Source of the DNA: Candidatus Thorarchaeota archaeon
GTDB lineage: Archaea > Asgardarchaeota > Thorarchaeia > Thorarchaeales > Thorarchaeaceae
DNA: 64,000 bases
Reading direction: 5' to 3'
Assembly (NCBI GenBank): GCA_046482545.1
Contig: JAWOEX010000021.1
Location: forward strand, 192,001-256,000
This document shows, piece by piece, positions 1-64,000 of the stretch. Numbering within the stretch: the stretch's first letter is position 1; every line of letters begins with the position of its first letter. Position numbers and translations under genes: made by a program. The notes beneath the pieces are model-generated. The model ran no database searches. It had not been told where the DNA came from and saw only the letters and a list, made by a program, of their open reading frames with translations.

Positions 1-88
1 GAAAAACAAGACGAGCTCCAATCCGTGTAAACACATATGGAATAGAGGTAATCCGTTTCGAGACAAGCTCTGTAGAAAGTAATCCGAG

Positions 89-1585
89 TTATCTATGAAG
101 TCGTTTTATGGAAGCCAGAGGTTCTTGCAAATGCCTATAGAAGTAACGTAAGGGATTACGGAGTGCATAGAGCAAGAAAATCAACAGAAGAAAGCCCAAG
201 TAGATGTTTCTACTTGGAATCAGTAACAAAGCAGTCATAATCAGTGGACTAATAATGCTCATGAGTCTAGGCTTAGATACAGCAACACTTGGTGAACACA
301 TGTCGAATGCAGAGAAAATGCAGAGGAAGGGAATTAGAAGTACAAGATAATACTTGTAGATTCCACGTGGGGACCATAAGTGAACCCACATTACAAGCAG
401 CATGGTCAGAAAGAGCAACCGCTTCCAATACGATGTGAGTTGATTGTCATTTTTCTTCTCAAAGAGCATAAGGGCGAATAGGGGCAACAGTCCTACTAGA
501 AGGGCGATTGAGTAGTAATTCATAAGATTCACAATCTGTGTGAGTTCTGGAGGTGCACCTACCACAATGAAAAAGACAGCCAGCGTGATTGGTTGATTTC
601 CTGCTGGTGGTGAAGACAAATCATCAAGGAGAATAGCTCCTGCCCGCTGAAAAACATAATGTAGGTAGTTGCTAGGATTGAACACATAGGGGAAAGACAA
701 TATTATAGCGTAGAGAAGGACCAGAATTGCTACCTTTGCAAAATCAAGCAGATCCAGTTCATCACCAGCCTCTTCCTCAGATTCATCCGTCTCTTCCCTT
801 TCGATACTTGACTGGCTGGAGCCATGATTCGGAGCCCTTTTGAGCAAGTAAGCCAGTAGAGGAAGACCAAAGAAGAAAGCTGTCTGTTTGAAGAGTGCAG
901 CGGTTACCACAGCAAGAGTACCAAGAATCCGATGCTGTTTCATCAGCAAATAAAATCCTAAAAACGAGAAGAAAACAAAAGGAGCAGGATTGAGCCATTC
1001 GAAAGATGTATGGTAGAGTACAAGGGGATTGAGCAAATAGGTGGCAGCAGAAAGAGCGGCCCGATTTCTATTCTGTGCTAGGTAGTTGGTGATACCATAT
1101 ATCGGAAATGCTGTTATGAAGCCAAAGAATGAGATTAAGGCCCCAATTCCATATGGATGAATGGGTAGCATCGCACCGATAACGCAAAGATAGAGAAATA
1201 GCGGTGGGAAGAAATAAGGAACCGCATATTCTGTACCATTTACAACGATAGTTTCAAAGCTCTCAGTATAAGGCATGTGGCCATTGAGGAATTGTTTTGC
1301 CCACGAAACATAGTAGTAGTCGTAGTCAGCCCATCCTTCAAATTCGTAATGAAGTGTATAGCCAAGAATGTCGATGGAACCTGCTCCGTTCCATGCAGCC
1401 CGAAATGGCCTAGTTCCCTGTTCAAAATATGGTATCGCTTGACTGAATATCCAAGTCCATACTATGCCGCTAATCACTAGAACAACAAGAAACAATCTGT
1501 GAGCGGAAATTACGCCCCAAGCAGCATCAAACGACCTCCAAATCCTTGTTTGCCGCATGCCTTTTTGATTAGGGACGGTAGCCAT
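89..1585 (-). CDS. Polytopic GT-C membrane glycosyltransferase (GT87/PIG-M-like), paralog 1
   Basis: About 10-12 hydrophobic segments; acidic first-loop motif EGWADYDYYY, then G.MPY and YFFPPL; YLLNPL; ALFKQ; KYY. This is the typical GT-C motif order. Confidence 0.7.
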   Translation of the reverse strand: MATVPNQKGMRQTRIWRSFDAAWGVISAHRLFLVVLVISGIVWTWIFSQAIPYFEQGTRPFRAAWNGAGSIDILGYTLHYEFEGWADYDYYYVSWAKQFLNGHMPYTESFETIVVNGTEYAVPYFFPPLFLYLCVIGAMLPIHPYGIGALISFFGFITAFPIYGITNYLAQNRNRAALSAATYLLNPLVLYHTSFEWLNPAPFVFFSFLGFYLLMKQHRILGTLAVVTAALFKQTAFFFGLPLLAYLLKRAPNHGSSQSSIEREETDESEEEAGDELDLLDFAKVAILVLLYAIILSFPYVFNPSNYLHYVFQRAGAILLDDLSSPPAGNQPITLAVFFIVVGAPPELTQIVNLMNYYSIALLVGLLPLFALMLFEKKNDNQLTSYWKRLLFLTMLLVMWVHLWSPRGIYKYYLVLLIPFLCIFSAFDMCSPSVAVSKPRLMSIISPLIMTALLLIPSRNIYLGFLLLIFLLYALRNPLRYFYRHLQEPLASIKRLHR

Positions 1586-1586
1586 T

Positions 1587-3119
1587 TCATTTCCCCCTAT
1601 TCATCGAAATGCGACGACACGTTATCAAAATCGATTGCGGAACGAATCTTCTGATAGTTGACGTGAAACCCCTCCATATTTTCCCAATGGGACCCACCAG
1701 CAAATAGCAGAAAAGTATCAGTAAGACAAAAACGAAATAGATATTGCGAGGAGGAATCAGGATAAGCAAACTTGCAACAAATGGAAACCAAAGCATGGAA
1801 AGGGATACATTCACGTGCTCTCCGCATTGCTGAATCATAGAAGCTGATGAGAAAATAGAGAAGAAAGGAACAAACAGTGTGAAGTAGTACTTGAATACGC
1901 CTCGAGGGCCCATTAAGTGCACCCAGAACATCATCAACATCGTAAGAAAGAGGACTCTTCCAAGATAGTGCTGGACACGACCTTCATCCTTGGGCTCAAT
2001 CAGCATAAGACCCACAAATACCACAACACCAAACCACAGAAGAGCACCGCTTGATACAATCGAATCAAGAAGCATTGCTAGCTCGGGCATATCAGCAACA
2101 ACCGGGAGAACCTGCAAGCGCATTGGCTGTCCATATGATGGGGGTTCTGTAAAAGATTCTAGAGGGAACCCACCAGCCGCCAATAACAAAAAGGCAATCA
2201 TCTGAGGCTGAGCCAAATAGAACGGGAGCAATACGATAGCCGCATAAATGCAGGCCAATAGTGCGTTCTTTGCGAACCCCAAGAAATCAATCCTTTCGAT
2301 GAGATCATCCATGAAAGAATTCTCAGATTCCGCTGCGATTGGTTCTAGTTCTGGGTCTTTATCTGCCGATACAAGTCGCGGTCTGAGTAGAAGGTGAATA
2401 ATCAGGGGGAACCCAAGAAACCAAGCAGTCTGTTTAAACAAGGCTGCGGTAACAAAACAGAAAGTACCCAAGTACTTGTGATTGCGCAGGAGTAGATAAT
2501 ACCCCAGAAAGAAGGAGAATATAAAGGGAGCAGTATTTGTCCAGAGATAAGTCGTATGATACAGAGTGAGTGGATTGAGTAAATACGTTAGAGCTGCAAT
2601 CTCACCCACATGCCTGTTTGATGATAACTCGGTAGCGATTCCGTAAATGGGAAGTACGGCAAGATATCCACAGATGGCGATTAAGAGTCCTATTCCCCAA
2701 TTATCAACAGGAAATAGAATCCCCAGGCCATAGAATAGAGCAGAATATGGAGGGAATATATAGAGGCCGTTGTTGTTCTCAACCCCGTCAATGACAATAT
2801 GACCAAAATCCTCACCGTAGGGTAGAACGCCCCGCAGGATGTTATGACCCCAGTGCACATAGAAGAAACTGTAATCTGTGTAACCTTCCAGCTGATACGG
2901 AATTGTGATACCGAATAATTCGAACTCTCCTGGCGTGACACCCGGACCTAGCCAGACGCCTCGGCCTTTCCATACCGACGAATCCAAGTAATGAGATACT
3001 GCAGTACTGAAAACGCGGACCCAGACAAAGAGGCCTACCAAGAGGACCAAGACAAGAGGGCCATACTTGAAGATTAATTTCTTAGCCCGGATTCTATAGC
3101 TCATGTTCTCTTCATCCAT
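1587..3119 (-). CDS. Polytopic GT-C membrane glycosyltransferase (GT87/PIG-M-like), paralog 2
   Basis: Same motifs as the neighbour (EGYTDYSFFY, YIFPPY, TYLLNPL, VTAALFKQTA, PRGVFKYY); its stop lies 1 nt before the paralog 1 start. Confidence 0.7.
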   Translation of the reverse strand: MDEENMSYRIRAKKLIFKYGPLVLVLLVGLFVWVRVFSTAVSHYLDSSVWKGRGVWLGPGVTPGEFELFGITIPYQLEGYTDYSFFYVHWGHNILRGVLPYGEDFGHIVIDGVENNNGLYIFPPYSALFYGLGILFPVDNWGIGLLIAICGYLAVLPIYGIATELSSNRHVGEIAALTYLLNPLTLYHTTYLWTNTAPFIFSFFLGYYLLLRNHKYLGTFCFVTAALFKQTAWFLGFPLIIHLLLRPRLVSADKDPELEPIAAESENSFMDDLIERIDFLGFAKNALLACIYAAIVLLPFYLAQPQMIAFLLLAAGGFPLESFTEPPSYGQPMRLQVLPVVADMPELAMLLDSIVSSGALLWFGVVVFVGLMLIEPKDEGRVQHYLGRVLFLTMLMMFWVHLMGPRGVFKYYFTLFVPFFSIFSSASMIQQCGEHVNVSLSMLWFPFVASLLILIPPRNIYFVFVLLILFCYLLVGPIGKIWRGFTSTIRRFVPQSILITCRRISMNRGK

Positions 3120-3165
3120 TAACGGCTACATTAACCTTTTTTCCGGAGTAAGAGACCTCTGATAA

Positions 3166-5253
3166 CTACATGTGCAGAGTGGCGGTACTAGTCCTGCCGC
3201 TTTTTCTAACATCGATTGTAGGCACACCTTCCCACTCAGCAACATCCGTATGCGTAATCAGTAGTATCTGCTCGAAGCTCTCATCGTTGACCAGTGTCCT
3301 GACAACTGACGTTCTTCTTTGCTCATCCAAGCCGCCCAGTGGTTCATCTAGTAGAACTGATTTGACACGTGGTGCCACAGCGGGGCTCTCTTTCAATGGT
3401 CGAATACTGCTCATTGTTCTGCTAATGCCGAGTCGAAGGCCGAGGCTTATTGCGGTTCTATCTCCGAAACTGAGTTGGGACGTTTTCTTACGAGCATTGT
3501 CACGATCATCCCAGATGGCTAGAGCGAGACCAGGACCAGACCTACCTCTTGCAGCGGTTGGTTCCAGATCAATACTGGTATACTGGCCTCCAGTAAAAGC
3601 CCGTACATACTGATTCGTAGCGCCCCGAATGATGCCAATAAGTCGCTTTTGGAAAACATAGTCGGCAACGAAACCTTTGACTAATTTTCGTCGCACATAC
3701 TTAGCATGGGTATTCAATTTTTTGAGGCGCTCAATTTCTTCACCGATGTCCTTCATCTCAGATTTCTTGTTCTCAAGCTCGGATATCCGTTTATGCTCCT
3801 CGGAGATATTTTCCTCAATGGTGCCGCATTCTTTCTGTAGTGATGACAAGGTGTTGTTTAGGACGGCAATTTTCCGTTGTAATTCAACTATGCTTTCAGC
3901 ATCATGTTTCTCAAGCAAATTATCAATTTTCGCTACACCAATTTTGGCAACCGCTTGTTCCAGCTTTTCGGACAACTCATCAACTGCATCTGCAGCATCG
4001 TCCACATCCTTCTGCTTTTCCTTTATCCCTGTTACTGCATCAATGGCCTTTGTCACTTGGTCTAGTCGTGAATCAAGTTCGTCAGATTCTGATTTCAACT
4101 TGGACCGCGCCGATTCTAGATTCTCATATTTCGTTTTGCCCTTGGCGATTCTATCACGGTAATCTCTCAGAATACCTTCCTTTTCCCCTTCAGAAAGAGG
4201 TTTGGAACAGGTTGGACATACGCTCTCTCCCTCTTCATCTGTTTCAGCAGAGCCCTCGAGTGTGTTGATTTTCTCCAGCACATCTTTTCGAGTACCCAAG
4301 ATTTCGCCCATTTCGCGGTCGATTGAAGATATCTCATCCTCAATCTCTTCCATTCTTGAGCGGATTCTCTTCGATTCCGTCTTTAATGACTCGTATCGTG
4401 CCTTCACGACTTCTTCTTCAGCACTTACCAGTCCCGCGTTCTCCAAATCCTTGTCTCGTTCTGAGACCGCCCGTTCATAATCGTTTTTCTTTTCTTCCAG
4501 TTTCTTGATTGTATTACGTATCTTCTCCAGTTCACTCGATGAAGGCAGACGGGTTAACAGTTGTTTCGTGCTTGAGATTTCACCTTGTTTCTCTTCAAGG
4601 GATTCCTGAAGACGATCTTCCCGATTCTTGGTTGCTTCTATTTGTTCTTCAATATGAGATGGCTTCACATAGTCAGCTTCGAGGCTTCGGAAGCGCGCTT
4701 CAAGATCTGACTCAAGATAATCTATGTGGTCTGACATTTCGTTGAGGAGACCGATATTGTATATGTTGATTAGCAGGTCTCGGAGTACAGCAGGAGTAGC
4801 GTTTGCAATAAGAGATACCTCACCCTGGCGCACCAATAGCGTATTGAGAGCCTGCTTCAAGTCCAAGTTCAGGATACTCTCAAGCTTGCGATCCACCGAA
4901 CGGCTCTTATCTGCAAGCCTCCTCCAAGTATCCTCTTTGCGAGCAAACAGGGCCACATCAAGTCCTGTTGCCGGGTCATATGAGCGATCAATCTTGTATT
5001 CCGTACCTGCAACCTCGAACACCAGCTTGACTTTGCAGAATGACGAAGTGAAACTTATCAGTTCCTCATTCGTGAGTTCCACAGCCGAAGAGCCCCATAG
5101 ACCCCAGAGAATAGCTTCGAAAAGGCTCGATTTCCCGCTTGAGTTACGACCCCGAATGAGAATAAGACCACCAGGTAGCTCGCCCCCTTGTTCAGGAAGC
5201 TTCAAATCTCTAAATGGTTTGAAATTCTGGAGTTCAATGGAGAGCAGTTTCAT
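3166..5253 (-). CDS. rad50: Rad50/SbcC SMC-like ATPase
   Basis: Walker A GRNSSGKSS, Q-loop VRQGE, coiled coils with central CPTC zinc hook, signature LSFGD, Walker B/D-loop LLDEP, ITH; overlaps the mre11 stop. Confidence 0.92.
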   Translation of the reverse strand: MKLLSIELQNFKPFRDLKLPEQGGELPGGLILIRGRNSSGKSSLFEAILWGLWGSSAVELTNEELISFTSSFCKVKLVFEVAGTEYKIDRSYDPATGLDVALFARKEDTWRRLADKSRSVDRKLESILNLDLKQALNTLLVRQGEVSLIANATPAVLRDLLINIYNIGLLNEMSDHIDYLESDLEARFRSLEADYVKPSHIEEQIEATKNREDRLQESLEEKQGEISSTKQLLTRLPSSSELEKIRNTIKKLEEKKNDYERAVSERDKDLENAGLVSAEEEVVKARYESLKTESKRIRSRMEEIEDEISSIDREMGEILGTRKDVLEKINTLEGSAETDEEGESVCPTCSKPLSEGEKEGILRDYRDRIAKGKTKYENLESARSKLKSESDELDSRLDQVTKAIDAVTGIKEKQKDVDDAADAVDELSEKLEQAVAKIGVAKIDNLLEKHDAESIVELQRKIAVLNNTLSSLQKECGTIEENISEEHKRISELENKKSEMKDIGEEIERLKKLNTHAKYVRRKLVKGFVADYVFQKRLIGIIRGATNQYVRAFTGGQYTSIDLEPTAARGRSGPGLALAIWDDRDNARKKTSQLSFGDRTAISLGLRLGISRTMSSIRPLKESPAVAPRVKSVLLDEPLGGLDEQRRTSVVRTLVNDESFEQILLITHTDVAEWEGVPTIDVRKSGRTSTATLHM

Positions 5254-6560
5254 TCCGTCCCCTCCTCAAGTAGATCATCATAAACAAGCTTGTCTTTGTC
5301 AGGGTTAACTGAAGCTCTTAGGGCTTTTACAGTAATCGCAACAAGTGTATCAACATCCAGTGATTCGTCCAGTTCGAGTGTGTCAAGATAATTTTGAAAG
5401 TCCTTTTCTGGGTCTTCGATAAGATACTCACTCTGGATTTCGGGATAAGCAGCTTTCACATGTTCTGTATCCTCTTGTTTTATGCTCCAAACCAGCTGAA
5501 CGAGGTTGTAACCTGACTCTTGGGATAGAAGACGCATCCTTAGCGTTTCCATGGCCATGTTGAGATCCATCGAAGTGAGCTTTGCTGAGTTGCCTTGGAA
5601 GATTAGTCTGACTCGGGCGGCTGTGTCAGGGTTCCAATCAGCTCGAATTCCCTTGTCAACAAGCCAGCCTTCTACGTGCTCGATTATGGATTCGATGGTG
5701 TCATCCTTTTCTATCTCGATTCTCTCGTTATAGACAGGACGGGAGAATTCGAGATGATGAGGATGTACGTTAGGCTTTTTGCCCGACTCCAAATCAATGA
5801 CCAAGAATCCTTTTTTGTGCTTTACTTCGTCGAATCTCCATCGTTCAGGTGAACCAGCATACCAAGCCCTGTCAGAGTACTTGTGTTGGTGATGATCATG
5901 ACCAAGAGCGATGTAATCATAGCCCACGCTGAACATCTGCTCATACAGACTCTTGTCGAGAGTCATCCCATGTGCCACCCCGATAGATAGGCGATTACTG
6001 TCTGGCTTTTGATGAGTGAGTATCCAATCGTTGAAGTTGGCTACATTATTGCTTTTTTCAAGAACCGAGTGCTCCAAGAATGGAAAGCAGTATACGTCAA
6101 GCTCATCATATGAATGGACTAAGGGTTCGCCATTGGCAAATGCTTTCTTCAAGTCCATCTGAGTGGCAACATCCAAACCGGGGATTGACATCTCCAACGG
6201 ATTCAGAAGAGAAACATCCAGAGTACGATAGAGACCGTGATTCCCTTCTATAATCAGAATGGGTACTCCGGTGCTCTTAATGAACTCCTGCATAACTGAG
6301 AGAGCAGTTTCTTGAGCAACTACGGGAGGTTGTGATGGATTGTTTTCCCAAGGTGAATCATATAGATCTCCAGCATGCACAACCAAATCAGGTAGGGGAT
6401 CCAAGTTAGCAATTTTAGCGAAAATATCTTCAAACCTATCGTAGAAATCATGTTCCAAAAGACGACTTCTGAGCTCAACACGCCAGGCGTTATGTTTGAC
6501 GCCTTCTCGGAACCTTGTGCCGAGATGTGTATCAGAAATGTGCGCTATTCGAGCTTCCAA
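5250..6560 (-). CDS. mre11: Mre11/SbcD nuclease
   Basis: Phosphoesterase motifs SDTHLG, AGDLYD, EGNHG, AHG, LGHDH, YAGSPE; TTG start. Confidence 0.92.
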   Translation of the reverse strand: MEARIAHISDTHLGTRFREGVKHNAWRVELRSRLLEHDFYDRFEDIFAKIANLDPLPDLVVHAGDLYDSPWENNPSQPPVVAQETALSVMQEFIKSTGVPILIIEGNHGLYRTLDVSLLNPLEMSIPGLDVATQMDLKKAFANGEPLVHSYDELDVYCFPFLEHSVLEKSNNVANFNDWILTHQKPDSNRLSIGVAHGMTLDKSLYEQMFSVGYDYIALGHDHHQHKYSDRAWYAGSPERWRFDEVKHKKGFLVIDLESGKKPNVHPHHLEFSRPVYNERIEIEKDDTIESIIEHVEGWLVDKGIRADWNPDTAARVRLIFQGNSAKLTSMDLNMAMETLRMRLLSQESGYNLVQLVWSIKQEDTEHVKAAYPEIQSEYLIEDPEKDFQNYLDTLELDESLDVDTLVAITVKALRASVNPDKDKLVYDDLLEEGTE

Positions 6561-6571
6561 TTTGGCCGTCC

Positions 6572-8326
6572 TCAGATAATGTGTTTTTCAGAGTCATTTC
6601 CAGAACTGCTTTTGTAATTTCCTTTGTCACGCCTATAGATGTCATCGAAAAGGGGTATTTTCACAGGAATTGGCATTTCTCTGTAGGAGGCTGTGAGTAC
6701 AGCTTCCCCCCGCGACATGACGCGGAATTCATTCTCAAATCCTGCTATATTTACACTCGCATTTTCGATGCAGGAGGCGATTTCCCGTTCATTTCCTAAT
6801 CTCAGATTGATTTCCGTATTCATCTGACTCAAGATTACATTGTCGAGGACACTCACCTGTTGGCTAATTACCAACAGCCCAATGTTAAATTTCCGTCCCT
6901 GTCGTGAAATGTCTTTGAATACTGAACGTCCCCGCATCAGCTCAGGATTCAAAATGGATGGAGCCTCTTCAACAGTCACCTGAATGACAGGAAGGTTTTT
7001 CGGATCCATTACTGGGGAATCATTGGCGGTTCCGCTAATACCGTAGAATGACTTGGCTTTCTTTTTGACTCTCTTAAAGAGACTAGCAGGTAATCTCCTC
7101 TGGCCCTGTTTTTCGAAGTCTCCAATGTTTCCACTGCTCTTCAATGCCCGTCGAAGGTCTGAAAGCGTTCTTGTGACCACAGTTGTCAAGAGGAACTGCT
7201 CCATATCTCCCATCAGGCTGGTGTTCACAACAAGTATCCGCCCTCGTTCCATTGCTTCAAAGATATCATCCAGAATAGAATTACCGGATTTTGCAAACAC
7301 AGGAGAACGCTCAACAAATCGTAGTCTTCTCTTGACAGCACGGAATGTTCCCTTTGTCGTCCAACCCGGACAGTCCTCCATGTCGAGAATGTCCGCTATC
7401 CAATCCTCTCCAGATTTGGAATACTGCCCATCGATGAAAGCTATCATTTGACCTGTGAAATCCATGATGGAATACAGATCTCTTGGCTTGATTTCCGCCC
7501 ATAAAATGCGTAGTTCTCGTGCATACCTGCGTATTTCTCTACTTGTAGCCGCCAGATGGGTTGTAAGGTAGTAGAAATCGCCAATGACCTTTGAGCGGGT
7601 CGTATCATCCATTTCCGCAACTATGTCTTGTATTCCGCATTCATCAACGCCAGTGGCAAATTCGTCGTGAGGGTCAATACAGAAAGCCGAAAGTCTAGTT
7701 CCACTATCACCGCTTCGTGATGCCTTAAGATTGGCATCGATGAATGACTTGATCAGTACCATCATCAGGTTACTCTTCCCAGCACCAGTGGCACCAAAAA
7801 TGCCGACATGCATTGGAAAATATTCAGCCTGCATTCTTACTGGAACTTCGAGTGTAGATTCGCCAACCTGCAAATCTCCACAGTACACTTCTCCTCCCGT
7901 CTGTGATGAAAGCATCTCTCGAACCAAAGAATCTGATTTTCCAGATATCGGACGGTAAACATCAGCAAGATGATCGGGCAGCCGTCGAGGGGAATTGAAT
8001 ACCCATTTACCCCCACGCCGCTCTGCATATCCGAGCAATCTTCCTTCCACCGAGAGCAACATGTTTCGTTCGATTCCCGATAGATAAGAATCACCCTCAA
8101 CCATAAGCGTTCCAGCCACCCGAGAGAGATTCTCCACTTGTCTCAGATAATTCTCTAATCCAAGGACACGGAAGAAAAAGATTCGCTCGTTGTCATCGCG
8201 GCAGGAATACACCATAAAGATTTCCCCAACGGCGATGTCTCTATTGGTACCCATTATTCCCAAGTGGGTTTGGTTACCAGTTCCAACCTTGCCGAAATGT
8301 TCCCCAAGTTTTGCTTTATCCATCAT
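6572..8326 (-). CDS. herA: HerA/FtsK-family bipolar helicase
   Basis: N-terminal HAS-barrel-like region, HVGIFGATGAGKS, DPHDEF, Walker B VTVEEAP, RQGRKF, ISQ; operon context. Confidence 0.88.
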   Translation of the reverse strand: MMDKAKLGEHFGKVGTGNQTHLGIMGTNRDIAVGEIFMVYSCRDDNERIFFFRVLGLENYLRQVENLSRVAGTLMVEGDSYLSGIERNMLLSVEGRLLGYAERRGGKWVFNSPRRLPDHLADVYRPISGKSDSLVREMLSSQTGGEVYCGDLQVGESTLEVPVRMQAEYFPMHVGIFGATGAGKSNLMMVLIKSFIDANLKASRSGDSGTRLSAFCIDPHDEFATGVDECGIQDIVAEMDDTTRSKVIGDFYYLTTHLAATSREIRRYARELRILWAEIKPRDLYSIMDFTGQMIAFIDGQYSKSGEDWIADILDMEDCPGWTTKGTFRAVKRRLRFVERSPVFAKSGNSILDDIFEAMERGRILVVNTSLMGDMEQFLLTTVVTRTLSDLRRALKSSGNIGDFEKQGQRRLPASLFKRVKKKAKSFYGISGTANDSPVMDPKNLPVIQVTVEEAPSILNPELMRGRSVFKDISRQGRKFNIGLLVISQQVSVLDNVILSQMNTEINLRLGNEREIASCIENASVNIAGFENEFRVMSRGEAVLTASYREMPIPVKIPLFDDIYRRDKGNYKSSSGNDSEKHII

Positions 8327-8343
8327 AATTCACCATCACGTTT

Positions 8344-9636
8344 CTATAGATTGTAGTCATCTCTCATTGGAGAAGTCTTCTCTGAACCCAGTTCCATTTC
8401 ATGCCGTACTTCTCTACAGACTTCTTGAGCTAACTTCACATCTTCGTAGCGTAGTTTACATTTCTCATGAGCAAGAGCCAGTGGTACAGGATATCCGTAC
8501 CAGCGAGCATCTCGGGACATGAACTCGATTTCTCTAAAGAGTTCTTTCTCATTCTTGCGAGTAGCATCTGGGTCATCCTTGACAAATATGTTGTGTAACC
8601 ACCACTTTCGATCGAAATCGATTCGAGACGGGCGATTCTCAGCAGAGAATCTGTATAGATAAGGAACACCGAGTCTTGGCGGAATGTAGGTCCTATCTGT
8701 ATAGATATGAAGGCCTCCACCCGGGTCTTCCTCGCTCGGAAGACGACAGAACCACTTTGCGTTGATGCCGTGCTCTTCTTTGGCTATCATAGCGATACGA
8801 TGTGCGAATGGAATGGTATGATGCTTGCTTACAGCACCGAGGATAACACCTTTCTGCCTAGCAAGTTCACACAACTCTCGAAGCATGAAGCCACTTGGCA
8901 TGAAAGGAAACCGTTTCTTAGGATGCGTATACACATACAAAGCTCCGTCCAATAGTAAGAATTTCGGTGAGATGTCACTAGTTAAGACATGTCTTGCAGC
9001 TGCATATTCAGAGGATTTGCGTAGCTCGTCATGGACGATGGAATTCGATAATCCCCGTTCTCCAGAAATCAGAGTGTGCATATTTTTGAGGTCGGGCAGG
9101 AATTTAGTGTATTTTGTTCCTTTCAAATCAGAAATGGATTTGATGTTTTCATCTTTTTCATAATCCCGGAAAAAAGGCAATACTAAGGTGCTCATGTATT
9201 TGCCGGGATAGATATCCTCTAGCTTCTCACCCATCTTTTTCCTTGCATCTCCTCGTATGCGGGAGTGCCAATGAGGATCCAACTTGGGCTGATCTCCCAA
9301 TTCTTGTTCGAGCTCAGAGCCAATGGGTTCGAAAGGCTTGCCGTCTGATGTGCTGGTATTAACCACTACTGTCGCTGTGCTGAATAAATGAATCCGGACA
9401 TCATCCAGCTGCATGAGACTGTCAGTTCCGGAGCCGTCAACGGCTGCAATCCTATAGTCCTCATCAAGCTTTGTGCCTGAGGGATAGGGCTCGATTACAT
9501 CAAGAAGTTCATCTCGTATTCGCTCCTCATCATGGGCGAATTCCTGCTCGTCACGGAGGTCCAGCTGATTCTGGATATCCGTAAAGAGGGTTCTAAGCGT
9601 CCGTTTGAAACCATCGGTAAGTATTTTCTCAAGCAT
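8344..9636 (-). CDS. nurA: NurA nuclease
   Basis: AAVDGS, LLLDGAL, VSK and GYPVPLALAHEKCK motifs of NurA; directly upstream of herA. Confidence 0.88.
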   Translation of the reverse strand: MLEKILTDGFKRTLRTLFTDIQNQLDLRDEQEFAHDEERIRDELLDVIEPYPSGTKLDEDYRIAAVDGSGTDSLMQLDDVRIHLFSTATVVVNTSTSDGKPFEPIGSELEQELGDQPKLDPHWHSRIRGDARKKMGEKLEDIYPGKYMSTLVLPFFRDYEKDENIKSISDLKGTKYTKFLPDLKNMHTLISGERGLSNSIVHDELRKSSEYAAARHVLTSDISPKFLLLDGALYVYTHPKKRFPFMPSGFMLRELCELARQKGVILGAVSKHHTIPFAHRIAMIAKEEHGINAKWFCRLPSEEDPGGGLHIYTDRTYIPPRLGVPYLYRFSAENRPSRIDFDRKWWLHNIFVKDDPDATRKNEKELFREIEFMSRDARWYGYPVPLALAHEKCKLRYEDVKLAQEVCREVRHEMELGSEKTSPMRDDYNL

Positions 9637-9670
9637 CTAATCATCCCTTGACATAACGTGGTTTGCTCAC

Positions 9671-10807
9671 TTGCCCTACATTTTGTATTCGTTCCGCAGT
9701 CATAAAAAGGTAGCACTCGGAATAGATGAGTGGAGACCGAGATTGGGTGTTAATCTTCAGAATTTTGGCAAAAAAATCGTCCACGAAGGGATATTACAGA
9801 AAAAGACCAAGCGGGGTTCACAGTGTCTAACCTGCGGCCATGAATGCATAATACAGGAAGGAAAACTCGGGTTTTGTAAGACAAGGACCAACTCAAATGG
9901 GTCAATCTATACCCTAGTATATGGGAATATCTCGTCAATTAGCAACAATCCAATTGAGAAAAAGCCAATCTATCATTTCGCTCCCGGTACCAGGGCACTA
10001 ACCGTGGGCAGCTGGAGATGTAATGCAACATGCGGTTTCTGCCAGAATTCCGACATATCAAAGACTGCGCCAACACCAGACAACGCCAATTTCATGTCTC
10101 CCGTGTCCTTCGTTGAGGAAGCAAGAAGGCGGGGTTCACAAGGTACCTCTGTCTCTCTAAATGAAGCTGCAACGCTCATGCTGGAGTGGAACATAGAGAT
10201 GTTTGAAGATGCCAAGGAAGAAGGACTGTACAATACAATTGTGACGAATGGCTACATGAGCAAGAAGGCAAGTGAGTTGATGGTAGATGCGGGCTTGGAT
10301 GCGGCGAACATCGACATTAAGGGGTGTCAGGAAGGTGTGAAAAGGGAATGTGGCATCGACGTGGAACTGGTCTGGCAAAATGCTGTAAGAATGAAGGAAA
10401 AGGGGGTTCATGTGGAACTAACCACGTTAATGGTTCCCGGGTTGAGTGATGACCTTTCATGCATAGAATCTATAGCAGAACGGATTAGTCATGATTTAGG
10501 ACCTTCCACTCCTTGGCACATCAGCAGATATTTCCCGGCTTTTGAGTATAGCACACCACCAACTGAAATCGAAAATCTGTTCGCTGCAAAGCAGATAGGC
10601 GAAGATAAGGGGCTCCATTATGTGTATGTTGGCAATGTCTACTCCAAGAATCTACAAAATACGGTATGTCCGTCCTGTGGTAGCCTATGCTATGAGCGAT
10701 CCTCTATGGTCTCCATCAATAAGGGACTCACTGAGGACGGTTGTTGTGCATCTTGCGGTGCTGACCTCGATTTTTCAGGACTGCATGGCAAATGGGAACA
10801 GGAATGA
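9671..10807 (+). CDS. amrS: AmmeMemoRadiSam-system radical SAM enzyme (true start probably 70-100 nt downstream)
   Basis: N-terminal CxxCxxxC..G.C..R, PIEKKP.YHF.PG, CNATCGFCQN radical SAM triad, TNGY, NIDIK, WHISRYFP, C-terminal CPSC...CASC. Confidence 0.85.
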   Translation: MPYILYSFRSHKKVALGIDEWRPRLGVNLQNFGKKIVHEGILQKKTKRGSQCLTCGHECIIQEGKLGFCKTRTNSNGSIYTLVYGNISSISNNPIEKKPIYHFAPGTRALTVGSWRCNATCGFCQNSDISKTAPTPDNANFMSPVSFVEEARRRGSQGTSVSLNEAATLMLEWNIEMFEDAKEEGLYNTIVTNGYMSKKASELMVDAGLDAANIDIKGCQEGVKRECGIDVELVWQNAVRMKEKGVHVELTTLMVPGLSDDLSCIESIAERISHDLGPSTPWHISRYFPAFEYSTPPTEIENLFAAKQIGEDKGLHYVYVGNVYSKNLQNTVCPSCGSLCYERSSMVSINKGLTEDGCCASCGADLDFSGLHGKWEQE

Positions 10808-10840
10808 TTTGTAGAGGGATCTGCAAACAATGCCGTAGTA

Positions 10841-11179
10841 CTAAGTCTCTTCCTCCAACGCTTCTATTTCTTGTCGAGTGGCTTCAAGCTCAGCGTCTAT
10901 GTCTTCAAGGGGGATGTAGTCTTCATCCTCATCCGCCCTGTGCGTATCTAACGTATACATGACATTGAAGCCTGCTAATGTTTTATGGAGTGCATTCGAA
11001 ATCTCCAAAATAGCATTCGTAATGTCATCTTGGACATCTTCATTATGCTCATAAACAAAATCATAGGCGCCTCTTATAGGGGTGAATCCAAGTTCGAGTA
11101 ACTTATGAATGACTTCGCTAGGTGCTGCACCTTCACTGTTGAACCATATACTGAGTCTCGTAATGAACTTCGAGGACAT
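10841..11179 (-). CDS. Small conserved archaeal hypothetical protein with acidic helical tail
   Basis: FNSEGAAPSEV...LGF.P..G.YDFVY core resembles a small archaeal DUF-type protein; same strand as the upstream operon. Confidence 0.65.
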   Translation of the reverse strand: MSSKFITRLSIWFNSEGAAPSEVIHKLLELGFTPIRGAYDFVYEHNEDVQDDITNAILEISNALHKTLAGFNVMYTLDTHRADEDEDYIPLEDIDAELEATRQEIEALEEET

Positions 11180-11255
11180 TTCTTCACACTCCGGTTTTTT
11201 CGTGACAGGTGTAAGCTCACTACAGTTCCTATAAGACTTTGCTACACGTTATACT

Positions 11256-12341
11256 TCATCGTCCATGAGGTAACAAGGATAGGTCTTCATGTTCAAGAGT
11301 ATGCTGCCAGAAGTTACGACAATCGCATTCAATCTCGGTCAGCGATTCAGGATTTTGAGTCAAAGAGAATTCACTGATTGCCTTTGAAAAAGAATCATCA
11401 CATTCCCCACAGTTGTGAGGTCCGCGCCGTTTGCCGGGAGCAACAGGATCACAAATTATTCGTACATCAGGCTTTACTTCTTGTCGTGCTCTCCTCAACA
11501 CCTCGGAAACAGTCCAGAGCCAGGCTGGCCGATAATCCCGCCGATACCAAAGCCGCTCAACAACTGTGTCTTTCTGAACCGCAACAGGATTAACTGACAC
11601 GGTACTTGCACCTAAATCAGCTGCATCTTTGATGCTCTGAACACCATCCAGAAGTGCCTGCCTTTCGGTCAGAAACGGCGGCTTGATTAGAATATAGGAT
11701 CTGATGTCAAGACCGGCCAAGGTAGTGATATCCACAGCCCTCTTGAAATCTTCAAGTGTGAATCCTTTGTTGATGAAGACTTCCCGTACAACATCATTAC
11801 TGCTTTCAAGCCCAATTGCTATCTCAACAACTTTCCCCGCAAGTGTCTTGTTGATCTCCTCAAGAATAGTGGTCTTAACAAACTCAGGGCGTGATTCGAG
11901 AACCACTTCGTGTACGCGCTCATCGTCGGAGAGTATATCGAGAATCTTCCGTCGAGCCTCAAGGGGAACTTCTTCAGAGTCAAGGAAGCTTCCACTAGTG
12001 TAGATTTTAACAGAAAGAGGTGGTTCCTTATGGTCCAGCTTCATCAAAGCTTTCTCAAACTGCTTCACAAGATTGCTGGAACTTATCTGTTCTGCAGCTC
12101 CGTCCAGTAAATAGCTGCACATGGTGCAACCACCCTGAGGACCTCTTGCGTGAGAACAGCCTACGGTTGCGAGAACAACAGATAGCGCATTGCCAATTTT
12201 TCGCCCAATTTTAGCTCGCGTAACCCATGCTGCAGAAGGTTGGGTAGGATCTGAGTGTCGTCTCTTTGATAACGATCGTTCCCGTTCCTCTAATGCAGCC
12301 TGCGTCAGAAGTTCGCTCATTTCGTCCAAAGTGTACCCCAC
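11256..12341 (-). CDS. raSEA: Archaeosine biosynthesis radical SAM lyase RaSEA
   Basis: Non-standard GCSH...GGCTMC triad, KIYTSGSFLD, ESRPEF, IGLES, YILIKPPFLTE, RGPHNCG.C; adjacent to arcS. Confidence 0.9.
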   Translation of the reverse strand: MGYTLDEMSELLTQAALEERERSLSKRRHSDPTQPSAAWVTRAKIGRKIGNALSVVLATVGCSHARGPQGGCTMCSYLLDGAAEQISSSNLVKQFEKALMKLDHKEPPLSVKIYTSGSFLDSEEVPLEARRKILDILSDDERVHEVVLESRPEFVKTTILEEINKTLAGKVVEIAIGLESSNDVVREVFINKGFTLEDFKRAVDITTLAGLDIRSYILIKPPFLTERQALLDGVQSIKDAADLGASTVSVNPVAVQKDTVVERLWYRRDYRPAWLWTVSEVLRRARQEVKPDVRIICDPVAPGKRRGPHNCGECDDSFSKAISEFSLTQNPESLTEIECDCRNFWQHTLEHEDLSLLPHGR

Positions 12342-12346
12342 GTTAT

Positions 12347-14290
12347 TCAGCTCCTTTTGTGCCTTAGATGCACTGCTAGCCCATTCTCGAACTCACACAT
12401 CTCGCGCCCAGACATCTCACTTTTCCCAACAGCAATGACACATTCATCGCGGTCCAGTACGATAACCTCATCACCTGGCCTAATTACGTCATCAGCATCC
12501 TCAATACCGACAGCAAAAAGTGAACTTCCTCTTAGTTTTGAGCCGTCAAAACCAATTCTAACCGAGTATCGGCCCATCTTCGAAAGCTTCCTTCCGCCAG
12601 CATTGGTTAGAGAGAGAGAACCGTTGTCTCCTACGAAAGTGCAGACTTGCTCTCCGTCAACTTCACAAACCACAGTTCGGTATAATCGGCCCCGAAAATC
12701 AGCATCATCTGGAATGAGTAATTCCCCAGCACCTGCTCCAAACTGGTAATCTGCAGTAGCCCTGAGCGTGTCTTTGAATTCGGTTGGATTGTGATATTCG
12801 ATGTTCAAAACCTTTTTCATGTCGTAAAGTGTTTCACGAAGTGCAGCCAGAGAATTCCGTGCTGTAGCATGTCCATCGGCAATAGAGTAGATTATGCTTT
12901 GCGAAATCTCAGACTCTGCAACCTTTACTGCATCAGTATACCCTCCAGATACATGTGCTACAACAACAATTGATTCGTCGTACTTCTGAAGAATGGTAGC
13001 AAGAGCATCTGCAGCAATCTTGAGCTCCTCTTCATCCCACTCCCCTGTTACAGGAATGTCATATTGGGCAACTGGATATACCCGTTCTAGCTCACGAGGA
13101 ATAACGCCCAAAGGAGATGTTAGAATGACTTCCGAAAGCGCGGATTTTTCTCTTCCCAATCCTGCCTGTATTGCTCGTTCAAATTTCCTGTGCGATCTAG
13201 ATTCTGAATACGGCTTCTTGGCAGAACATGGAAGTAATAGTACCAGTCGCTTGTTAGTTGGTGGTGAATAACGTGATGCAACAAAGTCCCTGAAACGACG
13301 GACTGCAGGAGCGTGATATGATTCAGGGCCAATCAGGTTTAACGACCTATCACCTGTTGTTGGAGTGAACTCCTCTAGGTAGTTGTACAGTTTTCTGTCA
13401 ATCCGTCGGAGAGCAGCTGCAGAAGCAGGGCTTGAGTGTGTGAAAGCCTCAACTAGCCATCTGAGTTTCCCTCTACGTAGTGCATCAACACCCTTTGACT
13501 TGACTTGCCGGTACATATTGAGATTATGTTCAAAGAGTCTCTCTTCAAACTCAGAGCTGGATATATCTTTCACATTCGTGATTTTGGCGCAAGCATCACA
13601 AGGACAGAAACGGAGAGGAACATGATCCTCAATTCTTTCAGCATCCAGTTCCCACAATCGTTTCTTGTGGAGAGCGGCTAGATGAGCATAGCCAACATCG
13701 AAAACGTCAACACCCAGATAGTATAGTAGGGGAACCAGCCACGGTTGAATTTTGCCAAGACCGATTGTAAGCCAGTTGGAAGGTAATTCAGCCCTGAAAC
13801 GGATTCCATTGAAATCTCTTGGACCAAGATTTCCGTTGAAAGAAAATGCTGCAGCCCTTACCCCCAATCCATGAAGATCTTCAACTACGTCGAGCATGCC
13901 ATTCTTCTTCGCACCTGCAGGTACCCGCAAGATGAGACGAGCAGGGTCAATCTGTCTACTCCATTGCCGGGCCAAGTCCACTTGCCGCTCTAGCAGGTAC
14001 TGAGCCATATAAGAGATAGAATCTGATGAGTATGCCACAGATGGAAGGAGAATCATATGCTCGTGATCTTCAAGAGGGGCTACATTGGTTTCCTTGTGAA
14101 ACACAGTTGAAAGGATGCCCATATCTGGAATTTTCACATCGTTTCCTGAGTAACCAATGTGCTGAAACCCTTCTACCCCCCTATATCCTAGAGCAAGAAG
14201 AGCTGGAAGATTCACGCGGTGCTTCTCAGTCTTGTATTCACCAATTCTAGCGGGGCCATCGTGACCTTCACCAATAAGAAATTCGTTCAA
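12347..14290 (-). CDS. arcS: Archaeosine synthase subunit alpha ArcS (TGT-like + DUF5591 + PUA)
   Basis: DGPARIG N-terminus, CPCDAC...HN Zn site, LLLPCSAKKPYSESRSH, TSPLG..PRELE, YDIPVTG.W, ADYQFG, C-terminal PUA (IRPGDEV). Confidence 0.9.
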   Translation of the reverse strand: MNEFLIGEGHDGPARIGEYKTEKHRVNLPALLALGYRGVEGFQHIGYSGNDVKIPDMGILSTVFHKETNVAPLEDHEHMILLPSVAYSSDSISYMAQYLLERQVDLARQWSRQIDPARLILRVPAGAKKNGMLDVVEDLHGLGVRAAAFSFNGNLGPRDFNGIRFRAELPSNWLTIGLGKIQPWLVPLLYYLGVDVFDVGYAHLAALHKKRLWELDAERIEDHVPLRFCPCDACAKITNVKDISSSEFEERLFEHNLNMYRQVKSKGVDALRRGKLRWLVEAFTHSSPASAAALRRIDRKLYNYLEEFTPTTGDRSLNLIGPESYHAPAVRRFRDFVASRYSPPTNKRLVLLLPCSAKKPYSESRSHRKFERAIQAGLGREKSALSEVILTSPLGVIPRELERVYPVAQYDIPVTGEWDEEELKIAADALATILQKYDESIVVVAHVSGGYTDAVKVAESEISQSIIYSIADGHATARNSLAALRETLYDMKKVLNIEYHNPTEFKDTLRATADYQFGAGAGELLIPDDADFRGRLYRTVVCEVDGEQVCTFVGDNGSLSLTNAGGRKLSKMGRYSVRIGFDGSKLRGSSLFAVGIEDADDVIRPGDEVIVLDRDECVIAVGKSEMSGREMCEFENGLAVHLRHKRS

Positions 14291-14308
14291 TTATCTATCC
14301 TCCGTAAA

Positions 14309-16954
14309 TCAGACCAAGGGCTCGTATCCTCGATAGCCTTCTATGTCAACTTGTGTGTCGGTTCCAGCAAGTATCTGTCGAACGCTTTCCAATGCGCCCT
14401 GCTTGAATAGTGGACTGTTATTATTACCACATTGATAGGAATAAGTGCATAATGGGCAGCCATCTACTGTATCGCAATCACACTTATCCAAGATAGTTTC
14501 AGACCTTTTCAAAGCCTCTTGAAGTCTTGTAAACAGCAGCTTTGAAGCACCATTTCCTCCAGGACAACCATCGTAAACGAATATTATACCACTGTCGCCC
14601 ATAGATACACCGCCGATTTCTCTCGTGCTGCCTCCGGTTAACATATCGCTTGATTCTATCACTACATGCTCTAAAGCATGGAAAGCACCGCCGTAAAGTT
14701 CTCCTGGACCCATCTTGGGTCCTTCGGCATCTTTGAGTTCCCCGTATAGATATTCGTTCACAGCAGTATCTGGCTCTGGAGCAGCGAATGCAAAACCCTT
14801 TGTCCGATATGTGTAGACTAAAGGATCTTTCAAATGAATCATATCTAGTATATCGCCACTCCGAGTCGCTTTCTTAACATAGCCATCGACCGTCTGTTTC
14901 ATTTCTAGATTGCAATAGGCCACGTCCATTCCAAGTAAGTCTTGACATTCATTGATTTTCATGATTCGCGGCATTGTGACATACAACGGACGAGTGTAGA
15001 CATTTTTCTCATCACTTTGTACCACTCGAGCCCTACCCAGTCCCGAAGTGTATCGAAAGTCGACTGACTTGTAATTCTGCCCTCCATGGAGGTAAATTGC
15101 TCCTGGATGAAGCTCTTGCGCAGCCATCGGCATTGACCGACGGCCAATGGTCTTCTTCCCGGATTTGATTTGGACAGTATCACCAATTCCCCGAATGCTG
15201 TATCCCCTCCATTTTTTCCTAGCCTGTTCATAATCAACAACTCTTACCTTCCCATCATCATTCACAGAGAGAATGCCATCCTTTTCCAGTTCTTCGAGAA
15301 TTTCCTGTTGGCGCGGGAAATGAGAAACATGCAGTTTGCCACTCATAGCCGCAGCAATAAGCTGGAAATACCCCACAACCTCGTTATCGGGCTCCATATA
15401 AGCTGCATCGATATCGGTGAAATACTTGTCAGGCTGATGTCTATAGAAAGAGGAGATAGGATCATTGTCGCGAAGAGCTAAAACCGCTACACTCTCTTGT
15501 CCTTTCCTGCCGGCCCTCCCGATTCGCTGAGTTAGCCGTGTAATGGAAGTAATCACGCTTACAACGGAGTCGAGATCCCCAATATCCACACCAAGCTCGA
15601 GGGTTGGTGTTGATACTATAATTGGAAGGTCACCGGATTTGAAGTTCTCCTCAACATCATTTCTGTACTTCTTAGATAGGCCAGCCCTGTGTACCATCGA
15701 CTTGTGACCACTTTCGTTGATTAATATGTTAAGAAGCTCGGCTTCAGTATGGGTGTTGCCAAAAACCAGTGTTTTGAATTCGCCTTCTTGGAGCTTGTCA
15801 ACAATATCGACAATCATGGTGTATTTGCTTCTCTCGCCAGGATAATACATCATAAAGTGTATCGGCCCACGTTTGGCGCTTTCTGACGCAACCAGCTCAA
15901 CCTCTGTGTTGAATATGAGCTCAGCAAACTCTTTCGGGTTGGCAATTGTTGCTGACGCACCGATTTTCTGAAAATCCCCACAGGCGATAGCTAGCCGTTT
16001 CAGGATGTAGTACAGGTTTGCGCCCATTGAGCCAGAGTATAAGTGAATCTCATCTAGGACAACATAATCAACGGTTTCCAAGAGCGGCACTAAGCGAGAC
16101 CTTTTCCAGCCTAAATGATAATGTAAGATGTCAGGATTCGTCAAGAGAATATCAGGCGGATTTGAGTAAATTTTCCGTCTCTTATATTGCGAGACATCTC
16201 CATCAAATAGGGCTGCTGAAAGACCACATACCTCGCACATTGCCGAAATCTTCTCGAACTGGTCTCGGGCAAGTGCCTTTGTGGGATAAACAAGCAGGGT
16301 CCTCACACCGGGATTTACTACAGCCTCCCGAATGTTGATTAGCAGTTTCTTCATGATAGGAAGAATGAAGCCCTCTGTCTTCCCCTGTGCAGTAGGAGCA
16401 GAGATAACAACATCATGTCCACCCATGATGAGATCATAGCAGTCTTCTTGGAATTTGTAGAGCGTTTCTATTCCTTTGTCATTGAGAACACTCTTCAGAC
16501 GTATAGGAATCTTGAGATTTTCAATGGAAGAACCGTATTCAGCATCTGTGGCCTTCATGTACCTATACGTAACCAGATAATCATGCCCCCGACGTGCAAG
16601 CTCTTCCAAGCCCGACGGCAATTCATCAAGTTCAGCCCCACCGTTTTCGATTCTTTCTTGAATTTCTTCCAGAGATTGTACTCGCTCTTTGCGAGCTTTC
16701 CTTCTTCGCCGTGAAGAACCTCTCTTTGACCTTGTTCTTCTTTTCCATGACTTCCGTTTGGGTGTGGAACCTCCAATCTTCCCACTCTTGATAGCTTCAG
16801 AGTATGCCTCATACGCGTCAAAAAGATCGCCACCCTTGATACTGAGTTCTGCATTACAGTGACCGCATCGCACGGTCCAAATGCGGCCTTTTTGGTTGAT
16901 GACGAGCTTTGAACCGCATTTAAGACAGTGGAGCACGGGCATCGGCTTCAACAA
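14309..16954 (-). CDS. Hrq1/SftH-like DEAD/H helicase with C-terminal DUF1998 and N-terminal Zn ribbon
   Basis: PTAQGKT, YPTKALARDQ, TNPD, DEIH, SAT, LELGVDIG, QRIGRAGR, HALEH, YDGCPGGNG, CDC...GCPLC...C. Confidence 0.9.
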   Translation of the reverse strand: MLKPMPVLHCLKCGSKLVINQKGRIWTVRCGHCNAELSIKGGDLFDAYEAYSEAIKSGKIGGSTPKRKSWKRRTRSKRGSSRRRRKARKERVQSLEEIQERIENGGAELDELPSGLEELARRGHDYLVTYRYMKATDAEYGSSIENLKIPIRLKSVLNDKGIETLYKFQEDCYDLIMGGHDVVISAPTAQGKTEGFILPIMKKLLINIREAVVNPGVRTLLVYPTKALARDQFEKISAMCEVCGLSAALFDGDVSQYKRRKIYSNPPDILLTNPDILHYHLGWKRSRLVPLLETVDYVVLDEIHLYSGSMGANLYYILKRLAIACGDFQKIGASATIANPKEFAELIFNTEVELVASESAKRGPIHFMMYYPGERSKYTMIVDIVDKLQEGEFKTLVFGNTHTEAELLNILINESGHKSMVHRAGLSKKYRNDVEENFKSGDLPIIVSTPTLELGVDIGDLDSVVSVITSITRLTQRIGRAGRKGQESVAVLALRDNDPISSFYRHQPDKYFTDIDAAYMEPDNEVVGYFQLIAAAMSGKLHVSHFPRQQEILEELEKDGILSVNDDGKVRVVDYEQARKKWRGYSIRGIGDTVQIKSGKKTIGRRSMPMAAQELHPGAIYLHGGQNYKSVDFRYTSGLGRARVVQSDEKNVYTRPLYVTMPRIMKINECQDLLGMDVAYCNLEMKQTVDGYVKKATRSGDILDMIHLKDPLVYTYRTKGFAFAAPEPDTAVNEYLYGELKDAEGPKMGPGELYGGAFHALEHVVIESSDMLTGGSTREIGGVSMGDSGIIFVYDGCPGGNGASKLLFTRLQEALKRSETILDKCDCDTVDGCPLCTYSYQCGNNNSPLFKQGALESVRQILAGTDTQVDIEGYRGYEPLV

Positions 16955-17295
16955 ATCCTCCAGAAAAGGCTAATTCAGGCCGCTTATCAAATTTTGGCAG
17001 TGTATTTAGCAAGGATAGGGAGTATCAAAGGAATGAGTGCACAATCTTGTTGGCGGATGGTTTATTGGAAGCACGGAAACAGTCGGTAACGAGGAATCTA
17101 ATACAATCGGCGTGTCAATCATCAAAAAGGTTATTGAAGGCCTAGCGGGTAGATTTCGATAGAAGGTAATGAAGAAGACCCGGAGACTCCAAGCGATTCT
17201 ACTCTTAACAGAGTCTCAAAATGTTGCGCTTTCACAATGGTTAAAAGCGGTTGTGCAAGTTGTTATCACAACCGATTCGTACCGGAGATAAAACA

Positions 17296-17655
17296 ATGGT
17301 CAAAGATATTAACTCAGATCAGATTCCAGAAATAATCGAAGATAATAAAGTCGTATTCGTCGACTGCCATGCTGTCTGGTGCCAACCTTGCAGGACATTA
17401 AGCCCGATACTGGAGAATATTCACGAGAAATATAACAGCAAAGGACTGAGGGTAGTCAAACTGGATGTAGATGAGAACCGTGACTTCAGCACCAAGAACC
17501 AAATCACCGGAGTGCCCAGTGTACTTGTCTATGCTGACGGGCAGCGTGTTGTATTTGACGACGGCAACGGTAACAAGATGGATAGGCTAGTTGGTGTAAT
17601 GCCAATGGAAGTCTATGATACGATAGCCAATGAGCTGCTCGGGGAAGCATCCTAA
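17296..17655 (+). CDS. trxA: Thioredoxin
   Basis: WCQPC active site and cis-Pro GVP; ATG at 17296 with upstream GGAG. Confidence 0.88.
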   Translation: MVKDINSDQIPEIIEDNKVVFVDCHAVWCQPCRTLSPILENIHEKYNSKGLRVVKLDVDENRDFSTKNQITGVPSVLVYADGQRVVFDDGNGNKMDRLVGVMPMEVYDTIANELLGEAS

Positions 17656-17715
17656 GAATATGCCGCCAACAAGCTTGATTAGGGATAGCCAGATACGTCC
17701 GAGAAGGTGAATTGT

Positions 17716-18072
17716 ATGGTCAACGATGTAACGCCACAAGCAGTAGAGCAAGCAAAAAATGAAAACAAGGTAGTACTTGTCGATTGCTGGGCGCCATGGT
17801 GCGGCCCCTGCAAGGCTTTGGGGCCAATCCTAGATGAGCTTGAACAAGAGTACATGGATAACCCCGATGTGAAATTCCTTAAAGTAAATACGCAAGAATA
17901 CAGACAATTCGCAGTAGAGAATAACCTCGTGGCAATTCCTTGTGTACTCATCTACAAGAATGGAAAACTGGCAACCTACGAGGATCCCCATAGGGGCGAG
18001 AAAACAGATCGACTTGTGGGACTGCGGCCTGCTGAACAGTACGAGCAGGTAATAGACACCCTTCTTGAATAG
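17716..18072 (+). CDS. trxA: Thioredoxin
   Basis: WAPWCGPC and AIP; ATG at 17716 preceded by AAGGTGA. Confidence 0.9.
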   Translation: MVNDVTPQAVEQAKNENKVVLVDCWAPWCGPCKALGPILDELEQEYMDNPDVKFLKVNTQEYRQFAVENNLVAIPCVLIYKNGKLATYEDPHRGEKTDRLVGLRPAEQYEQVIDTLLE

Positions 18073-18159
18073 TTACCTTCTTGGCTTACGACGCAGGTCA
18101 TAGGTTTATTAGACAGAAGAAATATTGCCAGAATAATCAATCTGTAGAGGTCCAAGAAG

Positions 18160-18684
18160 TTGCCTATTCTTCCCTTTGGAGACACAAAGCCTGATATTGA
18201 CCCAGAAGCATACATCAGCACACAAGCAACCATCGTAGGCGATGTGACGATTAGCGAAGGGGTAAGTGTTTGGCCTGGAGCTGTGATTCGTGGAGATCGC
18301 GCTTCAGTCAGCATTGAAGAAAACTCGTGTGTGCAAGATAGCGTCGTCATACACGCACATAACGAAGAGAATCCGGCTATGATTGGGAGCCACACTGCAA
18401 TTGGCTCCAGCTCAGTCTTGCACGGAGTTTACCTAGGGGACTCGGTTGATATTGGTGAAGCCTGTGTAGTTTTTGATGGAGCAACCTTGGGAGAGGGAGT
18501 GAAACTTGCGCCAGGTTCCATAGTACCCGAAAATGTGGTGATTCCACCACGGAGCCTGAATTCTGGCTCACCTGCCTCTCAAATCAGGGAATTATCTCAG
18601 AAGGATGTTGAACGGCAGAAGACAAATGCGAAAGTCATAAGTCAAGTGTTTCAGAAACTTCGAAAGTGGCAGTTCCAGCCATAG
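18160..18684 (+). CDS. Gamma-carbonic anhydrase family hexapeptide-repeat protein (one His ligand missing)
   Basis: GDV.I...VSVWPGAVIRGD, VQD..VIH, LHG, GSPA..IREL. Confidence 0.85.
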   Translation: MPILPFGDTKPDIDPEAYISTQATIVGDVTISEGVSVWPGAVIRGDRASVSIEENSCVQDSVVIHAHNEENPAMIGSHTAIGSSSVLHGVYLGDSVDIGEACVVFDGATLGEGVKLAPGSIVPENVVIPPRSLNSGSPASQIRELSQKDVERQKTNAKVISQVFQKLRKWQFQP

Positions 18685-18685
18685 G

Positions 18686-19804
18686 TTATAGCGTCTCACG
18701 TGTCATACTTGTCAAACGCGAACAACCATCCGCGGTGATAAGGAGCATATCCGCAATCTTAGCAGTCCCTGCCGGTTCACTATAAAACGTGGGATGAGCT
18801 GAAAAAATCATGCCCTCTCGTAACGAGTATGTACTACTGGGCGCTATCTGAGGGGGTTCTCGCAAATCCAAACCAATCGATGAACCAAGAACCCGCCCCT
18901 CTTTTTCTGTATTGAAGATTCCCTCGATGCATCTGGTTGCAAGCTTGGAAATCCGTACATGAGGTGCCATTAGCTCTTCAAGATTTAATGATACATCTAG
19001 CACACTGTTGAATAATGCCTTTTCATCTGGGTCTGGGGTTCCTGTATGTAGTGTTCTAGATATCTCAGCAAAATAACCAGAGTGGCTTACAGTTATGTCG
19101 ATTAAAACAAGGTCGTCATCACCAATGCGCTCTGCACTGGGTCGTACAAAAGGAAATCTTCCATGTCTTCCGGATAGTACTGCCGCCCTGATACCTTTGA
19201 GCTGTCCACCAGATCCTCGCATTGCTGCCTCGATTTCAACCGAAGCATCCTCCTCTGTCTTTCCCGGTACCACAATTTCTAATGCTGTCCTCAACCCAAT
19301 TTCAGCTATTCTTGTTGCCGCTTTGATTGTCTCGATTTCAGAAGGATCCTTTATCTGACGCAATCGCCACAGGTTCTTAGAAAAATCACAGAAACCAGCT
19401 TCTGGGAGGGTCTTCTTTAGAAGATTAAATTCCATCACTGAGACCCAATCCTGCTGGAAGCCAATCATGCCATCTTCTACTCCCATGTCACAAATTTCTT
19501 TGATAGCCATTTTCCACATCTGAGGACTATGGGCCAAAAACCATTCTGGCGAACCACCATCAGGGAATGTAACTACTTTTGTCATCACCAAATCGAGAGA
19601 TGAAGCTTTCCTCTGTGTTTCGGAGACAATCAAATGGGGTTGGTGACCATCAACGACAACGCACGCAACAGGAAGATTGTGCTGTGGAGGTTGGTAACCA
19701 GTAAGGTACTGGATATCCGGCTTCCGGGTCACAATAATAGCATCGATTTCTTCCACCCTCATTGAACGATGAACTTTCTCTAGTCGTTGGGGAGTAAATT
19801 CCAT
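18686..19804 (-). CDS. M24/aminopeptidase-P fold protein, predicted catalytically inactive (ORF open to 19840)
   Basis: Creatinase-N-like YLTGY region, LRQIKDPSEI, DIT...GY.AEISRT, IGL..REPP, L.EGM.F, LLIT.DG; most metal ligands substituted. Confidence 0.8.
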   Translation of the reverse strand: MEFTPQRLEKVHRSMRVEEIDAIIVTRKPDIQYLTGYQPPQHNLPVACVVVDGHQPHLIVSETQRKASSLDLVMTKVVTFPDGGSPEWFLAHSPQMWKMAIKEICDMGVEDGMIGFQQDWVSVMEFNLLKKTLPEAGFCDFSKNLWRLRQIKDPSEIETIKAATRIAEIGLRTALEIVVPGKTEEDASVEIEAAMRGSGGQLKGIRAAVLSGRHGRFPFVRPSAERIGDDDLVLIDITVSHSGYFAEISRTLHTGTPDPDEKALFNSVLDVSLNLEELMAPHVRISKLATRCIEGIFNTEKEGRVLGSSIGLDLREPPQIAPSSTYSLREGMIFSAHPTFYSEPAGTAKIADMLLITADGCSRLTSMTRETL

Positions 19805-20418
19805 GATTGAAACCTCTGAAAACTGTATGTATGATTCCAAAAGCGGTCTTCGCGTTGACTCTAGTGTTTCCCTTTCTAAGGGGATTTAAGCCTATAGATA
19901 ATACCTTCTGGACTCTTTGTTGCAAGCTTGTAGACTCGTAGGTGGGAAGCCTTCAAATCTCCAATATCTTGCAGTTTGACCCAAGAACCATTGACTTCAA
20001 AGAAGGTACCAACGGTATACGCTCCTGAAATCAGTTATTCTTCCATGCTAAAAATCCTCAGAGGTCTTAGTCGTTTTGAATGAGCAACATTTTCAAACAT
20101 TGTTCAAGAAGAAGAGATTAACAAGAAAAATCTCAGGATATCTATTCATATGTGAATCGCTTCGATTTGTAAGAAAGGATGACTTAGGTACATTCAGCCT
20201 AACGCGATGAGTGGGAAATGGCTGATCCGGCCATACCTCGAAAACGCAAATCCTCAATCCTCCGGAATGCTCTTTTGGCGAGTCCGTGTAAACCGGTCAT
20301 CAGCAAGCTTTCTGAATTTGAGAATGCTTTTGATACAAAACAAGCTGGAAGTATTCTAGAGTATTGGCTCAAAAGGAAATGGTCAGAATCAACTCGACAA
20401 GAAAATTGAATAGTAGTA

Positions 20419-20528
20419 TGGCGGGACCGCCCGGATTCGAACCGGGGATTACCAACTCCGCAGGCTGGTGCCTTATTCTCCTCTTTCAGAAGATAATCCT
20501 CTGAAAGTCCAGGCTAGACTACGGCCCC
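20419..20528 (-). tRNA. tRNA-Arg(GCG) with 32-nt D-loop intron; CCA encoded
   Basis: After intron removal the reverse complement folds to a 78-nt cloverleaf: GGGGCCG/CGGTCCC acceptor, GTCT/AGGC D stem, CCAGC-CTGCGGA-GTTGG anticodon arm, CCCGG-TTCGAAT-CCGGG T arm, G73, CCA. Confidence 0.95.
20477..20508 (-). other. Non-canonical tRNA intron (position 19/20) with bulge-helix-bulge
   Basis: Intron ACTTTCAGAGGATTATCTTCTGAAAGAGGAGA: CTTTCAGA/TCTGAAAG helix, bulges GG^A and GA^A around (G)CCT/AGG(A). Confidence 0.85.
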
Positions 20529-20550
20529 TAGGTAAATCCATTGAGAGTTT

Positions 20551-20556
20551 CTTATA
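20551..20556 (-). promoter_or_regulatory. Putative TATA box of tRNA-Arg(GCG)
   Basis: TATAAG 23-28 nt upstream of the tRNA 5' end, preceded by a purine-rich BRE-like stretch. Confidence 0.5.
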
Positions 20557-20612
20557 GACCCTTCGCTGGGGAGCTAGATGAAACTCCTGCTAAATAAGAA
20601 GAATTCAGGGAA

Positions 20613-20810
20613 TCAGGCAACGGGTGTTTCAACCGGATCGACAACGGCCTTTCCATTGCACTTAGTAACACGGAGCAGATACTCTGGGGTCTGGAGCAGA
20701 AAGCTTTCACCCTCCTCCAAGTACTGAAGAACCGAGTCGCCATCAGGATTGTTGAGCTGTTTGTCGTATTTTGATACGATTCTTTCTAATTGTGAACTCA
20801 TTAAGGTCAA
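20613..20810 (-). CDS. Small hypothetical protein between the two tRNA-Arg genes
   Basis: 65-aa ORF with globular composition; GGGTGG just upstream and TTTATA about 40 nt upstream; alternative ATG at 20801. Confidence 0.5.
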   Translation of the reverse strand: MTLMSSQLERIVSKYDKQLNNPDGDSVLQYLEEGESFLLQTPEYLLRVTKCNGKAVVDPVETPVA

Positions 20811-20891
20811 CCACCCATATTGTGTGTTAGTATATTTCTCAGAGATATAAAGCCCGCTCGAATGCCATGAAAAGGAGATAAGTTAGAGTGA

Positions 20892-21001
20892 TGGCGGGAC
20901 CGCCCGGATTCGAACCGGGGATTACCAACTCCGGAGGCTGGTGCCTTATTCTCCTCTTTCAGAAGATAATCCTCTGAAAGTCCAGGCTAGACTACGGCCC
21001 C
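20892..21001 (-). tRNA. tRNA-Arg(CCG) with 32-nt D-loop intron; CCA encoded
   Basis: Identical to 20419-20528 except at 20934 (wobble base), giving anticodon loop CTCCGGA. Confidence 0.95.
20950..20981 (-). other. Non-canonical tRNA intron (position 19/20), identical to 20477-20508
   Basis: Same 32-nt sequence and BHB geometry. Confidence 0.85.
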
Positions 21002-21022
21002 ACCGTCTCACCTTCTCAAGAC

Positions 21023-21028
21023 CTTAAA
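21023..21028 (-). promoter_or_regulatory. Putative TATA box of tRNA-Arg(CCG)
   Basis: TTTAAG 22-27 nt upstream of the tRNA 5' end, almost the same offset as for the other copy. Confidence 0.5.
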
Positions 21029-21039
21029 GCATTTACCAC

Positions 21040-21558
21040 CTATTGAACGATTTTACTTTTGTTGATGAGCCACCAAGCACCTTGTTTCCCGCTACGCAGT
21101 CCTTTCTCATATTCCAAGACCTGTGAACCGGTCTCTTTCTTAGCTGCTTCATTCAATCTATGAATTCGATCTAAGATGGTTCGGCGTTTTGATTCACTTC
21201 CAAGTAACTCTTGGGCAAGTTCGGGTGTAGTAGCCCCCTCATACTGAACAAAATGTGTCAATATCTTTCGATCTAACTCATCTCTGCATATGGTTTCATC
21301 TGCTATCGAGTTCAACTGGCCCCTATACACGCTCGTTGATTGTTGCTCCTCAAGATACTCTACCCGGGTTCGGAGTTCGTCAACTTCATCTACAAGCCTA
21401 TTGACAATGGGTGGAAAATCCTCATCTAGCTTGGAAAGAATAGCATCTCTAATGAAACGCTGGCGGCCGCGTTCACCAGCAGCCCGGTCTATCCTCTGTA
21501 GAAGGTCTGGACTAAGTCGTATTCTGATACTCACTTCATCTCGATTAGACGATGTCAT
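21040..21558 (-). CDS. Putative transcription regulator: N-terminal ribbon-helix-helix, coiled coil, C-terminal winged-HTH-like
   Basis: IRIRLSPDLLQRIDRAAG..GRQRFIRDAI (RHH); LVDEVDELRTRVEYLE heptads; DELDRKIL...ATTPELAQEL...TILDRIHRL...WWL. Confidence 0.65.
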   Translation of the reverse strand: MTSSNRDEVSIRIRLSPDLLQRIDRAAGERGRQRFIRDAILSKLDEDFPPIVNRLVDEVDELRTRVEYLEEQQSTSVYRGQLNSIADETICRDELDRKILTHFVQYEGATTPELAQELLGSESKRRTILDRIHRLNEAAKKETGSQVLEYEKGLRSGKQGAWWLINKSKIVQ

Positions 21559-21678
21559 TCCGAAGTACCATCATTTTAGTAGACACATAGAGATACGGAG
21601 ATGTCTGGTTCTTCGTGTATTCGACACAGTTATAAAAACAGTTTCCCGGTCTGGACCGAAGCACTGCGGTGATGCAAA

Positions 21679-21972
21679 ATGGGCGATAAGGAGAAAGCTC
21701 TAGAAAGAAAAAGAGCAAGATTACGGAATAGGCAGAATCCTTCGGTTACAAATGAAAAGCAAGAGAAAAGACTACGCAGTGTGAACGCCAAGTACTGGAA
21801 AATCAAGAAGGAACGAGCCGAAAGAAAAGGCATTATCTTTGAAAGAGAAGCTCCAGAGAAAGAGCCTGAGATTGAGGAAGTTGAGGAAGAGAAGGAAGAA
21901 AGACTGGTTTCGGACGAAGATTTAGATGATCTTTACACCTATGATGAGGAAATTGAAGAAGAGGAAGAATAG
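21679..21972 (+). CDS. Small charged hypothetical protein (basic N-half, acidic C-half)
   Basis: 97-aa ORF divergent from the RHH gene; GGTGA upstream of the ATG; K/R-rich then E/D-rich. Confidence 0.6.
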   Translation: MGDKEKALERKRARLRNRQNPSVTNEKQEKRLRSVNAKYWKIKKERAERKGIIFEREAPEKEPEIEEVEEEKEERLVSDEDLDDLYTYDEEIEEEEE

Positions 21973-22087
21973 ATAACAAATTGATTGCTGACCGCAAATC
22001 TGCTTTCCGTGTTCTCTCAGCCAGTTTAAACACCTCGTTCAAATGAAACATCTTATGTAGGATAAGTGCAATGATGTAACTGGTTGA

Positions 22088-24526
22088 GTGCTAATGAAAA
22101 AGACTGCTCTACTGAGTTTCTTTCTTATACTGATACTATCATTGCAGATGCCAATTGCACAGGATGCATCGACTACATCCAGTGCAAATGACATTCAGAA
22201 TTCTCTCTCCAATTCTGTTGGAGGCAATGTGCTAGTTGACGAGTCTCATACTGGTAATGCATCCGAAATGTGGACACCAGGAAATGCATCTATGTTTGGC
22301 TGGATAATAGCAGAGCATGGATACAATGTTAGTATGAACTGGAATTCATCTCTTGACAGCGGTATTCTCGACGAATACGATATTCTGTGTTTGTTCTTCC
22401 CATATATTCCGCTGACATCACAGGAGACTGATGCCATTCATACATTCGTTGAAAATGGGGGAGGTTTATTGCTGGTTGGAGTGAATCCTCTAGAGTCTAC
22501 TTGGGGATACAGCAGCTCAAATCTGAATCCGGTATCATCCGCGTATGGAATAGAATTCAACGCGGAAAGGTGGCGCGGGCGTATACTGAGAAGTGAGGGG
22601 GACTTCTCAGTAGATCACCACATAACGACAGATGTAAGCTCATTCCATTCAAATGCAGACCAGCTGAGTGGATGTACAATATCTCTGAGCGGCTCAGCTA
22701 CACCATTAGCAACGGGCGGCGCGGGAGATGTTCTTGCTGTTGCAGAAGACGGCAGTGGGAAAGTAGTAGCAATTGGATCTCTTGCCCCATTCACTCAGTA
22801 CAGAAAAAATGTCGGATGGCAAGTAGATGAAGACGATCACTCGCAGCTAACCGTCAATATTTTCGATTGGTTGGTTGGAGCTGAGCAAAGGTCAGTTAGT
22901 CTTCCAGAGAGAGCCATTATCAAGGTCGGACAAGGACCTGATTTGAATGAAACAGAAATTGCAGAGTATGAAATATTCAATGGGGCGTATCACGAACACA
23001 CAACTGCTAGTGATGGGCAAGACTCACCAAGTACAATGGCGATAAGAAACATCGAGGTGGAACAGGATTTCTGTGTGATGACAGATCATTCCTATGATAC
23101 ACCTGCTACAAACGGAATCCATGGAGCCCTAGGAATGAGAGATTTCACAAGAGAATATGGATTGGATTCGGAAATATTCATTGGAGCTGAGTTATCTGCG
23201 ATTCCGCACACAGTCGGCTTTCCCCTTACTGAACAGATCTATACCAGCAGTACGCAAACAGCTGTAGATGGAATCCATTCTCAAGGAGGTATAGCAGTAT
23301 TCTGCCACCCAACCATAGGATATCCGTACGCGGAGGTCTGGGAGAACTTTGAGGAATACGGTTATGACGCATTTGAAGTAGATAATTCCGGATATATCCA
23401 CGGCTTGGGAGAACAAGCATACTTCTGGCCTTTTATGGGAGCCTCGGATGGTCATTCTGCTGCAAAACTTGGCAGGGTGAGGAATGTGGCATTTGTAAAG
23501 AATCCAAGTGGACCAAGTGGTGCAATTACAGCACAAGACCTTGTAGATGCGGTCTTGAATCGTAGAATAGTCATTCTTGACAAGTATAACAATCTCGTTT
23601 TCGGTCAAGGTGTCTGGGTTGATCGTTTTCTATCACTTCAGGAGTCGGCTGAAACTGCTGTTGAAAATGCAGAGACTCAAATTGAGACACTTGAAAGTAG
23701 CGGATACAACATGTCACTCTCGCAGCTCTACCTCAACCACGCAAAAAGCGCCCTAGACTGGTGGAATCCAACCCGGGCACTGCAATATGCAGACGATGCA
23801 ATAGGTGACGAAGTGACCGGTATTGCATTAAATGTGAAATCTGAGTGCATTGGAGTAGTTGAAGCAAACAGCGAGACAATAGTGACTCTATCAATGTCCA
23901 ACAGGCTCGAAGCCGGAATACACCTGAATGCTACTCCTTTCGTCGGTACATCTTTGAGCTTTGAAGAGAAGTCAAAGATTCTCGCAGCAGGTTCAGGCAC
24001 TACAGAAGATGTAGATTTCATCGCTCAATCAGACAGCTACGGATATACGAAGGTCGTTTTCAACCTGAAGGACTTCAACACAACAGAGAATCTGAAACCT
24101 GTCACTCTATTGACTGGCGGGATTATTGACAGTGTCACCTCTTCAGTGGAATCTACTGACGAAGGATTGATGTTAGCCATTGATCTCCCACAGGACAGCG
24201 GCAGCAAGGATTTGATTTCGTCTGTGAATCTCACCTATTCGAATGACGGTACAGAGGAAACCATACTCATGCAATACGTGGGAGGCAAGTATAGCGTTGA
24301 AATTGGTCCATATTCAGAAGGGACCAATGTAACTATCCAAGTATCTGTCGGGGATAAACTAGGCAATACATTTCTCCTCGAGAGCAAGACGATTACAGTC
24401 ACTGGAGCGACAAGTCCCAGTTCACCCGGAATGCTTAATCCGCTGGTACTCGCCGCAATAGGTGTGACCGTAGTCGTTATCATCGCAGTTGTCTTCGTTG
24501 TTATGAGAAAAAAAGGAACAATCTAG
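22088..24526 (+). CDS. Secreted, C-terminally anchored protein with DUF4350/GIFT-like domain and PHP metallohydrolase domain
   Basis: Signal peptide; VLVDESH...FVENGGGLLLVG...GKVVAIG; PHP motifs HEHT.ASDG, TDHS, GAE, CHP, ASDGH; C-terminal TM followed by RKK. Confidence 0.75.
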   Translation: MLMKKTALLSFFLILILSLQMPIAQDASTTSSANDIQNSLSNSVGGNVLVDESHTGNASEMWTPGNASMFGWIIAEHGYNVSMNWNSSLDSGILDEYDILCLFFPYIPLTSQETDAIHTFVENGGGLLLVGVNPLESTWGYSSSNLNPVSSAYGIEFNAERWRGRILRSEGDFSVDHHITTDVSSFHSNADQLSGCTISLSGSATPLATGGAGDVLAVAEDGSGKVVAIGSLAPFTQYRKNVGWQVDEDDHSQLTVNIFDWLVGAEQRSVSLPERAIIKVGQGPDLNETEIAEYEIFNGAYHEHTTASDGQDSPSTMAIRNIEVEQDFCVMTDHSYDTPATNGIHGALGMRDFTREYGLDSEIFIGAELSAIPHTVGFPLTEQIYTSSTQTAVDGIHSQGGIAVFCHPTIGYPYAEVWENFEEYGYDAFEVDNSGYIHGLGEQAYFWPFMGASDGHSAAKLGRVRNVAFVKNPSGPSGAITAQDLVDAVLNRRIVILDKYNNLVFGQGVWVDRFLSLQESAETAVENAETQIETLESSGYNMSLSQLYLNHAKSALDWWNPTRALQYADDAIGDEVTGIALNVKSECIGVVEANSETIVTLSMSNRLEAGIHLNATPFVGTSLSFEEKSKILAAGSGTTEDVDFIAQSDSYGYTKVVFNLKDFNTTENLKPVTLLTGGIIDSVTSSVESTDEGLMLAIDLPQDSGSKDLISSVNLTYSNDGTEETILMQYVGGKYSVEIGPYSEGTNVTIQVSVGDKLGNTFLLESKTITVTGATSPSSPGMLNPLVLAAIGVTVVVIIAVVFVVMRKKGTI

Positions 24527-24590
24527 GTAGCGAGTTGGACATAGAGCCCTCTCGCTGCCATCCCTATAGCTCGCGGACAGGAGTAGAAGG

Positions 24591-25415
24591 ATGACAAGCC
24601 TACTTGAGATTACGAAATATCTGAATGATATAGCACCGGATAGACTTTCTCTTGCTCAGCAGGAAGGGCACGTGGAAATAGGGCCACAGTCTACAATTGA
24701 ACGGGCTAGGACTACTGTTAACAGGGTTTTAGTAGCATCTTATCCTTCTGCAAGGGTCGTGACAAGCGCTACCCAGCAAAAAGCAAACCTTCTCATAACT
24801 AATAGGCCGATTTTTTCTACTCCCAAGAAACACCTTGGCGGATGGAATCTTGACCGCGTCCGACTACTGAGTAAGAATTACATATCCACATACGTTATGA
24901 GTTCAGCTTGGACAGGATTTGAGAACGGGCTCAGTGATGCACTTGTAGAGAAACTTGGCCTCACCCATAAGCAACAATTCATGACAAAGGGGGACTACGA
25001 ACCGTCTGTTCCTGCAGGTCGTATAGTTGGTACTGCGGAGACTATGAACCATTCTCGGTTTATTAACTACGTCGCCGATAAGCTGAATCTAGATTCAATT
25101 AGATTCACTGGTCAGCTGGATCAAGAAGTGGAACGTGTAGTAGTCATTCCCGGTGAACTGGTTTCAGAACGTGAAATTCTGAATGCCCTTGAGAAGAAAG
25201 CTAAGACGATATTGACCGGGGATGTGACACCACGTACGAGAATCCTAGCAACTGAACGTGGCTGTAATCTGCTTGAGTTAGGTTCTTTCGTGACGGAGAA
25301 CCCGGGTATGGAACGGCTCAACAACTATCTAAGCTTAGAATTTCCCGAATTGAAAGTCTCGTATGTTGAAGCCCAGCCGCATAGTAAGACCCTCTGTTTT
25401 GAAAAGAGAATATAG
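24591..25415 (+). CDS. NIF3/YbgI-like protein with degenerate metal site
   Basis: Overall NIF3 layout (L..IAP, ANLLIT..P, GRI, VERVVV.PG, LTGDV, TE.PGM.RL); His ligands replaced. Confidence 0.75.
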   Translation: MTSLLEITKYLNDIAPDRLSLAQQEGHVEIGPQSTIERARTTVNRVLVASYPSARVVTSATQQKANLLITNRPIFSTPKKHLGGWNLDRVRLLSKNYISTYVMSSAWTGFENGLSDALVEKLGLTHKQQFMTKGDYEPSVPAGRIVGTAETMNHSRFINYVADKLNLDSIRFTGQLDQEVERVVVIPGELVSEREILNALEKKAKTILTGDVTPRTRILATERGCNLLELGSFVTENPGMERLNNYLSLEFPELKVSYVEAQPHSKTLCFEKRI

Positions 25416-25430
25416 GTAGTAGAAACTAAT

Positions 25431-26315
25431 CTAGCCGCGTATCATAACGACGTTCTTGTGGCGGTCCACTCCAACATGACGGGCCACTGGCCAGCATTTT
25501 GTTCTCAGGATGTGTACGACCGGACATAGTTCAGAAGTATCAAATTCCGTCATGCTCTCGTAGTTGCCCATTCCTTTCGCCACCACTAACTCAGCGGAGA
25601 AAAGCAATTCCTTGAAATCATCTGAATCACGCTCTAGATTGACTCCAATTGCCGGAGCTCCAGTATCAACCACTCTGTCGGCACATTCATCTAACCCGAC
25701 TTCCTCCGCGTCAGTCATGGTAGCATCGTTAAGAATAGGACCTCCTTTCACAACTGCGACCACTTTGGCTCCGAGATCCTGAATCTGTTCAATAAGCACC
25801 ATGTCCAACACGATTTCACCTGCGTTGTCCATCAAGTAAACGACTTCGTCAACATCCTGACATAGTCTGTAAAACTCATCGACCTCGTCAATAGCCAAAT
25901 CAGATTCTACATCATCCACCAACTCTCGAAGCACATTCAAATCGAAATCCCTCCCTGAGACATCAAACTCTATTGCATTCGCTGCAGCTGCAATCAGTGC
26001 AGCCTTCCTGAACATAAAATGAGAATCAATCTGTTCATGTACCAGTCTACGAAGAGTTGGGAGTAGTTCAAGAGCTAGCGTGTTGGATTCTTCTTTGAGG
26101 CTTTCATATGGGTCATTCCCTGTTATCTTCTGAACAAGCAAGTCTCTTTCAGTACCAATATGGCTGGGTACTGAGTTTTCATCAAGCTTCTCACCGAACA
26201 GCTTGGTGATTGCTGTTACGACCTCCATTTGTTTTTCTAAGTCATCGGTAGCAAGCTTGGCTTGGTTTACTGCTCGTTCAATGAGACAATGGACGCATTC
26301 GACGTCGACTTTCAA
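25431..26315 (-). CDS. DUF89/ARMT1-like damage-control phosphatase
   Basis: ECVHCL, DPY..LK..SN, AN.I.F, DNAGEI..D, PILNDAT, KGMGNYES, KC.PVA. Confidence 0.9.
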   Translation of the reverse strand: MKVDVECVHCLIERAVNQAKLATDDLEKQMEVVTAITKLFGEKLDENSVPSHIGTERDLLVQKITGNDPYESLKEESNTLALELLPTLRRLVHEQIDSHFMFRKAALIAAAANAIEFDVSGRDFDLNVLRELVDDVESDLAIDEVDEFYRLCQDVDEVVYLMDNAGEIVLDMVLIEQIQDLGAKVVAVVKGGPILNDATMTDAEEVGLDECADRVVDTGAPAIGVNLERDSDDFKELLFSAELVVAKGMGNYESMTEFDTSELCPVVHILRTKCWPVARHVGVDRHKNVVMIRG

Positions 26316-26372
26316 TTAGATTCCCAGTTCTCTAGCCATTCAAGTGCCTGAAAAACCAAACGGAATAGACAC

Positions 26373-27071
<699 letters not shown>

Positions 27072-27136
27072 CTATAGAGCCTGACTTCCTAATAAGTGCC
27101 TATGATAACTCGTTTCTTACAGTTTCGAACCGATTA

Positions 27137-27712
27137 TCAGGGACGAATCTGGCCGACTAATAGGCGCAGAATGGGTACCCTGACATAACCCCGCTTATTC
27201 AGTTCTTCAATGGGTTTACGCACCTCAATTTTGACATATTTGTCCGGTTCGCTCTCTCGATAATACTGCATGTAAATGTCAGAAAACTCATCAAACGTCA
27301 CAGCATCAAGGAGGCTCTTGGCTACAGAATTGGAAATTCGAATAAAGACATCTTCGTCAGAACAAGTGCCAGATTCAATCTGAACTGGACCCATAGAGTT
27401 CTTAGTGACGTTGAATCGCTCACCCATGACCATAAACTCCAGCGAGAACTCATCTGGAGCGTTCATTCCTCTCGCTGTTTCTTCACTATCGAACAAGAAA
27501 TCCAGCCGCTTCTGAAACGTGGAATGATACGGAATAGCGCCTTCCACACGATCGAGCGGCTTCTCAACAACTTCAGCTTCTTCCTCAGCCCCAATTTCTT
27601 GTTTGGTCTTGGCCTCGGCGGATGGCTCCTCTGTCACTTCTGATTCGGCTTCAACTTTTTCATCTTCTTTTTCCTCCTTACCGAGGAATTTCTTAATCCT
27701 GTCCATAACCAT
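27137..27712 (-). CDS. Hypothetical protein with acidic N-terminal linker and possible SCP2-like domain
   Basis: Long ORF (open to 27757); segment LEFMV..ERFNV...VQIESG....DVFIRIS...AKSLL has an SCP2-like pattern (fold call weak). Confidence 0.55.
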   Translation of the reverse strand: MVMDRIKKFLGKEEKEDEKVEAESEVTEEPSAEAKTKQEIGAEEEAEVVEKPLDRVEGAIPYHSTFQKRLDFLFDSEETARGMNAPDEFSLEFMVMGERFNVTKNSMGPVQIESGTCSDEDVFIRISNSVAKSLLDAVTFDEFSDIYMQYYRESEPDKYVKIEVRKPIEELNKRGYVRVPILRLLVGQIRP

Positions 27713-27805
27713 TTTTATGATTCTCCCGAGTTCATTTTGAACTGAATGAGCACTCAAGCAACACTCTGATTACACCACTAAAAAACATATTTTAGATAGA
27801 GATAT

Positions 27806-28027
27806 TCACGGCGAGGATATCTCTTCCTCAGAAGAAGACTCCTGAAGCTGCGATACAAGCGGGGCAGAAGTGCGTTTTTGTGTTCTTGTGCCCCACAGTT
27901 CATCAACAAGCAAGTCCCGAATAGCGATTCGAATCGCTTCAGATCGATTTGGGTACTTACTCTGTTCTACCAAGTCCTCGATACCGGTAACATACCTTTG
28001 AGGCAAACATAGTGTGACGACTTTCAT
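27806..28027 (-). CDS. Ribbon-helix-helix (CopG/CdrS-like) transcription factor
   Basis: MKVVTLCLP...IEDLVEQSKYPNRSEAIRIAIRDLL; ATG at 28027. Confidence 0.85.
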   Translation of the reverse strand: MKVVTLCLPQRYVTGIEDLVEQSKYPNRSEAIRIAIRDLLVDELWGTRTQKRTSAPLVSQLQESSSEEEISSP

Positions 28028-28442
28028 CTGAATCCTTTGAGTTGTTTGACAAACCAAATAATGAATCGGTGTCTCACTCAGGTTGTCACTGGGATATTAC
28101 TCGCTTAGGAATTAGTAGGCCCAACAGCAGGACCAGTTCTTAGCCTTCGAACAACTTTACCAAAGCCTCTTGAAAAATCGGCTTTGTCTTCGAGCAGCTT
28201 CTTGGGATCCTCAATGATGATTGCAAATACGAATCTTGTGACATTGCAATCATTTGTATCATAGAACATTTCCGGAGGCTTAAGGAACCAATCCTTCTAT
28301 TGCTTCACAACACGCTTCGCGAAATGTCTAATCTAAACGAGTTATCAACAGTAGAAAGCACGAGTAAAGGGCAACATCCAAAGAATAGCACTTAAAGAGG
28401 GAAGGGGGTCATGGAAAGCAGATACACCTGAAGGTGATATGA

Positions 28443-28727
28443 ATGGGAAATCAAGGAAAAGTACGAGCAAGCCACATTCTTGTTGACAAGCATAGTAGAG
28501 CAGTAGAGATCATCAATAAGATTAAGGAAGGAGCCAGTTTCAAGAAGATGGCAAAAGAACACAGCGAGTGCCCAAGCAGAAAGAAAGGCGGGGATCTTGG
28601 CTACTTTACCAGGGGCAAAATGGTGAAGCCATTTGAGCAAGCTGCCTTTGACCTCACAGTTGGAGCCATGACTCAAGAACCCGTGAAAACTCAGTTTGGT
28701 TACCACATAATAAAGAGAACTGGCTAG
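28443..28727 (+). CDS. ppiC: Parvulin-type peptidyl-prolyl isomerase
   Basis: VRASHILV, AKEHSECPS, GGDLGYF..GKMVKPFE, VKTQFGYHII. Confidence 0.95.
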   Translation: MGNQGKVRASHILVDKHSRAVEIINKIKEGASFKKMAKEHSECPSRKKGGDLGYFTRGKMVKPFEQAAFDLTVGAMTQEPVKTQFGYHIIKRTG

Positions 28728-28759
28728 TCTGCTAGTAGGAGAGAACGAAACAATAGAAG

Positions 28760-28794
28760 TTGGACTAAGGCCCGTTTAAGGGCCCGAAGTCCAA
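28760..28794. terminator. Stem-loop between convergent ppiC and fbp
   Basis: TTGGACT-AA-GGCCC-GTTTAA-GGGCC-CGA-AGTCCAA forms a two-segment hairpin in a 78-nt convergent gap. Confidence 0.5.
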
Positions 28795-28805
28795 GAACTA
28801 AACAA

Positions 28806-29927
28806 CTATTCTTTTTCTGGCCGTATCTCTTCTTCAGTAAAGCGATCAGCACATTTGTCTAACACTCTTGGGAGAGTAGTATACTCCATCGCTCTCTCAT
28901 CAAGCCGATGCGGCATGAAGGGGCCATGTCTCCTGAGATACTCCACAGCATCCATTGCTCGCTTCCGGGTGATGTCAAATGCAACATCCTCAAAGAGATC
29001 AACAGGACCAAGCAATTTGCCGTGGGCTACATGAAATCCTAGTCCGATGACCCGGGGAGGACCATCAAATCGTGTACATCGGGAATCCTCCAAGCTGACC
29101 GGCATCAGTGGGCCAATATGAGAGCCACGCATCCATCCCGCCACCATATGAGGTATTGTAAAGCCCTCCAGTATTTCACCCATTGCCGGGAGACCAGAGT
29201 GGCCTCTTACTATAGCCACCGGATCATCCTTGCCGATGTACTTCCCTGCGATCTGGTGGAGTTTGTCAGTGCTTACTGCGGCCGCAGGCATTCCATCATT
29301 ACGGTAGATTTTCTTGATAGTATAGCGACCAGTACTCCCCAACAAAGCCAGAAGGTCGTACGTCTCTTCAGGGCATTTCATTTCAAGGTAACAGGGTACC
29401 TCCTTCTTAATGTCCTGTATAACGAAACTGAAGCCCTCGTGAAAACTGGGATCTATGACCAAACCCGGAGTATTAAAGGGATCTGCAAAGATACGGAACA
29501 ATGGTAAACTGAAAGCACCTGGTTCCGTTTTATCTGCACAGAAAATCGCGAACGGATCGGATTTTCGTTCTTCGATGGTCATTTCCGCAGAACCGGGGCC
29601 CATACCCTTTACATTACCGCTAAAGGTATCTTCAAGCATATCCTGTCCGGCTGCATAGATTTTTCTTTTCCTAGCTTCTTCCGAACCTTTCATGAAGGTG
29701 TTCCATGCAAGCTCATGGACTTCTTCATTGTCCTCTCCCTTATCATGGGTCATAATGAGCTCAAGGTCGTCACCTGCATGTGTTACGTAGTAGTCATTAA
29801 TTATGCCATCTTCTACACCCGCTTTCATGGACTTACGTGCAATCTCCAATAGAAAATCGGGCACTATAACATGTCCAGCCAATGATCCTATGTCGGCCTT
29901 GATTACGCTAAGAGTCGTCTTCACCAT
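28806..29927 (-). CDS. fbp: Bifunctional fructose-1,6-bisphosphate aldolase/phosphatase (FBPase class V)
   Basis: SVIKADIGS..GH, GDDLELIMTH, GQD, DKTEPGAF, GKYIGKDDP (Schiff-base Lys and Tyr), GWMRGSH, MEYTTLP. Confidence 0.96.
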   Translation of the reverse strand: MVKTTLSVIKADIGSLAGHVIVPDFLLEIARKSMKAGVEDGIINDYYVTHAGDDLELIMTHDKGEDNEEVHELAWNTFMKGSEEARKRKIYAAGQDMLEDTFSGNVKGMGPGSAEMTIEERKSDPFAIFCADKTEPGAFSLPLFRIFADPFNTPGLVIDPSFHEGFSFVIQDIKKEVPCYLEMKCPEETYDLLALLGSTGRYTIKKIYRNDGMPAAAVSTDKLHQIAGKYIGKDDPVAIVRGHSGLPAMGEILEGFTIPHMVAGWMRGSHIGPLMPVSLEDSRCTRFDGPPRVIGLGFHVAHGKLLGPVDLFEDVAFDITRKRAMDAVEYLRRHGPFMPHRLDERAMEYTTLPRVLDKCADRFTEEEIRPEKE

Positions 29928-30091
29928 TCACAGCTCGCTCCATCTATTCTTGGTCTTCCAGTATCAGGAGGGTCCCTCCTCAAATCCCATAACAGGCATT
30001 TCGAACCAACCTAGGAGGTGAGCACCCCTTTCGAGTGTTCATTATTATACACACATATAATAGTACCGCAAGAACATAAATTGTATCGAAT

Positions 30092-30994
30092 CTATGAATC
30101 CTTCAGAAGGGTTTTGATTTTAGAAGTCATCTTCAAAGCATCGTCCCAGTGCCTTTGCCAGATGTTTCGCCCGAAAATCAAGCCGGTTGCACCATTTTCC
30201 ATGCATATTCTGGCTTTCTTCAGAATATCCGCATCACTGATTTTACTACCCCCAGAGAAAATAACTAACGTTTTACCAGCTGACTTCACAACCTTCCTGA
30301 CCCTCTGTGCATAGTCCAAGTCCATCGAGTCATAAGGTGAAGGCTGGTCTGCCTTCTTCGCAGGGTCTGTATCAGGCACATTCAGTTTGACAACATCTGC
30401 ACCCAGTTCGTTGGCAACTCTAGCTGCATAATCAACCGCATACAGTGAATCCCTTCCGCCCTTCTTTTCTATGGCTTTGCCACGGGGATATGACCAGACA
30501 ATCAACGGCAATCCAAACCGAGTCGCATTCTGTCTCACTTGCCGCAGCTGTCTAAAATCTGCTACTTGATTGGGAGAACCTATGTAAAGGGTATAGCCTA
30601 CAGCGTCTGCACCAATGCGGACAGCATCTTCCACGGATGCTGTAAGTGGTGATAGGGCTTCCTCATCAGAGGGTATATTCGTTTTGCCATTCAACTTCAG
30701 CACGATGGGTATCTTTCCAGCATATTTCCCTGCGTGTTTTTCGGCAAGACCAATGTGAAGAGCAATTCCTGAGAAGCCACCCTCTATAGCCAATCGAAAT
30801 TGAAAATCGGGATTAATGCTCTCAGGATTTGTAAACATGTCAATTGGGCCGTGTTCCAAGCCCTGATCTATTGGCAGAATCAAAAGCGTGCCATTACCAG
30901 GTCCAAATTGGTACATCATGCGACGTAGCCGCGTCTGTTTTCCCATATTAAGATGGTCTAAGTTCATATCACTGGAGGTCATTCCGATATTCAC
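30092..30994 (-). CDS. fbaB: Class I (DhnA/FbaB-type) fructose-bisphosphate aldolase (probable start ATG 30982)
   Basis: LPIDQGLEHGP, VLKLNG, ASVEDAVRIGADAVG, WSYPRG, LGADVVK, SGG, GRNIWQ. Confidence 0.9.
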   Translation of the reverse strand: MNIGMTSSDMNLDHLNMGKQTRLRRMMYQFGPGNGTLLILPIDQGLEHGPIDMFTNPESINPDFQFRLAIEGGFSGIALHIGLAEKHAGKYAGKIPIVLKLNGKTNIPSDEEALSPLTASVEDAVRIGADAVGYTLYIGSPNQVADFRQLRQVRQNATRFGLPLIVWSYPRGKAIEKKGGRDSLYAVDYAARVANELGADVVKLNVPDTDPAKKADQPSPYDSMDLDYAQRVRKVVKSAGKTLVIFSGGSKISDADILKKARICMENGATGLIFGRNIWQRHWDDALKMTSKIKTLLKDS

Positions 30995-31009
30995 CTGTAT
31001 TGATAGCCT

Positions 31010-31303
31010 CTATGGGTCCTCAACTGATAAATCATCAGATGAGGTTTCTCCTACAGGCCAAGTGCCTAGACGAGATACCCACCAGAAGAGCACTATGCCA
31101 GTATTGATGGTAAGCACCCATATTGCAGCCACAAGGAAAAACTGTGCTATGACAACATAAGCTCCTTCCGGCGGTCTTCCGTACCACAGGTAGGCAAAAA
31201 ACATGGCTACTTGAATGAGAAGCCCAAGTAGAATCATAATCTGAAAAAATAGAAGTGTCTTCTGCTCAGTAGCGAACGTTTTGAAGCGACGGCGTATACT
31301 CAA
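31010..31303 (-). CDS. Small two-TM membrane protein
   Basis: Basic N-terminus and two hydrophobic helices; close upstream of the aldolase. Confidence 0.55.
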   Translation of the reverse strand: MSIRRRFKTFATEQKTLLFFQIMILLGLLIQVAMFFAYLWYGRPPEGAYVVIAQFFLVAAIWVLTINTGIVLFWWVSRLGTWPVGETSSDDLSVEDP

Positions 31304-31530
31304 GGTCTAAACCCTCTCATTACCATATGCAACCTAAGATTTAGTTCTTTTGTAGGGCCTCAGTAGGAGAAAATAGCAGCCTTCCAAGTCAACTTCATGA
31401 GAAATGTCGCCCCGCTGGAAAATTGGTCATTCTGAATGGGTTGTTATTTCGGAATCCTTATCACAAATCTTAGGGGAATGTTCGCACCTGAAAATTGACT
31501 GTCTTGACATCAGTAGATGTGACCGAAAAA

Positions 31531-32694
31531 ATGACAAAAGTAGCCTATCTAAGCAGCTACCCTCCAAGGGAATGTGGGATTGCCACCTTTACTGAGGATC
31601 TTACTACAAGCATTGATGCCCTCCACACCCTTAGCCCAGCGGCCATTATAGCCATAAATGATGAGAAATCATGGTACAGCTATGGTGAAGAAGTGATACT
31701 GCAGATAGATGAGGAGGATAAGGAGTCATATATTGAAGCAGCCCATGAGATTAACAACTCTGAATTTGACCTCATAAACGTGCAGCACGAGTTTGGACTC
31801 TTTGGCGGAGTGTGGGGAAATTATCTCCTGACACTTCTGGATAGCATGGACAAACCGAGTGTCACAACAATGCATACTACTCTGTCCCCTGATTCAAAGA
31901 GGCTGCACTCACTGGGAGAGGTGGCGATGCATAACAATGTTGTGAGAGGGATAGGAGAGAAGAGCTCTGCCATTGTTGTAATGACGCACATGGCTGCTAA
32001 TATATTGCAGAATGAGTATGGAATAGATGCTGATAAAATCAAAGTCATACCACATGGTTGCCCTTCCATGCCGTTCGTACCTAGTGACCAAGAGAAGAAG
32101 GACCTAGGTCTGGAGGGTAGGATTGTACTGTCTACATTTGGTCTCCTGAGTCGAGACAAGGGCATTGAGAACACTATCAAGGCGTTGCCAGATCTTGTTA
32201 GTGAGTGGCCTGAGATACTTTATCTGATCATCGGAGAAACCCATCCGCAGGTCAGACTCCGCGAGGGCGAACAGTACAGAAAACACCTCATGAAACTGGT
32301 GAAAAGTCTCGGGTTAAGAGAGAATGTCAGGTTTTACAATCGCTTTCTGAGCAAAGACGAGTTGGTGAAGTACCTGTTAGCCACTGATGTGTACATCTGT
32401 CCCTACAATATGAAGGATCAACTGTCAAGTGGGACTCTCACCTATGCATTGGGAGCAGGAAAAGCCATAGTTTCTACTCCATTCTACTACGCGCAGGAAA
32501 TTCTGAGTGAAGGTCGAGGTGTGCTGTGTAAGTTCGGAAGTCCCGATTCTATGACCAAGGGTATTAGGAAACTCCTTGATAACCCTAAGGAAAAGGCACG
32601 CATCGAGAAAAAGGCATATGATTACAGTCGTTCCATGACGTGGCCGAGAGTTGCCTCCAGTTATGTAGATCTTTTCGAGAAGCTAGCCGAGTAA
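31531..32694 (+). CDS. GT4 family glycosyltransferase (mannosyltransferase-like)
   Basis: YPPRECGIATFT, QHEFGLFGG, IPHG, TFGLLS.DKGIE, GETHP, SGTL.YA..AGKAIVSTP; ORF open from 31495. Confidence 0.9.
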   Translation: MTKVAYLSSYPPRECGIATFTEDLTTSIDALHTLSPAAIIAINDEKSWYSYGEEVILQIDEEDKESYIEAAHEINNSEFDLINVQHEFGLFGGVWGNYLLTLLDSMDKPSVTTMHTTLSPDSKRLHSLGEVAMHNNVVRGIGEKSSAIVVMTHMAANILQNEYGIDADKIKVIPHGCPSMPFVPSDQEKKDLGLEGRIVLSTFGLLSRDKGIENTIKALPDLVSEWPEILYLIIGETHPQVRLREGEQYRKHLMKLVKSLGLRENVRFYNRFLSKDELVKYLLATDVYICPYNMKDQLSSGTLTYALGAGKAIVSTPFYYAQEILSEGRGVLCKFGSPDSMTKGIRKLLDNPKEKARIEKKAYDYSRSMTWPRVASSYVDLFEKLAE

Positions 32695-32717
32695 GTGAGA
32701 GGTGGATTCCAATCAAG

Positions 32718-33752
32718 TTGCCGTCAATCAATCTTAGTTGGCTTGAATCTCTGACCGACGACACGGGCATTCTCCAACACGCTAAGTTTTCTATTGCCAA
32801 TCGAAAGGAGGGGTACACAACTGATGACAATGCCCGCGCTCTTGTGGCAGTGCTCAAGCACTACGATCTGGAGGGAAAGAAGTCAGTGCTTCAGTTTGCT
32901 GAGAGCTATCTCAGTTTCCTTCTCTATATGCAAAGGGACGATGGAAATTTTCACAACTTCCTAGGATACAATAGAAGCTTTCTTGATGACATGGGATCAC
33001 ACGACTCACTTGGTCGAGTGCTTTGGGCGACTGGTTATACTCAAAATATCAACACTTCGGATGACTTCAGATCAGCAGCAAAAGAGATATTTGATAAAGC
33101 CCTAGTCTGGGCATTGAAGTCGGATTCCCCCCGTACTCAGGCTTTTGCCATTTTAGGATTACATCACTATGCGAAAGCATTCCCAAAGGACGAGAATCCC
33201 CCGTTGAACATTAGCATCCTAGCTGACCAACTCTGTGAGAGGTATAGACGAGAGTCCAAGGACAGCTGGTGCTGGTTTGAGTCATATCTCACCTATGCCA
33301 ATCCACGCCTTCCCCAAGCACTCTTCATGGCGTATCAGACAACAGAAAAGGAGGAGTATCTCACTATAGCCAAGAAGACACTGGACTTTCTTGCTGAGAT
33401 GGATATCGTCCAGGGACTGTTCCAGCCTGTGGGAAATCGGGTATGGCATGTGAGAGGTCAGGAGCGAGAGATCTATGACCAACAGCCTATCGAAGCCTCA
33501 TGCATGGTTGAAGCAGCAATTACAGCCTTCCGTGTAACTCGTCAGGAAAGGTATCTTGAGATGGCCCATACAGCATTTGATTGGTTCATGGGCAGAAACT
33601 CAAAGGGAGTGATGGTCTATAATCCAACCACTGGCGGTTGTTATGATGGAATCACGCCTGAAGGGGTCAACAGAAATCAGGGAGCAGAAGCAGGTCTTTC
33701 ATTCCTATTAGCTCGTCTTGAGATGGAGACCCTGAGCAAAAGAACCCACTAG
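32718..33752 (+). CDS. Helical-barrel glycoside hydrolase-like partner usually fused C-terminally to this GT4
   Basis: LTDDTGILQHA, GYTTDDNARAL, FHNF, WFE..LTY.N, DQQPIEA, GCYDG...VNRNQGAE; TTG start at 32718 inferred (ORF open from 32640). Confidence 0.75.
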   Translation: MPSINLSWLESLTDDTGILQHAKFSIANRKEGYTTDDNARALVAVLKHYDLEGKKSVLQFAESYLSFLLYMQRDDGNFHNFLGYNRSFLDDMGSHDSLGRVLWATGYTQNINTSDDFRSAAKEIFDKALVWALKSDSPRTQAFAILGLHHYAKAFPKDENPPLNISILADQLCERYRRESKDSWCWFESYLTYANPRLPQALFMAYQTTEKEEYLTIAKKTLDFLAEMDIVQGLFQPVGNRVWHVRGQEREIYDQQPIEASCMVEAAITAFRVTRQERYLEMAHTAFDWFMGRNSKGVMVYNPTTGGCYDGITPEGVNRNQGAEAGLSFLLARLEMETLSKRTH

Positions 33753-33777
33753 TTCTGTCTAGAAAGTCAGTGGAAAT

Positions 33778-34662
33778 TCAAGGCAGTAGTTCACTAAGGT
33801 CATACTCAACACCGCACACCACTGTGTCTGCCCCACCATAGTAGACTAAAAGTTTGTCGTCAAGCAAAACACTCCCACAGCTGAACACAACGTTGGGTAC
33901 TTTACCATATCGTTCATAGCTCTCCTTAGGCTCCAGTATTGGCTCCTCTGAGCGATAGAGAATGTCCTCAGGATTATTCTTGTTAATCAGAAGAACGCCA
34001 AGTCGATAGACATAGTTGTAGTCTACACCATGATATATGAAAAGCCAGCCCTCGTTAATCTCAATGGGGGGCCCCGCGGATCCCACTTTCAGGCTGTCCC
34101 AACTATCAGGTCGTGGGTGTATCACTGCCCTCATATCACACCATTGTTTCAGGTCGTTAGAGTATGCCACACACAGGTCGGGTTCGATACGATGATACAT
34201 CACGTATCTGCCGTTAATTTTTCTGGGAAAAATCACCGCATTCTTGTTGTGGATGCCCTCAAAGGGTAACCTTCTCTCACCCCAGTTCCAGTTATGGGAT
34301 AGGAAGTCCTCAAGAGAGATTTGGGTCAGAGAAACTTGAAACGCGTTCATTGGGGTGTTTCGGTAGGCAGTGTAAGTCATCAGACACTTTCCATCCATCA
34401 GAGTGAGTCTTGGATCCTCACATCCCAGGTTCTCACGGATGTTGTCTGGTGAGAAGACTGGTTCAGAATGTCTCTCATCGATTGTGTATCCGTCTGAAGA
34501 GCTTGCATATCCAAGGCGTGAGATTCGGTCATCACCCATTGCACGGTAGAGAAGATGAACCCTATCACCAGCATAGAGGGCAGCAGAGTTGAACACCTCT
34601 CGAGTTTCCCAGTAGTGACCGGCAATTGGCTCTAGGATTGGATTGTTCTTGAAGCGCTTCAT
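33778..34662 (-). CDS. GH130 beta-mannoside phosphorylase
   Basis: VFNSAA, LYRA, GCEDPRL, YTAY, KNAVIFP, YHR, KVG, IYHGV, PNVVF.CG, YYGGAD. Confidence 0.9.
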   Translation of the reverse strand: MKRFKNNPILEPIAGHYWETREVFNSAALYAGDRVHLLYRAMGDDRISRLGYASSSDGYTIDERHSEPVFSPDNIRENLGCEDPRLTLMDGKCLMTYTAYRNTPMNAFQVSLTQISLEDFLSHNWNWGERRLPFEGIHNKNAVIFPRKINGRYVMYHRIEPDLCVAYSNDLKQWCDMRAVIHPRPDSWDSLKVGSAGPPIEINEGWLFIYHGVDYNYVYRLGVLLINKNNPEDILYRSEEPILEPKESYERYGKVPNVVFSCGSVLLDDKLLVYYGGADTVVCGVEYDLSELLP

Positions 34663-34692
34663 ATATCTGTCTCCGGGTGTTATCGTGGTTTT

Positions 34693-35082
34693 CTAGGCTG
34701 TATGCGTGTGATTGGCAAAGAGCTCAGCCAAGATTTCTCGGAGGCTCAGTAGACCCATTATCCGTCCTTGTTCATCAACTACTGGTAGATGTCGTATATG
34801 ATATGTGTCCATGATTCTCTTGGCCTTCGAGAATGTGGCATCTAATGGGACTGTCTTAAGATTTCTTGTCATGACCTTCTTAAGAGGCGTATCTAGAGGA
34901 ACATCGGTCGCCACAACACGAATAGCGTCTCGCTCTGTGAATATGCCCTCACACCTAGAGTCCTCATCTATCACTATCACGGAGCCTATGTGTCTGTTAT
35001 ATAGGTTATCTATTGCCTCTTTGATAGATGTGTCCCCTTGTACAGTAACGACATCTTCAATCATTATTCCTTGGACTTTCAA
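34693..35082 (-). CDS. Stand-alone CBS-pair protein
   Basis: IGSVIV..GIFTERD and HIRHLPVVD..GLLS. Confidence 0.9.
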   Translation of the reverse strand: MKVQGIMIEDVVTVQGDTSIKEAIDNLYNRHIGSVIVIDEDSRCEGIFTERDAIRVVATDVPLDTPLKKVMTRNLKTVPLDATFSKAKRIMDTYHIRHLPVVDEQGRIMGLLSLREILAELFANHTHTA

Positions 35083-35583
35083 TAAGGTGCTCCCCGGTAC
35101 TATAGAGTCTGTAGTTTGGACTATATAAGTGAATGTAAGTGCTCACATCTGTAAGAACTATTGTTATGCATCATAAGATCAACATGGACCATGACTGATA
35201 GACGACTTGTCCGTAGTCCACTTTGGATGTCTTGCAGGGACAATTTTCTTGTGGTTCGGGTTTCATCACTGTGTTATGCCTCGAACCTTTCTAAACCAGA
35301 AGTTTCTTTCTCCATTGACAGAACTCCTCAGAATATCACCAGTTGGATTTCAATGTCAGCAGCTCCGTGTTCTGGTGTAAGTCGCAAGAATGTATTCATT
35401 CTCTCATCAGGCATAATCAATGTTATCACGGTCTACGACACGTCACAGCGGCTTTCCACAGCCCACAATTTAGTTCTCTTGTTAAGTCACAGGAGCGAAT
35501 TGTTGAGTTTTTGGGTTCAATATCCGGAGCAATTATCCTCTATCGTAAATATACATGGTTTACTCTACTCTCTCCAATTACGT

Positions 35584-36606
35584 TCATCTCTTTGCAGATT
35601 GTGCCCATTCATTATGGTAAGCTTTGAAAAAAACAGGAATTACTTGTGGAACAGCTAGAATTGCTTTGAGAGCCTGATGGCCTATTCTGTAGGCGATTGA
35701 CTCATTGCTAGGAAGAATCAAATCAGCCAATTTCCCGCCTCTGAAAAAGTAAGTTTGCCCAGGAATAAACCTACCTTCGAATATTGGCGCGGCGAAAATC
35801 TCCGTTAGTCTAAGGATAAATTTCCGAAGTAATGGCATCCGTAATCGACGCGTGAGTCGGCGAGCTCTCAACAACAACTGTAGTATTTTCTTCGCTTTGT
35901 ATGTCAAATAACCTCTGTCAATGGCTTCTTTCACAAATCGTTTGTCCGTTGAATCCAAATCGATATCGAGAGCTCGCATCTCCTCTTGGGTGATGTTGAT
36001 GTACCCAGCTTCCTGGTCGATAAGGATGTCAAGCATATCATCAAGCATGCCAAGACCCATCCCCAGTAAATAGGAGAAATCATCAAGATAGCCGCCCAAG
36101 TCTAACCGACCAAGGATGAAATACAACTGGAAGAAGCTTCTGGCTTTCTTATAGAGCAGTCGGTCCATTTCATGCTGTGACAGAATCTCATTTCGGCGTC
36201 TTACGTCGCTCCAAGCACTATCATACAGGTCTCGAACTGCAGGAAGGGCTCGTCCTGCATAATATCTGCGCTCATTATCAAAGAACTGGGCAAGCCAAAG
36301 ATGACGTGTAGCTGATTTCTGATTTACTCTCAGTTCACCTTCAAAGCCTCTCTCTACCACCGACTGCTCATTCTCTAATAGATGTACAGCCTGTGTCTTG
36401 TTGACTGAAGGAGAATCTAATATGTCATCAAATCGCCGGATATACCCCCAAGCTAGGGACCACGTCTCTGAACCAAGTGGTTTGGGCAATAGCTGTGAAG
36501 CGTATGTCAAAAAGTCTCTCTTGCGCAAATAGTGTCTTGCAGAATTGACTGTAACAAGATAGCTGTTCGATCCCCTTTTTACAGGAGCAGCAATAGAAGA
36601 CTCCAT
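35584..36606 (-). CDS. Class I isoprenoid synthase fold protein (phytoene/squalene synthase-like)
   Basis: YIRRFDDILD and LGMGLGMLDDMLDILIDQEAGYINITQEEM match the two Asp-rich motifs of the SQS/PSY family; helical composition. Confidence 0.65.
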   Translation of the reverse strand: MESSIAAPVKRGSNSYLVTVNSARHYLRKRDFLTYASQLLPKPLGSETWSLAWGYIRRFDDILDSPSVNKTQAVHLLENEQSVVERGFEGELRVNQKSATRHLWLAQFFDNERRYYAGRALPAVRDLYDSAWSDVRRRNEILSQHEMDRLLYKKARSFFQLYFILGRLDLGGYLDDFSYLLGMGLGMLDDMLDILIDQEAGYINITQEEMRALDIDLDSTDKRFVKEAIDRGYLTYKAKKILQLLLRARRLTRRLRMPLLRKFILRLTEIFAAPIFEGRFIPGQTYFFRGGKLADLILPSNESIAYRIGHQALKAILAVPQVIPVFFKAYHNEWAQSAKR

Positions 36607-36700
36607 AATAACCAGCTTCCCAACAAAGCCATATGTTAGTTTCGCAATGTGCTAAGTGGGTAATCCGGTCCAAACACCCAAAATTGGAGTGTGTTACACT

Positions 36701-37531
36701 ATGACAGACAAAAAAGTCTCTGCTGAAAGACCCGAGACAGTTGAACGAGAGCAGTATCATCTTGAAGTAAAGGATGGAGATGTGGCTTCCAGTGTGATAC
36801 TACCAGGCGATCCTGGAAGGGTAAATAGGATTAGCAGCTTCTGGGATAGTTACGAACAGAAGGGAGCCCATAGGCAATTTGTGACACATACAGGCGAATA
36901 CAAGGGCATTGAAATATCCGCCTGTTCGACGGGAATAGGTGGACCTGGAACAGCTATTGCAGTTGAGGAACTTGCTAATGTGGGAGCCAGAGATTTCCTC
37001 CGAGTAGGATCAACCGCTACAATTCAGGAAGATATTGAAATTGGTGATATAATCATATCAACAGGTGCAGTCCGCCTAGAAGGAACCAGCGACCAGTACA
37101 TCCGCGAAGAGTATCCAGCTTCGCCCTCGTACGAAATGGTGCTAGCAGCTGTCACAGCCGCGGAATCACTCGATGTGAACTATCATCTAGGCATATCCGC
37201 TTCGACCGACTCATTCTATCTTGGTCAATCTAGACCAGGCTTTGGTGGCTACAAGCAGGATTACAGCGAAGCTTTGATTGGAGAATTGCAGAGAGCAAAC
37301 GTGGTGAATTTCGAGATGGAAGCAGCCACCTTGTTCACACTAGGGAATCTCTACGGATTTAGAACGAGTGCCATATGTGCAGTCTATGCGAACAGAGTGA
37401 AAGATGAATTTCGCGTGGAGGGAGAGGAAAATGCGATTCGCTGCGGCAATGAGACCATACGAATCTTGGCTGAAATGGATGAGGAGAAGAGAAAATCAGG
37501 CAATGCGTACTGGCATCGAGAGTTAGCCTGA
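36701..37531 (+). CDS. udp: Uridine phosphorylase
   Basis: QYHL, LPGDPGRV, STGIGGP, RVGST, AVRLEGTS, DSFY.GQ.R, FEME. Confidence 0.93.
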   Translation: MTDKKVSAERPETVEREQYHLEVKDGDVASSVILPGDPGRVNRISSFWDSYEQKGAHRQFVTHTGEYKGIEISACSTGIGGPGTAIAVEELANVGARDFLRVGSTATIQEDIEIGDIIISTGAVRLEGTSDQYIREEYPASPSYEMVLAAVTAAESLDVNYHLGISASTDSFYLGQSRPGFGGYKQDYSEALIGELQRANVVNFEMEAATLFTLGNLYGFRTSAICAVYANRVKDEFRVEGEENAIRCGNETIRILAEMDEEKRKSGNAYWHRELA

Positions 37532-37539
37532 ATACGGAA

Positions 37540-39366
37540 CTACGAGGAGGAGCCCCAGTAGTCTCCTTCCGCCTTCTGTTTCTGATCCATCTGGGAACCC
37601 TCTTTGTTAACTCTGGGTCGTCCGGTCTGGGGGTCTCGCCTGAAGGTCACACCCATCTCTTTCAAGAAAGAATTCATTCCCTGTTTCACAGTTATCACCT
37701 TTGATGCGTAACCGTGTTTGCCGGGTATGCCGTCGAAGTGAATCATGGAATCACTCAAATAATCAGCCATGAGAATTGAGTGTTCGACTACAAATGATGT
37801 TTTCATATTGTTGCGGATGATACGTCCAATTGCACGAGCAGAGGCAAGTCGTTGCTCGACATCAAGAAAAGCAGATGGTTCGTCCAATAAGTAAATATCT
37901 GCATCTCGGGCCAAACAGCCAGCAATAGCCACACGTTGTAGTTCACCCCCACTCAAATCGGGTACATAGTTGTCAAGCAGATGCTCCAGGCCCATATTTT
38001 TTATCACCGTTGTTTTGAATTGTGAAGTGGCCTCTCTACCTTCACCTACCTTTCTCAGATACATTCTGACGGTGCCCTCATAATCCGCACTAATATACTG
38101 GGGTTTGTAGCTTACCTGCAACTCCATACCGGTTATTGTGGTTTTAGGGGCTTCGCCTTCGTCCGGTTCCAATACTCCTGCTAGCATCTCGACGAATGTT
38201 GTCTTTCCTATACCGTTTGGACCCAAAATGCCAATAATTTGACCTTTCGCTACCTCCCCAGCTTGAACTTCCAAGGTGAAATCTTCGAACTCCTTTATCA
38301 TATTATCATAGCGAATGAATGATTGAGCTCCTTTGAACTCTGTATCATCTGCAGACATTCCTTTGAAAGATATGGATGTGTCCCTGAAGCGCATATTCTC
38401 GTCAGGTATGTATCCGTCTAGGAAGATGTTGATGCCGGTTCTCGTTCCATGTGGGTGGCTGACGATACCATAGGCACCGGGATCACCGTACAGCATGCAA
38501 ATCAAATCGGATACGTAATCTAGAATAGACAAGTCGTGTTCAACGACCACAACTGTTTTTCCCAAGTCCGACAGACTGCGTATCGCTCTGGCAATTCGAA
38601 GGCGTTCTCGAACATCCAGGTAGGCAGTCGGTTCGTCAAAGAAGTAGATATCACCATCTCGAACAATCGCTGCAGTGACGGCAACACGTTGTAGCTCACC
38701 ACCGCTCAGGTTCCCAACATTTCTATCCCAGATGTCTTCAAGATTGAGTTCCTTTTTCATTTCGGATAGCCTACCGGAACTATCCGATGACTCTAGAAGG
38801 TCACTAATGGGTTTTCCAGCTATCGACTCGAGTTCTGATAAACCGGTTATGTTCTGTGGTTTATGGATAGGTACAATGGAACCCTCTTGGATCTTCTCAA
38901 AGAATGGTTGCAATTCTGAACCTCTGAACTCGCGGATAATTTCATCCCAATCGGGGGCGTTCTCAAAACGGCCAAGGTTGGGTTTGATTTCTCCTGCTAA
39001 GATGCGAATAGCTGTGGTCTTACCAACGCCGTTGGGCCCAATCAGACCTAGGACTTGTGATTCCGTTGGAATCGGGAGCCGAAACAACTTGAAAGCATTC
39101 ACACCATAACGATGACTGGTATCGGTATCGAGTTCCTCCGGCAGATTGATGATTTTGATGACTGCACCATGATGGTTGTATGGGCACTTCTTGACACACA
39201 TACCGCAGCCTGAACAAAGCTCTTCGACTATGGTCGGTGGCTCGTCCTGTCCGTCTGGAAAAATAACAGCATCAACTCCAGTTCTCACTTGTGGGCAGAA
39301 ACGACGACATTCGTGCGTACAGTCATCTGGCCTACAGGCGTCCTTGTTCAAAATCGCAATCCGCAC
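37540..39366 (-). CDS. rli: ABCE1/RLI ribosome recycling ATPase
   Basis: N-terminal double FeS domain (C.P..C...C...CP; CSGCGMCVKKCP), two NBDs (GPNGVGKT, GPNGIGKT, LSGGELQR), FRRD...GRPRVNK. Confidence 0.97.
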   Translation of the reverse strand: MRIAILNKDACRPDDCTHECRRFCPQVRTGVDAVIFPDGQDEPPTIVEELCSGCGMCVKKCPYNHHGAVIKIINLPEELDTDTSHRYGVNAFKLFRLPIPTESQVLGLIGPNGVGKTTAIRILAGEIKPNLGRFENAPDWDEIIREFRGSELQPFFEKIQEGSIVPIHKPQNITGLSELESIAGKPISDLLESSDSSGRLSEMKKELNLEDIWDRNVGNLSGGELQRVAVTAAIVRDGDIYFFDEPTAYLDVRERLRIARAIRSLSDLGKTVVVVEHDLSILDYVSDLICMLYGDPGAYGIVSHPHGTRTGINIFLDGYIPDENMRFRDTSISFKGMSADDTEFKGAQSFIRYDNMIKEFEDFTLEVQAGEVAKGQIIGILGPNGIGKTTFVEMLAGVLEPDEGEAPKTTITGMELQVSYKPQYISADYEGTVRMYLRKVGEGREATSQFKTTVIKNMGLEHLLDNYVPDLSGGELQRVAIAGCLARDADIYLLDEPSAFLDVEQRLASARAIGRIIRNNMKTSFVVEHSILMADYLSDSMIHFDGIPGKHGYASKVITVKQGMNSFLKEMGVTFRRDPQTGRPRVNKEGSQMDQKQKAEGDYWGSSS

Positions 39367-39528
39367 TCTTTACAGCTCCACTATTGTGCAAGATTCGCTT
39401 CGTTACAGTGTATTTAGCGCTTTGGCTACATATGGTCCATTTTCTGAATTGTAGTGAAAGTGTATCTGAATCATGACATGTGCAATCTTGCAAAGCCTTT
39501 TGAGGAGTGTTCACACCCATAACCATAG

Positions 39529-39765
39529 ATGAGAATGAATATTCTGAATCGGCTTCTTGAGATATTCAGCATCAACAAGACATTGGGCGCTCAACCCTCG
39601 GAGTCGATGGATCTTCTAAAGCAAGTTAGAGTAGTCCGGGCAAGAGCATTCCAGAAGATAACAGGCAAGAAGCTGCGTACTATGGATTCGCTTGATGTTC
39701 AAAGTGAATCAGAAAACTTAGGGGAGAGTAGCAGAATATCTCTGCTTAGGAGACTAAGAAGATAG
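39529..39765 (+). CDS. Small hypothetical protein
   Basis: 78-aa ATG ORF in an otherwise empty gap; no recognisable motif. Confidence 0.35.
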   Translation: MRMNILNRLLEIFSINKTLGAQPSESMDLLKQVRVVRARAFQKITGKKLRTMDSLDVQSESENLGESSRISLLRRLRR

Positions 39766-39904
39766 TCAACAGTAAGATGTTTCGTTCATCCCGACAGTAC
39801 CTATAATTTTGTTATCAGCTGTACTATTTCTTTCTTAGAGTTATGTAGAATGGCATACCACGACACTAATAGCCAGCAGGTGGAAAAAACAAGGGGCGAT
39901 CAAT

Positions 39905-40312
39905 CTGCCACCGTTTGAATGCAACCACAATGGGGAGTGCGATGAAGTACGCATCTGTTGTACAGAAACAGAGATGACACTAACAAAGAAGGACATCAAC
40001 AGAATTAACTCTCTTGGGTACTCTCGCGATGAATATGCCAGAAAAGCCCCGGATGGTTTCATCGAACTGAAAAATGTCGGTGGTTACTGCTATTTCTATG
40101 AAAAGGAATCTCATTCGTGCAAAATCTATGATTCGAGACCCGAAGGATGCCGATACTATCCCATTGTCTATGACTTGCGTCTTGGGACCTGTGTAGCGGA
40201 TAGAGATTGCCCTTCAGCGGAAACAGTTACGAAAGAAGATATCAGGCGGGTATGTCCAAAGGTGAAAAACTTGATACAACAACTAAGAATGGAGGCTATC
40301 TATGATTCATAG
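39905..40312 (+). CDS. YkgJ/CxxCxxCC cysteine-cluster protein, probable CTG start
   Basis: C-terminal C.F.....C.IY..RP..CRYYP; the frame upstream of ATG 39974 encodes the N-terminal cluster PFECNHNGECDEVRICC. Confidence 0.8.
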   Translation: MPPFECNHNGECDEVRICCTETEMTLTKKDINRINSLGYSRDEYARKAPDGFIELKNVGGYCYFYEKESHSCKIYDSRPEGCRYYPIVYDLRLGTCVADRDCPSAETVTKEDIRRVCPKVKNLIQQLRMEAIYDS

Positions 40313-41147
40313 AGCTGACCTGCACCTGCATTCGAATGTATCGGATGGCATTCATACACCAAGCCAGCTCGTTGAGATGGGGTCGAGATTGGCCCTTGGC
40401 GGGATTGCTCTTACAGACCATGATACCATAGAAGGCAACCGGGAATTCCTTTCTGCTGGCGGTGCTAAAGAAATGGTCAGAATACCGGGGGTGGAGATAA
40501 GTACAGAATACCGTGAGAAAGAAGTGCATCTTCTAGGATACTACGTTCCCCTTGAATCAGAACGACTGGAAAATAGGCTCCAAGAACTTGAAGAAGCAAG
40601 AATAGAACGACTTCCGAAAATGGTAGATAAACTCGAAGATCTTGGGGTCAACATCAATGGTGGAGTAGTGAATCGTATATTACAGAATACTACGACTCCT
40701 GGAAGGCCTCATCTTGCAAGAGCTCTCGTGGAAGAGGGAGTGGTTGAAGACGTAAATCAAGCATTCAAGAATTACTTAGGAAAGAAGAAGCCAGCATATG
40801 TGAAGAAAGACCGTATGAAAACAAACGAAGCAATCAGACTGCTAAAATCCGAAGCCTCTGTGCCGGTACTAGCACACCCCCTAACAATAGAGACTGATGA
40901 TTATGATGATTTCATCGGAAGCCTGGTTGATGAGGGACTGCTGGGCATTGAGACTGAGTATAACTATCAACATCTGGCAGTAGAAGGGAGTAACTATGAG
41001 ATTAGGCAAATTGCCAGAGAATACAATCTGATCGAAACCGGCGGAAGTGACCATCATGGGGACGACGTCAGAAGTCTTATCGGTGAGGTTACAGTTTCCA
41101 TGGAGATCGTTGATGAATTGGCAGATGAAGCAGAGCGGCTCAAATAG
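40302..41147 (+). CDS. PHP-domain phosphoesterase (TrpH/YciV-like)
   Basis: DLHLHSNVSDG, LTDHDT, GVEIS, HLLGY, GRPHLA, LAHP, GGSDHHG. Confidence 0.92.
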   Translation: MIHRADLHLHSNVSDGIHTPSQLVEMGSRLALGGIALTDHDTIEGNREFLSAGGAKEMVRIPGVEISTEYREKEVHLLGYYVPLESERLENRLQELEEARIERLPKMVDKLEDLGVNINGGVVNRILQNTTTPGRPHLARALVEEGVVEDVNQAFKNYLGKKKPAYVKKDRMKTNEAIRLLKSEASVPVLAHPLTIETDDYDDFIGSLVDEGLLGIETEYNYQHLAVEGSNYEIRQIAREYNLIETGGSDHHGDDVRSLIGEVTVSMEIVDELADEAERLK

Positions 41148-41297
41148 CCCATGCCAAACCCATATCCATTGGAACACTGAACATACAATGATTTTAAGTT
41201 CATCTTTGACAGCGTCGATGCCTAGAACATCGATTTGTAGAGCAGATTTGAGCAAAGCTAATCAGGAATAATCTAGTAGTGGAAGTGGGTTCATATT

Positions 41298-42200
41298 TTG
41301 CGGGTAATCGATGCACATGCGCATATCTGGACAAGTGAGATCATCAGTGAGAGTGATCTTGAAGCAAGGAAGGTGGCTGCGGAGAAAGCAGGCATTGAAC
41401 CGCAAACAGACTCCACCGTCGCAGATTTGAAAGCAGCCATGGAAAGAAGCCTCATTGATAGGTCAGTGATTCTTCCGATTGATAGCGGTCTCAACCAGAG
41501 GGTGCCCTTGAGCATCAGAGAGAAAACTGACTGGCATGCGAATCAAATCGAGGGAGAAGACTCGCTTGCAACATTCATAGGTCTCGACCCCAGAAGAGGA
41601 GAAGAAGGTCTCGCTGAGCTGGAGCGTGCAGTTAAAGAAAAGGGATGTATCGGATGGAAAATGTACCCGCCCAATGGTTTCTATCCAGATAAAGAGGAAT
41701 TCTATCCCTACTATGAACTGTCTACTGAACTCGGAATTCCAATAGTGATTCATGAGGGTTTCACCTCTCGATTTAAGCATGTCAAATATGCTCGACCGGT
41801 ATTTGTTGATAAAATGGCTGCTGATTTCCCATCCCTTCAGATTGTGCTTGCTCATGCAGGGATTCCGTGGGTTGACGAGTGCCTGCTTGTTGCATCAAAA
41901 AATCCTAATGTTTCCATCGACCTTTCGGGATTGCAGGTCTATGCATCAACCGTGCCCTCAAAGCTTTACAGGCTGATAGGAGAAGCAAAACTCTCAGGCG
42001 TTTTTCCCGAAAGAGTTCTCTGGGGAAGTGACTTCCCGCTCTTCGAGCACAAAATGCGAATCACTAATTGGGTAAAATTCATGAAGAATCTGTCCGTTCC
42101 AGATGAGTTGACAGACCAAGGATATCCACAGGTAACATCAAAGGAAATAGAACATGTAATGAGCAAGAATGCAACCAGACTATTCTTTGGTGAAATCTAA
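41298..42200 (+). CDS. Amidohydrolase_2 family protein
   Basis: IDAHAH, GWKMYP, IVIH.G, LAHAG.PW, D.SG, WGSDFP. Confidence 0.88.
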   Translation: MRVIDAHAHIWTSEIISESDLEARKVAAEKAGIEPQTDSTVADLKAAMERSLIDRSVILPIDSGLNQRVPLSIREKTDWHANQIEGEDSLATFIGLDPRRGEEGLAELERAVKEKGCIGWKMYPPNGFYPDKEEFYPYYELSTELGIPIVIHEGFTSRFKHVKYARPVFVDKMAADFPSLQIVLAHAGIPWVDECLLVASKNPNVSIDLSGLQVYASTVPSKLYRLIGEAKLSGVFPERVLWGSDFPLFEHKMRITNWVKFMKNLSVPDELTDQGYPQVTSKEIEHVMSKNATRLFFGEI

Positions 42201-42742
42201 TGACTGACTTCATCGTAGATGCAATGCTTGGAAGACTCGCGGTATGGCTCCGTCTTACAGGAAATGACACGGTCTATTCCCCCGATATTGATGACGAAGA
42301 ACTATTGACAAAAGCTGAAAACGAGAACAGAGTTTTGTTGACAGCAGATAGTGAACTACACAGCCTAGCCAAGAAAAAGGGGGTCAATTCCATGCTTCTA
42401 CGGGAATCGGTTCATGAACGACTGGCCAGAGTCTTTCATGAGTATGAAATTACACCCAAAGTGGATCCATCGAAATCACGATGCTCAAAGTGCAATGGGA
42501 AACTGATAGAAATCGATGAGAAAGACAAGAAGCAAATTAAAGGGTATGTTTTCGAACAGACTTACAACCATTATGACAGGTTCTGGCTATGTAAGGATTG
42601 CAACAGTGTGTACTTCCAAGGCGGGTACTGGTCAAATATTCAGCGATACATGCAAGGAATCCGTGAGGTTATGAAGGAGAAAGTTGAGAATGGGAATTCT
42701 CTCATCCGCCAAAAAGTTTCGACTGAAAACACTAAAGACTAG
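42200..42742 (+). CDS. Mut7-C RNase domain protein
   Basis: FIVDAMLGRLA.WLRL.G.D, LLT.D, RCSKCNG, C..C..VYF.G. Confidence 0.9.
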   Translation: MTDFIVDAMLGRLAVWLRLTGNDTVYSPDIDDEELLTKAENENRVLLTADSELHSLAKKKGVNSMLLRESVHERLARVFHEYEITPKVDPSKSRCSKCNGKLIEIDEKDKKQIKGYVFEQTYNHYDRFWLCKDCNSVYFQGGYWSNIQRYMQGIREVMKEKVENGNSLIRQKVSTENTKD

Positions 42743-43194
42743 CTTGTTTCCTCTATGTCGATATCATACTCGATGGGAATGCATTCTTTGGTTGAGCGGG
42801 TAAGAGGGCAATATTTCTTCATCAATTCTAGACACCGTTTACCAAGGTAGAATTCACTTTCAGCCACTTCTAGTTTCCCAGAAATATGGAGCTTAGTGAT
42901 TGAGTAGCCTTCTCCATCAAACTGGACGGTAAGTTTCGCCTGAAGACTGAACCCATGTAAATCCAAATTGGAACGGCGTGTGATATCAAGAAGGGTATTG
43001 TTGAGACAACCAAGGATACCAGAAAGGAACAGTCTGTAGGGACATAGCCCCCGGCCCCTTCCACCGTATACCTCTGGCGTATCAAAAACCAGCTCTGATT
43101 CTTTCAGTTTTGCAATACCACCAGTCTTACCGTCCCATTCTGTTCCTGTAACGTATTCCATTGTTTCTGGGTACTTTTTCCGTACCTTCATCAT
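42739..43194 (-). CDS. OsmC/Ohr family protein
   Basis: D.P..YGG.G.G.CP..L....LGC and KYCPL. Confidence 0.85.
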   Translation of the reverse strand: MMKVRKKYPETMEYVTGTEWDGKTGGIAKLKESELVFDTPEVYGGRGRGLCPYRLFLSGILGCLNNTLLDITRRSNLDLHGFSLQAKLTVQFDGEGYSITKLHISGKLEVAESEFYLGKRCLELMKKYCPLTRSTKECIPIEYDIDIEETS

Positions 43195-43308
43195 ATTTTC
43201 CTCATGGAGCCTGCTGTCTCAATCTTGGCCATTTATTGTTGTGCCCGGTTATGTCGGTTTTGCTATAGTAGATCGTTTCCTGAGGAAGGGATTTAAGCTT
43301 GAACAAGC

Positions 43309-44373
43309 ATGCCTCAACCGGGTGGTCAGTTGCCCGACAAAATGATGGCAGCTATGTATTACGGCGTTGGCGATGTCAGGTATGAAGAAACAGACATTCC
43401 AGAAATAAAAGATGGCGAACTCCTGATTAAGATTGGAACTGCACTAACTTGTGGGACGGATGTTAAGACATACAAGCGAGGACATCCACTCTTGATCGGC
43501 AAGACTCCAGCTCTTTTTGGACATGAATACGCAGGAACGGTTGAACAAGTGGGAAGGGGAGTTGATGAATTCAAGGCAAGGATGAGGGTCGTAGCAACCA
43601 ACTCCGCACCCTGCGGTACCTGTTTCTTCTGCAAAAGAGGAAAACATAATCTTTGTCCAACCTTGAAAGCTAATCTCGTAAACGGGGCATTTGCAGAGTA
43701 CATCCGAGTACCCAAACAGGTTGTTCGCTGGAATACTCATCAAATCCCGAATCATCTTCCATATCGTGCTGCCGCACTCACGGAACCTCTCGCCTGCGTT
43801 GTTCATGGAATAGAAGAAGCGGAAATAGAACTAGGTGATACAGTAGCAATCATTGGAGCAGGCCCAATCGGGCAAATGATGATTATGCTTGCAAAGCAAA
43901 AAGGAGCCAGCAAGGTCATATCATCAGACATTGAGTACCTTAGAAGAAAATCAGCGAAGAAGGCCGGGGCAGACATAACCGTGGACCCCAATGAAGAGGA
44001 CCCTGTTAAGCGTGTTAAGGAAGAAACCTCAGGATATGGAGCTGATGTTGTCATAGAGGCGGTGGGTCTCACAGAAACGTGGGAACAAGCTGTCAACATG
44101 ACTCGAGAAGCAGGTACTACGGTCTTATTTGGAGGGGCTAGGGGGGGTACCCAATTCAAGGTAGATACAGAACGCCTACATTATGGCGAACTCACGATAA
44201 AAGGCGTTTTTCACCTGACCCCTCGCCATGTGGAGGAAGCTTTGAAGCTGATAGAAGCAGGTATCATAGATTCAAAGATACTAATTACCCACGAGATGTC
44301 ATTGAGTCAGATAAACGAGGCTTTGGAAATGATGGGAACTGGAAAAAGCATGAAAATAGCAATCAAACCATAA
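43309..44373 (+). CDS. Zn-dependent alcohol/polyol dehydrogenase (MDR family)
   Basis: TCGTD, GHE, CGTCFFC...LC, EPLAC, GAGPIG. Confidence 0.9.
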   Translation: MPQPGGQLPDKMMAAMYYGVGDVRYEETDIPEIKDGELLIKIGTALTCGTDVKTYKRGHPLLIGKTPALFGHEYAGTVEQVGRGVDEFKARMRVVATNSAPCGTCFFCKRGKHNLCPTLKANLVNGAFAEYIRVPKQVVRWNTHQIPNHLPYRAAALTEPLACVVHGIEEAEIELGDTVAIIGAGPIGQMMIMLAKQKGASKVISSDIEYLRRKSAKKAGADITVDPNEEDPVKRVKEETSGYGADVVIEAVGLTETWEQAVNMTREAGTTVLFGGARGGTQFKVDTERLHYGELTIKGVFHLTPRHVEEALKLIEAGIIDSKILITHEMSLSQINEALEMMGTGKSMKIAIKP

Positions 44374-44414
44374 CGTATTGATAGTATTCCAACCCGAAAG
44401 CAGAGGGGGCCAAA

Positions 44415-44843
44415 TTGTACTGGAAGAGCAATGAGAAGCTGCTAGAGCGTGAGAAGAAGCTCATAGAAATCTTGCAGAGTATCGATGAAGAATATGAGAA
44501 TCTTACCATCATCGTTGAAGGAAAGCGAGATAGGCAGGTGCTCAGGGATTTTGGTGTTGATGCCCCTATCATTCGGACGCAAGCGGGAAAATCACGAATA
44601 GAGTTGGTTAACCAAATTGCACGGATAGCAGGCCGAAGAGGAAAAATTCTAATTCTGACCGATTTTGACAGCGAAGGTATAGAGATTGCCAAATACCTTG
44701 GCAGAGCACTCGAAAGACACAACGTACGGATAATGAGACGCCTTCGGCTTGTCATACGCAAATACATGGGTCCCTACAGGGCCATAGAAGAGCTAGTTGC
44801 TCTCTTCAAGAAAAAGGATTCACCAGAACCTGATGCAGATTAG
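44415..44843 (+). CDS. Small Toprim-domain protein
   Basis: IIVEGKRD and ILTDFDSEG. Confidence 0.85.
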   Translation: MYWKSNEKLLEREKKLIEILQSIDEEYENLTIIVEGKRDRQVLRDFGVDAPIIRTQAGKSRIELVNQIARIAGRRGKILILTDFDSEGIEIAKYLGRALERHNVRIMRRLRLVIRKYMGPYRAIEELVALFKKKDSPEPDAD

Positions 44844-44846
44844 CTC

Positions 44847-46655
44847 TTACTTGAAATATCTACGAGATACTGATTCCAAGATGAGAATGCTCGGTACAAC
44901 CATTAGAAGAAGGTAGGATCCAATCCCATTTCGAACGAGGAAAACAGTCCCTTGTAACGCGAAGAAACCAGAAAACAACAGAAATTCCACTACAAATACA
45001 ACGAGTAGCGGTAGCCATCCTGCAGTTATGATTTTCAATGGTAATTCATGTTCGAAGGTTGAAAGAGCCAAAGTAACACATAATAGACCTAGAACGATTG
45101 GTAGAAGCCAGCCACCAATCAAGAAAGTGTTTCCATACTGTTCAATAAAATCAACTAAGGTAAGTGTTGTTCTCTCTTCTATTACGATGAACGGCATCAC
45201 AAAACCAGCAACAGTAAGCATGGAACCAGTAAGAACAGGAAGTCCCCTAGGGATGTTTAATGAGCTGAGAGGGAAGTAACCTGAGAACACTAACCAAGCT
45301 AAACTGAGAGCAGCTATGATTCCGAGTATCATCAAACTATAAGACCCCGCCCTAGTGGATGCTGTTGAGGTACTCAAACAGAATACATAGCTTCTTCCGG
45401 TTGTGATGAAGAACGTTACCTTTGAAGGAATCGCAGGGAAAATGCGTTCATGGTAGGTATCATCACGCCGGTCCATCGGAGTTGTCAGCCATGAAGCTCC
45501 GGGCTCGCTTGTTCTCCAACATAGAATTGGAGTTCGATTGCCTGATACCTGCGAATCAACAAGAATGCTATTGCCCGTAGGAGTCAGTGAAACAGTATAT
45601 GACATCTGTATCGAAGGGATACTTCCTGCGTTGAACAGAGAATCAAGCCAATTTCCTACACTTTCAACCCAATTATTCTGAACTAAGTGACCATGATTCG
45701 GAGTAATGCAGAGAGATACCTCAGAATCGATACTTTCGATAGTGTCCTCAAATGAAGTCAATGTGAAGTACTCGTCATCAGTGCCAAAGAGGAGAAAAAT
45801 AGGTTGCGTGATCATGTCGGTATATGCAAGAGGATCAAACCACCTAATGATTAGCTCCATTTCAAATGAACCGTACGAATAATCAGGATTGATTAGGCCA
45901 TTAAGAAGAGAACCTGCACGAATAGAGTCCCGGAAATTCCCTGCGGCTAGCATGGCAACAGACGCGTCAACTCTGTTATCAATGGCAGAAAGAATGTAAG
46001 TCTCAATTCCGCCCATTGAAATACCGAGAAGAGTCGTGTTTTGGTCGTCAACATATGATAGATTCTCAAGTACTGTTAACCCTCTCGCTGCGGCTGTTAC
46101 TGAATGGTAGAGATGAGTACTCTGGGGGCCCGCGGATATATTCAGGAAGGTATAGGAATTCAGACTTGGCAACGATGTGGAGTCCCCAACGCCTGGAGCA
46201 TCAATACTCATCACAACATAGCCCTGTACTGCGAGATACTCCATCATATCTTCAAGGTCTTTGTGTGTCTGGCCATAACCATGGAGCATAAGGATTCCAG
46301 GCATGCTTTGTGAAAGGTTAGTTCTCATCATAACCAAGGCATTAATCCAGATTGCAGTTCCTGAGTAGATATGACTGTAGAATCTGAAGTTCCACTTCGT
46401 TAGATTTACAGTTTCACTTTGATGTTCTGTATCCACATACCGAATTGAGGCGTTCTCTATGAGCGATGGGCCCGTTCTTGCACCAGTCAAATTCCAGAAA
46501 TCAGTTTCATAGTATTGTTGGGGAGGTGGTGATTCCTTTCGAACAGGATAATGCGAACCGAATGAAACCCATGCTGTTACCACCGCTATCAGAACGAGTG
46601 TGATTAGGAATACGACAATACCCTTGTCCTGGCGATTCATTGCCAGAATAAACAC
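44847..46655 (-). CDS. Membrane-anchored alpha/beta hydrolase
   Basis: N-terminal TM, LHGYG, GISMGG nucleophile, GT.DEYF, NHGH; about 5 C-terminal TM helices. Confidence 0.8.
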   Translation of the reverse strand: MFILAMNRQDKGIVVFLITLVLIAVVTAWVSFGSHYPVRKESPPPQQYYETDFWNLTGARTGPSLIENASIRYVDTEHQSETVNLTKWNFRFYSHIYSGTAIWINALVMMRTNLSQSMPGILMLHGYGQTHKDLEDMMEYLAVQGYVVMSIDAPGVGDSTSLPSLNSYTFLNISAGPQSTHLYHSVTAAARGLTVLENLSYVDDQNTTLLGISMGGIETYILSAIDNRVDASVAMLAAGNFRDSIRAGSLLNGLINPDYSYGSFEMELIIRWFDPLAYTDMITQPIFLLFGTDDEYFTLTSFEDTIESIDSEVSLCITPNHGHLVQNNWVESVGNWLDSLFNAGSIPSIQMSYTVSLTPTGNSILVDSQVSGNRTPILCWRTSEPGASWLTTPMDRRDDTYHERIFPAIPSKVTFFITTGRSYVFCLSTSTASTRAGSYSLMILGIIAALSLAWLVFSGYFPLSSLNIPRGLPVLTGSMLTVAGFVMPFIVIEERTTLTLVDFIEQYGNTFLIGGWLLPIVLGLLCVTLALSTFEHELPLKIITAGWLPLLVVFVVEFLLFSGFFALQGTVFLVRNGIGSYLLLMVVPSILILESVSRRYFK

Positions 46656-47747
46656 CTAGACCGTACTACCGCAGTTACTGCATATGAAGCTACCGGGTTC
46701 AATTTCATGACCGCACACCCTGCACGTCCGTTTCTTTTTGACCCGCATCTCGTCAACAACACCAGCTTTCTGAGGTTCAAGGATGAACTTGTCTTTTTCA
46801 TCCTCATATGTAATCTTGAACTCTGTCGGATTCCCTGCCATTTCCAGAAGATCCGTCGGCATAGGTAGTCGATAATTGTTATCTAGTTTTACAACACGCG
46901 TATAATCCAACGTGTCCAAATCAATACCGGCTTGGTGGAATCCTGAGATGATGCCATCCCGAATCTCGATTGTTGCATCAGCTTTGGAGGCAACTTGTTG
47001 ACTGTGTGTAACAATGAAGAATGAGGTGCCCAAGGTTTCATTCAGTTCTTGAAAGAGGTTGAGTATGCGTTCAGCTGTTTCTGGGTCCAAATCTCCAGTT
47101 GGTTCATCACACAAAACAAGACCGTGACCCTCAGAATCAATGAGATTGACAAGTGCACTAGCAATGGCCACTCTGGACCGCTCGCCGCCACTCAAAGTTG
47201 TTGCTTTGTTATGCTTGCGATTTTCAAGACCAACAAGGCTGATAAGCCGGTCCACACGCTCTTGACGTACATCTCGTGGCACACCCGCTATTCTTGCAGC
47301 CAGCTCAATGTTCTTCCAAGCATCCAAATGTGGTAATAGGTTGTTTACTTGGAACACAAATCCTATGAATTTGCGCCTGGCCTGTGTGAGAATACGCTCA
47401 CCGAGTTTGGTTATATCCGTTCTCAAATTGGCCCAGTAGACCTTTCCCACGGTAGCCTTAGTAACTCCTCCGATTATATTCGTCAATGTTGTTTTGCCTG
47501 AGCCACTTGGACCCACTACCGCCATGATTTTTCCAGACAATATCTGGAGAGATACTCCACTAAGAGCTACTACTTCCAAATCATGTTTACTGTAAATCTT
47601 GTAGACATTATCAACGCTTACCACCACATCATCCGGAAAATCACTGTAGACATCCAATTCTTCTGGTGGAACCACTGATGACATATCGAGTAGTGAATTC
47701 GAGTATCTCATAAAACTATTGGGCTGCGCAGTAAAGACAGAGGCCAT
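46656..47747 (-). CDS. LolD/MacB-type ABC ATPase with C-terminal AbrB-like and Zn-ribbon extensions (start may be 47711 or 47684)
   Basis: GPSGSGKT, FVFQ, LSGGE, CDEPTGDLD, VTH; tail VVKLDNNYRLPMP... and CRVC...CSNC. Confidence 0.88.
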   Translation of the reverse strand: MASVFTAQPNSFMRYSNSLLDMSSVVPPEELDVYSDFPDDVVVSVDNVYKIYSKHDLEVVALSGVSLQILSGKIMAVVGPSGSGKTTLTNIIGGVTKATVGKVYWANLRTDITKLGERILTQARRKFIGFVFQVNNLLPHLDAWKNIELAARIAGVPRDVRQERVDRLISLVGLENRKHNKATTLSGGERSRVAIASALVNLIDSEGHGLVLCDEPTGDLDPETAERILNLFQELNETLGTSFFIVTHSQQVASKADATIEIRDGIISGFHQAGIDLDTLDYTRVVKLDNNYRLPMPTDLLEMAGNPTEFKITYEDEKDKFILEPQKAGVVDEMRVKKKRTCRVCGHEIEPGSFICSNCGSTV

Positions 47748-47751
47748 ATCC

Positions 47752-50634
47752 TCATAGATTTCTCAGAGTTTGAGCAGGATCAACGGACCCGGCTTGCTGA
47801 GCAGGTAGATAGCAGGCTGCTATCATTGACCCTCCTTCTAATGAGAGCAGTATCATCATGACCAACAATGGATATGATGGGATAACTCCTAGTATTGGGA
47901 AGAAAGGGGATACACCGAAAGTCAAAATGGTCATTGAGAACCCAAAAGCAAAGCCCAGCAACAAGCTAATCGAGATAGCGGCTGCAACAGATCCAGAGAA
48001 TTCACCAAATACCATTTCCACGACCTGCCTCTTTGTTGCCCCTAATGCTCTGAAAATGGCATACTCTTCTTTACGGTCAGATACAGCAGATCCCAAGAAG
48101 AGAATAATTGCAGAAATACCCATTGCAGCGCAAAGAAGTGAAGTGATTGTAGTTAAACCCTGTATTCCGGAAAGAAACAGCCAAGTCTGATAAGACTCAA
48201 TTTCAATGTCAAAGGTAGAGACAGAGTAGGCTCTTGTGTTCTTCTCTTGTGAAAGATTGGCGATAATCGGGTTCACTTCGATATCGGAGGTGGTGTCTGC
48301 GAAAAAGAGATCACATGTTTTTACATCTGTAATTGATGAGAGATAGTCAATGTTGACAAAAGCGAAACCGCCTAAGCCTGCTTGAAATCCGAAGTGAGCA
48401 GCAAGAGATGGTTGAGTATCTCCGTGAGTAGAGGCTAGCCCTAAACCCGGAGCGCTCTTCATAATACCCACGATTTCGAGTGAAGATACAATAGTATCGT
48501 TCGAGGTTTCAATATACGTGGAGATTTCATCACCCATGGATTTATCCCAAAGAGAGGCGTAGTAAGAACCAATAATTACTCCTTTTCGTGTCTCAGAAAG
48601 ACTTGTCAGTACGGTCTCCGGTGATCCCGATTGGAAGCTCTTAGGCGTGAAGTGCCCTATTTCCATGTATTCAATTGCGTCGATCCCTTCCAAAAAGAAT
48701 GCATTTTCTCCTACTTGGGCGCGTACTTGGAGAACAGGAGTGGACCTAGTAACGCCAGAATAGCTCAAAAGTGTTTCATTAAATGAGAAAGGTTTAGAAT
48801 CACATTCAACCCGTAAGTCTGCCCCAATCGAATAGTCCAGCTCATTGTTTACTGTGGTCTGAAAGCTCGATGCCTGTATTACCATCATTGTCGTAGTGCT
48901 TAGTGTGAGCGTAAGGATGAGCAGCAAGGGTACGAAACGGCCTTTTCTGCGTCGAAGGCTCTGTGTTAGATATACGCGCTTTTCCCCCAGCAAAAACCCA
49001 CTTCTTTCTGAGATTTTGGCAGTTACTAGACGCATAGCTCTGGAACCTATATATGCTGTCACAAAGAGTAGTATGGTAGCTATCAGAATTCCTGTCAGCG
49101 CAACTGTTCCGATTGGTTTCACAAAAGTGGGTATGAGCACTAATCCGAGCAATATTATGCTAAGGACTATACCGTATGACCAACTTTTGGGCTCTTTGCC
49201 GCTTTCTTCTTCAAAACCGGCGGTAGACTGGCCAATCTCGGTTACATCCACTTGCCTCGCAACATGGAAGAGATAGGTACCGGGAAGGTAAATGGAAATA
49301 GCAGCTGCAATTATGAGGGAAATCGGAGGTACGTACAGGTTTTCGAAGAAATGGATATACTGCACCGGGTCGAAGACAAAAAGATTCGTAGATGAACTCA
49401 CAAGAGGGGCCATCAGAATTGAAGTGGCTACACCCGTAGCAAAGCCAAAGAGCATAAGAAATATGGACTCCCACATAAAAGTGGAAAAAATCTGGTTGAA
49501 GGAAGCACCTTTCGACCTCAAAGCGCTTATTTCCCCCTTTCTGCGAGAAACAGAGTCATCTGATGCAAATACTGTAAGCATCAAGCTCATAATCAAAACT
49601 GGAAATACTGCTACAGAAAGAATCTGTGATTTCATATATGCCTCAATACTCGATTCAAGGACAGATATTTCTCTGAACCCATCTATTCTGATGCCGGGAT
49701 ACTGCTCCTCAAATTGATTCTTCATGCTCAAAAGGTTCTCAGTAACTTCGGCAGTTCCAGCATCAAGAAGAGCATTGTTAGATGCTCTTACAAAGAGGAG
49801 AGGAGAGAAGTAACCTCTACCAGCTATATCTTTCAGTAAATCACTATCTACTTGTTCTCCGAGGAGCAGGACGGAGTCTTCAATACCAAGAACAGGTTCT
49901 GAAAGACCGAATGGGTCCCAGTTCTTCCGTCGCATTCCCACTATAGAACTACTAATCAGGTTCCTTCTATTCGTTCGATTGTATATTCCGGCAACAGTTA
50001 GATTCTCTACAGCATAAGGCGAAATCTGATCTTTCGTCTTGAATTCATAGAGACTTCCCCCATATCGCAGAATGTCCAGATTTATAGACCGTCCAATATC
50101 TATTGTAAGGTTATGCACATCATGGGTATACTCAACGAACTGCCTCGAAACTAGAATATCACCCCGCGCCATTGAGAAATTGCCTGCATATTCGAAGTCT
50201 TGCTCCCAATAGGCCAAGATTTCATTCGTGACAAAAATAACACTCGTGTCTTTAATGCCATTAGCATAGTTTAGTCCCGAAGGAGAATAATCTTCCCAGT
50301 CAGGAATCGATTCGCCCCGCAGTATACCGATTGTATACTTGATGCCATGAAGGGTCTCTGCAAAAGGATGAGCCTCTAAGTCTTCCTCAGCAGATTCTAT
50401 GCCTGACGTTGTGAATGACTCGCCCGGTTTTGGAGAAAGCACCATCTGATAGATATTCTCAGAAAAATATTCATCAACCCTTATACGAGCCCCAGTATGA
50501 CTCCAGACAAATACAGTCGTTGGTAGTGCTACGCCTATCGCTAGGATGAGTGCAATGCCCATATTGCGTATACGGTGATTCTTCAATGAGCTAAGCGCAT
50601 ATGATGGGGCCCACAATGAATTCCCAGTCAGCAA
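47752..50634 (-). CDS. Large FtsX/MacB-like ABC permease
   Basis: Two FtsX repeats (RRKGEISALRSKGAS; RKEEYAIFRALGAT), GADL, C-terminal PA..A..VDP...LR. Confidence 0.85.
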   Translation of the reverse strand: MLTGNSLWAPSYALSSLKNHRIRNMGIALILAIGVALPTTVFVWSHTGARIRVDEYFSENIYQMVLSPKPGESFTTSGIESAEEDLEAHPFAETLHGIKYTIGILRGESIPDWEDYSPSGLNYANGIKDTSVIFVTNEILAYWEQDFEYAGNFSMARGDILVSRQFVEYTHDVHNLTIDIGRSINLDILRYGGSLYEFKTKDQISPYAVENLTVAGIYNRTNRRNLISSSIVGMRRKNWDPFGLSEPVLGIEDSVLLLGEQVDSDLLKDIAGRGYFSPLLFVRASNNALLDAGTAEVTENLLSMKNQFEEQYPGIRIDGFREISVLESSIEAYMKSQILSVAVFPVLIMSLMLTVFASDDSVSRRKGEISALRSKGASFNQIFSTFMWESIFLMLFGFATGVATSILMAPLVSSSTNLFVFDPVQYIHFFENLYVPPISLIIAAAISIYLPGTYLFHVARQVDVTEIGQSTAGFEEESGKEPKSWSYGIVLSIILLGLVLIPTFVKPIGTVALTGILIATILLFVTAYIGSRAMRLVTAKISERSGFLLGEKRVYLTQSLRRRKGRFVPLLLILTLTLSTTTMMVIQASSFQTTVNNELDYSIGADLRVECDSKPFSFNETLLSYSGVTRSTPVLQVRAQVGENAFFLEGIDAIEYMEIGHFTPKSFQSGSPETVLTSLSETRKGVIIGSYYASLWDKSMGDEISTYIETSNDTIVSSLEIVGIMKSAPGLGLASTHGDTQPSLAAHFGFQAGLGGFAFVNIDYLSSITDVKTCDLFFADTTSDIEVNPIIANLSQEKNTRAYSVSTFDIEIESYQTWLFLSGIQGLTTITSLLCAAMGISAIILFLGSAVSDRKEEYAIFRALGATKRQVVEMVFGEFSGSVAAAISISLLLGFAFGFSMTILTFGVSPFFPILGVIPSYPLLVMMILLSLEGGSMIAACYLPAQQAGSVDPAQTLRNL

Positions 50635-50667
50635 TTTGTTTGAATCTTTGCTCAGTTTCTAGCCTCC

Positions 50668-53559
50668 TTACAGATTCCTCAGAATAATGGCAGGGTCGGT
50701 CTTCGCAGCTTCCTTCGCCGGGAAATAGCAACCAATCATCATTGCTGACACTTCCAGCAGTAGTACAGTCATAAGGAATCTAACAGGAAATATGATAATA
50801 GGCTCAAGAACCCTTGAGAAAGGACTCATAGAAAAGAGGAGTATTGAGAGAATATATCCAAAAATCGTACCGAGAATAAGGCTGAGAGTCAGAGATGCTA
50901 GCACAACACCACTGAACTCTGAGAAGACGATTTTGATTACTTGGTTCCTTGAAGCACCAACCGCTCTCAAAATGGCATAGTCTCGCTTGCGTTCGTGTAC
51001 AACAGACCCGAGAAACAGAGTGAGTGCAAAGATACTGATTGTGAACGACATAACAAATCCAATGGAAGATAACCCTTCAGCTGTGCTGAGAAAAAGAACA
51101 GTACTAAAAGAATGACGCTCTAAATCAAACGTCTCTGGTGTGGTTGCAGTAACTCCGGGAATCTCCTTGAGTCCGCGTAAAACTGTATCTTGGTCGGACA
51201 TACAAACTAAATCACACAAGAACAGTTCTGCCGTAGATATGTCGGTTTGTGTTGATAGATATTCCAAATTCGTTATTGCGAAACCAGAGAATTTTGGTTG
51301 ATAACCAAAAGCAGCCCTATGTCCAGAGGGGGGAATGTCTTCTGGGGATGCGTATCCAAAACCGGGTGCCGTGTGCAATAATCCTGTTAGCACAAAGGAG
51401 ATGCTTTCACTCTTCAGACGCCCTCCCACCTCTAGGTTCAAGGAATCCCCAATAGATTTGTTCCATCGATCTGCATGATACTTACTGAGAATTATTCCAT
51501 TCTCGATGGAATGGAGTCTAGATAAGACATAATCAGGTTCTTTGCCGAAGAAACTACTTTCATCGAAAGCACCAATAGAAGCATATTCAATAGCATCTGT
51601 ACCGAGAAGTGTAATCCTGTGAGTTCCAACAGATCCCCAAGTTTGTAGGAATGGTGCCGACTTCAAGACCCCAGGATATTGCTCTATGGTGTCATTGAAG
51701 CTAAAGGGCTTAGCGGAACAACTAACCCTCATGTCGGCGCCAACAGCATACGATACTTCTCTTTCAAGATCTGCTTCATAGCTGTTTGCCTGAACAGCGA
51801 AGGCGATTGTTGAAGAGAGCGTCAGTGTCAGAATAACCATCAAAGGAACAATCCGACCTTTACGCACCTTGAGATTGCCGGCAGTAATACGATTCTTCTC
51901 ACCCAGAAGAAATGATATACGACTCGTAAATCTCGAAAAACCAACCCGGGCAATTCGCGACCCATTATATGCCATGAAAAACCATGCTGCGGTTCCAAAT
52001 CCAATCTCAAGCATGAAGACAAATGTGTTTGTTGGTAATAGGAAAATTGCTCCAGCGACGAGCCCCAGCAAAAAGATCGACGCACCTATAGTGAATCTAT
52101 AAGCCGGAGTGACTGAATCAGGAATGTCATCGGTTTCGACAAGTGATGAGCCGATTTCTGCCATCGCAGCTTTCCGAGCAGAATACAAGATGAAGAGGAG
52201 AGGAGGGAGAATGCAAAAGAAAATAGAATAGAGAACGCCTTGTGGAGTCACAACAGTATTTGCAAGGTACGTCTGGTAAAGGGTCCAGTCAAAAACCATG
52301 AAGGAAGTGGCTGAGTGAATTAGTGCTCCAAGAAATACTGCAAGTACAAGCCCAATTAACATACCCAGCAAGGCCATGAGAGCAACCTCAGCGATGAAGA
52401 TGGCATAGATTTGATTGGAGCTTGCTCCTTTGGAGCGAAGGGCGCTAACTTCCCCTTTTCGAGTTGCCATGAAACCATCAGCCGCAAATACTGATAGAAA
52501 GAATGCGAGAAGAAAAATGGGAAGATTCAGTAACGAAATTGGTAGTGTCTCCAAGTATGTATCAACAATGCTCTGCATGTACTGAATTTCGCTTAGACCC
52601 TCAATATCCACATCGAATTGCTCATCTATACGTTCCTTCAACGTAAGAAGGTTATCCGCCATGGAGGTAGCACCTCTTGCTATCAAAGCGTCACAAGAAG
52701 CTCGTACAAGGGTTCTCACTCCAAAGAAGCCGCTTTCTGGCAGACTCTCGGTATCTATCGAACTGGCAAGAACCATTATACTATCCCGTATACCTAGGAC
52801 TGGAGTGTCATAATGGAGTGATTCATAGTTGGAGCGCATTATGGAAGGAAAGGCGCTTTCAACTAGAGAATTATATCCCTTCATCTCGTATATTCCGGCG
52901 ACTCTTAGCGATTCAAGACTAGTTCTGTCCAAGTCTCCAATCGGAGCAGAATCACCAGCAGGCGCTTTCTTTAATACTTCGATATCAATTGTTGAGTTCA
53001 AAGCCAACATACGACCAAATACGTCGTAGTAGTAAGAGCGGAATTGGGATGATACGAGTATTTCCCCTTCCCCGATTGAAAAATTCCCCTCAACTAACAT
53101 CTCGGATGCCAATGTATCGAGAAAGGCATTATTCACGAATATGACTTGGCAATCCTTTAGGCCATCGGTATATACGGGTAGGTCAATGCCATAAGTTGTA
53201 CTGTCAGGTAACCGAGTAGCGGATACTAGGCCGACGGTCGAATTCAACCGATGAACATCCTTAACCAGAGGACTGTCTAGAGCATATGACTCGGCATCGA
53301 CTGCCTCCTGTGTCATCCCAACGGGAGTCTCTATAAGCATCTGAAACGAATTATCTGCAAAATAGTTCCTAACGCCATAGTGAACACCTGTATCAGCCCA
53401 GATATAGGCAGAACTGACCAGAGAGAAACCTAGCGCGAGAGTAATTGCCAAGCTTAACGCTCTTCGTGGATATGCTTTCATCGAGCCTACAGCATATGAG
53501 AATGCGTATGCACGGTTCTCCTCCGAGAAAGTCGATTCGTTCACCTCAGTATCCACCAA
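50668..53559 (-). CDS. Large FtsX/MacB-like ABC permease (paralog)
   Basis: RKGEVSALRSKGAS, RKRDYAILRAVGAS, GADM, PAKEAAKTDPAIILR. Confidence 0.85.
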   Translation of the reverse strand: MVDTEVNESTFSEENRAYAFSYAVGSMKAYPRRALSLAITLALGFSLVSSAYIWADTGVHYGVRNYFADNSFQMLIETPVGMTQEAVDAESYALDSPLVKDVHRLNSTVGLVSATRLPDSTTYGIDLPVYTDGLKDCQVIFVNNAFLDTLASEMLVEGNFSIGEGEILVSSQFRSYYYDVFGRMLALNSTIDIEVLKKAPAGDSAPIGDLDRTSLESLRVAGIYEMKGYNSLVESAFPSIMRSNYESLHYDTPVLGIRDSIMVLASSIDTESLPESGFFGVRTLVRASCDALIARGATSMADNLLTLKERIDEQFDVDIEGLSEIQYMQSIVDTYLETLPISLLNLPIFLLAFFLSVFAADGFMATRKGEVSALRSKGASSNQIYAIFIAEVALMALLGMLIGLVLAVFLGALIHSATSFMVFDWTLYQTYLANTVVTPQGVLYSIFFCILPPLLFILYSARKAAMAEIGSSLVETDDIPDSVTPAYRFTIGASIFLLGLVAGAIFLLPTNTFVFMLEIGFGTAAWFFMAYNGSRIARVGFSRFTSRISFLLGEKNRITAGNLKVRKGRIVPLMVILTLTLSSTIAFAVQANSYEADLEREVSYAVGADMRVSCSAKPFSFNDTIEQYPGVLKSAPFLQTWGSVGTHRITLLGTDAIEYASIGAFDESSFFGKEPDYVLSRLHSIENGIILSKYHADRWNKSIGDSLNLEVGGRLKSESISFVLTGLLHTAPGFGYASPEDIPPSGHRAAFGYQPKFSGFAITNLEYLSTQTDISTAELFLCDLVCMSDQDTVLRGLKEIPGVTATTPETFDLERHSFSTVLFLSTAEGLSSIGFVMSFTISIFALTLFLGSVVHERKRDYAILRAVGASRNQVIKIVFSEFSGVVLASLTLSLILGTIFGYILSILLFSMSPFSRVLEPIIIFPVRFLMTVLLLEVSAMMIGCYFPAKEAAKTDPAIILRNL

Positions 53560-53565
53560 TCAAAA

Positions 53566-54357
53566 TCATTCTGTATCAGATGCATCCCGAGATGATTGTA
53601 TCTGTCCTTGTTTTGCTCGAACATCCACTCCGCTCGCCCTGAAGAAATCGCCGACAAGTTCTTCGACCAGTATTCCGTCTCTTAGCAGGAGGATCTTATC
53701 GGTCATCTTTGCAACTTCTGGATCGTGGGTGACCGTAATAACTGCTCGATTCTCTCTTTTGGCCAAATCACGCATCAGTTCAATAATGACGCCGCCTGTC
53801 TTGTGATCCAAGTCTCCTGTTGGTTCATCACACAACAAGACAACAGGGTCGTTTGCTAATGCCCTTGCAAGAGCAACCCTAGACCGCATTCCTCCAGAAA
53901 GCTCATGAGGCATGTGATGCGCCCTATGGGCCACATCGACATCTTCGAGTAACTTCATGGCGCGCTTATGTCTTTCATTCTCTCGAACTTCTTCCAAAAA
54001 CATCGGGACTTGGACGTTTTCTAGTGCTGTAAAAATGGGAAGAAGATGTTGATCTTGGAAAAGCACACCTATCTTTCTTCGGCGCACTTGCGATAGAGCG
54101 TCATCGTTCATGTCTGACAACTCTATGCCATCAACGAAGATTCTGCCGCTAGTAGGTCGGTCAAGACCGCCAATAAGATTCAGCAGGGTGGTCTTGCCAG
54201 AACCTGAAGCACCAACAATGGCAACAAAATCACCTTTGTGAACAGTTAGGTTGGTTCCACGAAGGACTTCGATTACACGAGTACCATCTTGGAACTGCCT
54301 GTGAATATCCTCACAAACGACAGCAGAACCATTAGTGCTATCCAATTCAAAGGCCAC
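53566..54357 (-). CDS. LolD/MacB-type ABC ATPase
   Basis: GASGSGKT, LFQ, LSGGM, CDEPTGDLD, VTHD. Confidence 0.92.
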   Translation of the reverse strand: MAFELDSTNGSAVVCEDIHRQFQDGTRVIEVLRGTNLTVHKGDFVAIVGASGSGKTTLLNLIGGLDRPTSGRIFVDGIELSDMNDDALSQVRRRKIGVLFQDQHLLPIFTALENVQVPMFLEEVRENERHKRAMKLLEDVDVAHRAHHMPHELSGGMRSRVALARALANDPVVLLCDEPTGDLDHKTGGVIIELMRDLAKRENRAVITVTHDPEVAKMTDKILLLRDGILVEELVGDFFRASGVDVRAKQGQIQSSRDASDTE

Positions 54358-54576
54358 CTTTGCCCTTGGACAGATGGCTGATTTTTAAACTTGCTACTCA
54401 AGCAGAATATCTGCGAAAAACCAATGCCTACGAACGCCGTCTATCCCAAATAGTATGTCCATTTGAAATGCACAATAGTGGGTTTCCCGCAGTTACAGGT
54501 TAACCAAATATAAGAAACAGATTATGGAGAAGCGGACTGCGTAAACTATAACTGCAGAGCGCATTTCACAGCTGTT

Positions 54577-56715
54577 ATGAGAAGAGTAGTCATTGGAATC
54601 CACCTATTTCTGTTCCTAGCTGGTGCCTTCGTTGCATCTGTAGCTTCGAACCAGATAGTCCAGCTGGATACTCTTGACCTCTACTCTCAGGAGTCTTCCA
54701 TTCATCGCCGCTCCTTAGGGCAGCAAGACAACAATGAGCCTAACGGGTCTCTCCATTCGAAGATGAGCTATGCAAACCCCGGAAATGAAAAGGTGGAAAT
54801 CCAGAAACAATCAACAATAGAATCTGCCATTTTTGAACATAATGGATATCTGAATGTAACGTCATTACTAGAAGGAATTTGGGCCGCTCCTTCAGCCGGC
54901 CGTATTCTCAATGATACTAAACACCTTTCAGAGAATTTTCCAAACCGCACATGGAACGACGAGGAAATGAGCCCATCGAATAACCTTCAAGATGCTTGGG
55001 AGTGGGCCAACTCGTCATTGATCAACATAACCGGCTCCAGTATTCATTTTGAGTTCGTCACGGAATACTCACATCTACTGGCCAGAATAGAAGGAGAAGG
55101 CGATTCACCAAGACCTGCTGTACTTCTATCCGGTATCATTGAGTGTCCACGAACACCCGGTGCAAATGATTTAGGCGCTAGCACAGCAGCTGTTCTTGAA
55201 ATGGTAAGAATGTTGCATAACTACTCTCTGCCTTTTGACATTCTTCTGGTACTGATGAACGCTCATTATGTTGAACCCAATTATGATGTGGGAGCTAGAT
55301 CTTTCGTATCTTGGCTCGTGGACAACGGTATTCGGATTGCAACCTCGTTCTCGTTCGATAAGCTCCTATTTGACCACTCAGGGTTCCTCCATGGAACAAA
55401 AATAGCACTAAGAAGCGATTTTGACGCCTCTGAACAGTTTCGATGGGTGAATGACTTCATTATGTGTATATCTGAAATATATGGGGATAGCAGGCTAATG
55501 ACCCTAGATGATCTTCAACCATCTCAAGTATCCTTAGCCTATGAGATGTGGAGGAGGGAGCTGCCTTCAATTCACATTGCCCAAGGCCGTTATGATGGAC
55601 TTCATAGTGGGTCTGAAGATGATACATGGGATAATCCTGATTATGATTATACGAAAGCAGGGGAAGCATCTAAATCTGTAGCAGCGTCAATTGTCTATGC
55701 GGGTCTTCTTAAGGAGTACAAGGTTCCAGCCTACTATTCTAATGATTTGATTACGGTCAACGGTACCGTGAATCAAAAGGTAGTTTTGACAACGAATGGT
55801 TATTTCAATGCCACAATCACATGGAATAGCACACAGCCCTTCTCAGGATCCATTCAGCACGAATCAAGTGGCTCAATAGTCTATCGGAGAGTAGAAGACG
55901 ACGGACTCATTCATTTGAAATACAAAGCGTCTCGAGGTACATATCGAGTTATTCTGGATAATCAAGGAGATGAGACAGTACAGTATTCGCTGAACATGAC
56001 CTTCCCAAATGACTGCGATGGTGATGGCCTGTCTGATATCTTGGAGCTTGACCGAGGGACTCAGCCCTATCTGGTTGATACAGACGGTGATGGCCTAACA
56101 GATGACATCGAGTTGGCATTAGGAACCAATCCAACTCAAGCTGATACTGACAATGACGGTTTATCCGATGGTGTAGAATATGACTGGGGATCCTCGCCTA
56201 CCGAGAGGGATACCGATCATGATAATTTGACTGACCACAGAGAGTGGGAGGCTGGTAGCAACCCAAATGTCAATGATTCTGATTCGGATGGCTTGTCTGA
56301 TTGGGAAGAAGTAGAGATGTACAATACAACCCCCATAGACCCAGACACAGATGGTGATGGACTTGAGGACGGATTCGAAGTGTCCTATGGGCTCAATCCG
56401 CTTTCTCCCGATTCCGATGGAGATGGTCTAAGCGACCTTTTTGAGGTTGTAAACGGGATTGACCCGCTTTCCCCTGATTCCGATGGAGATGGGTGGGGTG
56501 ATGCATATGAGGTTGAACACTGTATGTCCCCCATTGATAGCGACACCGACGGTGATGGGATACCAGATGGAATTGATTGGGATCCGCGTAACCACTGGAT
56601 AATCGGAGTCGCACCTGTGTCTTTGTTCAGTATTGTTTCCCTTTTTGCTGTGTTTAGCGCATTGAAGTATCGTGCCTATCATCGAGAGGAGAAATCGGCA
56701 GCGAAAACCCGATAA
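54577..56715 (+). CDS. Secreted membrane-anchored protein: degenerate M28 peptidase domain, beta-sandwich, Ca-binding DxDGDGLxD repeats, C-terminal TM
   Basis: Signal peptide; PGAND...AAVLE; H...D.W; nine DxDxDGxxD repeats; TM followed by a basic tail. Confidence 0.75.
56011..56580 (+). repeat. Nine ~22-aa thrombospondin-type-3-like Ca-binding repeats
   Basis: [81 protein letters not shown]; near-identical DNA at 56398 and 56464 (66-bp period). Confidence 0.9.
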
Positions 56716-56754
56716 CACAAGACTCATCTCTTGATCCACTCTTCAATTGTATAA

Positions 56755-57618
56755 ATGAGAGAGATTCAAGCTCAGGGGTTTTCGCTTCAGGACACACTTG
56801 AATGTGGTCAGACATTCTGTTGGATAAAACATGACGGCGGCTATATCAACGCCGATGTCGGGCAGGTTGTATATGTTGAACAGGAAGGCGATTCTCTGTT
56901 CTATGAAACAACAGATAGTGATGTTCCACTAGAGAGGATGCTCGGTCTTGATCATCCTATTGAGCAAATCACAAGCAATCTTCCTGCTGATTCTATACTA
57001 AAAGAGAGTATGCAATTTGCAAATGGATTGCGCATAATAAATGACCCGTTTTTCCCTTGCCTTATTTCATTTCTCTGCTCAATCTGGAAGAGTATCCCAT
57101 GTATCCGAGGACTTGTGGAAGGAATACGTAAACAGTATGGTTCAGCGTATACTTTCAGGGGAGAAACCACCTTTGGAATGCCTACCCCTCAACAGCTTGC
57201 AGCTGCAGAGGTCAACGCATTGAAAGATCTGGGGCTCGCTTGGCGAAGCGAATTCATTGTGAAGTCGACGCGTTCAATTTTAGAGGGGGATATCATACCC
57301 AACGCCATATTGGATATGCAGTATGAAGAGGCTCACAAAACACTCAAGCAATTACATGGGGTCGGGAATAAGGTAGCAGATTGTGTACTATTGTTCTCGC
57401 TTGGATTTCTTGAGGCTTTCCCCATGGATGTTTGGATTAATCGTGTCATCGAAGAACACTATAGCATCTTCACAGATGATGGGGCCTCATACGCCAAGAA
57501 ATCCAAAGCTGCAAGACAATACTTTGGTGAGTATGCAGGCTACGCACAACAGTATCTTTACTACTATTCACGCGGGAATTCCTGCAGAACATCGAAAAAG
57601 AAAAGCAAGCGAAGTTAG
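56755..57618 (+). CDS. ogg: 8-oxoguanine DNA glycosylase (OGG1-type HhH-GPD)
   Basis: TLECGQ.F.W N-domain, LISFLCS, GVGNKVADCV (catalytic Lys), FPMDVW, AGYAQQYL. Confidence 0.9.
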   Translation: MREIQAQGFSLQDTLECGQTFCWIKHDGGYINADVGQVVYVEQEGDSLFYETTDSDVPLERMLGLDHPIEQITSNLPADSILKESMQFANGLRIINDPFFPCLISFLCSIWKSIPCIRGLVEGIRKQYGSAYTFRGETTFGMPTPQQLAAAEVNALKDLGLAWRSEFIVKSTRSILEGDIIPNAILDMQYEEAHKTLKQLHGVGNKVADCVLLFSLGFLEAFPMDVWINRVIEEHYSIFTDDGASYAKKSKAARQYFGEYAGYAQQYLYYYSRGNSCRTSKKKSKRS

Positions 57619-58745
57619 AAATCCTGTTTCTTCTGTTTTTCTCTTGCGTACCAATCATGTGAGTCAACGCCTTTCGTGACTTCCCATGCTCGGGTTTGAT
57701 AGAAGGCTAATGGATGGAGGATATATTCGCAGAGCGGATCCCAAGCCTCTCCAAGATACACTGGGCATAAGCTACTGCCTTGAAGTTTTTTGCAACTTGG
57801 AGGAGTGTAACCCTCTCCCCCTGATTTTGAAGCGATGTGACGAACCTGATACTCAGCAAGACCTCTAGCAAAATCAGGCGCAGCCTTGAAGACACCAATC
57901 ACTTCCTCTTCAGTCATGCCAATTTTCAGTAAAAAGGAGGCAAGAGCGAATCTTGCATCATGAGCCAAGTTTTTCCCTTGAACCGAATCATCGTACATGT
58001 GGGCAATGCAAGGTGGAAAAGCTGCAGTTACGTCACCCGTCATTTTCACTGGCTCGGTTTTCTTAATCCTTCCACGCAGCTGCGATTCGATTCTTTGCAC
58101 CGCTTCTGTCAAGCGCTGAGGCAAGGTTGGCACATCAAGACTGCTTTCGAGAATAAGCTGTTTGGATTTTCCGGACATTAATCGATCCAGTTCTGAGCGT
58201 TTGATAAAGACATATCCGTCCTCAACATATCGGTTTATCAGCTTCCATGCAGCTTGATGAAAATTCGGTGCAACTTCAAGGAAATTCTCGAAACGTATCT
58301 TGAAGTCGAAAGTTCTCAGAACCAAAGGTAAGTGCCCACGATGAGCAATGGCGCCCAATGATTGGATGGACCAGTCAAAAGACGTACTACAAAGATGAAG
58401 GACTATCCTGTCTTTTTCATGTCCCAAATATCTATTGACAGCCTTTGACTCGGCTTCTGCCTGATATTGCTTCAATCGTGGGTGATTGATTTTCTCAACA
58501 ATTAGTCTTGCAGTCGGATAGACTAGTACGTCCCGAGAATCACCGTTGTCCGGGAGTTTGATGGGATCCCCCTTGAGTGCTGTGTTTACTCGTTCTTCTG
58601 CCGCCTCAATTAGATATTCATTCCTTTCAGAAGAAAGAACATCAATTAATGCCCCAACATCACGAGCAAAATCCTGTACTGCGTTGCGTGCCTCGCGTGA
58701 GAATGGATATTTTAACAACTGCTTTCGTGTAAGCAACAGTGACAC
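57615..58745 (-). CDS. priL: DNA primase large subunit
   Basis: KYPF, WKLINR.V.DG.V, FPPCI, H.ARF.LASFL, PDF...AEYQV.HI, Y.PPSC..L....LC...C...HP (FeS domain). Confidence 0.93.
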   Translation of the reverse strand: MSLLLTRKQLLKYPFSREARNAVQDFARDVGALIDVLSSERNEYLIEAAEERVNTALKGDPIKLPDNGDSRDVLVYPTARLIVEKINHPRLKQYQAEAESKAVNRYLGHEKDRIVLHLCSTSFDWSIQSLGAIAHRGHLPLVLRTFDFKIRFENFLEVAPNFHQAAWKLINRYVEDGYVFIKRSELDRLMSGKSKQLILESSLDVPTLPQRLTEAVQRIESQLRGRIKKTEPVKMTGDVTAAFPPCIAHMYDDSVQGKNLAHDARFALASFLLKIGMTEEEVIGVFKAAPDFARGLAEYQVRHIASKSGGEGYTPPSCKKLQGSSLCPVYLGEAWDPLCEYILHPLAFYQTRAWEVTKGVDSHDWYAREKQKKQDF

Positions 58746-58751
58746 GCCTCG

Positions 58752-58943
58752 TCAGTAAGTAGACCCGTAATCCTCGATATGGCGCTTATAGAATTTATTG
58801 TCGTAAGATTCACACTTGAATGCCTGAACCTTATTCAATCTGTAACTCTCATCAAGCACACAGTGAATACGATTGCTACCGAAACGGGTTTTTTTCAGCC
58901 CATCATCAGGAACCTTCTTTGTCTTGCTTTCTTCTTCGTCCAT
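58752..58943 (-). CDS. Small hypothetical protein, possibly a degenerate Zn ribbon
   Basis: Fills the gap between co-oriented genes (15- and 6-nt spacers); GSNRI...FKCESY..KFY. Confidence 0.45.
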   Translation of the reverse strand: MDEEESKTKKVPDDGLKKTRFGSNRIHCVLDESYRLNKVQAFKCESYDNKFYKRHIEDYGSTY

Positions 58944-58958
58944 CCAATGTTCACTGAC

Positions 58959-59618
58959 CTATGCCGCTTCTCTTTGTCCCACAATTATTGCTAGAACACT
59001 GTTAATCGTTCTGGACGCAGAAACTGTGAATCCGGCGTCTTCCAGAAGGTGTTTCAAATCATCGAGTGAGTGCTTGGCCATGTGGGGATACTTTTCGTGA
59101 GCTCGTTTCTCCGACCATCCTTGATTCATCATCCAGTCCACAAATGCCTCTTCATCCCCTGAAATATAGTCATAGACTGCGTATATTCCACTCTCATCCA
59201 AAACTCTGTATATCTGCTCCAAGAGATTTGGAGGGTTCATCAGCTCATGCAACAAATACCCTGAAAAAGCTAATTCGATGCTCTTGGGCTGAAGCTCAAG
59301 TCTTTGGAAATCAAAATCGATTTGTCTCAACGAAATCTTCTCGACAGCAACTCGGCCCGTAAGAACCAAGGTCGCTCTCTGGAGCATGCGAGAGCTCTCA
59401 TCTAGTCCGTATATTTCCTCAGCCTGAAATTTCTCTGTGGCATCAGCCAGGAAAAGTCCTGGCCCGCAACCGAAATCAGCAATTGTTTTTCGTGGCGAAT
59501 CGCCAACTAATTCCAAAAAAACGTTCCAGAAAGTCTGGCCATACCGCTCGTCATATGACTCAGTCAGTTCATTGATTTCTTCGATTCCGTCCCAGTCCGC
59601 TTTTGCAGGATTGTCCAT
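58959..59618 (-). CDS. Class I SAM-dependent methyltransferase
   Basis: IADFGCGPG, GLDES..ML, LLHE, L...GI..VYD. Confidence 0.88.
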   Translation of the reverse strand: MDNPAKADWDGIEEINELTESYDERYGQTFWNVFLELVGDSPRKTIADFGCGPGLFLADATEKFQAEEIYGLDESSRMLQRATLVLTGRVAVEKISLRQIDFDFQRLELQPKSIELAFSGYLLHELMNPPNLLEQIYRVLDESGIYAVYDYISGDEEAFVDWMMNQGWSEKRAHEKYPHMAKHSLDDLKHLLEDAGFTVSASRTINSVLAIIVGQREAA

Positions 59619-59625
59619 CGGATTA

Positions 59626-60159
59626 TCAAACCTGTAGCAGATAATCCGCCCGTAGAAGAAGGGGCATCAATTCACCCAAACTTTGACGTAGAATCTCAGG
59701 ATCACTGTACAATCTCTTCAGAAAATCTCGTCGGTCATCTATGTTGCTAGCTTGTTCGCTAAGAGTGCGATAAGCAGCATTGGGGCGTTCAATCCATCGG
59801 CAGAGCTCCTCATTATTCTGGTTCAGGAAAAGGACCACGGGTGTTTTTCTCTTGCCATTGACACGGTAGTTCTGGTGAGCCCTTGCATTCTCATCACTGT
59901 CAAGTATTCGAAGATGTACCAGAGAAGAAAGTGAAGCCATTCTAGCCAAAACAGGTAGGTTTCCAGTGGTATCATTGCATCGGTCAGTACCTATAACCAA
60001 GATGTGAATTTCATTCTGTATGCCCGCTAGCTCCTCTGCTTCTTGTTCATTAAGCATCAGATCATTGAACCTCGCTTTCATCAGCTCGACATTCTCGCGG
60101 GCTGAGTCCAGCCATTCACTATGTTCGAGGGCATCTTCCCACAGGGCATTCTCAGGCAT
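59626..60159 (-). CDS. Thioredoxin-like (Thioredoxin_9-type) protein with CxxT site
   Basis: ILVIGTDRCNDT..NLPVL, NG.RKTPVV.F, W.ERP; ATG at 60159. Confidence 0.75.
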   Translation of the reverse strand: MPENALWEDALEHSEWLDSARENVELMKARFNDLMLNEQEAEELAGIQNEIHILVIGTDRCNDTTGNLPVLARMASLSSLVHLRILDSDENARAHQNYRVNGKRKTPVVLFLNQNNEELCRWIERPNAAYRTLSEQASNIDDRRDFLKRLYSDPEILRQSLGELMPLLLRADYLLQV

Positions 60160-60387
60160 ATGTATCACGTCAATTCTAAGCAGAATCGTACCGGGTACCG
60201 GTGTGCTACATTGTTGAGCAAGCAATAAAAAGAATATGTGTATCGGCTACTGTCACATTTAATCCTTATTTTTCAAAGGTGTGCATGGGTAGAAGAAAAG
60301 CGAAAGAACAGCAATACCCTATTGGATACTTTCGACCATCTGTTGAACTTATTTAACCACCTGAGAGTATAGAGAAGAGTGTGACTG

Positions 60388-61539
60388 GTGAGAAGGTCCG
60401 GCGTAGCAAATCTGAAACTCCATGGGGGAAAGGCCCCAAGATGGCTGGTCAAGCGCATGAAACCCATGGCGAAGGCCATTTGCAGCTTTTTTGTAGACGA
60501 ATACGGCCCCCTTGAGCTTCTGGAACGGCTTGCAGATCCAGTTTATTTCCAGGCCCTATCCAACGTATTAGGCTACGATTGGGATAGTTCGGGCTCAACT
60601 ACCGTTACTTGCGGAGTACTACGGTCAATATTAACCATAGAAGAACACGGTGTGGCTGCTGCGGGAGGTAAGGGGCGAACCTCCATGAGGACCCCTGAGC
60701 ATCTTCGTGCACTCGAGGACTATGGACTTGATGGTGCAGGCCTCGGAGAAATCAGCAGAGCGGTCGCCAAGGTGGATAATGCAGCGGTCCAAGACGGATA
60801 TGCGTTGTACCAGCATGTTTTCTTTGTCGATGTAGATGAAAACTGGACAGTCGTCCAGCAAGGAATGGATGGGGACTCTGGTGATGCTAGACGTTACCAC
60901 TGGACATCTCAAACTACACAACAGTTTATCGAGGAACCCCATACAGGCATGATTTCCGGCGCAGTAAAAACAGCAGCCCTTGATATGACGTCAAAGAACT
61001 CCGAAGAATGCCGAGAGGTTTCTGTCGACATTTCGCAAGAGGAACCAATCAGAATCAAGCGTCTTTTTGAAGATGTCAAACCCTATGGAGAAAGCACTCT
61101 TGTCCCTTGGTTAGACGATTACAATCCTCGAAAGGAATTGCCTTCCTACAAAGTGTTCCCTAATCGCATGAACTGGGACGCAGTTCGAGAAGCCTACGAA
61201 AGACAGCCCTCAGATTACGAGGAATTACTCTTCATCAATGGAATAGGCCCCGCGACGGTACGCGGACTGTCTTTGATTTCGGAACTAGTCTATGGTGAAA
61301 GTCCGTCTTGGGCAGATCCTGTCAGGATGACATTTGCGTTCGGAGGGAAAGATGGCGTCCCATTTCCTGTCAAGCGGAAAGAGTATGATGAAGCTATCAA
61401 GTTCTTAGAAACAGTTTTGCAGGACGCCAAGATGGGAAGAAGAGACAAAGTTGTTGGTCTGAAGCGGCTCAAGCGGTTTGCGCCGCCGATTCCGAGAGAT
61501 TTGGACAATACTGCGGTTCCTGAAAGGCGCCTATTTTGA
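60388..61539 (+). CDS. DUF763 family protein
   Basis: L.LHGGKAP.WL..RM, RLADP.YFQ, DWDSSG.TT, AKVDN.AVQDGY.LY, VVQQGM, GIGP.T.R.L.L, FAFGGKDG.PFPV. Confidence 0.9.
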   Translation: MRRSGVANLKLHGGKAPRWLVKRMKPMAKAICSFFVDEYGPLELLERLADPVYFQALSNVLGYDWDSSGSTTVTCGVLRSILTIEEHGVAAAGGKGRTSMRTPEHLRALEDYGLDGAGLGEISRAVAKVDNAAVQDGYALYQHVFFVDVDENWTVVQQGMDGDSGDARRYHWTSQTTQQFIEEPHTGMISGAVKTAALDMTSKNSEECREVSVDISQEEPIRIKRLFEDVKPYGESTLVPWLDDYNPRKELPSYKVFPNRMNWDAVREAYERQPSDYEELLFINGIGPATVRGLSLISELVYGESPSWADPVRMTFAFGGKDGVPFPVKRKEYDEAIKFLETVLQDAKMGRRDKVVGLKRLKRFAPPIPRDLDNTAVPERRLF

Positions 61540-61584
61540 AAAACCGAAGGATACAATTTAGATAGTGTATACTGAAATCCAACC

Positions 61585-62400
61585 ATGATTGAGAAAGACC
61601 AATTCAATGAGCAGGTCGAGTATATCAAGACTGGAAGCATAAGTTATCAAGATAGAACTATGTGGGTGTACCTATACAAAGTGGGACACACTCTCATCGA
61701 TTGTGGCTGTGCTAATGCCAGGCAGGAGCTGGTATCGCTTCTGAATACGGAAAACATCGATTCGATCTATGTGACGCACGGACACGAGGACCACTATGGC
61801 TGCTGTTCAGCATTCAGTGATTCGGCATCCATATTTGCCCCTCCACATGCGAGAGAAGTTCTAATCGATCCTCCAATTCTGAACGAGTTTTTCCAATGGG
61901 TCTGGGGGCAACCAGAAGGAGTAGACATGGTTGAGCCTATGCCTTCCCAATTCAAAGCCGGTAATCTGCAAATTGATACAGTCCAACTGCCTGGCCACGG
62001 TAAGGACATGGTAGGCTTCTATGAAGAAAACCGGAAGTGGCTTTTTTCTGCTGATGCTGTACCCCTCCCCTCCCACAAGCAGATAGCGATGACTGATGAG
62101 AATCTCCCGAAGATGATGCGAACAATGGAGCGGATTCTAGAGTTAGACTTGGAGGTGTTATTTGATGGTCACCTTGGACCAATCGAGTTACCACAAGAAC
62201 ATATCAAGGAAAGACTGAATCACCTTCAAACAGTGCAAAGGACCGCTATGGAGTTGCATCAAAAAGGGTTGTCATCCTCTGAAATCGTTAATGAATTAGG
62301 ATGGGAACCGCCCTGGTACATGGATAGGACGATGGGGCGATTCAGCTTGGAACACATGGTTGATTCCTTGCTTTCGTATAGGACAGCCAAAAATGATTAG
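61585..62400 (+). CDS. Metallo-beta-lactamase fold hydrolase
   Basis: LIDCG, THGHEDHYG, PGH, FSAD, DGH. Confidence 0.88.
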   Translation: MIEKDQFNEQVEYIKTGSISYQDRTMWVYLYKVGHTLIDCGCANARQELVSLLNTENIDSIYVTHGHEDHYGCCSAFSDSASIFAPPHAREVLIDPPILNEFFQWVWGQPEGVDMVEPMPSQFKAGNLQIDTVQLPGHGKDMVGFYEENRKWLFSADAVPLPSHKQIAMTDENLPKMMRTMERILELDLEVLFDGHLGPIELPQEHIKERLNHLQTVQRTAMELHQKGLSSSEIVNELGWEPPWYMDRTMGRFSLEHMVDSLLSYRTAKND

Positions 62401-62467
62401 ACTGAAAGTTCACAAGGCTTACAAGCAACAGGTAGAGTGAAAACCATACAGTATGTAATCAAAAAGG

Positions 62468-63196
62468 TTGGTGGCGAGAATTAATACGAAAAGAAGATCA
62501 CTAGCACTAACAGTGTTATTGGTCCAGTTTGTTTTGTTAACCCCCTTTGTCTCGGCAACAACTGGATTAGTATGGGGTATCGAACCAGGCGAGGAATTCA
62601 TGTATGTACTTCAAAGAAAGCTCGTTGACCCTGAGAATGAAGGATTCGTGGCAAGCTATCTGCCATTCATTCCTGGTATTGAAGAGGGGCAAAAGGTTGT
62701 CGCTACGTTTACTGAATTCGAGGAGCTGCCAGATGTTATTGGTTCGTATGATGAACTTCCACGTTCATATTGTACACTAAGCAGAGAAAACGATTCGGAA
62801 GTTTTGACAGCGGGCTACAGAATTATGTCCGTACCCATTGGTAACTGGAGTTTGCTCAGAGAAATCGCAGGGATTGAAGCCACACCTAGACTAACAGAGT
62901 ACGACTCAGATTCAGAATGGGGTACAATAAACAGGGGTCAAATAGTTGTACATCAGACTACTGTCGACGTGTATGAAGAAATCCGGTACGAAAAGGAAAA
63001 CGGTACGCTGAGCTACCTGAGGCTTCGCTTATCAGCCCTCGGTAATGATTTGGTGGATATCGTATTTGTACACTGGTATCCTGGCGTTCCAACTGTGTTG
63101 CCAGCTGAAATCCAGCTATCTACTATACTTGTAATTGGAATCAGCATCGCGGTAGCTCTTATTGTTGCCATTGTGGTGTATATGCGCAGGAAGTAA
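62468..63196 (+). CDS. Secreted, C-terminally anchored hypothetical protein
   Basis: Signal peptide, L.WGI..GE.F.Y N-terminal motif, Y.K.NG.L, C-terminal TM followed by RRK. Confidence 0.7.
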   Translation: MVARINTKRRSLALTVLLVQFVLLTPFVSATTGLVWGIEPGEEFMYVLQRKLVDPENEGFVASYLPFIPGIEEGQKVVATFTEFEELPDVIGSYDELPRSYCTLSRENDSEVLTAGYRIMSVPIGNWSLLREIAGIEATPRLTEYDSDSEWGTINRGQIVVHQTTVDVYEEIRYEKENGTLSYLRLRLSALGNDLVDIVFVHWYPGVPTVLPAEIQLSTILVIGISIAVALIVAIVVYMRRK

Positions 63197-63199
63197 CTG

Positions 63200-63961
63200 T
63201 CAAGGTTTGGTTGCGTAGATGAACGTATATGCAGGAACATAGATTGGTGATTTCTGTTTATTCAGGGTTTGCCTAATCTTGCGCAATCCAGTTTCGTACT
63301 CGCTGGCAGAAATCTTACGCAACATAGAGTAACCTTTCTTTTCAACACATTCAAGGAAATCACTACTCTGTTCAATAGGGGATAATTTTCGTTCTATGCT
63401 TCTGACTCCTTTGAAACCAACTTCAGAAAGAAGCTGTTTCAATGCATAAATACGGGGGTACCTTTTCTGATCAACGGTCACAGTGCTGGGGAAGAATCGA
63501 GAGGTCATTCGTTCCTCAATCTGTTTGTGGGATTGCGTGACGATACATATCCTTCCTCTGCTCTTCATGATATCTTGCAAGTTCTTGACAGCCAGGTCCT
63601 TTTTGGGAAGATGATGGATCACCTCGGTCATAAAAGCATATTCGAAAGTTTCGTTACGAAACGGAAGAGCACTGGCTTCGCCACGGATCAGTGTGCTATC
63701 TGATAGCTTGGAGGCAGCCTTACGAAGCATCTCGTGAGAGAGGTCTAACCCCACGATTTGGGTTCTCGTCAGTTGGGCGAACAGTCTCGTGTTGTTCCCA
63801 GTTCCACACCCCACGTCAAGAACCAAAGAACCAGAATGAGGGGATAGGATGTCAACAAGTATCTCCATCATCTCCACATTTCCGGTCCGGACATCGTCAT
63901 AGCTCCTAGCCGCCTTCTCGTAATCTATGCTATCATCAAATTGCTCGTTCCCTGTATTCAT
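63200..63961 (-). CDS. Class I SAM-dependent methyltransferase (UbiE/Methyltransf_11-like)
   Basis: VLDVGCGTG, GLDLS.EML, LPF....F, VIHH. Confidence 0.9.
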   Translation of the reverse strand: MNTGNEQFDDSIDYEKAARSYDDVRTGNVEMMEILVDILSPHSGSLVLDVGCGTGNNTRLFAQLTRTQIVGLDLSHEMLRKAASKLSDSTLIRGEASALPFRNETFEYAFMTEVIHHLPKKDLAVKNLQDIMKSRGRICIVTQSHKQIEERMTSRFFPSTVTVDQKRYPRIYALKQLLSEVGFKGVRSIERKLSPIEQSSDFLECVEKKGYSMLRKISASEYETGLRKIRQTLNKQKSPIYVPAYTFIYATKP

Positions 63962-64000
63962 TACTTCTCACCATCCAAGACACCATGACATGAAGGTCGC

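What the first reader, a model, noticed from the sequence alone, without database searches (positions are those of the whole stretch)
20419..21001. Twin tRNA-Arg genes identical over 110 nt, intron included, except for the wobble base
Seen: two genes 473 nt apart differ at one position (20461 vs 20934), giving anticodons GCG and CCG. Identity stops essentially at the gene ends, and each copy has its own distinct TATA-like box. Known: tRNA introns normally diverge fast. Inference: recent anticodon-shift duplication, ongoing gene conversion, or copying of the intron-containing gene at the RNA level (intron transposition). The precise boundaries favour conversion or RNA-mediated copying over segmental duplication.
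Basis: partly seen in the sequence, partly recalled or inferred. Interest (0 to 1): 0.7.

Follow-up and report, generated by a model that had tools for sequence, protein, structure and literature searches.

The report
tRNA intron copied between arginine genes
In this Asgard archaeon, one arginine tRNA gene appears to have been overwritten by its old neighbour, gaining the neighbour's intron but keeping its own anticodon; this is a directional example of a known kind of process (gene conversion between tRNA genes) spreading an archaeal tRNA intron.

Summary
Observation confirmed. tRNA-Arg(GCG) 20419-20528(-) and tRNA-Arg(CCG) 20892-21001(-) match at 109/110 nt, including a 32-nt D-loop (19/20) BHB-type intron. 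Contigs of two public runs reproduce the repeat topology, so mis-assembly is unlikely. The genome is Thorarchaeia (Asgard). This is not a recent duplication: the CCG-spacer-GCG layout is seen in 58 family genomes, with gene-specific promoters and a conserved 62-aa gene between. In both congeners only GCG carries this intron (25/32 identical to ours); their CCG is intronless and differs at exon positions 16 and 57. Here CCG has the intron and both GCG-type bases. Best reading: gene conversion from GCG into CCG, with the wobble base spared. A strain variant suggests at least two rounds. Five further family cases share introns between Arg isoacceptors. Exon identity alone is ordinary (9 of 62 genomes). 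No reverse transcriptase was found; an RNA-templated route is not excluded. Known in kind (yeast intergenic tRNA conversion, Thermoproteales intron transposition). A 2026 preprint leaves the arrival route of Asgard tRNA introns open and tested only cross-isotype copying. This explains intron spread, not origin. The scan reported a similar Arg pair in another archaeon.

The parts
20419..20528 (-). tRNA-Arg(GCG) gene with encoded CCA; inferred donor
   Evidence: orthologues with the homologous intron in both congeners
20477..20508 (-). 32-nt D-loop intron (19/20, boundary ambiguous by 1 nt) of the GCG gene: 11-bp inner hairpin, central helix 3 of 4 pairs (relaxed BHB)
20892..21001 (-). tRNA-Arg(CCG) gene with encoded CCA; inferred recipient
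   Evidence: intronless in both congeners and in 60 of 66 parsed family CCG genes
20950..20981 (-). Identical 32-nt intron in the CCG gene; inferred gain by conversion
20461..20461 (-). Wobble base G34 of the GCG gene
20934..20934 (-). Wobble base C34 of the CCG gene, the only difference between the copies
20986..20986 (-). C16 of the CCG gene: GCG-type state (T in congeners' CCG); pairs with the intron in the BHB central helix, so it could also be selected
20911..20911 (-). G57 (T-loop) of the CCG gene: GCG-type state (A in congeners' CCG), on the far side of the anticodon
20551..20556 (-). TATA-like box of the GCG gene, conserved in congeners
   Evidence: function inferred from archaeal promoter geometry
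21023..21028 (-). TATA-like box of the CCG gene, conserved in congeners, unlike the GCG box
   Evidence: function inferred
20613..20801 (-). Conserved 62-aa Thorarchaeota-specific hypothetical gene between the two tRNA genes; a crossover between the repeats would delete it
   Evidence: tblastn hits at 33-64% identity in the family loci; Atlas cluster of 73 archaeal members

Best explanation
Two old, separately promoted tRNA-Arg isoacceptor genes lie 473 nt apart as direct repeats. In the lineage leading to this genome, non-crossover homologous recombination (gene conversion) used the intron-bearing GCG gene as template and rewrote the intronless CCG gene. That brought in the 32-nt intron and the GCG-type bases at 16 and 57. 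C34 survived, either because tracts stopped either side of it or because products that changed the anticodon were removed by selection. Crossovers would delete one tRNA and the 62-aa spacer gene, so they are inferred not to persist. Homogenisation has probably recurred. The intron is tolerated because it folds with the D-loop into a relaxed bulge-helix-bulge that the two-subunit EndA should cut. SHOWN: sequence identity, age of the tandem, states in congeners, repeat topology in independent contigs, recurrence in the family, covariation of the BHB helix. INFERRED: direction, DNA-level mechanism, selection on C34, actual splicing.
For: Tandem CCG-to-GCG layout at 58 family loci, 413-3995 nt start to start, mostly 410-500. 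Congeners G001 and G002: CCG intronless with T16/A57, GCG with the homologous intron and C16/G57. G002's CCG equals this genome's intronless TCG gene bar the wobble base. 60 of 66 parsed CCG genes have no D-loop intron, so a gain here is one step. Paralogue 32/32 versus orthologues 25/32. Strain data: at gene position 43, mat-strain contigs show G in the CCG copy (X3) and in the GCG copy (X5), as in the congeners, while this genome has A in both copies; an RNA-run contig confirms A in the GCG copy. Recurrence: 7 of 19 within-genome Arg intron pairs exceed the maximum of 646 between-genus pairs (0.69; mean 0.44): G000 32/32, G015 30/31, G004 28/30, G001 27/32, G003 25/32, G067 25/34, G018 23/32. 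G067's pair also shares a near-identical T-loop insert. Exon distance between paralogues is below shuffled pairings within genera (3.24 versus 3.65, P=0.0006; kin are not independent). BHB central helix pairs 3.52 of 4 versus 2.93 shuffled over 42 introns. Two EndA paralogues present.
Against: This genome is basal to the two congeners on a single-gene quick tree, so gain here versus loss there rests on parsimony. Positions 16 and 57 flip often in the family and C16 may be selected for splicing, so co-conversion rests on two weak sites. A at position 43 in the CCG copy is seen only in this assembly, and the X3/X5 comparison joins two related strains. DNA-templated and cDNA-templated conversion leave similar footprints. 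No spliced product was seen. Twelve of 19 within-genome intron pairs are no more alike than background.
Confidence: 0.65

Rival explanations
1. Same mechanism, other history: the genus ancestor already had the intron in both genes, the two congeners lost it from CCG by conversion from the intronless TCG gene, and the copies here have been kept alike by ongoing conversion.
For: This genome is sister to (G001,G002). Their CCG matches the TCG type at 16 and 57. Intron and exon exchange with TCG also occurs in this genus (G001 TCG has the intron).
Against: Needs a gain on the genus stem plus a loss, against one gain. TCG in all three genomes has the CCG/GCG-type acceptor stem and a CCG-like leader end, and is intronless in two, which points to an intronless CCG donor on the genus stem (inference).
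Confidence: 0.15
2. RNA-mediated copying: the unspliced GCG precursor, or a cDNA of it, or the excised intron by reverse splicing, served as template for the CCG locus.
For: Identity is confined to the transcribed gene body. G001's TCG gene has the intron but keeps TCG-type exon bases on a different contig, as an intron-only transfer would give. The mechanism of Thermoproteales intron transposition is unknown (PMC4090602).
Against: No RVT_1 match in this genome (a MAG, so not proof of absence). The intron is in no other isotype here. G015 shares the D-loop intron but not the 37/38 intron, which a whole-precursor copy would not give. A short DNA tract explains the G001 case equally well.
Confidence: 0.12
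3. Recent tandem duplication of the GCG gene followed by a point change of the anticodon.
For: One-base difference and close spacing.
Against: Both loci, both promoters and the spacer gene are orthologous in the congeners and across the family. No flanking sequence was duplicated.
Confidence: 0.02
4. Assembly artefact: the CCG copy was collapsed onto the GCG copy.
For: The genome is a 45-contig assembly. One short metagenome contig at this locus (L059) looks chimeric.
Against: k-mer-level contigs of two studies show the CCG upstream flank entering the intron, and X3 links intron and CCG anticodon in one piece. An intronless CCG would share only about 15 nt 5' of the intron, too short to cause a chimera.
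Confidence: 0.03
5. Old shared intron held identical by purifying selection on splicing structure, without exchange.
For: Some introns are invariant across the genus, e.g. Leu(TAA). The BHB helix is constrained.
Against: This intron varies at 5-7 of 32 sites among orthologues, including loop and bulge bases, and is absent from the congeners' CCG.
Confidence: 0.03

Closest known systems
Intergenic conversion among tRNA genes in fungi (Amstutz 1985 and Heyer 1986, as cited in PMC4090602)
   Same: Dispersed tRNA genes are equalised including their introns, within a genome rather than across species.
   Different: The review describes genes of one isodecoder in eukaryotes with canonical introns. 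Here the genes are single-copy archaeal isoacceptors with different anticodons, the intron is non-canonical, and one copy appears to have gained it. That the S. pombe serine genes include different anticodons is my recollection and was not checked.
tRNA intron transposition in Thermoproteales (Fujishima 2010, as summarised in PMC4090602 and PMC4033280)
   Same: Near-identical non-canonical BHB introns in different tRNA genes of one genome; late gain; BHB needed at the target; proposed to act at DNA level.
   Different: That work stresses introns shared by evolutionarily distinct tRNA bodies. Here sharing is within the Arg family at one homologous position, with flanking exon bases apparently carried along. 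The primary paper was not available.
Asgard tRNA intron census (bioRxiv 10.64898/2026.10.13.758758)
   Same: D-arm introns missed by standard annotation, BHB boundaries, many recent terminal gains.
   Different: Its focal classes are Jordiarchaeia and Atabeyarchaeia. Its copying test counted only families spanning two or more isotypes, so within-isotype transfer was not scored. The words Thor, isoacceptor, gene conversion and concerted do not occur in the main text; supplements were not read.
Intron gain at tRNA-Thr(GGU) of Caldiarchaeum subterraneum (PMC3293823)
   Same: Intron gained by recombination between similar intron-bearing and intronless tRNA sequences over a short time.
   Different: The donor there is an integrating mobile element with a tRNA fragment and recombinase. 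None was recognised beside this pair; the donor is a resident neighbour gene.
Gene conversion in polyploid Haloferax volcanii (PMC8223754)
   Same: Shows that archaea convert efficiently without selection.
   Different: Allelic conversion between chromosome copies with tracts of hundreds to thousands of bases. Here ectopic conversion within 110 nt or less; ploidy of Thorarchaeia was not tested.

Membership tests
Archaeal non-canonical BHB tRNA intron | Removal of the insert restores a standard tRNA equal to intronless orthologues | tested here: met
   78-nt products called by ARAGORN; same exon sequence is the commonest intronless GCG form in the family (17 of 62)
Archaeal non-canonical BHB tRNA intron | Strict 4-bp central helix between two 3-nt bulges | tested here: inconclusive
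   3 of 4 pairs here with a terminal G.A mismatch; 4 of 4 in both congeners; helix covaries over 42 family introns. Fits a relaxed motif.
Archaeal non-canonical BHB tRNA intron | Host encodes an EndA type able to cut non-canonical introns | tested here: met
   Two PF01974 paralogues; one shows the Tyr/His/Lys pattern, the other lacks the His (read by eye), as for an alpha-beta enzyme; PMC5829648 abstract says this type cuts non-canonical introns. Activity not tested.
Archaeal non-canonical BHB tRNA intron | Spliced in vivo | not testable with these tools
   Only contigs of RNA runs were available; one unspliced piece, no spliced joint
Concerted evolution by intergenic gene conversion | Paralogues within a genome more alike than orthologues between species | tested here: met
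   32/32 versus 25/32; exon permutation
Concerted evolution by intergenic gene conversion | Loci older than the similarity, with flanks retained | tested here: met
   Synteny, promoters and spacer gene
Concerted evolution by intergenic gene conversion | Non-reciprocal, DNA-templated, recombination-dependent transfer | not testable with these tools
   Donor unchanged relative to congeners' GCG exons fits non-reciprocity; nature of the template cannot be read from sequence
Thermoproteales-type intron transposition | Near-identical intron shared by tRNAs of different amino acids or at different positions | tested here: not met
   No other copy in this genome; introns of other isotypes in the three genus genomes looked unrelated (incomplete tRNA set)
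Anticodon-shift duplication (tRNA remolding) | New locus absent from relatives, derived from the donor with its flanks | tested here: not met
   CCG locus is orthologous across the family
Retro-copy of a tRNA precursor | Reverse transcriptase available; new insertion site or newly encoded CCA | tested here: not met
   No RVT_1 match; no new site; CCA is already encoded in intronless orthologues

The most novel reading that the evidence does not exclude
Short-tract conversion between synonymous tRNA genes is a main route by which Asgard, and perhaps all archaeal, tRNA genes acquire introns secondarily. Many apparent independent gains would then be within-isotype copies that cross-isotype tests overlook, and the anticodon would act as a selected barrier that splits each gene into separately homogenised halves.
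Probability: 0.3. Interest if true: 0.6.

Novelty: new member of a known kind. Interest (0 to 1): 0.38.

Why it matters
How introns enter archaeal tRNA genes is called the central open problem in a 2026 census of Asgard tRNAs, which found no general route but scored only copying between different amino-acid types. This locus gives a polarised case with a named donor, intronless sister states, strain-level variants and about five further cases in the same family. It yields a cheap test: re-score published gains for a same-isotype donor. It also warns that counts of independent gains can be inflated and that tRNA gene trees within an isotype do not track loci. It explains spread only, not where new intron sequence comes from, and the process itself is known from yeast and suspected in Thermoproteales.

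Tried and rejected
Contig depths were inconsistent (single-copy pieces from 11 to 27 in X3) and were not used as copy number. The 32-nt skip in run X3 is not a spliced product: its flank matches the intronless TCG locus. The RNA run X6 gave one unspliced piece and cannot show expression or splicing. The sigma-70 scan does not apply to archaeal promoters. Rfam gave only a weak tRNA hit and a sub-threshold snoR60 hit; no guide RNA was found in the intron. ARAGORN misses the D-loop intron and truncates both genes. The careful tree did not finish; the quick tree of one helicase gene was used. Marck and Grosjean 2003 and Fujishima 2010 could not be fetched. A first regular-expression parse failed and was redone; G067 and G008 did not parse and were read by hand. 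I considered reading G067's D-loop introns as a breakpoint inside the intron and rejected it: they are full-length homologues with scattered changes. Exon identity as evidence in itself was rejected as too common. Searches failed on coordinates; 39 was redone, 66 was not.

Full report
OBSERVATION. The window lies on contig C26 of a 3.05-Mb, 45-contig assembly, 98.9% complete. Family members found with the same pattern are titled Candidatus Thorarchaeota (for example G015 and G067 match those records by position), so the organism is an Asgard archaeon of Thorarchaeia. The two genes, 20419-20528(-) and 20892-21001(-), differ at one base, the wobble position. The repeat is 111 nt and 473 nt apart. 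Excising gene positions 21-52 yields standard 78-nt tRNA-Arg(GCG) and tRNA-Arg(CCG). The insert forms an 11-bp hairpin and a relaxed bulge-helix-bulge with D-loop bases 15-17a, three of four pairs here and four of four in the congeners. Across 42 distinct family introns at this position the helix pairs 3.52 of 4 against 2.93 when partners are shuffled (relatives are not independent). The genome has two EndA paralogues, one with and one without the catalytic histidine by eye. Splicing itself was not shown.

IS IT REAL? Logan contigs of run X1 (possibly the source) and run X3 (another study, about 2.6% diverged in the spacer) break 30 nt inside the repeat at all four junctions. Both upstream flanks therefore lead into the first 10 nt of the intron, and X3 has one 111-nt piece with intron and CCG anticodon. 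Depths were erratic and were ignored. Mis-assembly is unlikely but spanning reads were not available.

AGE OF THE LOCI. The CCG-then-GCG layout was seen at 58 family loci. Each gene has its own conserved TATA-like box, and a 62-aa gene between them is conserved across the family. No flanking DNA is duplicated. A recent duplication with anticodon shift is therefore rejected.

WHAT CHANGED HERE. In the two congeners only the GCG gene has the intron, 25/32 identical to ours; their CCG genes are intronless and have T16 and A57, whereas GCG has C16 and G57. This genome's unlinked TCG gene (C28:124727-124804) is intronless and equals G002's CCG gene bar the wobble base. Our CCG gene has the intron, C16 and G57. 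Sixty of 66 parsed CCG genes in the family lack a D-loop intron. On a quick one-gene tree this genome is sister to the two congeners, so one gain here is simpler than a gain on the stem and a loss in the congeners, but direction is inferred. Either way recent homogenisation is required: at the orthologue divergence of 7/32, identical paralogues have probability about 4e-4. Fourfold sites of the neighbouring helicase differ at 60% between this genome and the congeners. At gene position 43 the mat strains have the congeners' G, in the CCG copy (X3) and the GCG copy (X5), while this genome has A in both. That suggests a second round after the strains split. It joins two related strains, and parallel mutation of a G.U to an A-U pair is possible.

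RECURRENCE. Among Arg genes with an intron at this position, 7 of 19 within-genome pairs are more alike than any of 646 between-genus pairs (maximum 0.69): this genome 32/32, G015 CCG/GCG 30/31, G004 CCT/TCG 28/30, G001 GCG/TCG 27/32, G003 and G018 GCG/TCG 25/32 and 23/32 (probably one event), G067 CCG/GCG 25/34. That is about six events with unrelated intron sequences. In G015 the exons and D-loop intron are homogenised but the 37/38 introns next to the anticodon are unrelated, which fits short tracts that avoid the anticodon. G067's pair also shares a near-identical T-loop insert. No tandem with two equal anticodons was seen. Exon distance between paralogues is lower than in shuffled pairings within genera (3.24 versus 3.65, P=0.0006), with the caveat of kinship. 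Exon identity bar the wobble base occurs in 9 of 62 genomes, and this genome's unlinked Ala(TGC) and Ala(CGC) genes show it too, so that part is ordinary.

MECHANISM. The best-supported reading is non-crossover recombination between two 78-110-nt homologues, GCG as template. Selection is inferred to keep C34 and to remove crossovers, which would delete a tRNA and the spacer gene. C16 pairs with the intron, so it may have been selected as well as carried along; G57 is not explained by splicing but flips often in the family. An RNA or cDNA template is not excluded. Against it are the lack of an RVT_1 match, the lack of the intron in other isotypes and the G015 pattern. The sharp ends of identity are uninformative, since homology itself ends there.

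COMPARISON WITH THE KNOWN. Equalisation of tRNA genes with their introns by intergenic conversion is described for fungi, and shared introns among Thermoproteales tRNAs are ascribed to transposition of unknown mechanism (PMC4090602; PMC4033280). Recombinational intron gain from a mobile element is described in Caldiarchaeum (PMC3293823). Efficient allelic conversion is shown in Haloferax (PMC8223754). The 2026 Asgard census (10.64898/2026.10.13.758758) reports many recent gains, finds almost no copying between tRNA types and calls the arrival route open, but its test counted only families spanning two isotypes and focused on other classes. It works like fungal intergenic tRNA conversion. It fails the cross-isotype feature of Thermoproteales-type transposition and is not filed there. 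An earlier report of this scan reached a similar reading for a twin Arg pair in another archaeon (e1-2640195); I had recorded my reading before seeing it and did not test that case.

VERDICT. Real, and best explained as intron spread by gene conversion between arginine isoacceptor genes. New member of a known kind. Interest 0.38: unsurprising in mechanism to a tRNA specialist, but a clean polarised case that points to an untested route in a stated open question. It explains spread of an intron, not its origin.

Noticed in passing
window 20613-20801 (-): Conserved 62-aa hypothetical gene with its own TATA-like box between the two Arg genes; Thorarchaeota-only Atlas cluster; two or three paralogous hits at some family loci (L051, L098, L112, L116, L119, L120).
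   Followed up: partly
window 18686-19840 (-): M24 peptidase-fold protein (PF00557, PF01321) whose metal-ligand motifs look altered in the translation; other first readers flagged the same in related genomes as a possibly inactive Spt16-N-like fold.
   Followed up: no
window 12347-14290 (-): Protein with DUF5591, TGT_C2 and PUA domains, archaeosine-synthase-like by my reading. Archaeosine is made at G15, a base that lies in this intron's central helix.
   Followed up: no
G000:C28:122373-122630 (L232): The putative structural EndA subunit gene lies between the tRNA-Arg(CCT) and tRNA-Arg(TCG) genes.
   Followed up: partly
G000:C28:111997-112116: Leu tRNA that ARAGORN calls AAG reads as Leu(TAA) with an intron that is identical in all three genomes of the genus, unlike other introns.
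   Followed up: partly
L162 (G001:C47:2167-2322): An intronless tRNA-Phe of a different sequence type is directly followed by a damaged copy whose 3' end matches this genome's tRNA-Phe; possibly a replacement by an integrated element.
   Followed up: no
L059:gene at about 190-300: Contig joins a CCG-type upstream flank, an intron-bearing CCG gene and a GCG-type downstream flank; either an assembly chimera or a deletion between the repeats.
   Followed up: partly
L073 and L085 (G008:C10:2378 and 8108): Two intron-bearing Arg(GCG) 5' parts 5.7 kb apart, the first lacking a T-arm; looks like an attachment-site duplication with diverged introns.
   Followed up: no
L087, L088 (G018, G003): In genus g2 the GCG gene has a TCG-type acceptor stem and D-loop together with an intron related to that of TCG, suggesting long-range conversion between unlinked genes.
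   Followed up: partly
G000:C6:81529-81604 and C33:27991-28066: Unlinked Ala(TGC) and Ala(CGC) genes are also identical except for the wobble base.
   Followed up: partly
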